Assembly (NCBI GenBank): GCA_048884965.1
Contig: JBHLQH010000030.1
Span: forward strand, 1 to 45,899
Length of the DNA stretch: 45,899 bases
Origin: Candidatus Thorarchaeota archaeon
GTDB lineage: Archaea; Asgardarchaeota; Thorarchaeia; Thorarchaeales; Thorarchaeaceae
Direction: 5' to 3'
The notes beneath the pieces were generated by a model. That model ran no database searches, was not told where the DNA came from, and saw nothing but the letters and a program-made list of their open reading frames with translations. Below are positions 1 to 45,899 of this stretch, piece by piece (position 1 is the first letter of the stretch; each line of letters opens with the position of its first letter). The position numbers and the translations under genes were made by a program.

Positions 1-20
1 CAGAGGAGGGTTCCTAATCC

Positions 21-740
21 GTGGGTATGCGAGAGAAGCGCAGAGAGAAAAAGAGCAAGGCAAAAGCTGAAGACGAGCCAGCATCAACCGAAGATGAGAA
101 GACGCATGTTATCGAACAAGAGCGTAGGATACACAAACCGGATGTTGTCATCATCGAATCTGAAGATGAAAAGCTAGAAACCACAGAGACACTGGAAGAA
201 ATAATCGTAGAGGACGTTGTCGTTCCAGAGTCGAGAGTCTTACTACCCCAATGGGGGAATATCACTGACTCCGAGTGGATGTATGCGATACCCTCTCGCG
301 ACGATGATAGGAGAATGTGGGCTGAAGAGTGGGGGGATTTCTTACTCGAATGGGCGCAGGCTAATTCCGTACACGTTTTCTCCTTGTCCACATTTCTCAA
401 GGAAACTCCATTCAATGACCTTTCGGGGAAGGTCGATGCTTTTCGACTTATTGGGCAAACACTGGTGGATAAAGAGGTTGCAGATTGGTTGGATAGAGGG
501 CGAAGACAGATTCGAATATATTGGAGGCCATTGGAGGATTGGGCTGACATAGTATACGAATGGGCCATAAAGACAGGAACCACTCTTCTGGATCTAAAAT
601 CCATCATCATCCAAGAAGCAGACGAGGATTTCGCCAAGCTTCCTGAACGAGACATCGCCGTTGTACTCTCATTGATTGTAGAAAGGGAGCTTGCGGTATG
701 GGTGGATAGAAAGAAGCATGCGATAAAGATAGAGCACTGA
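21..740 (+). CDS. vps25: ESCRT-II subunit Vps25-like protein with charged N-terminal extension
   Basis: Tandem winged-helix pattern typical of Vps25: 'WAEEWGDFLLEW', 'IYWRPLEDWADIVYEW', 'LSLIVERELAVW'. GGAGG upstream; alternative ATG at 27. Confidence 0.85.
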   Translation: MGMREKRREKKSKAKAEDEPASTEDEKTHVIEQERRIHKPDVVIIESEDEKLETTETLEEIIVEDVVVPESRVLLPQWGNITDSEWMYAIPSRDDDRRMWAEEWGDFLLEWAQANSVHVFSLSTFLKETPFNDLSGKVDAFRLIGQTLVDKEVADWLDRGRRQIRIYWRPLEDWADIVYEWAIKTGTTLLDLKSIIIQEADEDFAKLPERDIAVVLSLIVERELAVWVDRKKHAIKIEH

Positions 741-747
741 CAATGGC

Positions 748-1530
748 CTAGGAACTATCCAAGAACTCTCGGGACTGATTTCCATTTCCTTCATTCTCTT
801 GTGGATTGCGAGCCCTTAGTCCAGGGAAGTAATACCTTCCACCAGTACTGAATCTGATATCAGCTACAGCCATGCCAACATCGACCAAGCTGGTAAGTAC
901 TTGCCGCGCTTGCTCTTCGGACCACTTGAAACGCAACATGAGTTCTTCAACAGAGGTGTAGCCTTTCATTGCCGCTAGGTTGACTACATCGGATTGGTCG
1001 CGCCGCAATTCAAGAGGTCGCAATTCAACAACTTTCACGCCACCACGTAATGTTCGAATGCCAGGGATGAGTCCGTGTTCAGCAACTCTGTTGACGGCCT
1101 CGATCACATCATTATAGCTTACGGACCGGAATTGAGGCACCCGTTTCACAACCTCAACGATGAGTTCAGCAAGACCCATTATTCCCTTTGATGCGTGAAT
1201 CGTTGCGATATCCAAAACTGCCAATCCAAGTTGATCATAATACTCATCCAGAGTCAATCCATTCAACGATTGCTGAGGTTGACGTTCGAAGAGATTGAGT
1301 AATGTAGAGGCATCAGGAAACCTGTCAACAATACGCTCTCCATTGATGAACGAAGCAATATCCATACCCATGCGGCGAAGATTCTCAATCTGTACTCGTA
1401 CCTCTTGGACTAAAGCTTCTGACTCTCTGCGATAGGACCCAACTTCGACGGCACCTAAGTCGTACATCTTCTTGAGCTGGTCCAGTGTTGCAATCGATGC
1501 GTAAAGTTCAGATTGTATGTTCTCGTACAT
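748..1530 (-). CDS. Vps28 N-terminal-like domain fused to EAP30 (Vps22/Vps36) ESCRT-II domain
   Basis: The C-terminal part 'YYDQLGLAVLDI...GIMGLAEL...DVIEAV...ELRRDQSDVVNLA...GYTSVEEL...W...A..VL..LV..G....D....YYFPGL' is the EAP30 pattern. The N-terminal part 'YENIQSELYASIATLDQLKKMY...SY...LV...IASF...FPDA' matches the Vps28 core. Start moved to ATG 1530 (the track's 1686 runs into the divergent promoter). Confidence 0.8.
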   Translation of the reverse strand: MYENIQSELYASIATLDQLKKMYDLGAVEVGSYRRESEALVQEVRVQIENLRRMGMDIASFINGERIVDRFPDASTLLNLFERQPQQSLNGLTLDEYYDQLGLAVLDIATIHASKGIMGLAELIVEVVKRVPQFRSVSYNDVIEAVNRVAEHGLIPGIRTLRGGVKVVELRPLELRRDQSDVVNLAAMKGYTSVEELMLRFKWSEEQARQVLTSLVDVGMAVADIRFSTGGRYYFPGLRARNPQENEGNGNQSREFLDSS

Positions 1531-1691
1531 TTGCCGCAAACCCTTCAAAGGTGTATAGATACCACTGACTGGCAAGTAAAAGGACTCAGATTCTCCTTTA
1601 AGAGAGAGTATTATGAGGCATATACATTGCAAACAAAAGGACCTCATAGAACATTGCTGAACCTTATATCCGTACTTTTTCAACATGACAT

Positions 1692-2030
1692 ATGAACGAA
1701 GGAATTATGGTTGTAACCCTACCACATTTACCAGGTTATCGCGTCGTGAGGATAATAGGAATCGTCCATGGATTAACAGTAAGAACTCGAGGTGTAGGCG
1801 GTAAGCTTTCTGCCAGCATTTCAGGAATATTCGGGGGCGAAGTACACTCCTACACAGAGGAATGTGAGAGGTCCAAAGCTGAGGCGTTAATGCGACTGAG
1901 AGAGAATGCGCAACAGATGGGAGCCAACGCAGTCATTGGTGCGGACTTTGAAACAAGTGATATCCTCGCTGGGACTGCCACCGTTTTTTCAGCCTACGGA
2001 ACTGCAGTAATAGTAGAAACTGATCAGTAG
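1692..2030 (+). CDS. YbjQ/UPF0145 family protein
   Basis: 'GGEVHSYT...EALMRLRENAQQMGANAVIG..F......AYGTAV' family signature. Confidence 0.9.
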   Translation: MNEGIMVVTLPHLPGYRVVRIIGIVHGLTVRTRGVGGKLSASISGIFGGEVHSYTEECERSKAEALMRLRENAQQMGANAVIGADFETSDILAGTATVFSAYGTAVIVETDQ

Positions 2031-2225
2031 AACTCATTGTGAGGTCTTTGAGTCCTAGTAGAGACAACATCCATCCAAAGATGGAGTAGCTATTCAAAAT
2101 GAATTCTCGATGGTTCCGGACTTGTTGAATTCATTGTTTCATCCTATTCACAGAGATGAACTAGTACAATCCTTCTCTAAAGTTAACCCTTAAATCAACT
2201 CAAGCACATACTATTCTTGACGAAA

Positions 2226-2369
2226 ATGTCACGAGGTTATTGCACATTCCCGAATTGGCTCCACATTAGTGGAAACTAATTCGAGATGCTCTCCTCGTGA
2301 TGTCTGCTGTTTCTTGGTGTGGTCCTCACGGGGAGAGGACCTCAGGATTGTGTGAACCTCATAGGAGGT
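2226..2369 (+). promoter_or_regulatory. Structured 5' leader or candidate ncRNA upstream of a small ORF
   Basis: 78-nt hairpin 2226-2303, hairpin 2321-2341, SD-sequestering hairpin 2356-2369, and TATA-like CTTAAAT at 2189-2195. Confidence 0.5.
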
Positions 2370-2378
2370 AAATGAAAA

Positions 2379-2573
2379 ATGTCAGGTCATGCTTCTTCGA
2401 AACGAAGACGTAAAGTAAAACGTGAAATGATTAAAGACGAGATAAGGTGTTGTGTGGATGCCTTTGGGGATTATATTGACATCGCAGAGAGAAGGAACCG
2501 TTTTACTAGTCAGAAGTATAATCGACCGACAAAGAGCCATGGAGAAACATTAAATCCATGGCGAACTGAATGA
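2379..2573 (+). CDS. Small basic hypothetical protein (64 aa)
   Basis: Strong SD GGAGGT about 9 nt upstream, terminator hairpin downstream, KRRRK-rich N-terminus. Confidence 0.6.
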   Translation: MSGHASSKRRRKVKREMIKDEIRCCVDAFGDYIDIAERRNRFTSQKYNRPTKSHGETLNPWRTE

Positions 2574-2590
2574 GATAAAATACCGAAAAG

Positions 2591-2627
2591 TGAGTGCCTA
2601 TTGCAGGCACTCAAAACTTTGCTTTTC
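2591..2627. terminator. Hairpin terminator, probably bidirectional, between the small ORF and aspS
   Basis: TGAGTGCCT-attgc-AGGCACTCA 9-bp stem flanked by A-rich and T-rich tracts. Confidence 0.65.
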
Positions 2628-2628
2628 C

Positions 2629-3987
2629 TTAAGGTGTGATCCTATCTCGGTCACGAGGCAATAGCGTTGCTTCTCTGATATTATCAATTCCAAGGAGCTG
2701 CATTGTCAATCGTTCAACACCGAGACCTAGTCCACCATGTGGGGGGGCTCCATACTTGAATGGGTCAAGATAGAAAGTGAATGCCTCAGGATCAAATCCC
2801 TTCGCCTTGAATCTTTCAACTAGTAAATCATAGATGTGTATTCTTTGCCCACCCGTAGTGATCTCCATACCTTTGTATGTCAAGTCGAAGCTCTCTGTCA
2901 TTCCTTCGTCTGTCAAGCTAGGCATCGTGTAGGCAGGTCTCAATTCAAGGGGGTAGTGCGTTAGAAAGACCATATCAGTGCCGAATTTCTGAGGAAATAT
3001 CTCACCAAGCAGCTTCTCACTCTCTGGGTCGATGTCATCATTGACTGAGAGCTCTTTCCCTTCAGCATTCAATAGGTCAATGGCTTCAGCGTATTTGACC
3101 CGTTTGAAGGGAAGTTTTGGAACAACCAAATCAACACCCAGAAGTTCCAATTCAGGTGCTACATGTTCCTTTGTTTTCTTGAATGAATGATGGAGCATTT
3201 GCTCTTCCATTTTCATGACATCTTCGACACCACTAATCCAAGCCATCTCGAAGTCAAATGAGGTGTACTCGTTGATGTGACGTCGGGTGTTATGCTTCTC
3301 TGCCCTAAATACTGGAGCTATCTCAAAGACTCGTCCAAATCCAGCTAGTAACATAAGTTGCTTGTAAAACTGGGGGCTCTGTGCGAGGTATGCTTTCCGA
3401 TCGAAGTACTTTATCTCAAAGAGGTTTGCCCCTCCTTCAGTAGCTTCAGCAACTATCTTGGGGGTATGAATTTCCACAAAATTATTTTGCTCAAGATATT
3501 CTCTTGCAAAGCGTACGAGAGAGTGTTGGATCTTGAAGACTGCATTGATGGTTGGCTTTCGAAGATCAAGTATTCGATAGTTTAACCTAGTATCGAGATC
3601 GATATCCACCTTGCCTTCAACAACGTCAATAGGAAGACGATCAGAAGTATTGATGATTCGAATTTTCGTAGGAATGACCTCAGCACCCGACTCGAGCTGT
3701 GAAGTTGCAACGACTTTTCCATGGATCGCCACAGCCATTTCAGGTTTCAAAAGTCCAGCTACCTCAAAGGCATCCTCTGGTACCTTCTTTTGAGGGAGTG
3801 TGACCTGGACGGTTCCACGTTCATCACGAAGAATCAGGAACTTTATCTTGCCCTTATCTCGAAGGATGTGAACCCAGCCCAAAAGGACCACTTCTGAATC
3901 CACTAAGGATGAATTGATATCGCTACTGAAGTGCGTACGTTGTTCGTCGCCAATAGGTACAATGCCTGCTTTCTCGTAGAAGTTCAT
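2629..3987 (-). CDS. aspS: Aspartyl-tRNA synthetase, archaeal type, probably non-discriminating Asp/Asn
   Basis: OB-fold 'GWVHILRDKG', 'ATEGGANLF', 'LAQSPQFYKQ', 'FRAE', 'GAPPHGGLGLGVERL', 'PRDRDRITP'. SD GGTGA before ATG 3987 (alternative start 3999). Confidence 0.95.
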   Translation of the reverse strand: MNFYEKAGIVPIGDEQRTHFSSDINSSLVDSEVVLLGWVHILRDKGKIKFLILRDERGTVQVTLPQKKVPEDAFEVAGLLKPEMAVAIHGKVVATSQLESGAEVIPTKIRIINTSDRLPIDVVEGKVDIDLDTRLNYRILDLRKPTINAVFKIQHSLVRFAREYLEQNNFVEIHTPKIVAEATEGGANLFEIKYFDRKAYLAQSPQFYKQLMLLAGFGRVFEIAPVFRAEKHNTRRHINEYTSFDFEMAWISGVEDVMKMEEQMLHHSFKKTKEHVAPELELLGVDLVVPKLPFKRVKYAEAIDLLNAEGKELSVNDDIDPESEKLLGEIFPQKFGTDMVFLTHYPLELRPAYTMPSLTDEGMTESFDLTYKGMEITTGGQRIHIYDLLVERFKAKGFDPEAFTFYLDPFKYGAPPHGGLGLGVERLTMQLLGIDNIREATLLPRDRDRITP

Positions 3988-4148
3988 TGGACTCACCATC
4001 AGAACTGAGTTCTCTTACCGGATTCGTTGTATTATGAGGGTTTCGCAGCAGAAGAATTCATGTTTCATAGTGAAGTATCCAAGGCGTTGGATTGTGGGAG
4101 AGACCACTCTAAGATTAGGATCCTAGAGAGGTCTCCGCGTGCGCTTAG

Positions 4149-4400
4149 CTACATTGGAGCTGATGTCAGCACATAGATTCTCTCCCTAGCGTCATCCTCA
4201 TGTTCCTCTTCCTCAATTAGACCAAGGTCCTTCAGTCGACTAAGACCATAGTTGACTGTACGTGGAGGAAGAAATGTGCTGCTTATCAGATCCTGTCGGG
4301 ATATCCGACGTCGATTCTTAAGAAGCACGTAGAGAAACTTCGCAGAGGGAGGTAAAGCTAGGAATGATCGTTGGGCAAACGCGATCCCACCTGAATGTTG
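4149..4400 (-). CDS. Small archaeal winged-helix (MarR/TrmB-like) DNA-binding protein; start codon unresolved
   Basis: Not in the ORF track. The open frame reads ...FAQRSFLALPPSAKFLYVLLKNRRRISRQDLISSTFLPPRTVNYGLSRLKDLGLIEEEEHEDDARERIYVLTSAPM*, with the 'LPPSAK...LP.RTV.Y.L..L...GL.......DAR...Y' family pattern. Confidence 0.8.
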   Translation of the reverse strand, partial: QHSGGIAFAQRSFLALPPSAKFLYVLLKNRRRISRQDLISSTFLPPRTVNYGLSRLKDLGLIEEEEHEDDARERIYVLTSAPM

Positions 4401-4593
4401 TTACCATAGTACTATTTACCTCCATAAGTTTTGATTGGGTGAGCAGCTTTTACTGATAAGGATTCGCTTTCCTTCACTAACGCAAAGATACTCTGTAGAT
4501 TCATTGCGTTCTCCTGCATTCTTAAGTAACGTCTACTGAGATTATCCATTTAACAGGACAAAGAGAGAAGCAGCAATCGGGTTGGTGGAGAGG

Positions 4594-5562
4594 ATGGACC
4601 AGATAGACAAGAAAATGCTGGTAGTACTATGGGCGAATTGTAGAATCTCATTCAGAAAACTTGGGTCGATATTGGGACTTTCTGGACCGTCAGCAAAAAG
4701 AAGAGTCGATCGTTTGCTCGAGTCTGGTACAATCTATGACTTCTATGTAGTACTAAGTGAAGCCATGATAGATATGAAACGGGCCCTCGTCCTGGTCCGA
4801 ACAGCATCTTCAATCTCTGTAGAGAAAATAACTACAGCACTTGCAAGACATCAGGGGATTTTTCGAATCCTTTCATTGCTCAATGGTAATTTTCTAGTTG
4901 TTAGTATGTATCCAGAAGAAGAAGGATATCATAAGATGGAATCATTCATCAAGTCGCTGAATGGTGTGATAGATGTAAAATTCTTTCCAATATATCGCTC
5001 AGAGAACTGCGTACAAAAAGGACGAAAGGTCGCACTGACAGTAATTCAAAAGAAAGTATTGAGTTGCCTCGTTACTGATGCAAGGATTTCTAGTAATGAG
5101 ATAGCTAGACGGATAGGAGTGTCAACACGCAGAGTCGAAGATGCCATCGAACAGATGCAGAAGAATCGAAATGTAATATTCAGTGTCCGGTGGAAATCAA
5201 ATTTGGAACGTAGTATATCATTCATGCTCCGAATAACCTATGCAGGTTCGGAGATTGATGTGATGTCATTCAACGATTTCATTGCAAAGAAGTTTCCATC
5301 AGAGTTTTGGTATTCCTATCTCCCTGAAACTGAGTCTGTTATTTTCAGTGTTTTCTTAGTGGATAGCATATCTGATGCCTACAGAATCACTGAATTGGCC
5401 AAGGAGATGGACTTTGTTGAATCCGTTGAAACACTGATAAGTTACTCTGCAACGACTCTGGATCCACCTACAAGAGTGGAACTAATCAAATTACTTCAGC
5501 AAGATGGATTGCTACTTGATTATCCAATGAGATCCACATCGGAGATAGACCTCATTGTCTAG
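4594..5562 (+). CDS. Double-domain Lrp/AsnC family transcriptional regulator
   Basis: Two Lrp HTH units ('MDQIDKKML..L..NCRIS...LG..LGLS' and 'LT.IQKKVL..L..DARIS..EIARRIGVS'), each followed by a RAM-like domain. Confidence 0.85.
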   Translation: MDQIDKKMLVVLWANCRISFRKLGSILGLSGPSAKRRVDRLLESGTIYDFYVVLSEAMIDMKRALVLVRTASSISVEKITTALARHQGIFRILSLLNGNFLVVSMYPEEEGYHKMESFIKSLNGVIDVKFFPIYRSENCVQKGRKVALTVIQKKVLSCLVTDARISSNEIARRIGVSTRRVEDAIEQMQKNRNVIFSVRWKSNLERSISFMLRITYAGSEIDVMSFNDFIAKKFPSEFWYSYLPETESVIFSVFLVDSISDAYRITELAKEMDFVESVETLISYSATTLDPPTRVELIKLLQQDGLLLDYPMRSTSEIDLIV

Positions 5563-5678
5563 CATCATTGAATGGAAGCCGTGATTCTCAAATTGGTAAC
5601 ATGAACGTTAGCTTACTACGAAACGCCGTCTTATATTACATTCACAGTGAGGATTTCACAATAAGGTGTGATAATCTG

Positions 5679-7301
5679 ATGTTCGCTAGGAAACTAACAT
5701 TGATTTTCCTCTTCTTGTCACTGATGCTTATCTCACAACCAACTTGCGTTCATTTCAATGAACGATTTGATTCGGAATCTGCTAGAATCAATGCTCTCTC
5801 AGCAAATTCTGATTTTGGCACCTACTTTGGAGGTTTGGGATCAGAGGAATCCACACGGATTACTACAGACAGTGAAGACAATATTATCCTAAAATTGGTT
5901 ACGACATCTGAGGATTTACCAACATCAAGTACTGCCTTTCAGCAAGATTATGCAGGAGGGACCAATGATGGGTTTATAGCTAAATTTTCTCCGGATGGAA
6001 CCTTGGTGTTCTCAACCTATCTTGGAGGTTCGAGCACTGACCACATCGTACGAACAGTAGTTGATGATGATGATAATATCTACATCGTAGGATCTACCTA
6101 TAGCGAAGATTTCCCTATCACAGCAAATGCGCTTCAGTCTGAGAAACAAGGAAGCGAGGATGGCTATATCACTAAAATCTCATCTAATGGTACACTTCTC
6201 TATTCAAGCTATTTTGGTAGCGCGGGGATAGATCGTATCCAGCAAGTAATGCTTCATGAGGATGGTTCGATATATCTGGAGGGCTATACCTCATCAACTG
6301 GGCTTGCAACTGCTAATGCATATCAGACATCATGTGCAGGAGGTGCGGACTCATTTATCGCAAAGCTTAGCAATGACCTAGATGAAGTTTTGATGTTCAC
6401 ATATTATGGTGGTTCAGGTGAGGACTATGGTTGGCGAGTTGATATTGATTCGGAATACAATTTCATAATATGTGGGGAAACTCGATCAACCGACTTGCCA
6501 ACTACACCAGATGCGATATGCAGAACATACTCAGGGTCAACGGATGGGTTCTTTGCGAAAATTAGCAGTGATGGCAGCGAATTAGTCTATGCAACATATT
6601 TGGGAGGATCTTCGGTCGACTTTGGAGGTGGAGTTAATATTGACTCAAAGGATGACTTCTACATCACAGGCGTCGCTTCCTCAGAACTAGCAAATCTAGA
6701 TAGCACATACGAACCCCATCACGGAGGGATGGACTTTTTCGCAGCAAAATTCACGAAAGACTGTGAACTGATCTTTTTCAGGATGGTGGGGGGTAACAGA
6801 ACTGATTTGATGTGGGATGCACTACTAGACCTTGATGAGAACATCATTATCGTAGGTTCGACATTCTCCGATGATTATCCGATTGTCAATGCCGTTCAGG
6901 AAGAGCGTATGAATGGTAATGATGCATGCGTGACTGTCTTGTCATCTGATGGCGAAGATATCATACTTTCGACATACATAGGTGGATCGGCGAATGAGAA
7001 GGGAGAAGGAATTGCGATACAGTCTGATGGCTCAATACTGACTAGTGGATACTCGTCTAGTGATGACTTTCCTGTTAGTTCGAATGCATACCAATTGCAT
7101 CGAGTTGGCTCAAATGATGCGTTCCTTTATCGGATCGACCCAACAGGAACCATGCCGTCAATGACAGAAACCGTATCTACAATTACTGGACCTTCTGATT
7201 CACTTCAGAATATTTACCCTATACAGATAGTAATCATCTCGGGGGGAAGTATCGCAGTAGTCATTTCAGGTTGGTTTTTGATGAAACGCAGAGGAAAATA
7301 G
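5679..7301 (+). CDS. SBBP beta-propeller repeat cell-surface protein with C-terminal TM anchor
   Basis: Signal peptide, about 8 repeats of 'STYLGGS..D...D..DNIYIVGST.S.DFP.T..A.Q....G..DGFIAK', S/T linker, TM helix and KRRGK tail. Confidence 0.9.
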   Translation: MFARKLTLIFLFLSLMLISQPTCVHFNERFDSESARINALSANSDFGTYFGGLGSEESTRITTDSEDNIILKLVTTSEDLPTSSTAFQQDYAGGTNDGFIAKFSPDGTLVFSTYLGGSSTDHIVRTVVDDDDNIYIVGSTYSEDFPITANALQSEKQGSEDGYITKISSNGTLLYSSYFGSAGIDRIQQVMLHEDGSIYLEGYTSSTGLATANAYQTSCAGGADSFIAKLSNDLDEVLMFTYYGGSGEDYGWRVDIDSEYNFIICGETRSTDLPTTPDAICRTYSGSTDGFFAKISSDGSELVYATYLGGSSVDFGGGVNIDSKDDFYITGVASSELANLDSTYEPHHGGMDFFAAKFTKDCELIFFRMVGGNRTDLMWDALLDLDENIIIVGSTFSDDYPIVNAVQEERMNGNDACVTVLSSDGEDIILSTYIGGSANEKGEGIAIQSDGSILTSGYSSSDDFPVSSNAYQLHRVGSNDAFLYRIDPTGTMPSMTETVSTITGPSDSLQNIYPIQIVIISGGSIAVVISGWFLMKRRGK

Positions 7302-7350
7302 TATGCGAATTCAGAAGTGATGAACGGTACTAGCATTGCTGGGTGAATGA

Positions 7351-7660
7351 ATGCCATTCAGTCTGGAGATTCTGGATATCAAAGGCTATGAAGGAAAAGA
7401 CATCCATACCAGTTTTCTGAAACAGAAGGGTGTGGTTGACACCTCTTCTGAAACATCGTGGAGAATCATTTGTTGTCATTGGTACTGAGGATACACACTA
7501 CGATGATGAGATTGTAGCAAGGGTTGCTGAGGAAGGTAATTGTGAGGTATACGCAGTTCAGAGGGGGAATCACTCTCTTGATATTCCAACTGGACTTGTG
7601 GAGTCAATGAGGACATTGACTGATATCATGAGCGAGATGCGGAATTTCATCACGAAGTAG
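7351..7660 (+). pseudogene. Internally deleted alpha/beta-hydrolase remnant
   Basis: ATG 7351 gives MPFSLEILDIKGYEGKDIHTSFLKQK. The C-terminal hydrolase part (WLTPLL..VVIGTED.HYD...GNHSL) lies in another frame from about 7430, and the nucleophile region is missing. Confidence 0.6.
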
Positions 7661-7664
7661 TCAT

Positions 7665-8978
7665 TCACGGCGGTTTTTGAAGAATGAGTACCCATTCGCC
7701 ATGCATGCGTTCTTTTCTTGGGATCCTAATGAAATGGCGAATCAAACCTGAAAAAAAGCTCCGCTCAAGTTTAAATCCTATCTCATCACTTGATGCGATT
7801 TCAGCCAGTATCTTGTGTGACTCAACCAAGACGCCACGTATTAGATTACTCCCCACTGCCAAGCAGTAATGACCTCCAGGAACAAGAACACGATAGGTTT
7901 CTGCTAGTTGTGCTTTCATGTCTTCGAAGAATTTGTAGACTATGAAGGATCTTCGAGGGTCTAATTCAAAAATTCTCTCAAGTATTGAATCAAGAGTGTG
8001 GTAGTTAGATATCTGACGCGCTGAATACTCTTCTTTGTAGACGGTTTCAGTGCCGATATATTTTCGTTTCATCTCGGATAGAGGAGCGTCATTGATCAAG
8101 TCAAGCCAGTACATCTCCAATTGATGTGTCCGAGGATAGTCGACTGCATTGATGTAGGGAGGAGATGTGATAGCAAGATCCACTGACGTATCTTCCAATC
8201 GCGTGTCTATAGCTGAAGTCATGTATAGCTTTGGAGCGATCCAATCATTGTCCTCCACTATTTCTGATAGTTCCTTCATAGAGGCGATCTGAGACTTAAG
8301 GGCATCGAAGAACTTGGCAGTCGTATCCCCTACATTGATTCTCTTCACTTGATTTTTTCGAATCACCGTCCGCGTACAATGCGGGTCAGCATTTGACACA
8401 TCACGAATAATGGACGAGAATATTACATGCAAGAAGTCTACTACTCGCGAGTCATATAATTGACTGATTGCTGCTATTGATTCCTTTATGGCACCCAATT
8501 CCTGAAGAACGAAAGGTTTGAACCAGTTATCTCTATAATGAAATTCAGGAATCGATACACCATCATATTGGTGTCCTTCAATCTCCTGCATCTTTGTTTG
8601 AAGTGCTTGTCGTACTCTCTTGAGCAGTGATTGTTCAATTGGCGTGGTTTTTGTCCGTGTGATTAGATTAGCCATTGGATCGATATCTATTCCTATTGCT
8701 TGTCGTTGCGCAAGGAGGGATTCAAGAACAACAGTTCCACTACCACACATGGGATCTAAGATGACCTTTCGTTTCGCAGAGTATTTCTGAATGAGGTAGC
8801 GAGGTAGTTCTGGAAAGAATTTCGCTGGAAACTTATGTATCCCGTGAGTCAGATATGATTGATCCCTACTTATGATTAGGATGCGTGCCTTATCAGGAAT
8901 GGTGGTATCAGGGGAGATATCCCCAAGGAATTCTTGATGGTATTCTATTGGAGGAGTATGATTGCCTTCGGATGTCAC
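7665..8978 (-). CDS. Orphan DNA amino-methyltransferase (N4-cytosine type, motif I before SPPY)
   Basis: 'THGIHKFPAKF', motif I 'LDPMCGSGT', motif IV 'TSPPY', 'RVLVPGG'. No adjacent restriction nuclease. Confidence 0.85.
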   Translation of the reverse strand: MTSEGNHTPPIEYHQEFLGDISPDTTIPDKARILIISRDQSYLTHGIHKFPAKFFPELPRYLIQKYSAKRKVILDPMCGSGTVVLESLLAQRQAIGIDIDPMANLITRTKTTPIEQSLLKRVRQALQTKMQEIEGHQYDGVSIPEFHYRDNWFKPFVLQELGAIKESIAAISQLYDSRVVDFLHVIFSSIIRDVSNADPHCTRTVIRKNQVKRINVGDTTAKFFDALKSQIASMKELSEIVEDNDWIAPKLYMTSAIDTRLEDTSVDLAITSPPYINAVDYPRTHQLEMYWLDLINDAPLSEMKRKYIGTETVYKEEYSARQISNYHTLDSILERIFELDPRRSFIVYKFFEDMKAQLAETYRVLVPGGHYCLAVGSNLIRGVLVESHKILAEIASSDEIGFKLERSFFSGLIRHFIRIPRKERMHGEWVLILQKPP

Positions 8979-9131
8979 GATATATTCCCATCACATACTT
9001 GGTTGTACATATCTACGACCATGGAGAGTGCAATAGACAATAATAATATGGCGGCCAGTACTTCGGCATAAGACGAGTTAACTATGGTACATTCCCCCCA
9101 GTTTAAATATCACGGAAGCATTGTGTTAACC

Positions 9132-9279
9132 GTGCCTTAGGAGTTGAGATTGGTACTCAAAGGAAACGACTGGTTTCTGGTTATTGGAGGACCATTCATC
9201 GGAAAGGATGGTAGTCCGTGAATCAGAGCACGGATCTCACCTCTATCAACAAACAGTGTTGTAAGGTATCTTCGAAGAT
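9132..9279 (+). ncRNA. Candidate structured cis-regulatory RNA (multi-stem 5' leader)
   Basis: TTTAAATA at 9102-9109. Closing stem GTGCCTTA(9132-39)/TAAGGTAT(9262-69) encloses several hairpins. Confidence 0.5.
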
Positions 9280-9292
9280 CGGAGTGTAGAGA

Positions 9293-9622
9293 ATGGCTAA
9301 ATACAGCGAATTAAGCAAATGGCTTATCGTAATCGGTGGCATCCTTGGATTGCTCCTTGGAATCCTGACAGCTGCTGGTTTCGGATTTGGACTGATTGAT
9401 TTGGGTCTACTTGGGATATTGGGACCTTTGATTTATGGAATACTCCAAATCTTGGTATCCCTGATTGTCCTAGCTACAAGTGGAATTGTCAATATTCCAG
9501 CTCTCAAGTTCGAAAAGAACTTCGTTGTCTATCTCATACTGGGAATAGTAATGTGGGTAGTAAACTTAGAACTTGCAGGAATATTGGTCATAATCGGTGC
9601 AATCCTATTAATCCTGAAATAG
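9293..9622 (+). CDS. Small Gly-rich 4-TM membrane protein (paralog A)
   Basis: Four hydrophobic segments; shares 'SLI.LAT.GI..IP.L....N....LILG.......L.G...IIGA.L.L' with 11127-11504. Confidence 0.8.
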   Translation: MAKYSELSKWLIVIGGILGLLLGILTAAGFGFGLIDLGLLGILGPLIYGILQILVSLIVLATSGIVNIPALKFEKNFVVYLILGIVMWVVNLELAGILVIIGAILLILK

Positions 9623-9628
9623 AACTAG

Positions 9629-9683
9629 ACACTCATGCAGATGCTCTAAAGCCGCTGCATGAGTGTTAGATTCTTTCTTTTTG
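9629..9683 (+). terminator. Intrinsic terminator-like hairpin with T tract
   Basis: Perfect 12-bp inverted repeat ACACTCATGCAG/CTGCATGAGTGT followed by TTCTTTCTTTTT. Confidence 0.7.
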
Positions 9684-9694
9684 AAGTCTAGAAA

Positions 9695-11071
9695 CTATCG
9701 ACTTTCTTCAGAGATTGCCCTATCGAATCTCTGCATGGCTTCATCAATATCGTCATTAGTGATGATATAGCTAGGTGTGAAACGGATGACATTCTGACCA
9801 GCGCCAAGCATCCAGAGCTTCTGTTTCTGAACGGCATTCTTCACAATGCGATCACGCAATGTCTTCGCCTTCTCTCGACTGGCTTTGTCCTTTACGAACT
9901 CGATACCAATCATTAAACCAAGACCTCTAACATCACCGATGACCTCATGTTTATCCTTGAGCTCCTCAAGTTGCTTCATCATATAGGCCCCTTTCTCAGT
10001 GTTGCTCTTGAGAAAGCCCTGATCTTCTATGTGCTTCAGAATCCAGAGAGATAGCAGTGCCATCTTTGGTTCGGCTGAGAAAGTTTCAGAATGACGGGAT
10101 GCACCAGTATACATCGGTGCGGGACCAATAGAAGCTCCCATTGGATATCCTCCGCCCAGAGCTTTTGCCATTGAGATGTAGTCAGGAACTACGCCATGAT
10201 GCTCGATAGCGCACCACTTTCCGGTACGCCCCATTCCTGCCTGAACCTCATCTGAATGGAAGAATGCTCCGTTGTCCTTGGCAATCTTGTATATGCCTTG
10301 AACAACATCAGATGGTGGTACGATGAGTCCACCTTCACCAGCCAAAGGTTCCATAACAACAGCTGCAATGTCATTGCCTTCAACCTGAAGTGCATACTCT
10401 AGAGTTTCCAATACATGATTCTTGTAATCATCATCGGTCATCCCCTTCGGTTTTCTGTACATATATGGATACGGCACACGAATAACGTCTACTCCCTGCG
10501 GGAAGGTGTTCTTATGACGGAAGTTGGTCGAAGTCAATGAAAGAGCGTATCCAGTTCGTCCATGGAAAGCTGGTCTGAATCCAACGAATCTACGTTTGTT
10601 TGTCAAATCCATTGCAGACTTCATACAACCCTCAACGGCGCGACCGCCAGAAGTTGTAAAAACGACTCGTTTCCTGTGACTTCCGGGAGTTATTGCTGCA
10701 AGCTTCTCTGCAAGAAGCGTCTGGGGGATGGCATCAAAGTCCATTCCAGGCAACTCAAGGACGACATCGCTAATTCGTTCCTCGAAATCGTGCTGTGGTT
10801 TGTATCTGAGACCAAATGCTCTAACAGCAACGCCCCCGGTAAGATCCAAGTACTCTGTACCTTCAATATCGTAAAGTCTGACTCCCTCTCCTCTCGTGTG
10901 GTCAAGACAGCCATAGATATCACGATCTTGTGTAGTGAGAGCCAAAGCGTCAGTTGCTCTATTAATCCAATATTTGTTGGTCATGTTCTTTGGAGTAAGA
11001 TCAAAACCAAGTTCTCGTAGAATTTGATAGTGCTTTTCGTCCATGCTATTCACAGTCCCATGGAAAGGCAT
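9695..11071 (-). CDS. Class III PLP-dependent aminotransferase (GABA/acetylornithine aminotransferase-like)
   Basis: 'DIEGTEYLDLTGG', 'AFHGRT', 'EPLAGEGG', 'DEVQAGMGRTG', PLP lysine in 'MAKALGGG', 'DVRGLGLMIGIEFV'. Confidence 0.93.
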   Translation of the reverse strand: MPFHGTVNSMDEKHYQILRELGFDLTPKNMTNKYWINRATDALALTTQDRDIYGCLDHTRGEGVRLYDIEGTEYLDLTGGVAVRAFGLRYKPQHDFEERISDVVLELPGMDFDAIPQTLLAEKLAAITPGSHRKRVVFTTSGGRAVEGCMKSAMDLTNKRRFVGFRPAFHGRTGYALSLTSTNFRHKNTFPQGVDVIRVPYPYMYRKPKGMTDDDYKNHVLETLEYALQVEGNDIAAVVMEPLAGEGGLIVPPSDVVQGIYKIAKDNGAFFHSDEVQAGMGRTGKWCAIEHHGVVPDYISMAKALGGGYPMGASIGPAPMYTGASRHSETFSAEPKMALLSLWILKHIEDQGFLKSNTEKGAYMMKQLEELKDKHEVIGDVRGLGLMIGIEFVKDKASREKAKTLRDRIVKNAVQKQKLWMLGAGQNVIRFTPSYIITNDDIDEAMQRFDRAISEESR

Positions 11072-11126
11072 GTGATTCCGGGAATATCCCCATTATCTAA
11101 TTTGTGATGCAGGCCTTGTGTGGAAA

Positions 11127-11504
11127 CTAAAAAAGCATCAAGAGTGCGCCAATGATAATGAAGACACCTCCCAATGTCCCTCCTGACATATAGGTAAGGA
11201 ATCCAAGGATGAGGAATGCCAACACGTTACGTTGAAGACGAAGAAGAGGAATCTTCAGAATTCCAAAAGTTGCTAGGGTTATGAGTGAAAGGAGAATGAG
11301 AACGATACCTATGAAGAGGTTCGTAATTGCTCCCAGTATGCCCCAGATGTTCAAGAAGGGGAGGAAAGAAACAGACACGCCAAGATTCAGAAAATACAGC
11401 AAACCAAAAATAAAGGAAACGATGGCCCCAAAGACAATCAATACCTCCCCAACAAAGAAGGTATCAGACTTCTTGGGAGGGGCCACCTGAATCGCTCCTG
11501 CCAA
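11127..11504 (-). CDS. Small Gly-rich 4-TM membrane protein (paralog B)
   Basis: TTG start 1 nt after the stop of the upstream gene; clear similarity to 9293-9622. Confidence 0.8.
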   Translation of the reverse strand: MAGAIQVAPPKKSDTFFVGEVLIVFGAIVSFIFGLLYFLNLGVSVSFLPFLNIWGILGAITNLFIGIVLILLSLITLATFGILKIPLLRLQRNVLAFLILGFLTYMSGGTLGGVFIIIGALLMLF

Positions 11505-11505
11505 A

Positions 11506-11880
11506 TTAACCCTTGAAGATGAGTAAGAGACCAGCTAGGACTATCATAAATCCAGCAAGGGTCCCAAGATTCATTATCCACCCAAGTATGTCAAAGGAGA
11601 TTCCTCGACCTACAATGAAGATAGCGATGAGTCCGAAAAGTGCAAGGAGAGGTCCAGAACGATGGACTTTCCAATACACGAACCCACATGCATCAAAGGA
11701 GAGTATCGTCATTAGTAGTAATGCAATACCAAGCACAAAGTCTACTAAAGCATTCAAGTCACCACCAATCACACCGTTGACAGACGTGATCAACATGTTC
11801 AACGAATACACAAGTAGAACAATTCCACCAAGCACTGTGTAGCCTTGCGCAGCGCCTTCCGCTTTACAACCCATAGTCAT
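11506..11880 (-). CDS. Small 4-TM membrane protein (more distant paralog C)
   Basis: Four TM segments, 'LGGIVLL', C-terminal 'GTLAGFMIVLAGLLLI'; GAGGT SD. Confidence 0.75.
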   Translation of the reverse strand: MTMGCKAEGAAQGYTVLGGIVLLVYSLNMLITSVNGVIGGDLNALVDFVLGIALLLMTILSFDACGFVYWKVHRSGPLLALFGLIAIFIVGRGISFDILGWIMNLGTLAGFMIVLAGLLLIFKG

Positions 11881-12013
11881 AACCTCACGAAGAGTATAGA
11901 ATCACTCTATCATCCGTAGTAAATAAGCTTCGTTATTCTTTGTGGAACTACCCTCGTAATACATAGGATTCTATTGCTAGATTCACCTGTTCGTATGTAT
12001 TCAAAAGTCCAAG

Positions 12014-12898
12014 GTGACACTAGTGAGATATCCAGATTACGATGAAAGAAGACAGGAAAGACCGGTTCGACTTGATAAGACTGAAGGTACTGTGATAATA
12101 GAAGGAAAGGTCTATCCTGCGAAGGAGATAGTAGAAGCACTTGCTCAATCAGGCTACTCTGAGATACGATCCAGCGGAGATGCGTTGATTCTTGGAAGAA
12201 AACGAATTGCTCCAATTTTCAAATCCCCAAAGGAACGTGCAATGGCATCACTGTGTCACGGAAGTCTCGCATATTGCTGTCCACTCTCAAAGAGGTGCGC
12301 TGAGCGGGAGAGAGCACTGGAAATTCTTGGACTGAGCGCTGAGGAATATGAGCAGCTAAAAGGAGATGCTCATCATCGATTTCTAGATGTTTCAAAAAGA
12401 ACATCTTCACCATCAGGAGGCTATGATTGGGATCAGAGTCCTTCGGAACGCACCATTAACAGACCTGCTACTGATAGAGGCTTTGGAGCTGATGACTACC
12501 GAAGGGACTTCGACCGTCTTGAATCAGTTCTAGATTCAAGCCATCAAAGGGACCAGAGAAGACCTGAGAGGTCCTCTTGGGATCCTTTTTCTCGTTCGAC
12601 AAGAGAAAGTAGATACGAGGAGCCACGTTCTGGGAATCCCTTTACTGATGTCAGAATGGATGGTAGCCTCATGAAGGAGATGAAGGCAGCCACACGAGAG
12701 CTGGAAACTGGAGGATCTTGTAGACTAAGATCTGATGCGAGTGCAGAAGGAATTGGCTCCTTATTCACTCAAGGAGAGCTCAGTCCATTCACTGAAGATG
12801 CACAGCGTAATGCTGATCGCCTCAGCTTCTGTTTCTCATGTGGAAGGACCTTTGATCCAGATACCAAGGTGTGCCCGTATTGTGGAGCGCCTCAATAG
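12014..12898 (+). CDS. Hypothetical protein: methanogenesis-marker-9-like Cys module, disordered linker and C-terminal zinc ribbon
   Basis: 'LCHGSLAYCCPLSKRCAERERALEILGLSAEEYEQLK' and 'FCFSCG......KVCPYCG'. Confidence 0.75.
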   Translation: MTLVRYPDYDERRQERPVRLDKTEGTVIIEGKVYPAKEIVEALAQSGYSEIRSSGDALILGRKRIAPIFKSPKERAMASLCHGSLAYCCPLSKRCAERERALEILGLSAEEYEQLKGDAHHRFLDVSKRTSSPSGGYDWDQSPSERTINRPATDRGFGADDYRRDFDRLESVLDSSHQRDQRRPERSSWDPFSRSTRESRYEEPRSGNPFTDVRMDGSLMKEMKAATRELETGGSCRLRSDASAEGIGSLFTQGELSPFTEDAQRNADRLSFCFSCGRTFDPDTKVCPYCGAPQ

Positions 12899-12907
12899 AG
12901 AGCGACT

Positions 12908-13915
12908 TTAGAAATTACCAATAGCCGCTTCACGTCTACGCGAATAATCTGCAGGATAATGGAAGCTGGTAACAATTCTATCAATACCTGCATCTCGAGC
13001 GAGACCCTTGAGTTCTTGGACCTGATCAAGCGAAGTCACACCCCATCTGAACAATGAGGCAGTACCACCTCGTCGAGTGAATTCATTAGTGAAGTAGAGA
13101 GATTCAACAAGATCCGTATAGGCACTGGTTCCTTTCTGTGGTAATAAGGGAGACCATGGAAAGAGATTGATCAGGACATTGCCGGTGATCTCTCCAATCT
13201 TTGCATAGTCGTATCCATACTCATCTCTTGCACCTTCAGCCAACCCAGTTTCAGGATCCAGTAGAACTTCAACAGAGAGCCGCAGTGGATTCTCACGCTC
13301 AGTGGCTTCATCAGCTTCTCTAGCAGCTGCTTGAAGGACACTAAGTGCATCATGCACCTTACTGGCTCTCCACTGATGCCACTTCTCGTGGTACTCGGGG
13401 GTTTCTATCACATATTGATAGGTGAGTCGTGAGGGTTCTTGATTCACCATTGGCGCAAATTCGTTCTTACACCTTTGACAGAAACAGAAATGATCCCGAA
13501 TGAAACCAGTTCCAAATAGGAAAATCTCCTCAATTGGATAGGAGCCAATCTCCTTGATGATCTCAGCACCGTATTCCCAGAATTCCGGACGGTTGGGACA
13601 AATCTGATGCTCCATTTTCTGTCCACTGCTGGTCATTGTCTGATACTTCGGATCCTTGGCGAACCAGCTGTCGGTATAGAGGTCCATGCCTATGACTCCA
13701 TTGATACCCAGTGCGTGAGTAAGTTCAACCCATTCTTCGAAGAACTGAACATGCTCTTGAGTGACTGGTGCGGTTCGACTTGGATAAGTTGCATGTCCAG
13801 TAGGACCCTTCCCAACTATCCCCACACTTTCCATGTAGGAAGCGTAGGTAGAGAGAAAATCCTTTGCGGACATCTCAACATCCTCAGGTTTCATTAGAAT
13901 GACCATTTTCTGCAT
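12908..13915 (-). CDS. Glycoside-hydrolase-like (GHL10/GH42-related) TIM-barrel protein
   Basis: 'YPSRTAP', 'ICPNRPEFWEY', Zn-type 'FCFCQRCKNEF', 'WHQWRASKV', 'YGYDY'. Start uncertain (13915-13975). Confidence 0.6.
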   Translation of the reverse strand: MQKMVILMKPEDVEMSAKDFLSTYASYMESVGIVGKGPTGHATYPSRTAPVTQEHVQFFEEWVELTHALGINGVIGMDLYTDSWFAKDPKYQTMTSSGQKMEHQICPNRPEFWEYGAEIIKEIGSYPIEEIFLFGTGFIRDHFCFCQRCKNEFAPMVNQEPSRLTYQYVIETPEYHEKWHQWRASKVHDALSVLQAAAREADEATERENPLRLSVEVLLDPETGLAEGARDEYGYDYAKIGEITGNVLINLFPWSPLLPQKGTSAYTDLVESLYFTNEFTRRGGTASLFRWGVTSLDQVQELKGLARDAGIDRIVTSFHYPADYSRRREAAIGNF

Positions 13916-14040
13916 GAAGAACTCACGGTAGTTCAATTTCATCTTTAGGAGCCCCGTCCAGATTGTACAAATCATTTGGATGTTAGGTAGCCGTTAGCTC
14001 AGCATTCGCTAAAAGGCTTTCTTCGCTGGACTACTCAGAC

Positions 14041-16866
14041 TCAAAAAAACTGGTCAAGGGTAGTAAAGCCCATTAGACTATCAAAATTGAGCCCTACAGC
14101 ATCCAATACTTGACCAAAGACCGATTTCAGAGTGTCGATATATTTCTCTTTGTCGATCCAATAAGATTGGTCCTTTGCTAGCGATACAGGAAGAACTCCA
14201 TCACGATCCTTAGTTTTGATATATTCAACAATTGATCCTGGACCTAGGTCTTCCGGAGACATCATCGCCGCACGAACATGCTGTGGCTTGATATCACCAT
14301 AGCTGGAAAGACTCTTTGTGAGCTGAACTCGAAATGCTAATTCGTCAGGGGAGTAGGGCTCTGCCTTACCTTCAAGACGATCAAGAACACAGTGAACGAT
14401 GTTGCTGATCTCTTCTCGGGCTGTCTCGAAACCTTGAGGGGTGTCCACCTTTGCTAGAACCTCAAGCATCTCCTTGAATGCATTCTGAACGAATGTTGGA
14501 GTGTTCCGTTTCTTACCACTGAGTCCCTTTACCTCTACGTAGCCTGAATCGTATACCCCAATATAGTTCTTCTTTCGATCAGATAGAGCTACATACTTGT
14601 AGGTCTTCTCGACTTCCAAGTCAATACCAAGCTCTTTCCGAGACCATCGAACTAGTTCTTCTTGTTGTTGCTTTGAAGGATTGTCTAGGAATACAGAATC
14701 TGTATCCCCGTAGATCACCTTGACACCCATTGACTCGGCCTTTTCCTTAGTTCGAAGGATAGCGTTTCGACCGTAGGCAGTCACACTTTCAGCTGCGGGC
14801 ATACAGAACAGCTCAAAATGCTGTGCGCCTGTGACACCGTATGACGCGTTTACGAAGACTTTGAGAGCTTTCTCGACGACCGTGTTCCAATTGCGAGTCT
14901 TCTCATCCAAGGACTTATCCTTACTTTTTCCCTTGAACCAGTTGACGCGTGTATCACGGAAGAAACCTATCGTTTCACTAATCATTCCTCGATTTCGAGT
15001 GCATGTCCAATGATTCGTTTCAGGCACTCTATTTCCTGTTGCATTCTTGCATTCCTCGTGAGGACAGTCAACGGTTTCATAGCTAATATTGTGGGTCTTC
15101 ATTATTGTTGGATATAGACTGGCAAAGTCGAGGACAGTGGCATCAAAATGAACACCTGTAACTGGCTCAATCACGATTGCCCCTTTGAAGGCTTTGTCTT
15201 TGATCATTGCCTCAGTCTGTGCAGAGCTTGACTTTAGCATCTGAATCTCATGTTGCTGAGGAATGAGAAAGTTACGTAGTCTATGTTCTTGCCTGAAGAG
15301 AGATTGAATCCAACTGGATATCCCAAACCGTGTGACGTCTTCCATGGATAGTCGAGAGATACGCATCAATAGGATGATGAGCCGAAGCAGTAGGTTGTCA
15401 TCATATTGTGTTATCTGTTGAGTTATCTTTGAGTCCAGCCAGCAATAATGTGCAAGTTCATAGTAGGGTAGATTGTTAATATCATCACTCAATTCGAGCT
15501 TCCCAATTCCAAGGAGACCCTGTCCGATGGCTTCAAGGCTATTCTGTTCGTACGCACCTGAAAGCGCATAGAGCCTGATGGAGGGGTTCTTGAGGAATCT
15601 GAAGAGATCGACATGGATTCCGCCAAGCATGAGAGCAGTGTCCTGATTGAATGACATCCGTATTGGACAGTCCTTATCCATATCGACACCTAGACGCTTA
15701 GCTCTGTTGAAGAGATACTTCAAGTCGAAGGTGTCCCCAACGAATGTGAGAACAACAGGATACTTGTCGATCATCCGAAAGGCTTGGATAATCATCTCCT
15801 TCTCATCATGATAGAAGATGACTTCGAGCTCATCAGGATACTCGTCGAACTTTTCCCCTTTTGGATGATTCTTTCGGTGTAGGACGTAACATAGGTTCAG
15901 ATTCTCATTATCAGATAGACCGATTGCAGTCACAGGTTGCTCTGCGATGACAGGGTCGGGGATTCGATTCTTTTGAGGGGCATAGACTTCAATGTCAATT
16001 GCAATCCTTCGGATATCTGGTACTTCAGTAAAGAACATGGGTGCATATTGTTCTACTATCCGTTCAAGCCCTTCAGTATCGACTATAGTTTTTTTGAAAG
16101 CGTCAAGCAATTTACTATCGACCTTAGGCTCTGACCTTATGAGATCTCCATCCTTGATCTTATACGGCAGCCCTAACACCAAATCGTTATCGTAGGTGTA
16201 ACAATTCCGATACCTGATATTTGCTTCCCAAGCATGACTGAGAGTTGCCATATCCGGAGTGTGTTCGACCAACTGCTCTCTAATGGAGTCGCGTTTTCCT
16301 CCGATAGCCAAGGGGTCATCAGCGATGATCTTTGTCATTGGTCTAGGTTTATCCTGAAGCAGATCGCGCAATGTGACCTGTTGAGTACCTATATATCCAG
16401 GATTACGAGAAACCTTACTTTGGACGACCTGTGGAGGAAAGTCGGTGTAGCAGTAGGGTTTGTGACCTGTATTATCATACCATATGTACATCTTCTTGGA
16501 TTCAGGATTGTACAGACGTGCGATTGCTTTCTTTATGTCTCCTCCGACATAGTCTACCGATAGAAGATATGATGGACCAAGATTCTTTGGCTCCTCACGG
16601 TATCCAGCTTTGTGAATAGCAGTTTCATCCTCATAAACCGAGTCGATAATTTCCTCGATTTCATCATAATCAATCTCATCATTTTGTGAGGACGTATCGG
16701 AGTTTCGTTGAGGAGGCCGCGAATCAGATACGGGAGCAGGTTTCTGGACTTCCTTCTGACGCGTAGGAGGTGTTTCGGTTTCTTTCTGTTCGGGAGCTTC
16801 ACTTCCAAAGAAATCCTCGAGATTAGATTGATTATTCTGCTCTTTCTCGTCCTTCAACGATTCCAC
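14041..16866 (-). CDS. polB1: Family B DNA polymerase, PolB1 type
   Basis: Exo I 'DIEV', Exo II 'GDTFD', region II 'DFASLYP', 'K...NASYG', 'YGDTDS', 'RKKNYIGV'. 'YDNTGHKPYC' and 'DPLAIGG' are typical of B1. C-terminal PIP box 'TTLDQFF'. Confidence 0.93.
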   Translation of the reverse strand: MESLKDEKEQNNQSNLEDFFGSEAPEQKETETPPTRQKEVQKPAPVSDSRPPQRNSDTSSQNDEIDYDEIEEIIDSVYEDETAIHKAGYREEPKNLGPSYLLSVDYVGGDIKKAIARLYNPESKKMYIWYDNTGHKPYCYTDFPPQVVQSKVSRNPGYIGTQQVTLRDLLQDKPRPMTKIIADDPLAIGGKRDSIREQLVEHTPDMATLSHAWEANIRYRNCYTYDNDLVLGLPYKIKDGDLIRSEPKVDSKLLDAFKKTIVDTEGLERIVEQYAPMFFTEVPDIRRIAIDIEVYAPQKNRIPDPVIAEQPVTAIGLSDNENLNLCYVLHRKNHPKGEKFDEYPDELEVIFYHDEKEMIIQAFRMIDKYPVVLTFVGDTFDLKYLFNRAKRLGVDMDKDCPIRMSFNQDTALMLGGIHVDLFRFLKNPSIRLYALSGAYEQNSLEAIGQGLLGIGKLELSDDINNLPYYELAHYCWLDSKITQQITQYDDNLLLRLIILLMRISRLSMEDVTRFGISSWIQSLFRQEHRLRNFLIPQQHEIQMLKSSSAQTEAMIKDKAFKGAIVIEPVTGVHFDATVLDFASLYPTIMKTHNISYETVDCPHEECKNATGNRVPETNHWTCTRNRGMISETIGFFRDTRVNWFKGKSKDKSLDEKTRNWNTVVEKALKVFVNASYGVTGAQHFELFCMPAAESVTAYGRNAILRTKEKAESMGVKVIYGDTDSVFLDNPSKQQQEELVRWSRKELGIDLEVEKTYKYVALSDRKKNYIGVYDSGYVEVKGLSGKKRNTPTFVQNAFKEMLEVLAKVDTPQGFETAREEISNIVHCVLDRLEGKAEPYSPDELAFRVQLTKSLSSYGDIKPQHVRAAMMSPEDLGPGSIVEYIKTKDRDGVLPVSLAKDQSYWIDKEKYIDTLKSVFGQVLDAVGLNFDSLMGFTTLDQFF

Positions 16867-16967
16867 TCAAAATTACTTCTTGTAGTTGCCCTGATAAGCA
16901 CTTCCCATTATACATTATGTTTCATTCAAACGCGCTGTTCATTAGTGAGTTATTCAATCTAGAAGCC

Positions 16968-17405
16968 ATGGTACTTTTACAGGAATCAAAAATCAAGCGC
17001 ACACTCATAGTACGTCTAGTACCAGGAGAGGATATCTTAGAATCATTGGAAAGCCTTACTCTTGAACAGGAAATTGAAGGGGCACAGATTTCATTCATTG
17101 GAGCCATTGCTGGTGCGACATTAGGCTACTTTGACCTGAATTCGAGGACCTACAAGAGCTTCTCGCTTATGGAGGACCTGGAGGTGACAAGTGGTATCGG
17201 CAACATCTCAAGATTGGAGGATGGAACACCTATTGTGCATGCTCATATCGTAGTTGCTGATGAGAGCGGCAAGTCATTCAGTGGACATCTAATGAAAGGG
17301 TGCATAGTTTCAGTCACGATAGAGATACTAATCAATGTCCTTGAGCAAAGGCTTCTTCGCACGAAGGATACACGATCTGGTCTAAATCTACTCAATCTTC
17401 GCTAG
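16968..17405 (+). CDS. PPC/DUF296 domain putative DNA-binding protein
   Basis: 'VRLVPGEDILESL', 'IGAI', 'EVTSGIGNIS', 'VHAHIV', 'GHL..G..V..TIE'. Confidence 0.9.
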   Translation: MVLLQESKIKRTLIVRLVPGEDILESLESLTLEQEIEGAQISFIGAIAGATLGYFDLNSRTYKSFSLMEDLEVTSGIGNISRLEDGTPIVHAHIVVADESGKSFSGHLMKGCIVSVTIEILINVLEQRLLRTKDTRSGLNLLNLR

Positions 17406-17826
17406 CATTCCGAATGAGCTCTGCAACGCGTTCGAGTTCCTCACGTGGAGCCATAGCATCATGATACCCTTCAGGAAATCTGAACCCAAAGTCAGCTCCT
17501 GCCTTTCTAGGTATCACATGAAAGTGAAGATGAGGTACTTCCTGACCTGCATTCCTTCCACTAGCTACAGTGTTCAATATTCCTGCACCTTCAAAGATGG
17601 AAGCTACTTTTCGATCTAGTAAAGCAAGCTTCGTAATCAAGTGTTGAAGGACCTGTGGATCAGCATCTAGCATATTTGTAGAATGTTCCTTAGGAATCAG
17701 AAGGCAATGTCCTTCGGTTACAGGGAAGATATCCATGAACGCGAGGCAAACATCATCCTCATAGATTTTGGTAGCAGGCATCTCGCCCCTCACTATTTTG
17801 CAGAAGATACAATCAGCACCAGTCAT
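17392..17826 (-). CDS. hit: HIT family nucleotide hydrolase
   Basis: 'DCIFCKIVRGE', 'AFMDIFP...GH.LLIPKEH', 'AGQEVPHLHFHVIPR'. Confidence 0.93.
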   Translation of the reverse strand: MTGADCIFCKIVRGEMPATKIYEDDVCLAFMDIFPVTEGHCLLIPKEHSTNMLDADPQVLQHLITKLALLDRKVASIFEGAGILNTVASGRNAGQEVPHLHFHVIPRKAGADFGFRFPEGYHDAMAPREELERVAELIRNASED

Positions 17827-17944
17827 AATATACACCCTTACAAGCTATTAGATAAACCGTTCGACGGATAGAATAGCTATCCCCGCAAGTCTCATTAGTT
17901 CATCTCACAAAAAGGTGAATACTTGGGTTCAGAAGGTGTACCAT

Positions 17945-19120
17945 TTGAGCGGACGTAGAAAACTTGTATTCTTTGATCAGACCCAGAATGAAAGGGGGCG
18001 CCTAGACTCAACCTACTCAGAACTAGGCAAGCTGCTCAAGGATAATGACTACGATGTAGAGCCATACACCGAATTTATGATTCTGCCCAAAAACTTGGAG
18101 AATTGTGCGGTTCTAGTTCTGGGATGCCCAAATAGCTCCAAACTAAGACAAGCGGAAATCGATGCCTTGAAGAAGTTTGTAAGGAATGGTGGAGGACTCT
18201 TTCTTCTCTCTCTATCAGGTGGAGATAGAGGACTCATGAATAATATGAGCAGTATCTCGGAAGCCTTTGGTATCGAATTCGAGAATACAGCTATCAAGGA
18301 TGATAGAAACAATGCAGGTCTTCCCACAATGCCGCTCATCAAGGAGTTCACAGGACATCCAATAACGAATGATATCAAAGATATCCTAGTTCCATCCGCT
18401 TGCTCATTGAAGGTTACCGAGAAAGCAACAATCGTCGCAAAGACCGCTGATACTGCAGATCCCCCTAGTAAACCAATAATAGCAGCTGCAGAGTTTGGCA
18501 AAGGCAAAGTCGTCTGCTCTGGAAGCTATGAGGTCTTTAGGAGAGGTGGGGGTCTAAAGCATCCCGGAAATGTGCAGTTTGCGGTAAATGCATTCTTGTG
18601 GCTTAGTGGTGGTGCATTAACATCAGTCGAAGAGGAGGAGGAAGTACCAGTGTCTGAAGCAGAAACAGAGAAAGCATCAAAGAAAGAGGCAGCCGCTTCT
18701 AAAGAGATGGAACAGACATTACGAAGATTAGTGAACGCGGTCTTTGATTTGCAAAAGGACATTGGAAAACTGACAAAACAAATTACGGATGTAGAGGAAA
18801 ACATCGAACTGCTACGAAATCAGTTCCAAGACTTCGCCGAGAAGACACAGGAACAACTGGGAGTAATGATACCAGCCAGACAATTCAAAAGTGATGATGA
18901 GAACAAGGCATCATCTATCGAGATGGATATCAAGTCTCTCGAATCGGAGCTACGTTCAGTGGAGCAGCTTCAAGATCATATTGAGCAACGACACTCCTCT
19001 GGTGCGATGCCAAGAGAAGCCTATGATGAGCAATCTCAGAAACTACGAGAAAGAATCGAGAGTCTCGCAAAGAAAATTGAGAAGAAGAAGGATGAGCTCA
19101 AAGCACTCACGAATGACTGA
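17945..19120 (+). CDS. Cytoplasmic GIFT/DUF4350 (IFT52-like) domain protein with coiled coil and C-terminal helical hairpin
   Basis: 'FFDQTQNE...YSEL...L...VLVLGCP....L...EIDALKKFVRNGGGLFLL...GGD....N...I...FGIEF', 'HPIT', 'FGKGKVV', 'N.QF..N...WL'. TTG start after AGGTG; no signal peptide. Confidence 0.8.
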   Translation: MSGRRKLVFFDQTQNERGRLDSTYSELGKLLKDNDYDVEPYTEFMILPKNLENCAVLVLGCPNSSKLRQAEIDALKKFVRNGGGLFLLSLSGGDRGLMNNMSSISEAFGIEFENTAIKDDRNNAGLPTMPLIKEFTGHPITNDIKDILVPSACSLKVTEKATIVAKTADTADPPSKPIIAAAEFGKGKVVCSGSYEVFRRGGGLKHPGNVQFAVNAFLWLSGGALTSVEEEEEVPVSEAETEKASKKEAAASKEMEQTLRRLVNAVFDLQKDIGKLTKQITDVEENIELLRNQFQDFAEKTQEQLGVMIPARQFKSDDENKASSIEMDIKSLESELRSVEQLQDHIEQRHSSGAMPREAYDEQSQKLRERIESLAKKIEKKKDELKALTND

Positions 19121-19132
19121 CTTCATTCAGGA

Positions 19133-20959
19133 TTATTCTCTGTGAGGGACTTTGTTCCCTTCCATCAATATCTCAATTGAAAGAATGACTGTACTTAGAT
19201 GGTTTATCACGATTTGATCTCCTTCTGGTAAGGTCAAATGATGACTCATTGCAGAAAGGTCTTCGTCAAGATCTCCGGTCCAAGTTCTTGCTGTCTTCTC
19301 AGAAAGTAACTCGCCATCCAGATAGACCTTCGAGCGAAGGATTTTCTCTCTCTTGAAGAGCTGATCAAGGGCTCCTACAAAGCAAATCGATAGGGTATGG
19401 GATCCAATCGAAATGGTTCGCCATTGGGAGGGGCCTCTAGCTTCTCGCAGACTGGCTAGCCTAGCAGAGATTGGTTTGAGTTTCTTGCTAACGACCCTCT
19501 TACACCATCTGTGTGGAGTCGTTACCACATGCCAGAATGCACCAATTTGCTCTGTTAGGAAATAGCTAATGAGAACCAAAAGAACTGCGAACAGGTAGAT
19601 TGATCGATTAGGGATGATTATTGCCAGGGAAATTAGAGCTGGCAGATAGAGCATTGAATATGAAAAAGGTACAGTATCTTCTTCACTATTCACCATCTTT
19701 GCAGAGGAGAATATTGAGAAGAAGGGAGCAAAAAGCACAAAGTAATACTTGTACACCCCTCTAGGGCCCATCAAGTGTACCCACAGCATTAGTAGTAATG
19801 TAAGGAACAGGAGTCTTCGCATATAGAATTTCGATCTGTTTGCAGGCCTTCGTTCAAGCAACATGAGACCAAAGAGCACCATTACACCAAACGTAAGCAA
19901 AAAGCCATAGAATATTACAAAATCAAGGAATTGGGCAACTTCCGGCAACCCAGCTGCAACAGGAAGGACTTGAAAACGAATCGGGCTGCCATATCCAGGT
20001 AGTTCTGTGTAAGACTCAAGAGCAAACCCTCCTGCTGCAAGTGAGAGATTCCCCATGAACCAAGGAGTCGCAATGATATACGGAAGAAACACAGCGACGA
20101 CAAAACCTACTACAAGTAGAGTACTTATCCCGAATCCTTTCAAATCGAAGTAATTGGAGAGAAAGCTGAGCGTGCTGGATTTCTTTTCCTTTTGGGCATC
20201 AATAATGGTCGAATCCTTATCCTCAGAGGGCTTTTGTGGACGCACTAGAAGATAGACAACTAGTGGAATCCCAAGAAACCATGCAGTCTGTTTGAAAAGA
20301 GCAGCACACACGATGAGGATGGTCCCAGTGTGTCTACGCCCCTTGATGAGCATGTAGAAGCCTGAGAAGAAGAAAAAGATGAAGGGAGCGGGATTCAGCC
20401 AGATAAATAAGCTATAGTACAATGTCAACGGATTGAATAGATAAGTAAGTGCAGCAACCTCGCCTACATGACGATTATTGGACAGCTCGCGAACAATACC
20501 ATAAACAGGAAACACCGTCAAAAAGCCAAAGGATGCAATCAGGAAACCAATACCCCACTGATCGACTGGCAGTGCAATCCCAGCTGCATATAGGTAGGCA
20601 TAGAATGGTGGGAACATGTATGATCCATTCTCATTGGTATACCCATTCAATATGATATATCCAAAATCAGGGTCATATGGAAGAACACCTCGCAACAGGT
20701 TATTTCCCCAATGAACATAGTAGAAGCTATAATCCGTATAGCCTTCAAACTGAAATGAAACAGATATGCCAAAGAGATCGATAGTATCGTTGCCAAGCCA
20801 TACTCCACGTGTTCGCCAGAAGGTAGTGTCTAAGTAGTCCTCTACTGCGATATTGAATATCAGCATCCATACTTGAAGACCTATTATCACTATCAAGAAG
20901 AAGAGCAGATTGTCATGAATGAACTTGACAATTCGATCAATCTTTGGTAATTGGCTCAT
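19133..20959 (-). CDS. GT-C fold membrane glycosyltransferase (GT87/PMT-like)
   Basis: Many TM helices, 'D...YY..WG..LL.G..PY', 'Y.FPP', 'LFNP', 'LFKQ', 'PF..IF'. Confidence 0.75.
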   Translation of the reverse strand: MSQLPKIDRIVKFIHDNLLFFLIVIIGLQVWMLIFNIAVEDYLDTTFWRTRGVWLGNDTIDLFGISVSFQFEGYTDYSFYYVHWGNNLLRGVLPYDPDFGYIILNGYTNENGSYMFPPFYAYLYAAGIALPVDQWGIGFLIASFGFLTVFPVYGIVRELSNNRHVGEVAALTYLFNPLTLYYSLFIWLNPAPFIFFFFSGFYMLIKGRRHTGTILIVCAALFKQTAWFLGIPLVVYLLVRPQKPSEDKDSTIIDAQKEKKSSTLSFLSNYFDLKGFGISTLLVVGFVVAVFLPYIIATPWFMGNLSLAAGGFALESYTELPGYGSPIRFQVLPVAAGLPEVAQFLDFVIFYGFLLTFGVMVLFGLMLLERRPANRSKFYMRRLLFLTLLLMLWVHLMGPRGVYKYYFVLFAPFFSIFSSAKMVNSEEDTVPFSYSMLYLPALISLAIIIPNRSIYLFAVLLVLISYFLTEQIGAFWHVVTTPHRWCKRVVSKKLKPISARLASLREARGPSQWRTISIGSHTLSICFVGALDQLFKREKILRSKVYLDGELLSEKTARTWTGDLDEDLSAMSHHLTLPEGDQIVINHLSTVILSIEILMEGNKVPHRE

Positions 20960-21015
20960 ACATCAGGGGTAGAAAAACCCAACTCATTAACTCTTTCCTT
21001 TCAAGAAAGTTGTAA

Positions 21016-23100
21016 CTATTCGTCGGAGCTAGCTTGAAGGACTGCGATACTTGAGCTTCCGGTCTTGCTCACATCGATTACAGGAACACCCTCCCAAGAT
21101 TGCACATCTGTATGTGTGATTAGGAAAATTTGTTGGAATGATTGGTCATTCAGGAGATTTTGAACGACTGAAAGACGCCTTTGTCTATCTAGACCTCCTA
21201 ATGGTTCATCAAGAAGGACACATCGCACTCGTGGAGATATAGCGGGACTGTCTTTCAATGGACGGATTGCACTCATAGTACGACTAATCCCTAGCCTCAG
21301 AGCAAGACTGACAGCTGTTCTATCTCCAAAACTGAGTTGTGAAGTTTTCTTTGTCGCATTATCTCGCTGATCCTGAATTTTGAGAAGAAGACCTGCACCA
21401 CCACGACCTGATGCCTTTGTAGGGATGAGATCAACCCCAGAGTATTGATCATTTGTGAAAGCCCGGACATATGGATTTGTTGCGCCTCGTACTATACCAA
21501 TCAATCTCTTTTGGATTACATAATCTGCCAAGAATCCACTCACCAATTTTCTTCGGACATATTGAGTGTGTTCGCGTAGGGACTTGAGATTCTCCATTTC
21601 AGCCCCGATGCTCTTCATGGTAGCAATATCCTCGCCTAGTTTTGTGATTCTGTTCTCCTCTTCTTGAATGGCATCTTCCAGAGATTTGTATTCAGCTTCA
21701 GAGGAACGCAAATCTCCCTCCAAGCGAGTAAGGGTTCTATGTAAATCTGTAATATCCTTCGAATCGTGCTTCTTGAGCAATGCATCAATGCTTTTGATAC
21801 CCAAGTTCGTTAGCGTTTCAGAGAGCTTGTTTTGTATTTCTTTGGATTGGCTCTCCAACGCGTTCACATCTTTTTGAAGCTCAATTACTCTGCCAATTGA
21901 ATCAACGAGTTTACTGATCTCATGCTTCCTATTATTGGCATGTTGCATATTCTCAGAGAGCTCTTCTCGTTTTTGCTTCAACTCCTCTGCACGAGATAAG
22001 ACATTCTTTATTGTCCGCCGATATTCACCAAGTATACTATTCCTTTCCTCAACTGTCAGGGGTTTTAGGCATGTTGGACAATTGACAGCATCCTCATCGG
22101 ATTGGAGTGTATCGGACGCCTTTTGAAGACGTTTTCCTTCTCCTAACAATGAACCAACCTCAAAATCGATCTCGGAGATCTCATCTTTCAATTGGTCCTC
22201 TGTGGTAGTGTATTGTTGGGATTGCTTTTTCAATGAGGCCATTCTTGCCAATACAAGTTGTTCATCTGCAGACAGCAATCCTTTGTCCTTACTTAGTTCA
22301 AGATCTCGTGTCTTGAGGGTTCCCTCCAGTTCGACCTTTATTCTGTCAAATTGCTGTTGAAGATTGTATAGAGTTTCAAGAATGTTGGAATCAGGCAGCT
22401 TCTTCAGAGTCTTTTCCGCTTCCTTCACACGGCTCGCTTTCTCCTTCAGAGCTGCTTTCTGGGTAACTATTTTCTCCTTTGCCTCTTCGATTTTCTGCCG
22501 TATATACTCTGGATTTGTGTAATCATATTCTAATGCATTATAGCGATTCGTCAAATCATTCTCAAGATTACGAAGTTGATCCTCCATCTTATCGAGCAAA
22601 TCCAGATTGTATATCTCGACTAGCATACCGCGTAGAACTGAAGGTGTGGCATTTGCTATTAATGCCACCTCACCTTGACGCACGAGTAGCGTATTTAGAG
22701 CCTGCTTAGAACTAATGTTTAGAATTGACTCGATCTCAGTTTCCACAGTACGAGTTTTATCAGCCACTCTTTTCCAGGAGCTACCAGTCTTATGGTAAAG
22801 AATTACATTCATGCCACTGGCAGAATCATAGGATCGCTCAATCTTATAGCGATGGCCGCTTACTTCGAAGATCAAGCTCACCTTGCAGAACGATGATGAG
22901 AAGCTTACGAGTTCATCGTTCGTAAGATCCACAGTAGTAGGTCCCCATATTGCCCATAGAATCGCCTCAAAGAGTGATGACTTTCCTGTTGAGTTTGGAC
23001 CCTTAATCAGAATCAATCCATCGGGTAGCTCTCCTTCCTGAGGTACCACAAGATTCCTGAATGGTTTGAAGTTTTGAATCTCGATAGAGATTATCTTCAA
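21016..23100 (-). CDS. rad50: Rad50 SMC-like ATPase
   Basis: Walker A 'GPNSTGKSS', Q-loop 'VRQGE', zinc hook 'CPTC', signature 'LSFGD', Walker B 'LLDEP', 'ITH'. Confidence 0.93.
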   Translation of the reverse strand: MKIISIEIQNFKPFRNLVVPQEGELPDGLILIKGPNSTGKSSLFEAILWAIWGPTTVDLTNDELVSFSSSFCKVSLIFEVSGHRYKIERSYDSASGMNVILYHKTGSSWKRVADKTRTVETEIESILNISSKQALNTLLVRQGEVALIANATPSVLRGMLVEIYNLDLLDKMEDQLRNLENDLTNRYNALEYDYTNPEYIRQKIEEAKEKIVTQKAALKEKASRVKEAEKTLKKLPDSNILETLYNLQQQFDRIKVELEGTLKTRDLELSKDKGLLSADEQLVLARMASLKKQSQQYTTTEDQLKDEISEIDFEVGSLLGEGKRLQKASDTLQSDEDAVNCPTCLKPLTVEERNSILGEYRRTIKNVLSRAEELKQKREELSENMQHANNRKHEISKLVDSIGRVIELQKDVNALESQSKEIQNKLSETLTNLGIKSIDALLKKHDSKDITDLHRTLTRLEGDLRSSEAEYKSLEDAIQEEENRITKLGEDIATMKSIGAEMENLKSLREHTQYVRRKLVSGFLADYVIQKRLIGIVRGATNPYVRAFTNDQYSGVDLIPTKASGRGGAGLLLKIQDQRDNATKKTSQLSFGDRTAVSLALRLGISRTMSAIRPLKDSPAISPRVRCVLLDEPLGGLDRQRRLSVVQNLLNDQSFQQIFLITHTDVQSWEGVPVIDVSKTGSSSIAVLQASSDE

Positions 23101-24407
23101 TCAGAACCCTCCTCAGTGATTGACTCAAGAGTCATTTTATCATCCTCCTGAGATACAGACTTCTTCAAAGCTGTAACAGCAATCTTGGTCAATAAGGATG
23201 AGTCAAAACTTTCTTCAATTTTGATTGTATCAAGATATTCAAGGAAATCACTTTCCGGATCTTCAATAAGGAATTCAGATTCTATCTCAGGATATGCAGC
23301 CGGATCATGCTCAACTACCGGAGTCTTCAGAGTCCACTTCATCTGTACTAAGTTATAATCAGAGTCGTTTCCAAGAGCCTTCAACCGAAATGACTCCAAT
23401 GCAATGCTAAGATCGACCCCATTTACTTTCGTAGAGGAACCGTCTATCACAATTCTAATTCTAGCAGCAGTTTCTGGATTCCATGGCGTCTTTACTCCTG
23501 AATCCTCAAGCAAAGTATGCAATTTCTCCATCACTGATTCAATGGTATCATCGGACTCAATCGTCAACCGCTCATTGAAGACAGGGCGAACAAAATCAAG
23601 ATGTATCTCGGTAACCTCGACGTCTTGACTTTCAGATATATCAACAACAAGGAACCCCTTCTGATGCCTAATCTCGTCAAACCGCCATCGCTCAGGAGAG
23701 CCTGCATACCATGCATTCTTAGCATGTCTATGTTGATGATGGTCATGGCCGAGTGCGATATAATCGTAAGGTAATGAGAATATGGCAGGATAAAGAGTTT
23801 CATCTAATTCCATGCCATGAGCTACAGCTATAGAAGCACGCTTGGCAATTGGCTTTTGATAGGTGAGAATCCAGTCGTTATACTTCTCTGTTAGATTGGA
23901 TGAATCAAGGACGTTCTTCTCCAGAAAGGGAAAACAATAGACGTCTAGTTTCTCCAAATTCTTGACCAAAGGTTGACCAGCTGAAAAAGCTCGTTTCAAT
24001 TCCTGTTGAGTAGCAACTAATAGGCCAGGAACAGCAATTCTTAGGGTATCGAGCAGTGATACTTCTAGAGAACGATATAGTCCATGATTACCTTCGAGAA
24101 TCAGTACAGGTATGCCAGTCGTTTCAATGAAGTTCTTTAGGACAGAGATAGCAATCTCTTGTGCAACAACTGGAGGCTGAAGCGGATTGCCTTCCCATGG
24201 AGAATTGTAAAGATCACCTGAGTGGACAACGATATCAACCGGGGGGTCTAGTGCAGCGATGGTTTCGAATAGCTCTTTGAATCTCTCATAATAGTCATTT
24301 TCGAGGAGCTGTGTCCTCATTTCAACGCCCCAAGCATTTTGCTTGATTCCATCTCTAGGCCTAGTTCCAAGATGTGTATCAGAGATGTGGGCTATTCTAA
24401 TGGACAT
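23097..24407 (-). CDS. mre11: Mre11 nuclease
   Basis: 'HISDTHLG', 'HSGDLY', 'GNH', 'AHG', 'YIALGHDH', 'YAGSPER'; overlaps the rad50 start by 4 nt. Confidence 0.93.
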   Translation of the reverse strand: MSIRIAHISDTHLGTRPRDGIKQNAWGVEMRTQLLENDYYERFKELFETIAALDPPVDIVVHSGDLYNSPWEGNPLQPPVVAQEIAISVLKNFIETTGIPVLILEGNHGLYRSLEVSLLDTLRIAVPGLLVATQQELKRAFSAGQPLVKNLEKLDVYCFPFLEKNVLDSSNLTEKYNDWILTYQKPIAKRASIAVAHGMELDETLYPAIFSLPYDYIALGHDHHQHRHAKNAWYAGSPERWRFDEIRHQKGFLVVDISESQDVEVTEIHLDFVRPVFNERLTIESDDTIESVMEKLHTLLEDSGVKTPWNPETAARIRIVIDGSSTKVNGVDLSIALESFRLKALGNDSDYNLVQMKWTLKTPVVEHDPAAYPEIESEFLIEDPESDFLEYLDTIKIEESFDSSLLTKIAVTALKKSVSQEDDKMTLESITEEGSD

Positions 24408-24418
24408 ACACAAGTACC

Positions 24419-26182
24419 TCAGATTTCATGCTTCTCTTCTTTCTTCTTTGTACTTTTTGGCTTGTACTTTGCACGATCACGATTGAAGACATCGTCAAAA
24501 AGAGGGATCTTGACAGGTAGCGGTAGTTCTCGATATGATGCCGTAAGTAAGGCTTCTCCACGAGACATCACTCTGAATTCGTTCTCAAAACCAGTGATAT
24601 TCACACTTGCATTTTCAATACAAGCACGGATCTCACGTTCATTTCCAAGACGAAGATTGATTTCAGTATTCATCTGTGAAAGAATCACGTTATCTAGGAC
24701 ACTCACTTGTTGGCTAACCACTAGTAGTCCTATGTTGAATTTTCTACCTTGTCGTGAGATATCCTTGAAGACGGAATGTCCCTTCATTAGCTCGGGATTG
24801 AGAATCGACGGTGCCTCTTCTACAGTGATTTGAATAACCGGTAACTCCCGAGGGTCGCGCGTTGGCGTATCATCAGACGAACCAGATTTGCCATAGTAAG
24901 TTCGAGCCTTTGCTCGCACCCGACTGTAGAAGGGACTGGGTAGTCTCATTCCCGCCTGTCGGTCAAAATCACCTAGCGTACCACTACTTTTTAGGGCTCG
25001 TCGCATATCCGACAGCGTACGAGTAACAATTGTTGTCAGAAGAAATTGCTCCTGATCGCTCATTAGGCTTGTATTTACAACAAGAATTCTTCCTGTTTCC
25101 ATCGCCTCAAAGATATGATCTAGAACTGAAGTGCCAGTTTCCTCAAAAATTGGACTTCTCTCTACGAAACGTAAACGTCGTTGCACTGCTTTGAGAGTTC
25201 CTTGAGGCGTACCCGAAGGATCTTCATCCATGCCCTGGATTGCAGATATCCAATCCTCCTTTTTGGAGCCATATACGGAATCAATGAAAGCAGACATCTG
25301 AGGGGTGAATTCCATTATTGAATACAAATCGCGAGGCTGGATCTCATTCCAAAGAATACGAATCTCTTTCCCATATCGTCTCACCTCACGTTGTGTGGCA
25401 GATAGATGGGTTGTGAGATAATAGAAATCACCTAGAACCTGTTTCCGTGTGGATTCGTCCATTGACTCTACAATGTTTTGAATTCCATATTTGTCAGTAC
25501 CTTTTGCGAACTCATCGTGTGGGTCGATGCAAAAGGAAGAAACCTTGAGTGTGTCGTCCTTCAAACCTTGATTGATATCGAGATTGGTATCAATCATGGA
25601 CTTGATTAAAACCATCATTAAATTGCTCTTGCCTGCACCAGTCGAACCGAAGATGCCGACATGCATTGGCAGGTACTTTGATGGAATCTTAACAGGAACG
25701 TCAAGAGATTCCTCACCTATTTGGAGGTCTCCAACATAGACCTCACCATCTGTTTGATCCTCAAGCATCTCCATTACGTGAGAGTCCGATATTCCTTTTT
25801 GCGGACGATATACATCTGCTAGATGGTCGGGAAGTCTCCTCGGAGACCGAAACTTCCACTCACCCTTTGTCTTCTCTGCGTACCCAAGCATCTTCCCATC
25901 AACTTGGAGAAGCATATTACGTTCAATCCCTGATAGGTATGAATCACCTTCAACCATGAGTGTACTGGCGACTCTGGCAATATCATCAACTTGACGAAGG
26001 TAATTCTGAAGGCCCAAGACCCTGAAGAAGAACACTCTCTCCTTCCCATCACGGCATGAATATATCATGAATATCTCGCCAACGCTGATATCACGGTTGC
26101 TTCCCATGATACCAAGCATCGTCTGGTTCCCGACTCCAACTTTACCATAGTGTTCTCCCAATTCGTCCTTGTTCAACGTCAT
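24419..26182 (-). CDS. herA: HerA DNA translocase/ATPase
   Basis: HAS barrel, 'HVGIFGSTGAGKSN', 'IDPHDEF', 'VEEAP', 'RQGRKF.IGL..VSQ'. Confidence 0.92.
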   Translation of the reverse strand: MTLNKDELGEHYGKVGVGNQTMLGIMGSNRDISVGEIFMIYSCRDGKERVFFFRVLGLQNYLRQVDDIARVASTLMVEGDSYLSGIERNMLLQVDGKMLGYAEKTKGEWKFRSPRRLPDHLADVYRPQKGISDSHVMEMLEDQTDGEVYVGDLQIGEESLDVPVKIPSKYLPMHVGIFGSTGAGKSNLMMVLIKSMIDTNLDINQGLKDDTLKVSSFCIDPHDEFAKGTDKYGIQNIVESMDESTRKQVLGDFYYLTTHLSATQREVRRYGKEIRILWNEIQPRDLYSIMEFTPQMSAFIDSVYGSKKEDWISAIQGMDEDPSGTPQGTLKAVQRRLRFVERSPIFEETGTSVLDHIFEAMETGRILVVNTSLMSDQEQFLLTTIVTRTLSDMRRALKSSGTLGDFDRQAGMRLPSPFYSRVRAKARTYYGKSGSSDDTPTRDPRELPVIQITVEEAPSILNPELMKGHSVFKDISRQGRKFNIGLLVVSQQVSVLDNVILSQMNTEINLRLGNEREIRACIENASVNITGFENEFRVMSRGEALLTASYRELPLPVKIPLFDDVFNRDRAKYKPKSTKKKEEKHEI

Positions 26183-26199
26183 TTCAGTACCTCCAATTG

Positions 26200-27495
26200 C
26201 TATACACCCAAATCGTCTCTCAGTGGTTCAGTTCTTCGCGGATCAAATCCCAATTGATGTCGTACATCACGTACAATCTCTCTAGCCAGTCGTATATCCT
26301 CATAGCTTATCTTGCATGCTTCATGTGCCAATCCAAGAGCAACTGGATATCCATAGTATCGTGCATCCCTAGAGATGAACTCAAGATTGGCGAAGAGTTG
26401 CTTTTCGTTCTCTCTTGTGGAAATAGGATCATTGGGAACGAATATATTCTCTCTCCACCATATCCTATCAAAATCAATCCTTGAAGGTCGGTTGTCTCTC
26501 GAGAAGCTGAACAGATAGGGCACAGCTAAGACAGGGGGGATGTAGGTCCGATCTTCATAAATGTGTAATCCTCCTCCAGGTTCGTGCTTGCTTGGGAGCA
26601 AGCAAAACCACTTCTCATTCTTCCCAAACTTGTCCTCAGCCATTTTCGCTATCCTATGTGCGAATGGAATTGTGTGGTTCTTACTCACTGCAGCTAGGAT
26701 TATACCATTCTTCCTAGCAATGCTGCATAGCTCCCTCAGCATGAATCCGCTTGGCATTGAGGGATATTTTCGCACGAAATGCAGGAATACTGACAGTGCA
26801 CCATCAATAAGAACGAATTTTGGCTTCAGTCCGCTGGTTAGTACATCCTTTATTGCAGCATATTCCTTTACGGTACGTAACTCATCATGCACTATTGGAT
26901 TTGTGAGGAGCTGTTCGCGGGATATCAAATCCTCAACCGATTTCAAATCCTTTACATATTTGCCATACTCGATGGATTTCCCAAGATCAGAGGTAGTGTT
27001 TATGCTTCCATTGGTATGGTCTCTAAAGAAAGGGAGGACGATTTCGGAAATATCAGCAAGGGGATAGATATTCTCTAGGGACTCTGCCAGCTTCTTCTTG
27101 GAATCCCCACGAACACCCGAATGCCAATGAAGATCCAAATTTGGTTGTTCACCAATCTCAGCCTCAATCACAGAACGTTCTACTGGCTCGAGTAACCGAC
27201 CAGTTTGCGTCCCTGTATTCAGGATTATCGTTGCAGAGCTAAGTAAGTGAACGCGAATGTCATCCAGAGTCGTCAAATTAGAGTTTCCAGAACCATCAAC
27301 TGCGGCAATACTGAAATCTTTCTCAAGTACCACATTGGCTGGATAGCAGTCCACCCTTTCAAGAAGCTCTTCTTTAATCCTGAGCTCGTCTTTTGCAAAC
27401 TCCTCCTCGTCTCTTCGATCCTGTTGGTTCTGAATGTCCTTGAAAGTAAACTCAAGTTTTCTTCGAAACTTCTCTGTGAGGATTTTTTCGAGCAT
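26200..27495 (-). CDS. nurA: NurA 5'-3' nuclease
   Basis: 'AAVDGS', 'LIDGAL', 'AVSK', 'GYPVALGLAH..CKI'; first gene of the nurA-herA-mre11-rad50 operon. Confidence 0.9.
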   Translation of the reverse strand: MLEKILTEKFRRKLEFTFKDIQNQQDRRDEEEFAKDELRIKEELLERVDCYPANVVLEKDFSIAAVDGSGNSNLTTLDDIRVHLLSSATIILNTGTQTGRLLEPVERSVIEAEIGEQPNLDLHWHSGVRGDSKKKLAESLENIYPLADISEIVLPFFRDHTNGSINTTSDLGKSIEYGKYVKDLKSVEDLISREQLLTNPIVHDELRTVKEYAAIKDVLTSGLKPKFVLIDGALSVFLHFVRKYPSMPSGFMLRELCSIARKNGIILAAVSKNHTIPFAHRIAKMAEDKFGKNEKWFCLLPSKHEPGGGLHIYEDRTYIPPVLAVPYLFSFSRDNRPSRIDFDRIWWRENIFVPNDPISTRENEKQLFANLEFISRDARYYGYPVALGLAHEACKISYEDIRLAREIVRDVRHQLGFDPRRTEPLRDDLGV

Positions 27496-27517
27496 TATAC
27501 CCCTCTTCTATCAGGCT

Positions 27518-27570
27518 TTGTTTGCAAACAAGGGTGCGCTTCATATCTGCATACAGATTGTATAATAAAA
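27518..27570 (-). promoter_or_regulatory. Promoter of the nurA operon with a perfect 14-bp palindrome
   Basis: TTGTTTGCAAACAA at 27518-27531; TATA-like TTTTATTATA on the minus strand at 27570-27561. Confidence 0.5.
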
Positions 27571-27774
27571 ACCTAGCACTCGGCTATGCAGAGAGAGGAA
27601 AGGAACAGAGAAACGGCGCCAGTTTTCTCCATATTCTCTGGTTTTCTTCATAGTGAGCAAAAAGGAACTCAGGGGTATCAATGGCAAATTTGTTTTTAAG
27701 AAACGAATCAAGGAAGTGTCCAATAGCGCATATCTGACTTAATGTTGTCAGACGGGACTAAGGGAAGTGGTTCA

Positions 27775-28470
27775 TTGCTAAAGATGACTTACATGGGTCA
27801 TACCACATTTAGATTGGAAACTAACGAAGTATCTCTGCTAATCAACCCAGGTATATGGGACGATAAGCCAGTTGTTCCAGCGGATCATGACGTACGAGTC
27901 ATTGTAGCTACGAATCACGCCAGCGACTCGCTAGGCAATGCTACAGACATTGCTACGAAAGCAAAAGCATGGATACTGGGAAATGAAGCAACGATACAGA
28001 AAGCAGGTGCTCAGGGCGGAAAAGCTTGGCTCCTTCACACGTTGCGTTCCGAAGTTCCATATGAAATTCCAGGAATGAGGCTTACACCCTTCTCGCTTCA
28101 AAGAAAAGACCTTGAAACGGGTGGACGATATGAGAACCTTGGTCTCTATATCGAAATGGGGAAGATGAAAGTTGCATATCTTGGAGACACGGTAGTAAGA
28201 GGGCCATTTGGGCAACTTGAAACTGACATCATGATCATTCCAATCGGAGGAAATGATGTTTTCGAAGTAAAGGACGCTACAAGTCTGTGCATTGACGCAC
28301 AGCCGAGAATCGCGATACCAATACGATGGTCATCACCTGATCAACCCAACAAATTTGCTAGATATATTGATCAGTTTGGCCGTGGTACGAATCCCTTGAT
28401 TCTAGAAACAGGACAAGTGCTACAGACTGAATGGGCTGCTGGAAACGAGTTCAGATACAAGATAGAATGA
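27775..28470 (+). CDS. MBL-fold (UPF0173-like) protein with degenerate metal site
   Basis: 'MTYMGH..F', 'LGDT', 'IPIGG', 'P..AIPI'. HxHxDH is replaced by NHASDS. Confidence 0.8.
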   Translation: MLKMTYMGHTTFRLETNEVSLLINPGIWDDKPVVPADHDVRVIVATNHASDSLGNATDIATKAKAWILGNEATIQKAGAQGGKAWLLHTLRSEVPYEIPGMRLTPFSLQRKDLETGGRYENLGLYIEMGKMKVAYLGDTVVRGPFGQLETDIMIIPIGGNDVFEVKDATSLCIDAQPRIAIPIRWSSPDQPNKFARYIDQFGRGTNPLILETGQVLQTEWAAGNEFRYKIE

Positions 28471-28539
28471 ACTCACAATATCCCGAAGACCTGGAGAAAG
28501 ACAACTGGGTAAAGCATTGGAATTAGAAGGTGACTGCTG

Positions 28540-30321
28540 TTGAGCGAACACAAATCGATTGTAATTGATCTGGAAGAATCTGAGAAGACAAATCTCAATG
28601 AGTTTGGGGAACTGGTGAACGTCAGTACCTCATGCAAATTGAGTGTTAATAACGTGTCAGAACGGTGTAGAATCTGGAATGTAAAGGTCCTGATTCCTGA
28701 TGGACGAGAAGGTACGAACCTCCATGAGGATGCACTTGTCGCAGGCGAAGTCGAAGTAGGAGGCAAGTGGGAGCATCCCTATACAGTCGACGTGGCCGCA
28801 CCAATAGTCACACTCACTGAAACCTATGATACTTGCGGGGATTATGCAACTGATACCCCCCACTGGGCATATATCCATGGAAAGGAAACCCAAGTTAGAG
28901 TCACACTTGTATTGAAGAATGAAACAGATGGACAGCTAGAAAATGTTATCCTCAATAAAACGATTCCACCAGAGCTCACAAACGTATCAATTCATAGTGT
29001 GAAATCAGGTACTGCTGAGTTCGATGAAGGTACCAGACAAGTAGTGTGGAAAGATCTAGTCATCTATCCTCATGAGGATTCCACTCTAGTGCTTACAGGT
29101 ACTAGCAATGTAGAAGATGTTGAAATAAAAAATGCAGGAGAAATAGTCGTCACCTACAGAGGCGAAAATCAGCAAAGATCCTCTCTCAGTCCAGATATGA
29201 CCGCTCTAACAGAATTCCTGACAGGCATTGAAACTGCAGAAACCGAACCAAACGAGTGGGAGTGTACACTTGAGTGCTCCAATGAGAGTGATCTCATGGT
29301 ACGCCTTGATTCCGCAGAGGTCTATCTGATTCCAGAAGAGGGTGGAGAGAAAGAGAAGAGAATCGATGAGAGCCCTGGACTAGAGATGATTCCAGGAAAG
29401 GAATGGACTTCGAAGTTTGATGTAAGCAGCAAATCACCACCCAAGTGCACTCAGGAAGTCATCTATACTCCAATGAATAAGATAGCTTCGCGCATTCTGG
29501 GAACAATAGAGAAAGCTGGGCAACCCATCCCTGTAGCTCATATAACCTACGTGAAGGAGTTCGACCCCCCTGAAGTCAATAGCTTCGATAAGACTCCAGT
29601 AGAAGTCAATATCGAGGTGAAGAATGCAGGTACAGCTCGTTTCAATTCAATCAAGATTGTGGATAATCTGCCGGATGATGTGATGCCTCCAAAAACAGAA
29701 CACATCTCGTTATGGGTAAGAGGATCAGAGTACACAGGAGAGTTTTCTGTAACTGTGGATCCTGATGATCAAAATCCAGAAACCGCTCACACAATGACCT
29801 TTGAGATAAGAAATCTCAAGGATGCTGGTGGAGAGCTTGCACCCGGTGAGGTGATAAAGATTAACTACGCAATTATGGCTTGGAGGAATAGACCAGAGAA
29901 GGAATATCCCAGTCCTATACAGATCTATGCCAATACATTTCCAGAAGGCGATACTGCTGATGCAATCAGCGAAGAAGATACTCACAAGCTTGGAATTATG
30001 TACAAGAAGCGAAGGATATCAGCCAAGAAAGCCATTAACAAAGGAGCTGGAGCTGGTGATTATGTCATCATGCTCGTGGTTGAGAACAAGGGAGAAGTAA
30101 CTGTTGAGAATGTCAAGGTTACCGATTGGATTCCTTCCGGGTTCGAGTATGTTTCAACCGATCCTCCTGAAGAAGAACCAACAATTAGGGCTGTATCAGA
30201 TGGTTCGAATATGGTCTGGTCGTGGACCAGAATGAACCCAGGTGATCAAAAGAAACTGAGGGTTTCCGTACGTGGTGAAGGCGATTACGAGCGCAGAGAA
30301 CCAGAGGTCGAAACCGATTAG
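28540..30321 (+). CDS. Acidic cytoplasmic multi-beta-sandwich protein (DUF11/mu-homology-like)
   Basis: Repeated 'V...L.V.N.G.....NV...D.IP' units; no signal peptide or TM helix; AGGTGA SD before the TTG start. Confidence 0.75.
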   Translation: MSEHKSIVIDLEESEKTNLNEFGELVNVSTSCKLSVNNVSERCRIWNVKVLIPDGREGTNLHEDALVAGEVEVGGKWEHPYTVDVAAPIVTLTETYDTCGDYATDTPHWAYIHGKETQVRVTLVLKNETDGQLENVILNKTIPPELTNVSIHSVKSGTAEFDEGTRQVVWKDLVIYPHEDSTLVLTGTSNVEDVEIKNAGEIVVTYRGENQQRSSLSPDMTALTEFLTGIETAETEPNEWECTLECSNESDLMVRLDSAEVYLIPEEGGEKEKRIDESPGLEMIPGKEWTSKFDVSSKSPPKCTQEVIYTPMNKIASRILGTIEKAGQPIPVAHITYVKEFDPPEVNSFDKTPVEVNIEVKNAGTARFNSIKIVDNLPDDVMPPKTEHISLWVRGSEYTGEFSVTVDPDDQNPETAHTMTFEIRNLKDAGGELAPGEVIKINYAIMAWRNRPEKEYPSPIQIYANTFPEGDTADAISEEDTHKLGIMYKKRRISAKKAINKGAGAGDYVIMLVVENKGEVTVENVKVTDWIPSGFEYVSTDPPEEEPTIRAVSDGSNMVWSWTRMNPGDQKKLRVSVRGEGDYERREPEVETD

Positions 30322-30329
30322 TAAATGAT

Positions 30330-30366
30330 GAAGGGGAATTTCACCCCTTCGCCATCTCTTTTTATT
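30330..30366 (+). terminator. Hairpin with T-tract terminator
   Basis: GAAGGGG-aatttca-CCCCTTC followed by TCTCTTTTTT. Confidence 0.65.
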
Positions 30367-30378
30367 CAATAAAACAAA

Positions 30379-30720
30379 CTACTCTTCTTTTTCAATTTCT
30401 TCAAGTTCTTCAGAAATCTGTTTCAATTCTTCATCAATTACTTCTAATGGCACATAATCGCCTATCTCATCAGCGGGATGTGTGGCAAGTGCGTAGATGA
30501 CCTTGAAACCAGAAAGCGTTTCATGAAGCGCATTAGCGATTTCTAGGATGGAACTTGTAAGATCTGAATCACTCATTTCGCTATCAGATTCATGATGATA
30601 AACGAAATCATAAGCTCCCATAACAAGAGTGAATCCCATTTCCAGTAATTTATTGATGACAACAGCAGGAGATGCTCCTTCACTGTTAAACCAAATTGAT
30701 ACACGAGTCACATATGACAT
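30379..30720 (-). CDS. Conserved archaeal hypothetical protein (SEGASP family)
   Basis: 'I.FNSEGASP..V...L...GF....GAYDFVY...I.E....LHETL.G..V.Y.L.T' pattern recalled from uncharacterized archaeal proteins; GAGGT SD. Confidence 0.75.
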   Translation of the reverse strand: MSYVTRVSIWFNSEGASPAVVINKLLEMGFTLVMGAYDFVYHHESDSEMSDSDLTSSILEIANALHETLSGFKVIYALATHPADEIGDYVPLEVIDEELKQISEELEEIEKEE

Positions 30721-30790
30721 GATTGCAGACCTCATTTCGGATTGAGGGGACGCCTCAAGCTTACGCTATAAGGCTTTTCTAATAATCAAC

Positions 30791-31882
30791 CTATCTATCA
30801 GCATGAATCAAAGATGAAATTTCCTCATGCTGCAAAATGTGTTCCCACCGGTGTCTGCAGCCACAGCTCAGATTGTTGAACTCGTCTAGTTTCTGTGAGA
30901 GAGAGAATCTCCTGATTGCATTGGTTATATCTGGGTCGCATTTCCCACAATTATGTACCCCTCTTTGTTTCCCAGAGGCGACAGGGTCGCATACTATATT
31001 GATCGCAGAGGAAAGTGAATTGCGACTTTGTTTCAGAACCTCAACAAGGCTCCAGAGCCATGGAGGCCTGTAGTCGCCGCGTTCCCATAGGCGTTCGACG
31101 AGCGTGAACTTCTGTACATTAACAGGGTTCACGGATACTGTTGAAACTCCTAGAAACTCACATTCCTGAATCGTTCGCGTAGCATCTTCAATGGCGTTTT
31201 TCTCTGATAGAAATGGAGGCTTTAGCAGGATGTATGCGCGTATCCCGATAGCATACTCCTTTGCGATTGAAACGGCATTCTGAAACTCCTGCAGCGTAAA
31301 GCCCTTGTTGATGCAGAGATCTCGAATCGAATCATTGCTGCTTTCAAGACCAATCCCAATCTCGATTCTTCTATTCCCAAGACTTTCGCGTAGATTTCCC
31401 ATATTCTCAGGTGTCACATATTCTGGACGGGATTCAATTACAACCTCGGCGATCCGATCATCTTTGGATAGGATGTCAAGAATTCTGTTTCGTACCTCTA
31501 CTGGAACTTCTTCTTTATCCAGGAAACTACCGCTTGTATAGAGTTTCACTGAGAGCGGGCTCTCCTTGTCATCGATTTTTGTCATAGCATATTGGAATTG
31601 CTTCAGCAGTTGGTCGGAGCTGGGTGCTTTCTCTGTTCCATCCAGTAAATAGGAACACATCGTGCAACCTCCAGAATCACCTCTTGCATGACCACAACCC
31701 ACTGTAGTGAGAACGATTGAAAGTGCGGCGCCTTGGGAAGAGCCAATAATCGAAGTAGTGACCCATGCTGCAGCAGGCCTTGAAAGGTCCTTACTTTTTC
31801 TTCGCTTTATAGAGTCCCTTCTAGCTCTATTCGTTTCTCTCAGAATGGACTCATGAAGTGAGGGGATGAACTCATTAACCAT
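30791..31882 (-). CDS. raSEA: Archaeosine biosynthesis radical SAM protein RaSEA
   Basis: 'GCGHARGDSGGCTMCSY', 'KLYTSGSFLD..EVP', 'ESRPEYV', 'YRPPWLWS', 'RGVHNCGKCD'; adjacent to arcS. Confidence 0.92.
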   Translation of the reverse strand: MVNEFIPSLHESILRETNRARRDSIKRRKSKDLSRPAAAWVTTSIIGSSQGAALSIVLTTVGCGHARGDSGGCTMCSYLLDGTEKAPSSDQLLKQFQYAMTKIDDKESPLSVKLYTSGSFLDKEEVPVEVRNRILDILSKDDRIAEVVIESRPEYVTPENMGNLRESLGNRRIEIGIGLESSNDSIRDLCINKGFTLQEFQNAVSIAKEYAIGIRAYILLKPPFLSEKNAIEDATRTIQECEFLGVSTVSVNPVNVQKFTLVERLWERGDYRPPWLWSLVEVLKQSRNSLSSAINIVCDPVASGKQRGVHNCGKCDPDITNAIRRFSLSQKLDEFNNLSCGCRHRWEHILQHEEISSLIHADR

Positions 31883-31883
31883 A

Positions 31884-33827
31884 TTATGACCGCTCCTTAT
31901 GTCGAACCTTTACTGCCAAACCATTTGTGAAGTCGCACATCTCGTTTCCAGACATCTCACTCCGTCCAACACCAATGACAACTCCTTCATTGCTTAGTAT
32001 CGTAACTTCATCTCCAGGACGGATAGCAGGATCAGCGGACTTCACACCGATTGCGAAAATCGAGCTTCCATCAATCTGAGCACCTTCAAATCGCACCCAG
32101 TATCGATTTAGCGATGCAATACGCTTTCCACCCTCAAGGGTCAAAGAGATACTACCGTTCGTTCCCGAGTACAGACAAGTCTGCTCTTTATCGACGCGGC
32201 ATATTATCGAGCCATAGACCTTTCCGCCCACCTTGGCATTAGCAGGCACTAATAGCTGTCCTGCTCCTTTCCCAAACATGAAATCAGCTGTTGAACGCAA
32301 GGTACTCTCTAATGCAGTGCGTTTGGCAGGAGGGGCGAAGCGGTCACTTAGATCCGAAAGAGTGTCACCTAGAGCTGCAAGAGATTCACGACTCGTAGCA
32401 GGTGCATCATGGGTTGTGTAGATGAGTGACTGCCTAATACGATCTTCAGCCATTCGTACCACATCGAGATAGCCACCAGAAACATGAGCAATGACAACAA
32501 CAGTTTCATCGAACTTGGAAAGATAGGACACAAGAGCATCTGCAGCAATGGATGTCTCTTCGAAATCCCATTGCCCAGTTACAGGGATGTCATAATATCC
32601 AGGAGGATAGATTCTTTCTAGGTCTCTAGGCACTATGCCTAGAGGCGAGGTGATTATGGTTTCAGCTATTATGTCCCGTTTGTTGCCTAGAGTCCGTTCC
32701 AACACATCCGAGAACTTTCGATGCGATTTAGAGTCTGAGTAGGGTTTTCGCGCGGAGCAAGGCAGTAACAAAACGATCCTCTTCTCAGGATCAGGAAAAT
32801 ACCTCTTCTCAACATTTTCCCTATATCGACTTACTACGGGAGCATAGTATGATTCAGGACCAATAAAGGGAACCTTTGTGTCAGCATGAGTGGGAGTGAA
32901 CTCTTCAATGAACGAATAGAGCATAGTATCTACTCTACGTAAGAAGGAAGCTGATTCCGGACTAGCATGAGTCATAGATTCGACCAGCCACCTCAACCTA
33001 CCCAAAGAAGCCGAATGAATAGAAGAGGAAAGGATCTGTTTGTAAATGCCCGCATTATGGTTCCGTAGAACATCAAGGACATGTCCTGCTGAAGAATCCT
33101 TTTGCAAATCCTGACAGTGAACACACTGACAAAAACGGGGGTTTCCCTTCGGATTCATAGTTTCAGAGTCTAGTCCCCAGAGTCGTTCAGATACACTAGC
33201 TGCTTCGAAAGCAAGGCCCATGTCAATGATATCAAATCCAAGATAGTACAAGAGAGGAATGATGGATGGAGGAATTCGACCTAACGCGATACAAATCCAA
33301 TTGCGAGGTAATTGCGCACGGATAAGAAGGTTATTCATATCTGCAGGACCAAGTTGCCCATTGAAAGTGAATGACACAATAGAAACGCCTGCTTTTCGAC
33401 TCTCTTGGATAATCTCAGGAAGGTCATCCAGACTCAGACTAGAAGGAATTCGTACGACAGCTGCAGAAGGGTCCAATTTGCTGTCTGAGAGAGAAGCAAA
33501 TTGAGATTTGATCATGTTGACTGCTGTCGAAGAGGGCAGAGATGCAATACCTAGTAGTGAGGGAAGGAGATAGAGTGATTTCTCGAAAGATGAAAATCCA
33601 GTAAGCGATTCTTCCTTCAGAATTGTACCAGTGGAACAAAGAAGGAATTCCCTGTTGAGTCCTTGATTGGTTTGTATGTCACAATACTTCATCTGCGCAT
33701 AGACAGATTGGCTTGGACCAAGAAGTATTGGCGTTTCAATGGCATCTGATTCAAATTGTATCTTCCCTCTTCTAGCAGGACCATCATGCCCTTTCCCTAT
33801 CATGAATCGTACCATTATTAGCACCAT
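31884..33827 (-). CDS. arcS: Archaeosine synthase subunit alpha (TGT-like, DUF5591 and PUA domains)
   Basis: 'HDGPARRG', Zn site 'CQCVHC...HN', 'LLPCSARKPYSDSKSH', 'TSPLGIVPRDLE', 'YDIPVTG.W', C-terminal PUA domain. Confidence 0.92.
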   Translation of the reverse strand: MVLIMVRFMIGKGHDGPARRGKIQFESDAIETPILLGPSQSVYAQMKYCDIQTNQGLNREFLLCSTGTILKEESLTGFSSFEKSLYLLPSLLGIASLPSSTAVNMIKSQFASLSDSKLDPSAAVVRIPSSLSLDDLPEIIQESRKAGVSIVSFTFNGQLGPADMNNLLIRAQLPRNWICIALGRIPPSIIPLLYYLGFDIIDMGLAFEAASVSERLWGLDSETMNPKGNPRFCQCVHCQDLQKDSSAGHVLDVLRNHNAGIYKQILSSSIHSASLGRLRWLVESMTHASPESASFLRRVDTMLYSFIEEFTPTHADTKVPFIGPESYYAPVVSRYRENVEKRYFPDPEKRIVLLLPCSARKPYSDSKSHRKFSDVLERTLGNKRDIIAETIITSPLGIVPRDLERIYPPGYYDIPVTGQWDFEETSIAADALVSYLSKFDETVVVIAHVSGGYLDVVRMAEDRIRQSLIYTTHDAPATSRESLAALGDTLSDLSDRFAPPAKRTALESTLRSTADFMFGKGAGQLLVPANAKVGGKVYGSIICRVDKEQTCLYSGTNGSISLTLEGGKRIASLNRYWVRFEGAQIDGSSIFAIGVKSADPAIRPGDEVTILSNEGVVIGVGRSEMSGNEMCDFTNGLAVKVRHKERS

Positions 33828-33837
33828 CTTTCCTTCA

Positions 33838-36480
33838 TCAGACTACTGGCTGATAGCCAAGGTATTCTTCCGAATCTACTTCGGTTTTTACGCTTTCCTG
33901 AATCCTTCGAACACTTTCGAGAGCACCAAAACGAAAGAGTGGTTGATTGTTGTTACCGCATTGATATGAGTATGTGCAAAGAGGACATCCATCAACAGTA
34001 GTACAATCGCATCGCTCAAGTATCGTTTCTACTCGTTTCAGAGCCTCCTCAAATCTGGTGAAGAGAAGCTTTGATGCTCCATTCCCTCCAGGACTACCAT
34101 CATAGACAAAGATGATTCCTGAATCGCCCATCGAAACACCACCAATCTCTCGAGCACTCCCACCAGTGAGCATGTCACTGGATTCAATAACCACATGCTC
34201 AAGGGCATGAAAGGAGCCACCGAACAATTCAGCAGGATTCATCTTCGGACCTCGAGCATTCCTTAATTTCCCTGCTAGATAATCATTGATTGATACCGTT
34301 GGTTCAGGAGCTTTGAAAGCAAATCCGCGTGTAAGGTACTTGTAAATCAAGGGAGTGGGAATCTCAGCCCTTTGAATGACTCTGCCGCTTCTAGTGTCTT
34401 TCTTGACATAACCAAATACAGTTTGGGTCATCTCCAATGTGCAGTAGATCATGTCCATTCCGAACGCTTGTCTTCGTTCGTGCACCTCGATAATTCGTGG
34501 CATTGTATCATAGAGTGGTTTTGTATGTGCACTTCTATCGTCTATTGGAACAACTGTTGCTTTCCCAAGGCCAGGAGTATAACGAAAGTCCACAGACATG
34601 TAATTCTTACCGCCATGGAGATAGACAGCTCCAGGATGTAGTTCTTGTGCTGCCATAGGCATCGTACGTTCCCCTAACTTACGTTGCTTTAGCTTGATTT
34701 CGACTGTGTCACCAATTCCTCTGATGCTATAGCTGCGCCACTCCTTCTGAGCCCTATCGAAGTCGAGCACACGAACTTTGCCAGAGTCATCTATGCGAAT
34801 CATACCCTCGTCAACCAGAGAGTCAAGAATCTTCCTTTGTTTTGGAAAGGCAGATGTATTCAGCTTACCACTCATCGCTGCTGCAATCAACTGATACCGA
34901 CCGACTACTTCATTCTCAGGTTCCATGTAAGCTGCATCTACATCGGTGAAGTATTTCTCAGGCTGATGTCGATAGAAGGAAGATATAGGATCGTTCTCTC
35001 GGAGTGCGAGAATGGCGACACTCTCTTGCCCTTTGCGGCCTGCGCGTCCGATTCTTTGAGTTAGACGAGTAATGGAAACAATCATACTCACGACTGAGTC
35101 CAAGTCCCCGATGTCAATCCCTAGTTCAAGTGTGGGTGTGGATACCAAGACCGGTAGTGCTCCTGAACGGAATTGGTTCTCGACATCATTCCGATAGCTC
35201 TTGGAGAGGCCTGCGCGATGGACCATTGATTTGATACCTGTGTCGCCAATGAGCACATTTAGAACCTCAGCCTCTGAGTGAGTATTGCCAAAGACGAGAG
35301 TCTGGAATTCACCTCGGTTCAAAGCTTTGACCGTATCGACAATCATGCTGTACTTGCTTCTATTTCCAGGATAATACATGAGAAAATGGATAGGACCTCG
35401 TTTCGCACTAGTTGACTCAATCAGCTCGACATCACCGTCAAAAAGCATCTCTGCGTACTCCTTCGGATTGGCTATTGTAGCAGAGGCACCTATCCTTTGG
35501 TACCGACCAGTATCCATCTCAAGGCGCTTCAGAATGTAATAGATATTGGATCCCATTGAGCCAGTATAGAGATGTATCTCATCCAGTACTACATATTTCA
35601 CGGTTCTTAGAAGAGGGACGAGTTGCGATTGACTCCAACCCAGATGATAATGGAGCACATCAGGATTCGTTAGAAGTAGGTCAGGAGGGGAATCATACAT
35701 CTTCTGACGTTGTGCTGTCGCAACATCACCATCGAAGATACCCACAGTCAGATTGGCAGCCTTGCACAGTATTTTGATCTTCTCATATTGATCTCTTGCA
35801 AGCGCTTTGGTTGGATAGAGAAGAAGGGCTCGAATACCTGGATTACCTACGGTTTCGTGAACTGATACGAGTATGTTCCGGATTATTGGGAGTACAAAGC
35901 CCTCTGTCTTTCCTTGTGCTGTTGGAGCGGCGATGATGACATCCTTTCCCTCGGATATCGCGTTGAATGATTCCTCTTGAAATTTGTACAGGTGTGAGAA
36001 TCCTTTCTTAGAGAGTAACTTCTTGAGCTGAGTTGGAAGTTTCACATCATCCATTGCGATACCATAATCTGCATCGCTAGCGGGAATATGTCTGTAACTG
36101 ACAAGATAATCTCGTCCTCTACTTACCATATCGCGAATCGCATCAGGAAGCTTATCTATTTCGAAACCGCCTTGCGATACCACCCTTGCTATCTCCGATT
36201 CAGATTGAACCCGGTCTCCCACGGAAGTAGCTCTCCTTGTAGGCCTTGATTCCTTCTCAGGGAGCTTTCGTGTTTTTTGTGAGGGAGATTGCTTGGCAGA
36301 AGATGTGAAAGTTCCCTGCCTTACTGCAGTCAAGTACTCATCATATGCATCGTACAAATCCTTGCTTCGACCATCGACCATAATCTCTGCATTACATTGA
36401 TAGCAACGAACTGTCCAAATATGGCCTCCTTTTCTTATGTCAAGCTTCGACCCACATTTTGGACAGTGTAGAACTGGCAT
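33838..36480 (-). CDS. Hrq1/MrfA/SftH-type DEAD/DEAH helicase with DUF1998 and N-terminal zinc ribbon
   Basis: 'APTAQGKT', 'LYPTKALARDQ', 'DEIH', 'SATIANP', 'LELGIDIG', 'QRIGRAGR', 'HALEH', 'YDG.PGGNG', 'CDC...GCPLC'. Confidence 0.92.
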   Translation of the reverse strand: MPVLHCPKCGSKLDIRKGGHIWTVRCYQCNAEIMVDGRSKDLYDAYDEYLTAVRQGTFTSSAKQSPSQKTRKLPEKESRPTRRATSVGDRVQSESEIARVVSQGGFEIDKLPDAIRDMVSRGRDYLVSYRHIPASDADYGIAMDDVKLPTQLKKLLSKKGFSHLYKFQEESFNAISEGKDVIIAAPTAQGKTEGFVLPIIRNILVSVHETVGNPGIRALLLYPTKALARDQYEKIKILCKAANLTVGIFDGDVATAQRQKMYDSPPDLLLTNPDVLHYHLGWSQSQLVPLLRTVKYVVLDEIHLYTGSMGSNIYYILKRLEMDTGRYQRIGASATIANPKEYAEMLFDGDVELIESTSAKRGPIHFLMYYPGNRSKYSMIVDTVKALNRGEFQTLVFGNTHSEAEVLNVLIGDTGIKSMVHRAGLSKSYRNDVENQFRSGALPVLVSTPTLELGIDIGDLDSVVSMIVSITRLTQRIGRAGRKGQESVAILALRENDPISSFYRHQPEKYFTDVDAAYMEPENEVVGRYQLIAAAMSGKLNTSAFPKQRKILDSLVDEGMIRIDDSGKVRVLDFDRAQKEWRSYSIRGIGDTVEIKLKQRKLGERTMPMAAQELHPGAVYLHGGKNYMSVDFRYTPGLGKATVVPIDDRSAHTKPLYDTMPRIIEVHERRQAFGMDMIYCTLEMTQTVFGYVKKDTRSGRVIQRAEIPTPLIYKYLTRGFAFKAPEPTVSINDYLAGKLRNARGPKMNPAELFGGSFHALEHVVIESSDMLTGGSAREIGGVSMGDSGIIFVYDGSPGGNGASKLLFTRFEEALKRVETILERCDCTTVDGCPLCTYSYQCGNNNQPLFRFGALESVRRIQESVKTEVDSEEYLGYQPVV

Positions 36481-36768
36481 TATATCACCTAATCTTCTTC
36501 CATTCTCTCTGGGAAGGGCTTATGAAACTTTATCACTGACCTCATTCTAAGTATTGTGAACATCATCCCATCTTCATGAGCTTCACTATTGTATCTGGGT
36601 TAGAAGATAATTAATTCCCACTAATAGCAAGTGGCAGTAACGAATCCATCTCTGGGATTTAATCTGGATAGAATTCTAGTACGTCACCCTGAAATATGGA
36701 TGTATTTCCATATCCACAATTGTATAAGTGAGTATGAGGCATCAAAAAACGCCTAGTTCAACCATCAG

Positions 36769-36844
36769 TTGTGTATATCACTTGCACAACTCTTATAAGC
36801 ATACGAGTGGGACTAGATGTCGTTTGTGCATGTACTTCGCACAA
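36769..36844 (+). promoter_or_regulatory. Thioredoxin promoter: TATA box flanked by two TTGTG-N11-CACAA inverted repeats
   Basis: Sites at 36769-36789 and 36824-36844; CTTATAAG at 36792-36799. Confidence 0.65.
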
Positions 36845-36874
36845 CCGAACCTGAAGCACAGGGAGATAAATCAA

Positions 36875-37237
36875 ATGGTTGAAGAGATTACTGCTGACAG
36901 TCTGGATCAAGTACTGTCAGAGAACAAAGTAGTATTTGTAGACTGCCATGCCGTCTGGTGTGGTCCATGCAAGACATTGAGTCCAATTATGGAAGAGCTG
37001 GCTGAGAAGTACGGCGACAAAGGCGTTAAGGTCGTGAAGATCGATGTCGATCATAATAGACAGTTCAGCATGGAGAACCAGATTACTGGTGTACCTAGTG
37101 TCCTAGTCTTCTCGGAGGGAAAACGAGTCGTCTTTGATGATGGCAGCGGCCGAAAGATGGACAAGCTTGTTGGTGTAATGCCACCTGAAGTTTACGATCA
37201 AATCGCAGAGAATCTACTTGCAGAAGCAACTGCATAG
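36875..37237 (+). CDS. trxA: Thioredoxin
   Basis: 'VDCHAVWCGPC', cis-Pro 'GVPS'. Start at ATG 36875 after a GGAG SD; the track's extension is spurious. Confidence 0.93.
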   Translation: MVEEITADSLDQVLSENKVVFVDCHAVWCGPCKTLSPIMEELAEKYGDKGVKVVKIDVDHNRQFSMENQITGVPSVLVFSEGKRVVFDDGSGRKMDKLVGVMPPEVYDQIAENLLAEATA

Positions 37238-37250
37238 GTTCCATCTTACT

Positions 37251-37295
37251 CAAGGGGGAAGGAAAAATCCCCTTTGGGTATGAATCTTCTTTTTC
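37251..37295 (+). terminator. Hairpin with pyrimidine tract after the first thioredoxin
   Basis: CAAGGGGGA/TCCCCTTTG stem followed by TCTTCTTTTTC. Confidence 0.5.
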
Positions 37296-37367
37296 ATCCA
37301 CTACGTATTTCGTAGATACATTCATAGGGCTAATTTCATGTCAACTCCAGTAAGGTTGTGAGATAAC

Positions 37368-37733
37368 GTGGTGCGAGATGTCTCTCCTGAAGAAGCAGCT
37401 GATGCAATCGCTAATACTAAGGTTCTCTTTGTAGACTGTTGGGCACCTTGGTGTGGCCCTTGTCTTGCCTTGGCACCTACAATGGAAGAATTGGATTCAC
37501 GGTATGCTGATAATGATGATATTGGTTTCATTAAAATCAACACTCAGAATTATAGAGAGTTCGCTATGCAGTACAATATTGCAGCCATCCCGTGTGTTTT
37601 GGTGTACAAGGATGGACAGCCTGCGACCTTCGAGATGGACGATCCACGAATGGGCGGAAAGATCAAGACAGACCGATTGATTGGACTAAGGCCAATTGAG
37701 CATTATGAGAATGTAATCGAGCAACTATTGTGA
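37368..37733 (+). CDS. Thioredoxin (second paralog)
   Basis: 'VDCWAPWCGPC', 'AIPC'. Confidence 0.92.
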   Translation: MVRDVSPEEAADAIANTKVLFVDCWAPWCGPCLALAPTMEELDSRYADNDDIGFIKINTQNYREFAMQYNIAAIPCVLVYKDGQPATFEMDDPRMGGKIKTDRLIGLRPIEHYENVIEQLL

Positions 37734-37747
37734 GGTGTTAGTAAGAA

Positions 37748-38272
37748 ATGCCTATTCTACCATTTGGAGACCAAAGCCCGAAAATCGACCCTGGAGCCTA
37801 TGTCAGCACTCAAGCAACGATTGTAGGGAACGTCGAAATCAGCGCACGTGCCAATATCTGGCCGGGCGCGGTGATTCGTGGGGATAAAGCAGCTGTTCGC
37901 ATTGGTGAAGGATCATGCATACAAGATAGTGTGGTCATTCACGCACACAACGAGGATAATCCTGCAATTGTGGGGAATGGGGTAATAATAGGCACTGCCG
38001 CAGTGCTACATGGCGTCTATGTTGGAGATCATGTCAGTATCGGAGAAGGCTGTGTCGTTTTTGATGGAGCGACTCTAGGTGAAGGTGTGCTATTAGCTCC
38101 AGGCAGCATCGTGCCGAGTAACGTGGTAATCCCACCAAGAAGTCTAAACTCAGGAGCTCCAGCAGCACAGATCAGGGAATTGTCGCGTGAGGAAGTTGAG
38201 AAACACAGACTAAAAGCGGAAACGACCGCGGATGTTTTCCAGAAGCTAAAAGGCTGGCAATTGACAATCTAG
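37748..38272 (+). CDS. Gamma-carbonic-anhydrase-like hexapeptide protein (YrdA family) with one Zn ligand substituted
   Basis: 'PKIDP.AYV...ATIVGNV', 'WPGAVIRGD', 'IQD..VIH', 'IGTAAVLHG', 'GAPA'. Confidence 0.9.
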   Translation: MPILPFGDQSPKIDPGAYVSTQATIVGNVEISARANIWPGAVIRGDKAAVRIGEGSCIQDSVVIHAHNEDNPAIVGNGVIIGTAAVLHGVYVGDHVSIGEGCVVFDGATLGEGVLLAPGSIVPSNVVIPPRSLNSGAPAAQIRELSREEVEKHRLKAETTADVFQKLKGWQLTI

Positions 38273-38273
38273 T

Positions 38274-39401
38274 CTACATAATCTCTCGGGCGAGAGTGCT
38301 AACATTCTCGTATCCATTCTCAGTGATCACAACGACATCGGCAATCTTTGTACTTCCCATTTTAGAGTCATGACAAGAAGGATGAAGAGATAGAACCATT
38401 CCCGGTCGAAGAGCGTTAGTATTGCCAGGTAGGATATGAGGCGGCTCTCTCAAGTCCAGACCGATAGAACTGCCAAGAGGCTGTATGATTCCGCAATCAG
38501 TATACCTCTTGCCAACAGATGATACTACCTTTTTCACTAAATCATCTATTGTTATTCCAGGTACTATGTTCTTTTGAAGGATCTCTGCAATCTGGAGGTT
38601 AGTATCAAAGAGCTCACGGTGCCGTTTGGTCGGCGAACCTAGGTGAATCGTCCGTGCAACCTCGGCGAAGTAACCTCCGTGACTTACGGTGATATCAATC
38701 ACTACCGGTTCATCATCCCTAATCCTTTGAGGACTAGGATACGCAAATGGAAAACGGGCATTCGCTCCCGACATCACAGCTGCGCGGATGCCGCGTAGAT
38801 GTCCACCAGCGTTTCGCATCGCAGATTCGACCTCGATCGATACATCCGCCTCAGTTTTCTCAGTGGAAACCATCTCTAAAGCAGTCATAATCCCAATCTC
38901 GGCAATCTTCACTGCTTGCGTAATCATATCAATCTCTACAGGGTCCTTAATCTGACGAAGTCTCCATAGGATTGGGGAGAAATCCTTGAATCCTGCATTA
39001 GGTAATGCGTTCTTCAATCGGTCAAAGTCCTTCACGGGAAGCCAATCTTGTTGCAGACCAATCATGCCAGACTGCCTCCCTGATTCTAGCAGTTTCTCAA
39101 TGATGTGATTCCAAAATGAGGAACTATGAGTTGGATGCCATGCATCCATATCTTCATTGATGAACGGATGAACTTCAGACATGACTGAGTCTTGACCAAG
39201 GAATTCCTGCTGCAGATCAGAGATCAACAGCTGAGGTGTCTGCCCTTGCGAGATAACACATGCAGTAGGAAGGTAGTATTTTGGTGCTTGATAGCCAGTA
39301 AGATATTGTACATCTTGTGCCCTCGTAATGAGAAGTAAATCTACATCTTCTCGTTGCATCGCACGATGTACCTTATCGACTCTCTGGGGTGTGAACTGCA
39401 T
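38274..39401 (-). CDS. M24 (Xaa-Pro peptidase/creatinase) fold protein with degenerate metal site
   Basis: Creatinase_N 'VQYLTGY', 'LRQIKDPVEI', 'ARTI.LG', 'IGLDLREPP', 'LRPGMVLS', 'VVITENGYE'. Confidence 0.88.
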   Translation of the reverse strand: MQFTPQRVDKVHRAMQREDVDLLLITRAQDVQYLTGYQAPKYYLPTACVISQGQTPQLLISDLQQEFLGQDSVMSEVHPFINEDMDAWHPTHSSSFWNHIIEKLLESGRQSGMIGLQQDWLPVKDFDRLKNALPNAGFKDFSPILWRLRQIKDPVEIDMITQAVKIAEIGIMTALEMVSTEKTEADVSIEVESAMRNAGGHLRGIRAAVMSGANARFPFAYPSPQRIRDDEPVVIDITVSHGGYFAEVARTIHLGSPTKRHRELFDTNLQIAEILQKNIVPGITIDDLVKKVVSSVGKRYTDCGIIQPLGSSIGLDLREPPHILPGNTNALRPGMVLSLHPSCHDSKMGSTKIADVVVITENGYENVSTLAREIM

Positions 39402-39539
39402 GATGTGCATCTCAGGTTTGAATCTATTTTCCTGCTCATTTTGAACTAAGGAGGAATATACTCGATTTGCCGAAGTTCTCTCTCTTTTAAGCTTCACGAC
39501 GACGCATAATAGTTGTTCTATGAGTGATAAAATGAAAAG

Positions 39540-39648
39540 TGGCGGGACCGCCCAGATTCGAACTGGGGAAAACCAACTCCGCAGGCTGGCGCCTTATGTG
39601 CATCCCAGAGCAGTAAACTGCAGTGAGACCATGCTAGACTACGGCCCC
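39540..39648 (-). tRNA. tRNA-Arg(GCG) with a 31-nt D-loop intron (39598-39628); CCA encoded
   Basis: Cloverleaf GGGGCCG...CCAGC-CT-GCG-GA-GTTGG...GTTCGAATC...CGGTCCCGCCA. Removing the intron gives a 78-nt tRNA colinear with the neighbouring tRNA-Arg(CCG). Confidence 0.95.
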
Positions 39649-39718
39649 ATTTCGGGGAAGAAAATTCGACTTATAGAGTCTTCGCTGTGTGAATCGCTGC
39701 TAGGATAATGCGATATAT

Positions 39719-39919
39719 CTATGAAAGCGTAAGTAGGTTGACGACAGCCTTGCCTCGTCGTTTAGTGACTCTAAGTGTATGCTCTGACGTCTGGAGAAGA
39801 AAGCTTTCTCCCTCATCCAGATTTTCCAGTACTCGTACCCCCATTGGACCATTCAAGTACTTGGTAAATCGCATAACAACAGGATGTTTGGATGCACTGA
39901 TGTTCTCAGTAGTTGGCAT
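39719..39919 (-). CDS. Small hypothetical protein (66 aa) between the tRNA genes
   Basis: Protein-like sequence, GAGGT upstream, and a TTTAAA box about 45 nt upstream. Confidence 0.6.
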   Translation of the reverse strand: MPTTENISASKHPVVMRFTKYLNGPMGVRVLENLDEGESFLLQTSEHTLRVTKRRGKAVVNLLTLS

Positions 39920-39988
39920 GATGACCGACCTCGACTCAATAATGTGTCAGTATGGCTTCTTTTAAACTACCATCAAATCAAAAGTAGC

Positions 39989-40066
39989 TGGCGGGACCGC
40001 CCGGATTCGAACCGGGGAGAACCAACTCCGGAGGCTGGCGCCTTATCCATGCTAGACTACGGCCCC
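39989..40066 (-). tRNA. tRNA-Arg(CCG), intronless; CCA encoded
   Basis: GGGGCCGTAGTCTAGCATGGATAAGGCGCCAGCCT-CCG-GAGTTGGTTCTCCCCGGTTCGAATCCGGGCGGTCCCGCCA; TTTAAA box about 25 nt upstream. Confidence 0.97.
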
Positions 40067-40102
40067 ATCAACCAGAAATCTAATCAGCTTTAAAGAATTT
40101 CC

Positions 40103-40639
40103 TTAAGTCATCAGATCGTCCGGATCAATCGCCCACCAAGCGCCACGTTTCCCATCAAGCTCTCCACGTTCATAGCGAAGTATTGGATTGCCCAGAACCT
40201 TTTCGGCTCGTTTATTCAGTTTCTCAAGTCTGTCGTGTATCGTCCTTCGTTTCTGGGAATCTCCAAGCAGCTGTTCGGCTAGCTCAGGTGTTGTAGAACC
40301 TCTACTCTTGATGATATGAGCGATTATTTTTCGATCCAATTCGTCTCTACAGACCTTTGTCTTTATGCTTTCATTCAAATCGCCTCTGTACACACTGGTA
40401 TCTCGGATTCTTTCGAGGTAGGATACTCGTGTCTTTAGATCCTCAAGCTCAAGAAGAACCTCATTCACGATAGGCGGCAACTCTTCCTCCAACCGAGCGA
40501 TGACGGAATCTCTGATGTATTTCTGTCGCCCAGCCTCACCCACTAATCGATCGATACGATCAATGACTTCAAAGGGCAATCGAACTCTTAGACTAACTGT
40601 ATCACGTTCCTGTTTCTTCTTGGACAAGCTACACACCAC
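40103..40639 (-). CDS. Ribbon-helix-helix (CopG-like) plus winged-helix DNA-binding protein
   Basis: 'VSLRVRLPFEVIDRIDRLV....RQKYIRDSV', short coiled coil, then 'DELDRKII......TTPELAEQL....RRTIHDRLEKL...GKRGAWW'. Confidence 0.8.
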   Translation of the reverse strand: MVCSLSKKKQERDTVSLRVRLPFEVIDRIDRLVGEAGRQKYIRDSVIARLEEELPPIVNEVLLELEDLKTRVSYLERIRDTSVYRGDLNESIKTKVCRDELDRKIIAHIIKSRGSTTPELAEQLLGDSQKRRTIHDRLEKLNKRAEKVLGNPILRYERGELDGKRGAWWAIDPDDLMT

Positions 40640-40744
40640 CGTCTATAGAGGGAGACTTCTGAGGGCAGATACAATAGTTCAACGACACAGTTATAACAAT
40701 TGGGAAGTGAGGCTCCGAGAGATACCAAAAGGAGACGATCTTCT

Positions 40745-41092
40745 ATGGTAAATACAAGAAAGATAATCCTCCGTGAAAGAACAAGACTCAGAAGAAGCCA
40801 AAATCCTCAGCAGACCGACTTCAGGAAGATGAGGAAGGCCCGTATGTTTAGAACCAAGTTTTGGTCTATAAAGGCGGCAACTAAGGCGGCTAGTGTACCT
40901 GCTGTCCAGAAGACGAAAGGGAAGGAGAAAGAGAAATCAAAGACCAAGGAGAAACCAAAGAAAGAGAAGAAACCCGAGCTCGAGGTCATTGACGAAGAAC
41001 CTGAAATGGATGTCATAGATGAGGAGCTTGAAGAAATCTATTCCTTGGACGATGAGGACTTGGAAGATTTCGACGATGAAGATTCAGAGTAA
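40745..41092 (+). CDS. Small protein with a very basic N-terminus and a very acidic tail
   Basis: GGAG SD before ATG 40745; Arg/Lys-rich first about 75 aa and Asp/Glu-rich last about 40 aa. Confidence 0.75.
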   Translation: MVNTRKIILRERTRLRRSQNPQQTDFRKMRKARMFRTKFWSIKAATKAASVPAVQKTKGKEKEKSKTKEKPKKEKKPELEVIDEEPEMDVIDEELEEIYSLDDEDLEDFDDEDSE

Positions 41093-41172
41093 CACCATTA
41101 GCCTGTTACTTGGTTTCAATCCGTTGACTTTATTGCTAGGATAGGTCATATTCTGAATAGAAGGTACCACCA

Positions 41173-43590
41173 ATGATGTCAAAGAAAATGGCAATTCTCT
41201 TAGTGTGGATGATGATATCGATGATACCAATGGGACCTAATCAGGCGGTTCCCATTGATAACTCTAAGGTATCTGTGAATTCAAACATGAGTGCAAGCAG
41301 CATGGCTGCAGCCAGAATACTAGTTGATGAGTCACACTGTGCAACTGACACAGAGCTTTGGACTCCCGCCAATGCCTCAAGGTTTGGAAGCTTCTTGATG
41401 GATTATGGGCATACGGTAGTGACTAACTTTGATGCCTCATTAGATTCAGGGATTCTTGACACCTTTGACATCTTCATGCTATTCTTCCCACAGGTCGAGT
41501 TGAGCGCTGCTGAAGTAACGGCTATAGAAGACTTTGTTGATAATGGAGGCCACTTAGTTCTAGTCGGGATAGACCATCGAGAATCCGTTTCAAATTACAC
41601 AGCTCAACCTCTCAATGCTATCTCTGAAACATATGGAATCACATTCAATAATGATGCACTTCTTGGTCGAGCTGTCCGAGCTGATGGTGAGCTGGTCGAC
41701 CATCCTATTACCTACGATGTAGACTCAATTGTAACGAGGACTGGCACCTTCCTTCAAGGATGTTCACTCACCTTGGCAAGTCCAGCTGAATCACTGGCTA
41801 CTGTGAAGGGAAATGATTTCCTAGCTGTTGCGGAGGTAGGGGATGCCAAGATCGTGGCGCTTGGATCAGCAGCACCCTTGCTCCTTTACGAGCTTGACAG
41901 CTGGCTGATAAGTGGAGATGATATGCACCAATTGTCACTGAACATCATCGATTGGTTGACGGATGAAACTCCGCGAAAAGTAACTATGCCAGATGAATAT
42001 GTCATTACAGTTGGCAACGGACCAGATCTTTCACCCACCGAGGTGGAAGAGTATCAAATGTTCGTTGGTTTGATTCATGATCATACTACCTATAGCGATG
42101 GAAGAAGCACCGCGAAGGAGATGACCCTTGCTGCAATACGTGCTCAACTTGATTTCATGGTAATGTCTGACCACTCATGGGAGAATCCCTCTCAAGTTGG
42201 CATCTATGGAGCTCTGGAGTGTGAGGACCATGTGCTCAATTATGAGTTGGACACATTAATTGTAGTGGGAGCAGAGCTCTCTAATGGACCACATGTCGTG
42301 GGATTCCCACTTACAGAGAATATCTGGTCTGGTGACATGCATGAGAAGGTGGATGGTGTTCATGGCCAAGGAGGTATCGCCATCCTAGCGCATCCTTTAC
42401 TGGGTCAAGGATACATAGAACCATGGACGAACTACGATGATTATGGATTTGATGCATTTGAGGTGATCAATGACATCTTTATGTATGGTGAAGGAGAGTC
42501 GGCGTATCATAGACCTTTTGTCGCTGCAAGCGATAGTCATGCTGCGAATTTGGTAGGCAGAACGTTGACTGCTATCTTTGTACAGAATCCAAGTGGACCA
42601 AATGGCACACTCTCTCAAGACGATATTGTTGACGCTATTCTGGACAGACGAGTTGTCGGCTTATGTAGGAACATCGCCACTGTCATTGGTGAATCGGTCT
42701 GGGTCAATAGATATCTGACTCTTCGAGACCAAGCTGAAACTGCAATTGAAGATGCTGAAACTGCAATTGATGTAGCCATATCTGGTGGTGCTACTGCCAC
42801 ATTGGCCAATGCCTATCTTGATGAAGCGATTGCAGCATTGGAGAATCAGAATCCAGCTGCAGCAATCTCAAAAGCCGAGATGGCTTCATCAGAATATATC
42901 TTGGGCATTGATATTGAGATAGAAGATAGTGGATTCGGACTCCTGAATCCTGAAGAGGATGGAGCAGTGACAATAACACTGACCAATAGCCTCGAAGCAA
43001 GTGTCAGTCTTGAGATCATCCCGTTCTTCGAGTCAGGCATCACTCTTGATCAAACAAGGGTAACTCTAGAGGCGGAGGCAGATGATACGGGTTCTACGAC
43101 GATATCTGGGACTGCTGCCATATATGGGAATGCTAGGGCTCTGCTGAATTTTAGAGACTATAACTCAGAGGACCTTATAGATCCCATTCTATTCATGGTA
43201 GGTGGTTTCATCGCAAATGTATCTGCAGCAGTTGAACAAGTCGCTGGAGGATATAATGCGACCATTGATGTGTTCTACAATAGAGGAGATACGGATTACA
43301 TCGAATCTGTCAAGATAACATATGATGATGGCACAGGAGAGGTGACAACATCAATGAGAAGTCTTGGTGATAGATATAGCGCAACAGTGGGACCATATCC
43401 AGCTGGAACGAATATCACCTATGTCATCACGGTCGCAGATAGACTTGGGAATTCCTTCGTTTTCGAAGAGGGGTACATTGTTCTTGAGGGATCAGGCACT
43501 CCACCAGACTCGCTAACTCTGCTTATCATTGCAGGGGCGGGTATTGGAATAGTCGTACTAGTCATCATATTCATAAGAATCAGGAAGTAG
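41173..43590 (+). CDS. Secreted, membrane-anchored protein with GIFT/DUF4350, PHP (CehA/McbA-like) and Ig-like domains
   Basis: Signal peptide; 'ILVDESH...EVTAIEDFVDNGG...HPIT...NIIDWL'; PHP motifs 'HDHTTYSDG', 'SDH', 'GAE', 'AHP', 'SDSH'; C-terminal TM helix with RIRK tail. Confidence 0.85.
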   Translation: MMSKKMAILLVWMMISMIPMGPNQAVPIDNSKVSVNSNMSASSMAAARILVDESHCATDTELWTPANASRFGSFLMDYGHTVVTNFDASLDSGILDTFDIFMLFFPQVELSAAEVTAIEDFVDNGGHLVLVGIDHRESVSNYTAQPLNAISETYGITFNNDALLGRAVRADGELVDHPITYDVDSIVTRTGTFLQGCSLTLASPAESLATVKGNDFLAVAEVGDAKIVALGSAAPLLLYELDSWLISGDDMHQLSLNIIDWLTDETPRKVTMPDEYVITVGNGPDLSPTEVEEYQMFVGLIHDHTTYSDGRSTAKEMTLAAIRAQLDFMVMSDHSWENPSQVGIYGALECEDHVLNYELDTLIVVGAELSNGPHVVGFPLTENIWSGDMHEKVDGVHGQGGIAILAHPLLGQGYIEPWTNYDDYGFDAFEVINDIFMYGEGESAYHRPFVAASDSHAANLVGRTLTAIFVQNPSGPNGTLSQDDIVDAILDRRVVGLCRNIATVIGESVWVNRYLTLRDQAETAIEDAETAIDVAISGGATATLANAYLDEAIAALENQNPAAAISKAEMASSEYILGIDIEIEDSGFGLLNPEEDGAVTITLTNSLEASVSLEIIPFFESGITLDQTRVTLEAEADDTGSTTISGTAAIYGNARALLNFRDYNSEDLIDPILFMVGGFIANVSAAVEQVAGGYNATIDVFYNRGDTDYIESVKITYDDGTGEVTTSMRSLGDRYSATVGPYPAGTNITYVITVADRLGNSFVFEEGYIVLEGSGTPPDSLTLLIIAGAGIGIVVLVIIFIRIRK

Positions 43591-43697
43591 GAGGTCAATA
43601 TCCCTCCCCTTCTTTTTCTTTCAACAGGAATCCTTTAGAGGCAAGTTTGTGTAAGCCAGATATATGTACACCAGATAGTGGTTCCATGGTGAGAACG

Positions 43698-44528
43698 ATG
43701 ACTACTCTATTGGAAATCTTGAAGCATCTTGATGTAATCTCTCCGAAGGACTATGAGATACCGGGAAAGGAGGGCTATATAGAAGTAGGTCCTAGCACAA
43801 GAAAGGAACAAAGCAACACCACTATCAGTAGGGTTCTCGTCACAGTTTATCCTTCATCAAAGACCATCGCAAAGGCTTCTCAAGATAAAGCGAATCTTAT
43901 CATTTCCTTCATGCCCATGCTCGCAGGATCCACAAAACAGATTGCTGGATTGGACCTAGTGCGTCTACGTCTCCTAACCAAGAACTACATCTCGATGTAT
44001 ATCATAGGCAGTTCGTGGATCGCAGCAAAAGATGGTTTGACTGATGCTCTGTCAGACGCACTGAACCTGACTGTTACAAGGAAATTCAACCTAAGGGGTA
44101 AGGAAGCGAATCTAATACCGATTGGTCGCATCTGTAGAACTCCAAGCGATATGAACCACTCTGGATTCGCGAACTATCTTGCTTCCAAGTTAGGAATATC
44201 TAACATAACGTTTACAGGCACAATAGATGATGAGGTAGAGGAGATTCTACTTTGTGCTGGCAGCATCATTGATAATGAAACCCTTCATAGACTGCTGCAG
44301 GAAGGAATCAGAACAGTTGTTGTGGGCCAACTCAATCAAATGGACAGAATGATCGCCAACAATCTCGGACTGAATATTCTAGAGCTTGGTTCATTCGTGA
44401 CAGAAGCTCCAGGGATGAAACGACTCAGGCATCAGCTTAGTCTGGAATTTCCGGAATTGAAGATTGAATTCAGCGATACGGATCCCATTACGCAAACATT
44501 GCGACCCTATACAGATGAAATGGCATAA
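43698..44528 (+). CDS. NIF3/YbgI-like protein with degenerate metal site
   Basis: 'ISRVLVTVYPS..TI..A....ANLIISF.P', 'GLTDALSDAL', 'IGRI', 'LCAGS', 'LG...TE..GM'. Confidence 0.8.
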   Translation: MTTLLEILKHLDVISPKDYEIPGKEGYIEVGPSTRKEQSNTTISRVLVTVYPSSKTIAKASQDKANLIISFMPMLAGSTKQIAGLDLVRLRLLTKNYISMYIIGSSWIAAKDGLTDALSDALNLTVTRKFNLRGKEANLIPIGRICRTPSDMNHSGFANYLASKLGISNITFTGTIDDEVEEILLCAGSIIDNETLHRLLQEGIRTVVVGQLNQMDRMIANNLGLNILELGSFVTEAPGMKRLRHQLSLEFPELKIEFSDTDPITQTLRPYTDEMA

Positions 44529-44534
44529 TTAGAG

Positions 44535-45413
44535 TCATTTTCGAATCAAAACTACATTCTTGTCACGATCACACCCGACATGGTCTGCAACAGGCATGCA
44601 TTTTGTCCTCATGATGTGTGCGACAGGTGCCTGCAAAGTTATTTCTGTCATAGACTCATAGTTGCCCATACCTTTTGCGATAATCAATTCAGCACCTTCT
44701 AAGAGTTCGATGAACTCCTGAGAATCTCTATCCAGATTCACTCCTATTGCCGGAGCTCCTGTATCTAGGACTTTGTCTGCATAATCAGCGAGTCCGACTT
44801 CCGTTGCATCAACCATAGTGGCATCATTCAGAACAGGGCCGCCCTTGACGACTGCGAATACCTTCGGACCAAGTCGCTTAATCTCCCTGATTAAGATCGT
44901 GTCAAGGACGATTTCACCAGCATTATCCATGAGGTAAACCACCTCTGAGGCTTGTATGCAATATTCGAATAGCTCCCTAATTTGGTCAATAGCTAAGTCA
45001 GCTTCAACCCTACTTATGATATTGCGAAGTTCCTCAAGATTGAATTCACGCCCCGATACATCGAACTCAATCGCGTTCGCCGCTGCTGCGATCAGTGTCG
45101 CTTTTCGAAAGCGATGGAAGGAATCCTGTTCTTCCTCGATGAGAGTGTTCAATTCTGGTAATATTGAGAGGGCCATGGAATTCGACAGACGCTTTAGCTC
45201 CTCATAGGGGTCTTTTCCAGTCATTCGTTGTACTATCAGATCCCTATCGGTGCCAATATGACTAGGCACCGAGTCCTTGGAGAAATTTGCACCTAGCATT
45301 TCCAGAATTGCTGACGTGACTTCCATATGTCGTGCAGGATCGTCCGTAGCCAGCTTGACCTGATTTATCGCACGTTCTAACAGACAATGAGCGCACTGCA
45401 TTCGGACCTTCAT
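44535..45413 (-). CDS. DUF89/ARMT1-like damage-control phosphatase
   Basis: 'C..CL..A', 'DPYEELK..SN', 'DNAGE', 'PVLNDAT', 'KGMGNYE', 'KC.PVA'. Confidence 0.92.
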   Translation of the reverse strand: MKVRMQCAHCLLERAINQVKLATDDPARHMEVTSAILEMLGANFSKDSVPSHIGTDRDLIVQRMTGKDPYEELKRLSNSMALSILPELNTLIEEEQDSFHRFRKATLIAAAANAIEFDVSGREFNLEELRNIISRVEADLAIDQIRELFEYCIQASEVVYLMDNAGEIVLDTILIREIKRLGPKVFAVVKGGPVLNDATMVDATEVGLADYADKVLDTGAPAIGVNLDRDSQEFIELLEGAELIIAKGMGNYESMTEITLQAPVAHIMRTKCMPVADHVGCDRDKNVVLIRK

Positions 45414-45455
45414 TCAGAGTACCAACCTTGTTCCTAGTGTATTGGTTTGGATGTA

Positions 45456-45899
<444 letters not shown>

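Follow-up and report, generated by a model that had tools for sequence, protein, structure and literature searches.

An unusually stable and well-defined RNA fold in the predicted leader of a conserved membrane-protein gene from a Thorarchaeota archaeon

Introduction

Upstream of a gene for a small membrane protein of a Candidatus Thorarchaeota archaeon lies an intergenic gap of 314 nt, in which a sequence-only reading had recognized a riboswitch-like leader of no known class. This locus raises the question of whether the gap encodes a conserved ligand-sensing RNA, a structured leader of another kind, or a fold without function. A real new riboswitch class would matter, and to our knowledge post-transcriptional control in Asgard archaea is almost unexplored. 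Here we report a computational analysis of this leader within the window, the whole stretch of 45,899 nucleotides, which belongs to contig C30 of a 4.09-Mb MAG.

Results

Genomic context and the downstream protein

The gap separates a DNA methyltransferase (methylase) gene from the gene for a 109-aa protein, which is followed by a convergent aminotransferase gene (Table 1). Two paralogs of the 109-aa protein sit past the aminotransferase gene. The four TM segments of the protein are those described in the sequence-only reading, and searches against Pfam and NCBIfam gave zero matches. In the Atlas, the protein falls mostly with Asgard-lineage clusters by sequence features, and near DUF6114-type small membrane proteins by predicted fold. 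Orthologs of the gene are found in 67 of the 85 family genomes, and the named homologs are mostly labeled Thorarchaeota, the closest sharing 91% and 78% protein identity. Scans of metagenomes and genome contigs returned distant loci only, as partial matches of at most 65% identity. In three congeners, the gene keeps both the methylase neighbor and the promoter block described below. At the loci L016, L025 and L027, a 124-aa paralog stands in tandem about 25 nt 5′ of the ATG of the ortholog, which there is probably operonic with the paralog and devoid of a leader of its own.

Table 1. Coordinates of the features at the locus, numbered from the first letter of the window
Feature	Position	Strand	Description
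N6/N4-type DNA methyltransferase (methylase) gene	7665-8978	-	Pfam PF01555; divergent to leader
Second TATA-like box	about 9037-9048	-	Faces methylase gene; left edge of 47-bp block
Conserved 47-bp block	9052-9098		Between two divergent TATA-like boxes
TATA box TTTAAATA	9102-9109	+	Perfect TTTAWATA match
Closed multi-stem RNA domain	9132-9269	+	138 nt, five helices; MFE and centroid agree
P1	9132-39/9262-69	+	GTGCCTTA / TAAGGTAT
P2, sequence-only reading	9140-50/9234-44	+	GGAGTTGAGAT / ATCTCACCTCT
P2, MFE	9140-43/9241-44 plus 9145-51/9233-39	+
Possible uORF, 23 codons	9150-9221	+	TTG start, 6 nt after AGGAG 9139-43
Inner hairpin, MFE	9163-67/9173-77	+
Inner hairpin	9191-97/9206-12	+	Extended by 9185-88/9215-18 and 9178-82/9221-25
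3′ hairpin, MFE	9247-51/9257-61	+
Palindrome ATCTTCGAAGAT	9268-9279		Perfect 12-bp, core TTCGAA
Weak SD hairpin CUUCGA/UCGGAG	9270-9284	+	Overlaps palindrome 9268-79
SD GGAGTG (GGAG 9281-84) and ATG 9293	9281-9295	+
109-aa 4-TM protein gene	9293-9622	+	Downstream of leader; family-wide conservation
Hairpin and T-rich run	9630-9683		11-bp perfect stem 9630-40/9655-65, 14-nt loop
Class-III aminotransferase gene	9695-11071	-	Convergent on 109-aa ORF

Promoter block and predicted transcript

The TATA box proposed earlier is indeed present as TTTAAATA, and it is the sole good TATA match within 400 nt upstream. In L010, L012 and L013, a TATA-like box aligns with it (MAFFT). The box marks the right edge of the 47-bp block, and in a MAFFT alignment of four same-genus loci no other intergenic sequence is conserved. 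This block is unique within the genome, matches the congeneric genome G006 with 91% identity over 35 nt (E 1.6e-7), and lies 25 nt upstream of the structured domain. Judged from its sequence, it is a candidate for a shared operator/BRE region.

From the position of the TATA box, the TSS is predicted at about 9130-9134. Helix P1 starts at 9132, 23 nt past the end of the TATA box (9109), so that the 5′ end of the predicted RNA would be base-paired. Inspection of 9270-9292 revealed no T-run, and the segment is too short to hold another promoter ahead of the ORF; because no T-run follows the domain on its 3′ side, the leader should be co-transcribed with the ORF. At the other end of the ORF, the region 9540-9679 has a local z of -3.31, and its hairpin with a T-rich run is likely a bidirectional terminator common to both convergent genes, even though a scan for bacterial-type terminators made no call at 9630-9683. 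The transcript would thus likely run from about 9132 to about 9685, with the ORF preceded by a leader of 161 nt and followed by a short 3′ tail.

The predicted fold

All stems and hairpins put forward in the sequence-only reading (hairpins at 9162-78, 9191-9212, 9215-34 and 9247-61) have the expected sequences at their positions, as do the palindrome, the GGAG of the SD and the ATG. The alternative TTGAG/CTCAA at 9144-60 is also present, as a mutually exclusive local pairing. Folding with RNAfold supported a leader of about 160 nt, almost fully paired and strand-specific, between the TATA box and the SD of the membrane-protein gene. The MFE fold contains 50 pairs, seven of them G-U. It keeps P1, P2 and the hairpins at 9163-77, 9191-9212 and 9247-61, but in place of the one at 9215-34 it lengthens the stem of the 9191-9212 hairpin. 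The exact structure drawn earlier reaches -40.0 kcal/mol, versus -49.6 kcal/mol for the MFE structure. The DNA methyltransferase gene starts about 290 bp away from the 12-bp palindrome ATCTTCGAAGAT, which is not kept in the orthologous leaders.

Comparison with shuffled sequences and natural upstream regions

On the plus strand, 9132-9272 folds at -49.1 kcal/mol (z -3.63), and none of 300 shuffles folds as well. The fold is also sharply defined: the MFE structure makes up 13.5% of the ensemble, where the shuffles have a median of 0.75%, the ensemble diversity is 4.5 against a shuffle median of 31.5, and neither value was matched by any of the 300 shuffles. The longer segment 9130-9295 reaches -54.1 kcal/mol (z -3.51, 0 of 200 shuffles as good, RNAfold), versus -38.6 kcal/mol (z -1.74) for its reverse strand; the weaker fold of the reverse strand is in keeping with the 50 predicted pairs, seven of which are G-U. 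A folding energy no better than that of shuffled sequences had been raised beforehand as a possible objection, and the leader beats all of them.

As a natural control, we used every upstream region of the host genome that contains no long ORF (1165 in total), cut at the distance from its start codon that applies to the leader. Among them, the leader ranks fifth by raw MFE, second after regression on G+C, and first by ensemble definition, whereas the background, computed for 170 regions, has a mean z of -0.30 (sd 1.06). These ranks have to be read together with a selection step, since the sequence-only reading had chosen, from roughly 40 intergenic regions, the one that looked best. Because of this selection, a chance origin of the fold statistics can be called no more than unlikely.

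Among the other outlier upstream folds of the host genome, only one of nine matches a known RNA in Rfam, a tRNA; for this reason, the outlier tail does not calibrate the leader. Extreme MFE values or well-defined folds, with no Rfam match at E≤0.01, were also observed at C15:14522-14687(-), C5:149938-150103(+), C8:127814-127979(-), C40:4215-4380(+) and C31:32249-32414(+). Further structured leaders or ncRNAs may be among these regions.

Search for homologs of the RNA

An Rfam scan of the whole window at gathering thresholds returned a tRNA at 39992-40066 only. Relaxing the cutoff to E≤10 over 8900-9700 added two chance matches, of 13-15 bits versus thresholds of 60-85. The leader thus matches no known RNA family, and the sequence-only reading had likewise placed it in no known riboswitch class. 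BLASTN of 9100-9300 found nothing in 40 relatives and, at E≤10, nothing elsewhere in the host genome. We then built a covariance model, R1, from the single sequence and its 50-bp MFE structure. Over seven genus genomes (the host and six congeners) this model found the leader itself only, in a single copy, and it gave no match over 40 orthologous loci, nor over the 11 closest with the filters off. Past the TATA box, same-genus leaders were unalignable by MAFFT, blastn-short and Smith-Waterman with shuffles, and shared the SD alone; two of 21 leader pairs came to a p of about 0.05, no more than expected by chance. These comparisons span a deep genus, with about 60% protein identity for the 109-aa gene, so that neutral spacer is saturated.

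The conserved, riboswitch-like element suggested by the sequence-only reading was not borne out, as neither BLAST, the covariance model nor pairwise alignment detected any similarity in same-genus or family orthologs. Orthologous leaders showed neither conservation nor, in the alignable g4 set described below, covariation above shuffles, an outcome that the sequence-only reading had named as counting against its own proposal; the adjacent promoter block, by contrast, is conserved. A ligand-binding core should be no less conserved than this neighboring block. The riboswitch reading is not supported.

Other types of element were also considered. A MITE or another element with terminal inverted repeats was ruled out by the single copy of the sequence (BLASTN at E≤10 and covariance model). 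Neither the boxes nor the architecture of H/ACA or C/D sRNAs fit the leader, by eye or in Rfam.

Leaders of orthologs and paralogs

Orthologs with a recognizable TATA box have long leaders, the box lying at -70 to -226. Cutting these leaders by a fixed TATA+27 rule yielded 19 orthologous leaders, with the window excluded. Several of them carry a closed domain of 39-165 nt that starts within the first 3-7 nt, and these domains are unrelated to one another in sequence and size. The first domain reaches p≤0.05 in four of the 19 (21%), versus 9% of 96 control leaders from the host genome; its median p is 0.12 versus 0.32, and the mean z of the 19 leaders is -1.08 versus -0.30 for the 170 upstream regions. 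However, the orthologs are not independent, with five of the 19 leaders coming from one genus (g4). The recurrence of 5′ closed domains is modest and, being non-significant after allowing for relatedness, suggestive at most. A 5′ structure that recurs while its sequence is free to change fits selection for a stable 5′ structure, not for a specific aptamer.

In the sister genus g4 (L015:1296-1503, L067, L070, L071, L076 and L068), the leader is about 200 nt long and alignable, with 72% identity. It folds into a long-range irregular hairpin of about 165 nt, with z down to -3.6 in two species. The g4 alignment displays no significant covariation: 89.7% of cells are paired versus 88.7% in column shuffles, and 56 of 500 shuffles matched its covariation score. 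That the structure might be a trait common to the paralogs was rejected, as the region upstream of the paralog operon in the window is unstructured (z -0.08).

The SD hairpin, the test for switching and the uORF

The SD follows the end of the domain after about 12 nt and is paired in a weak hairpin that contributes about -4.5 kcal/mol. In the full-length fold, the probability of being unpaired is 0.01-0.15 at 9280-84 and at least 0.77 at 9285-93, so that the AUG is open. A GGAGTGTAG-type SD is the sole element of the leader in common with the orthologs. We also considered a three-part switch consisting of an SD mimic, an anti-SD mimic and the SD, which was not favored in constrained folding: once the 5′ arm is blocked, the CCUCU-bearing 3′ arm of P2 pairs with an internal GGAGG, not with the SD. 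In these models, no expression platform is evident, nor is there any terminator-like T-run. An amine or PLP as ligand, an idea that had its sole basis in the convergent neighboring gene, is not supported.

Within the domain, the peptide of the possible uORF contains WFLVIGG, which resembles KWLIVIGG near the N-terminus of the main protein. The uORF region can be aligned, in frame and in collinear order, with the genuine start region of one ortholog, and a tblastn search gave an E of 0.017, in a tiny database. In tests for a gene-start relic, p was 0.016-0.09 by DNA alignment and 0.063 by an HMM of the family N-terminus, and the signal is not significant. With its AGGAG and the TTG after it, the 5′ arm of P2 resembles the start of a gene, and the frame 9150-9221 is a hint of a decayed partial duplication or else a product of chance.

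Discussion

The present analysis enables us to propose, tentatively, that the gap encodes a species-specific structured 5′ leader, which would tune the stability or the translation of the mRNA for the conserved four-TM protein. Transcription would probably start 2-3 nt before P1, and the first 138 nt would then fold into a very stable closed domain in which the 5′ end of the transcript is paired. About 12 nt later, the SD would lie in its weak hairpin, leaving the AUG free. Such a domain may act generically, shielding the 5′ end from 5′-end-dependent decay and/or fixing a moderate rate of translation, and would sense no ligand. This proposal is consistent with a fold that is exceptional against both shuffles and the 1165 upstream regions and much stronger on the plus strand, with the predicted pairing of the 5′ end and the hairpin plus T-run 3′ of the ORF, with the weak occlusion of the SD, and with a single copy that has no conserved core. 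It also agrees with the long leaders of the orthologs, several of which open with an unrelated closed domain. Furthermore, the host encodes three beta-CASP nucleases, one of them aCPSF2-sized, as candidate 5′-3′ nucleases; aCPSF2 is a 5′-3′ exoribonuclease in Sulfolobus, and in bacteria 5′-terminal stem-loops counteract decay (PMC3792030). On the other hand, no archaeal demonstration of protection by a 5′ stem-loop was found in the literature searched, and a 138-nt domain of five helices far exceeds the needs of a stabilizer. The enrichment among orthologs is modest and non-independent, g4 shows no covariation above shuffles, and the paralog operon in the window has no comparable upstream structure.

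A strong rival, which we consider somewhat less likely than this proposal, is that the fold has no function. Its stability would then have arisen fortuitously while the leader evolved fast and drifted neutrally, and a decayed partial copy of the SD, start and first codons of the gene itself may have seeded it. It would account for a singleton that has no homolog in any genome or locus searched, and for same-genus leaders that are as unalignable as neutral spacer. Moreover, the best of about 40 regions was picked, some region must top the genome, and a single one of the nine other outliers matched a known RNA. The AGGAG-N6-TTG motif followed by WFLVIGG hints at a relic start, but this signal is non-significant (p 0.063). 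The best of 40 regions would be expected at a rank of about 29, whereas the leader ranks first or second among the 1165; nor does drift readily explain an MFE frequency and an ensemble diversity that 300 shuffles left unmatched, or a plus strand that folds far better than the minus strand. An orphan sensor, namely a lineage-restricted riboswitch or protein-binding leader that switches translation of the membrane protein, appears improbable. The multi-branched, well-defined and aptamer-sized domain stands directly 5′ of the SD hairpin, matches no known class and allows mutually exclusive local pairings, all of which such a sensor would display. However, neither sequence nor architecture is conserved, even beside a 91%-identical promoter block, there is one copy per genome, and blocking the 5′ arm leaves the CCUCU off the SD. 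In addition, archaea use the known riboswitch classes sparingly, mainly those for TPP and fluoride, and these classes are conserved across phyla (PMC5473149). Slightly more improbable still is a lineage-restricted Asgard sensor RNA that controls the four-TM protein while analogous, non-homologous leaders do the same in sister species.

The domain might also be a discrete stable sRNA of about 138 nt, either transcribed separately under a promoter of its own or cut out of the 5′ UTR, with its ends paired by P1. The very well-defined fold would suit such an RNA, as would P1, which joins the predicted first and last nucleotides as in many stable ncRNAs. We give this possibility little weight, given that 9270-9292 has no oligo-T terminator and no space for a second promoter before the ORF, and that neither a homolog, a second copy nor an Rfam match, sRNA classes included, was found. 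Control by the uORF is very improbable: ribosomes translating 9150-9221 would unfold the domain and would be coupled to initiation at 9293 or disturb it. An SD-like AGGAG indeed lies 6 nt 5′ of the TTG, and the frame stays open to within 12 nt of the P2 3′ arm. However, the SD and start of the uORF are buried in P2, the uORFs of orthologous leaders, compared by eye, vary in length and sequence or are absent, and 160 nt can be expected to contain an ORF of such a length by chance.

Taken together, the leader is probably an unclassified orphan structured 5′ leader and founds no new riboswitch family. A new RNA class needs conservation, of which none was seen; thus, one orphan element in one MAG defines no class. 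If functional, the leader would be a concrete, testable Asgard example of a long structured 5′ UTR. Were structure truly kept through the turnover of sequence, it would point to bacteria-like 5′-end-dependent mRNA decay or to tuning of translation.

Compared with known systems, the leader resembles the TPP (RF00059) and fluoride/crcB (RF01734) riboswitches in having an aptamer-sized, multi-helix 5′ UTR domain directly before the SD of a membrane-protein gene. Unlike them, it has no Rfam match (E≤10), no conserved core in orthologs and no switching platform in silico. RNA thermometers such as ROSE and fourU occlude the SD in a hairpin, and the GGAG of the leader likewise takes part in a weak hairpin (about -4.5 kcal/mol); unlike in thermometers, this hairpin is set apart from the large domain, bears no family signature and is not kept in orthologs. 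In the mRNAs of type I toxins, for instance hok and tisB, a long leader rich in structure and in long-range pairs precedes the coding region of a small hydrophobic protein, which is the arrangement predicted here. Yet the protein in question has 109 residues and four TM segments, has paralogs, and is encoded by a syntenic core gene that occurs in 67 of the 85 family genomes; nor is a gene for an antisense RNA apparent. A further comparison is offered by 5′-terminal stabilizer stem-loops, known from the E. coli ompA 5′ UTR and from leader hairpins of Bacillus. The leader differs from these in being archaeal, in its 138-nt, five-helix fold in place of a simple hairpin, and in a 5′ end that is predicted. 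It is nonetheless reminiscent of them, as the mRNA of a membrane protein has a long leader with a predicted paired 5′ end and a more open SD downstream, and as the sequence is free to vary while a stable 5′ structure stays.
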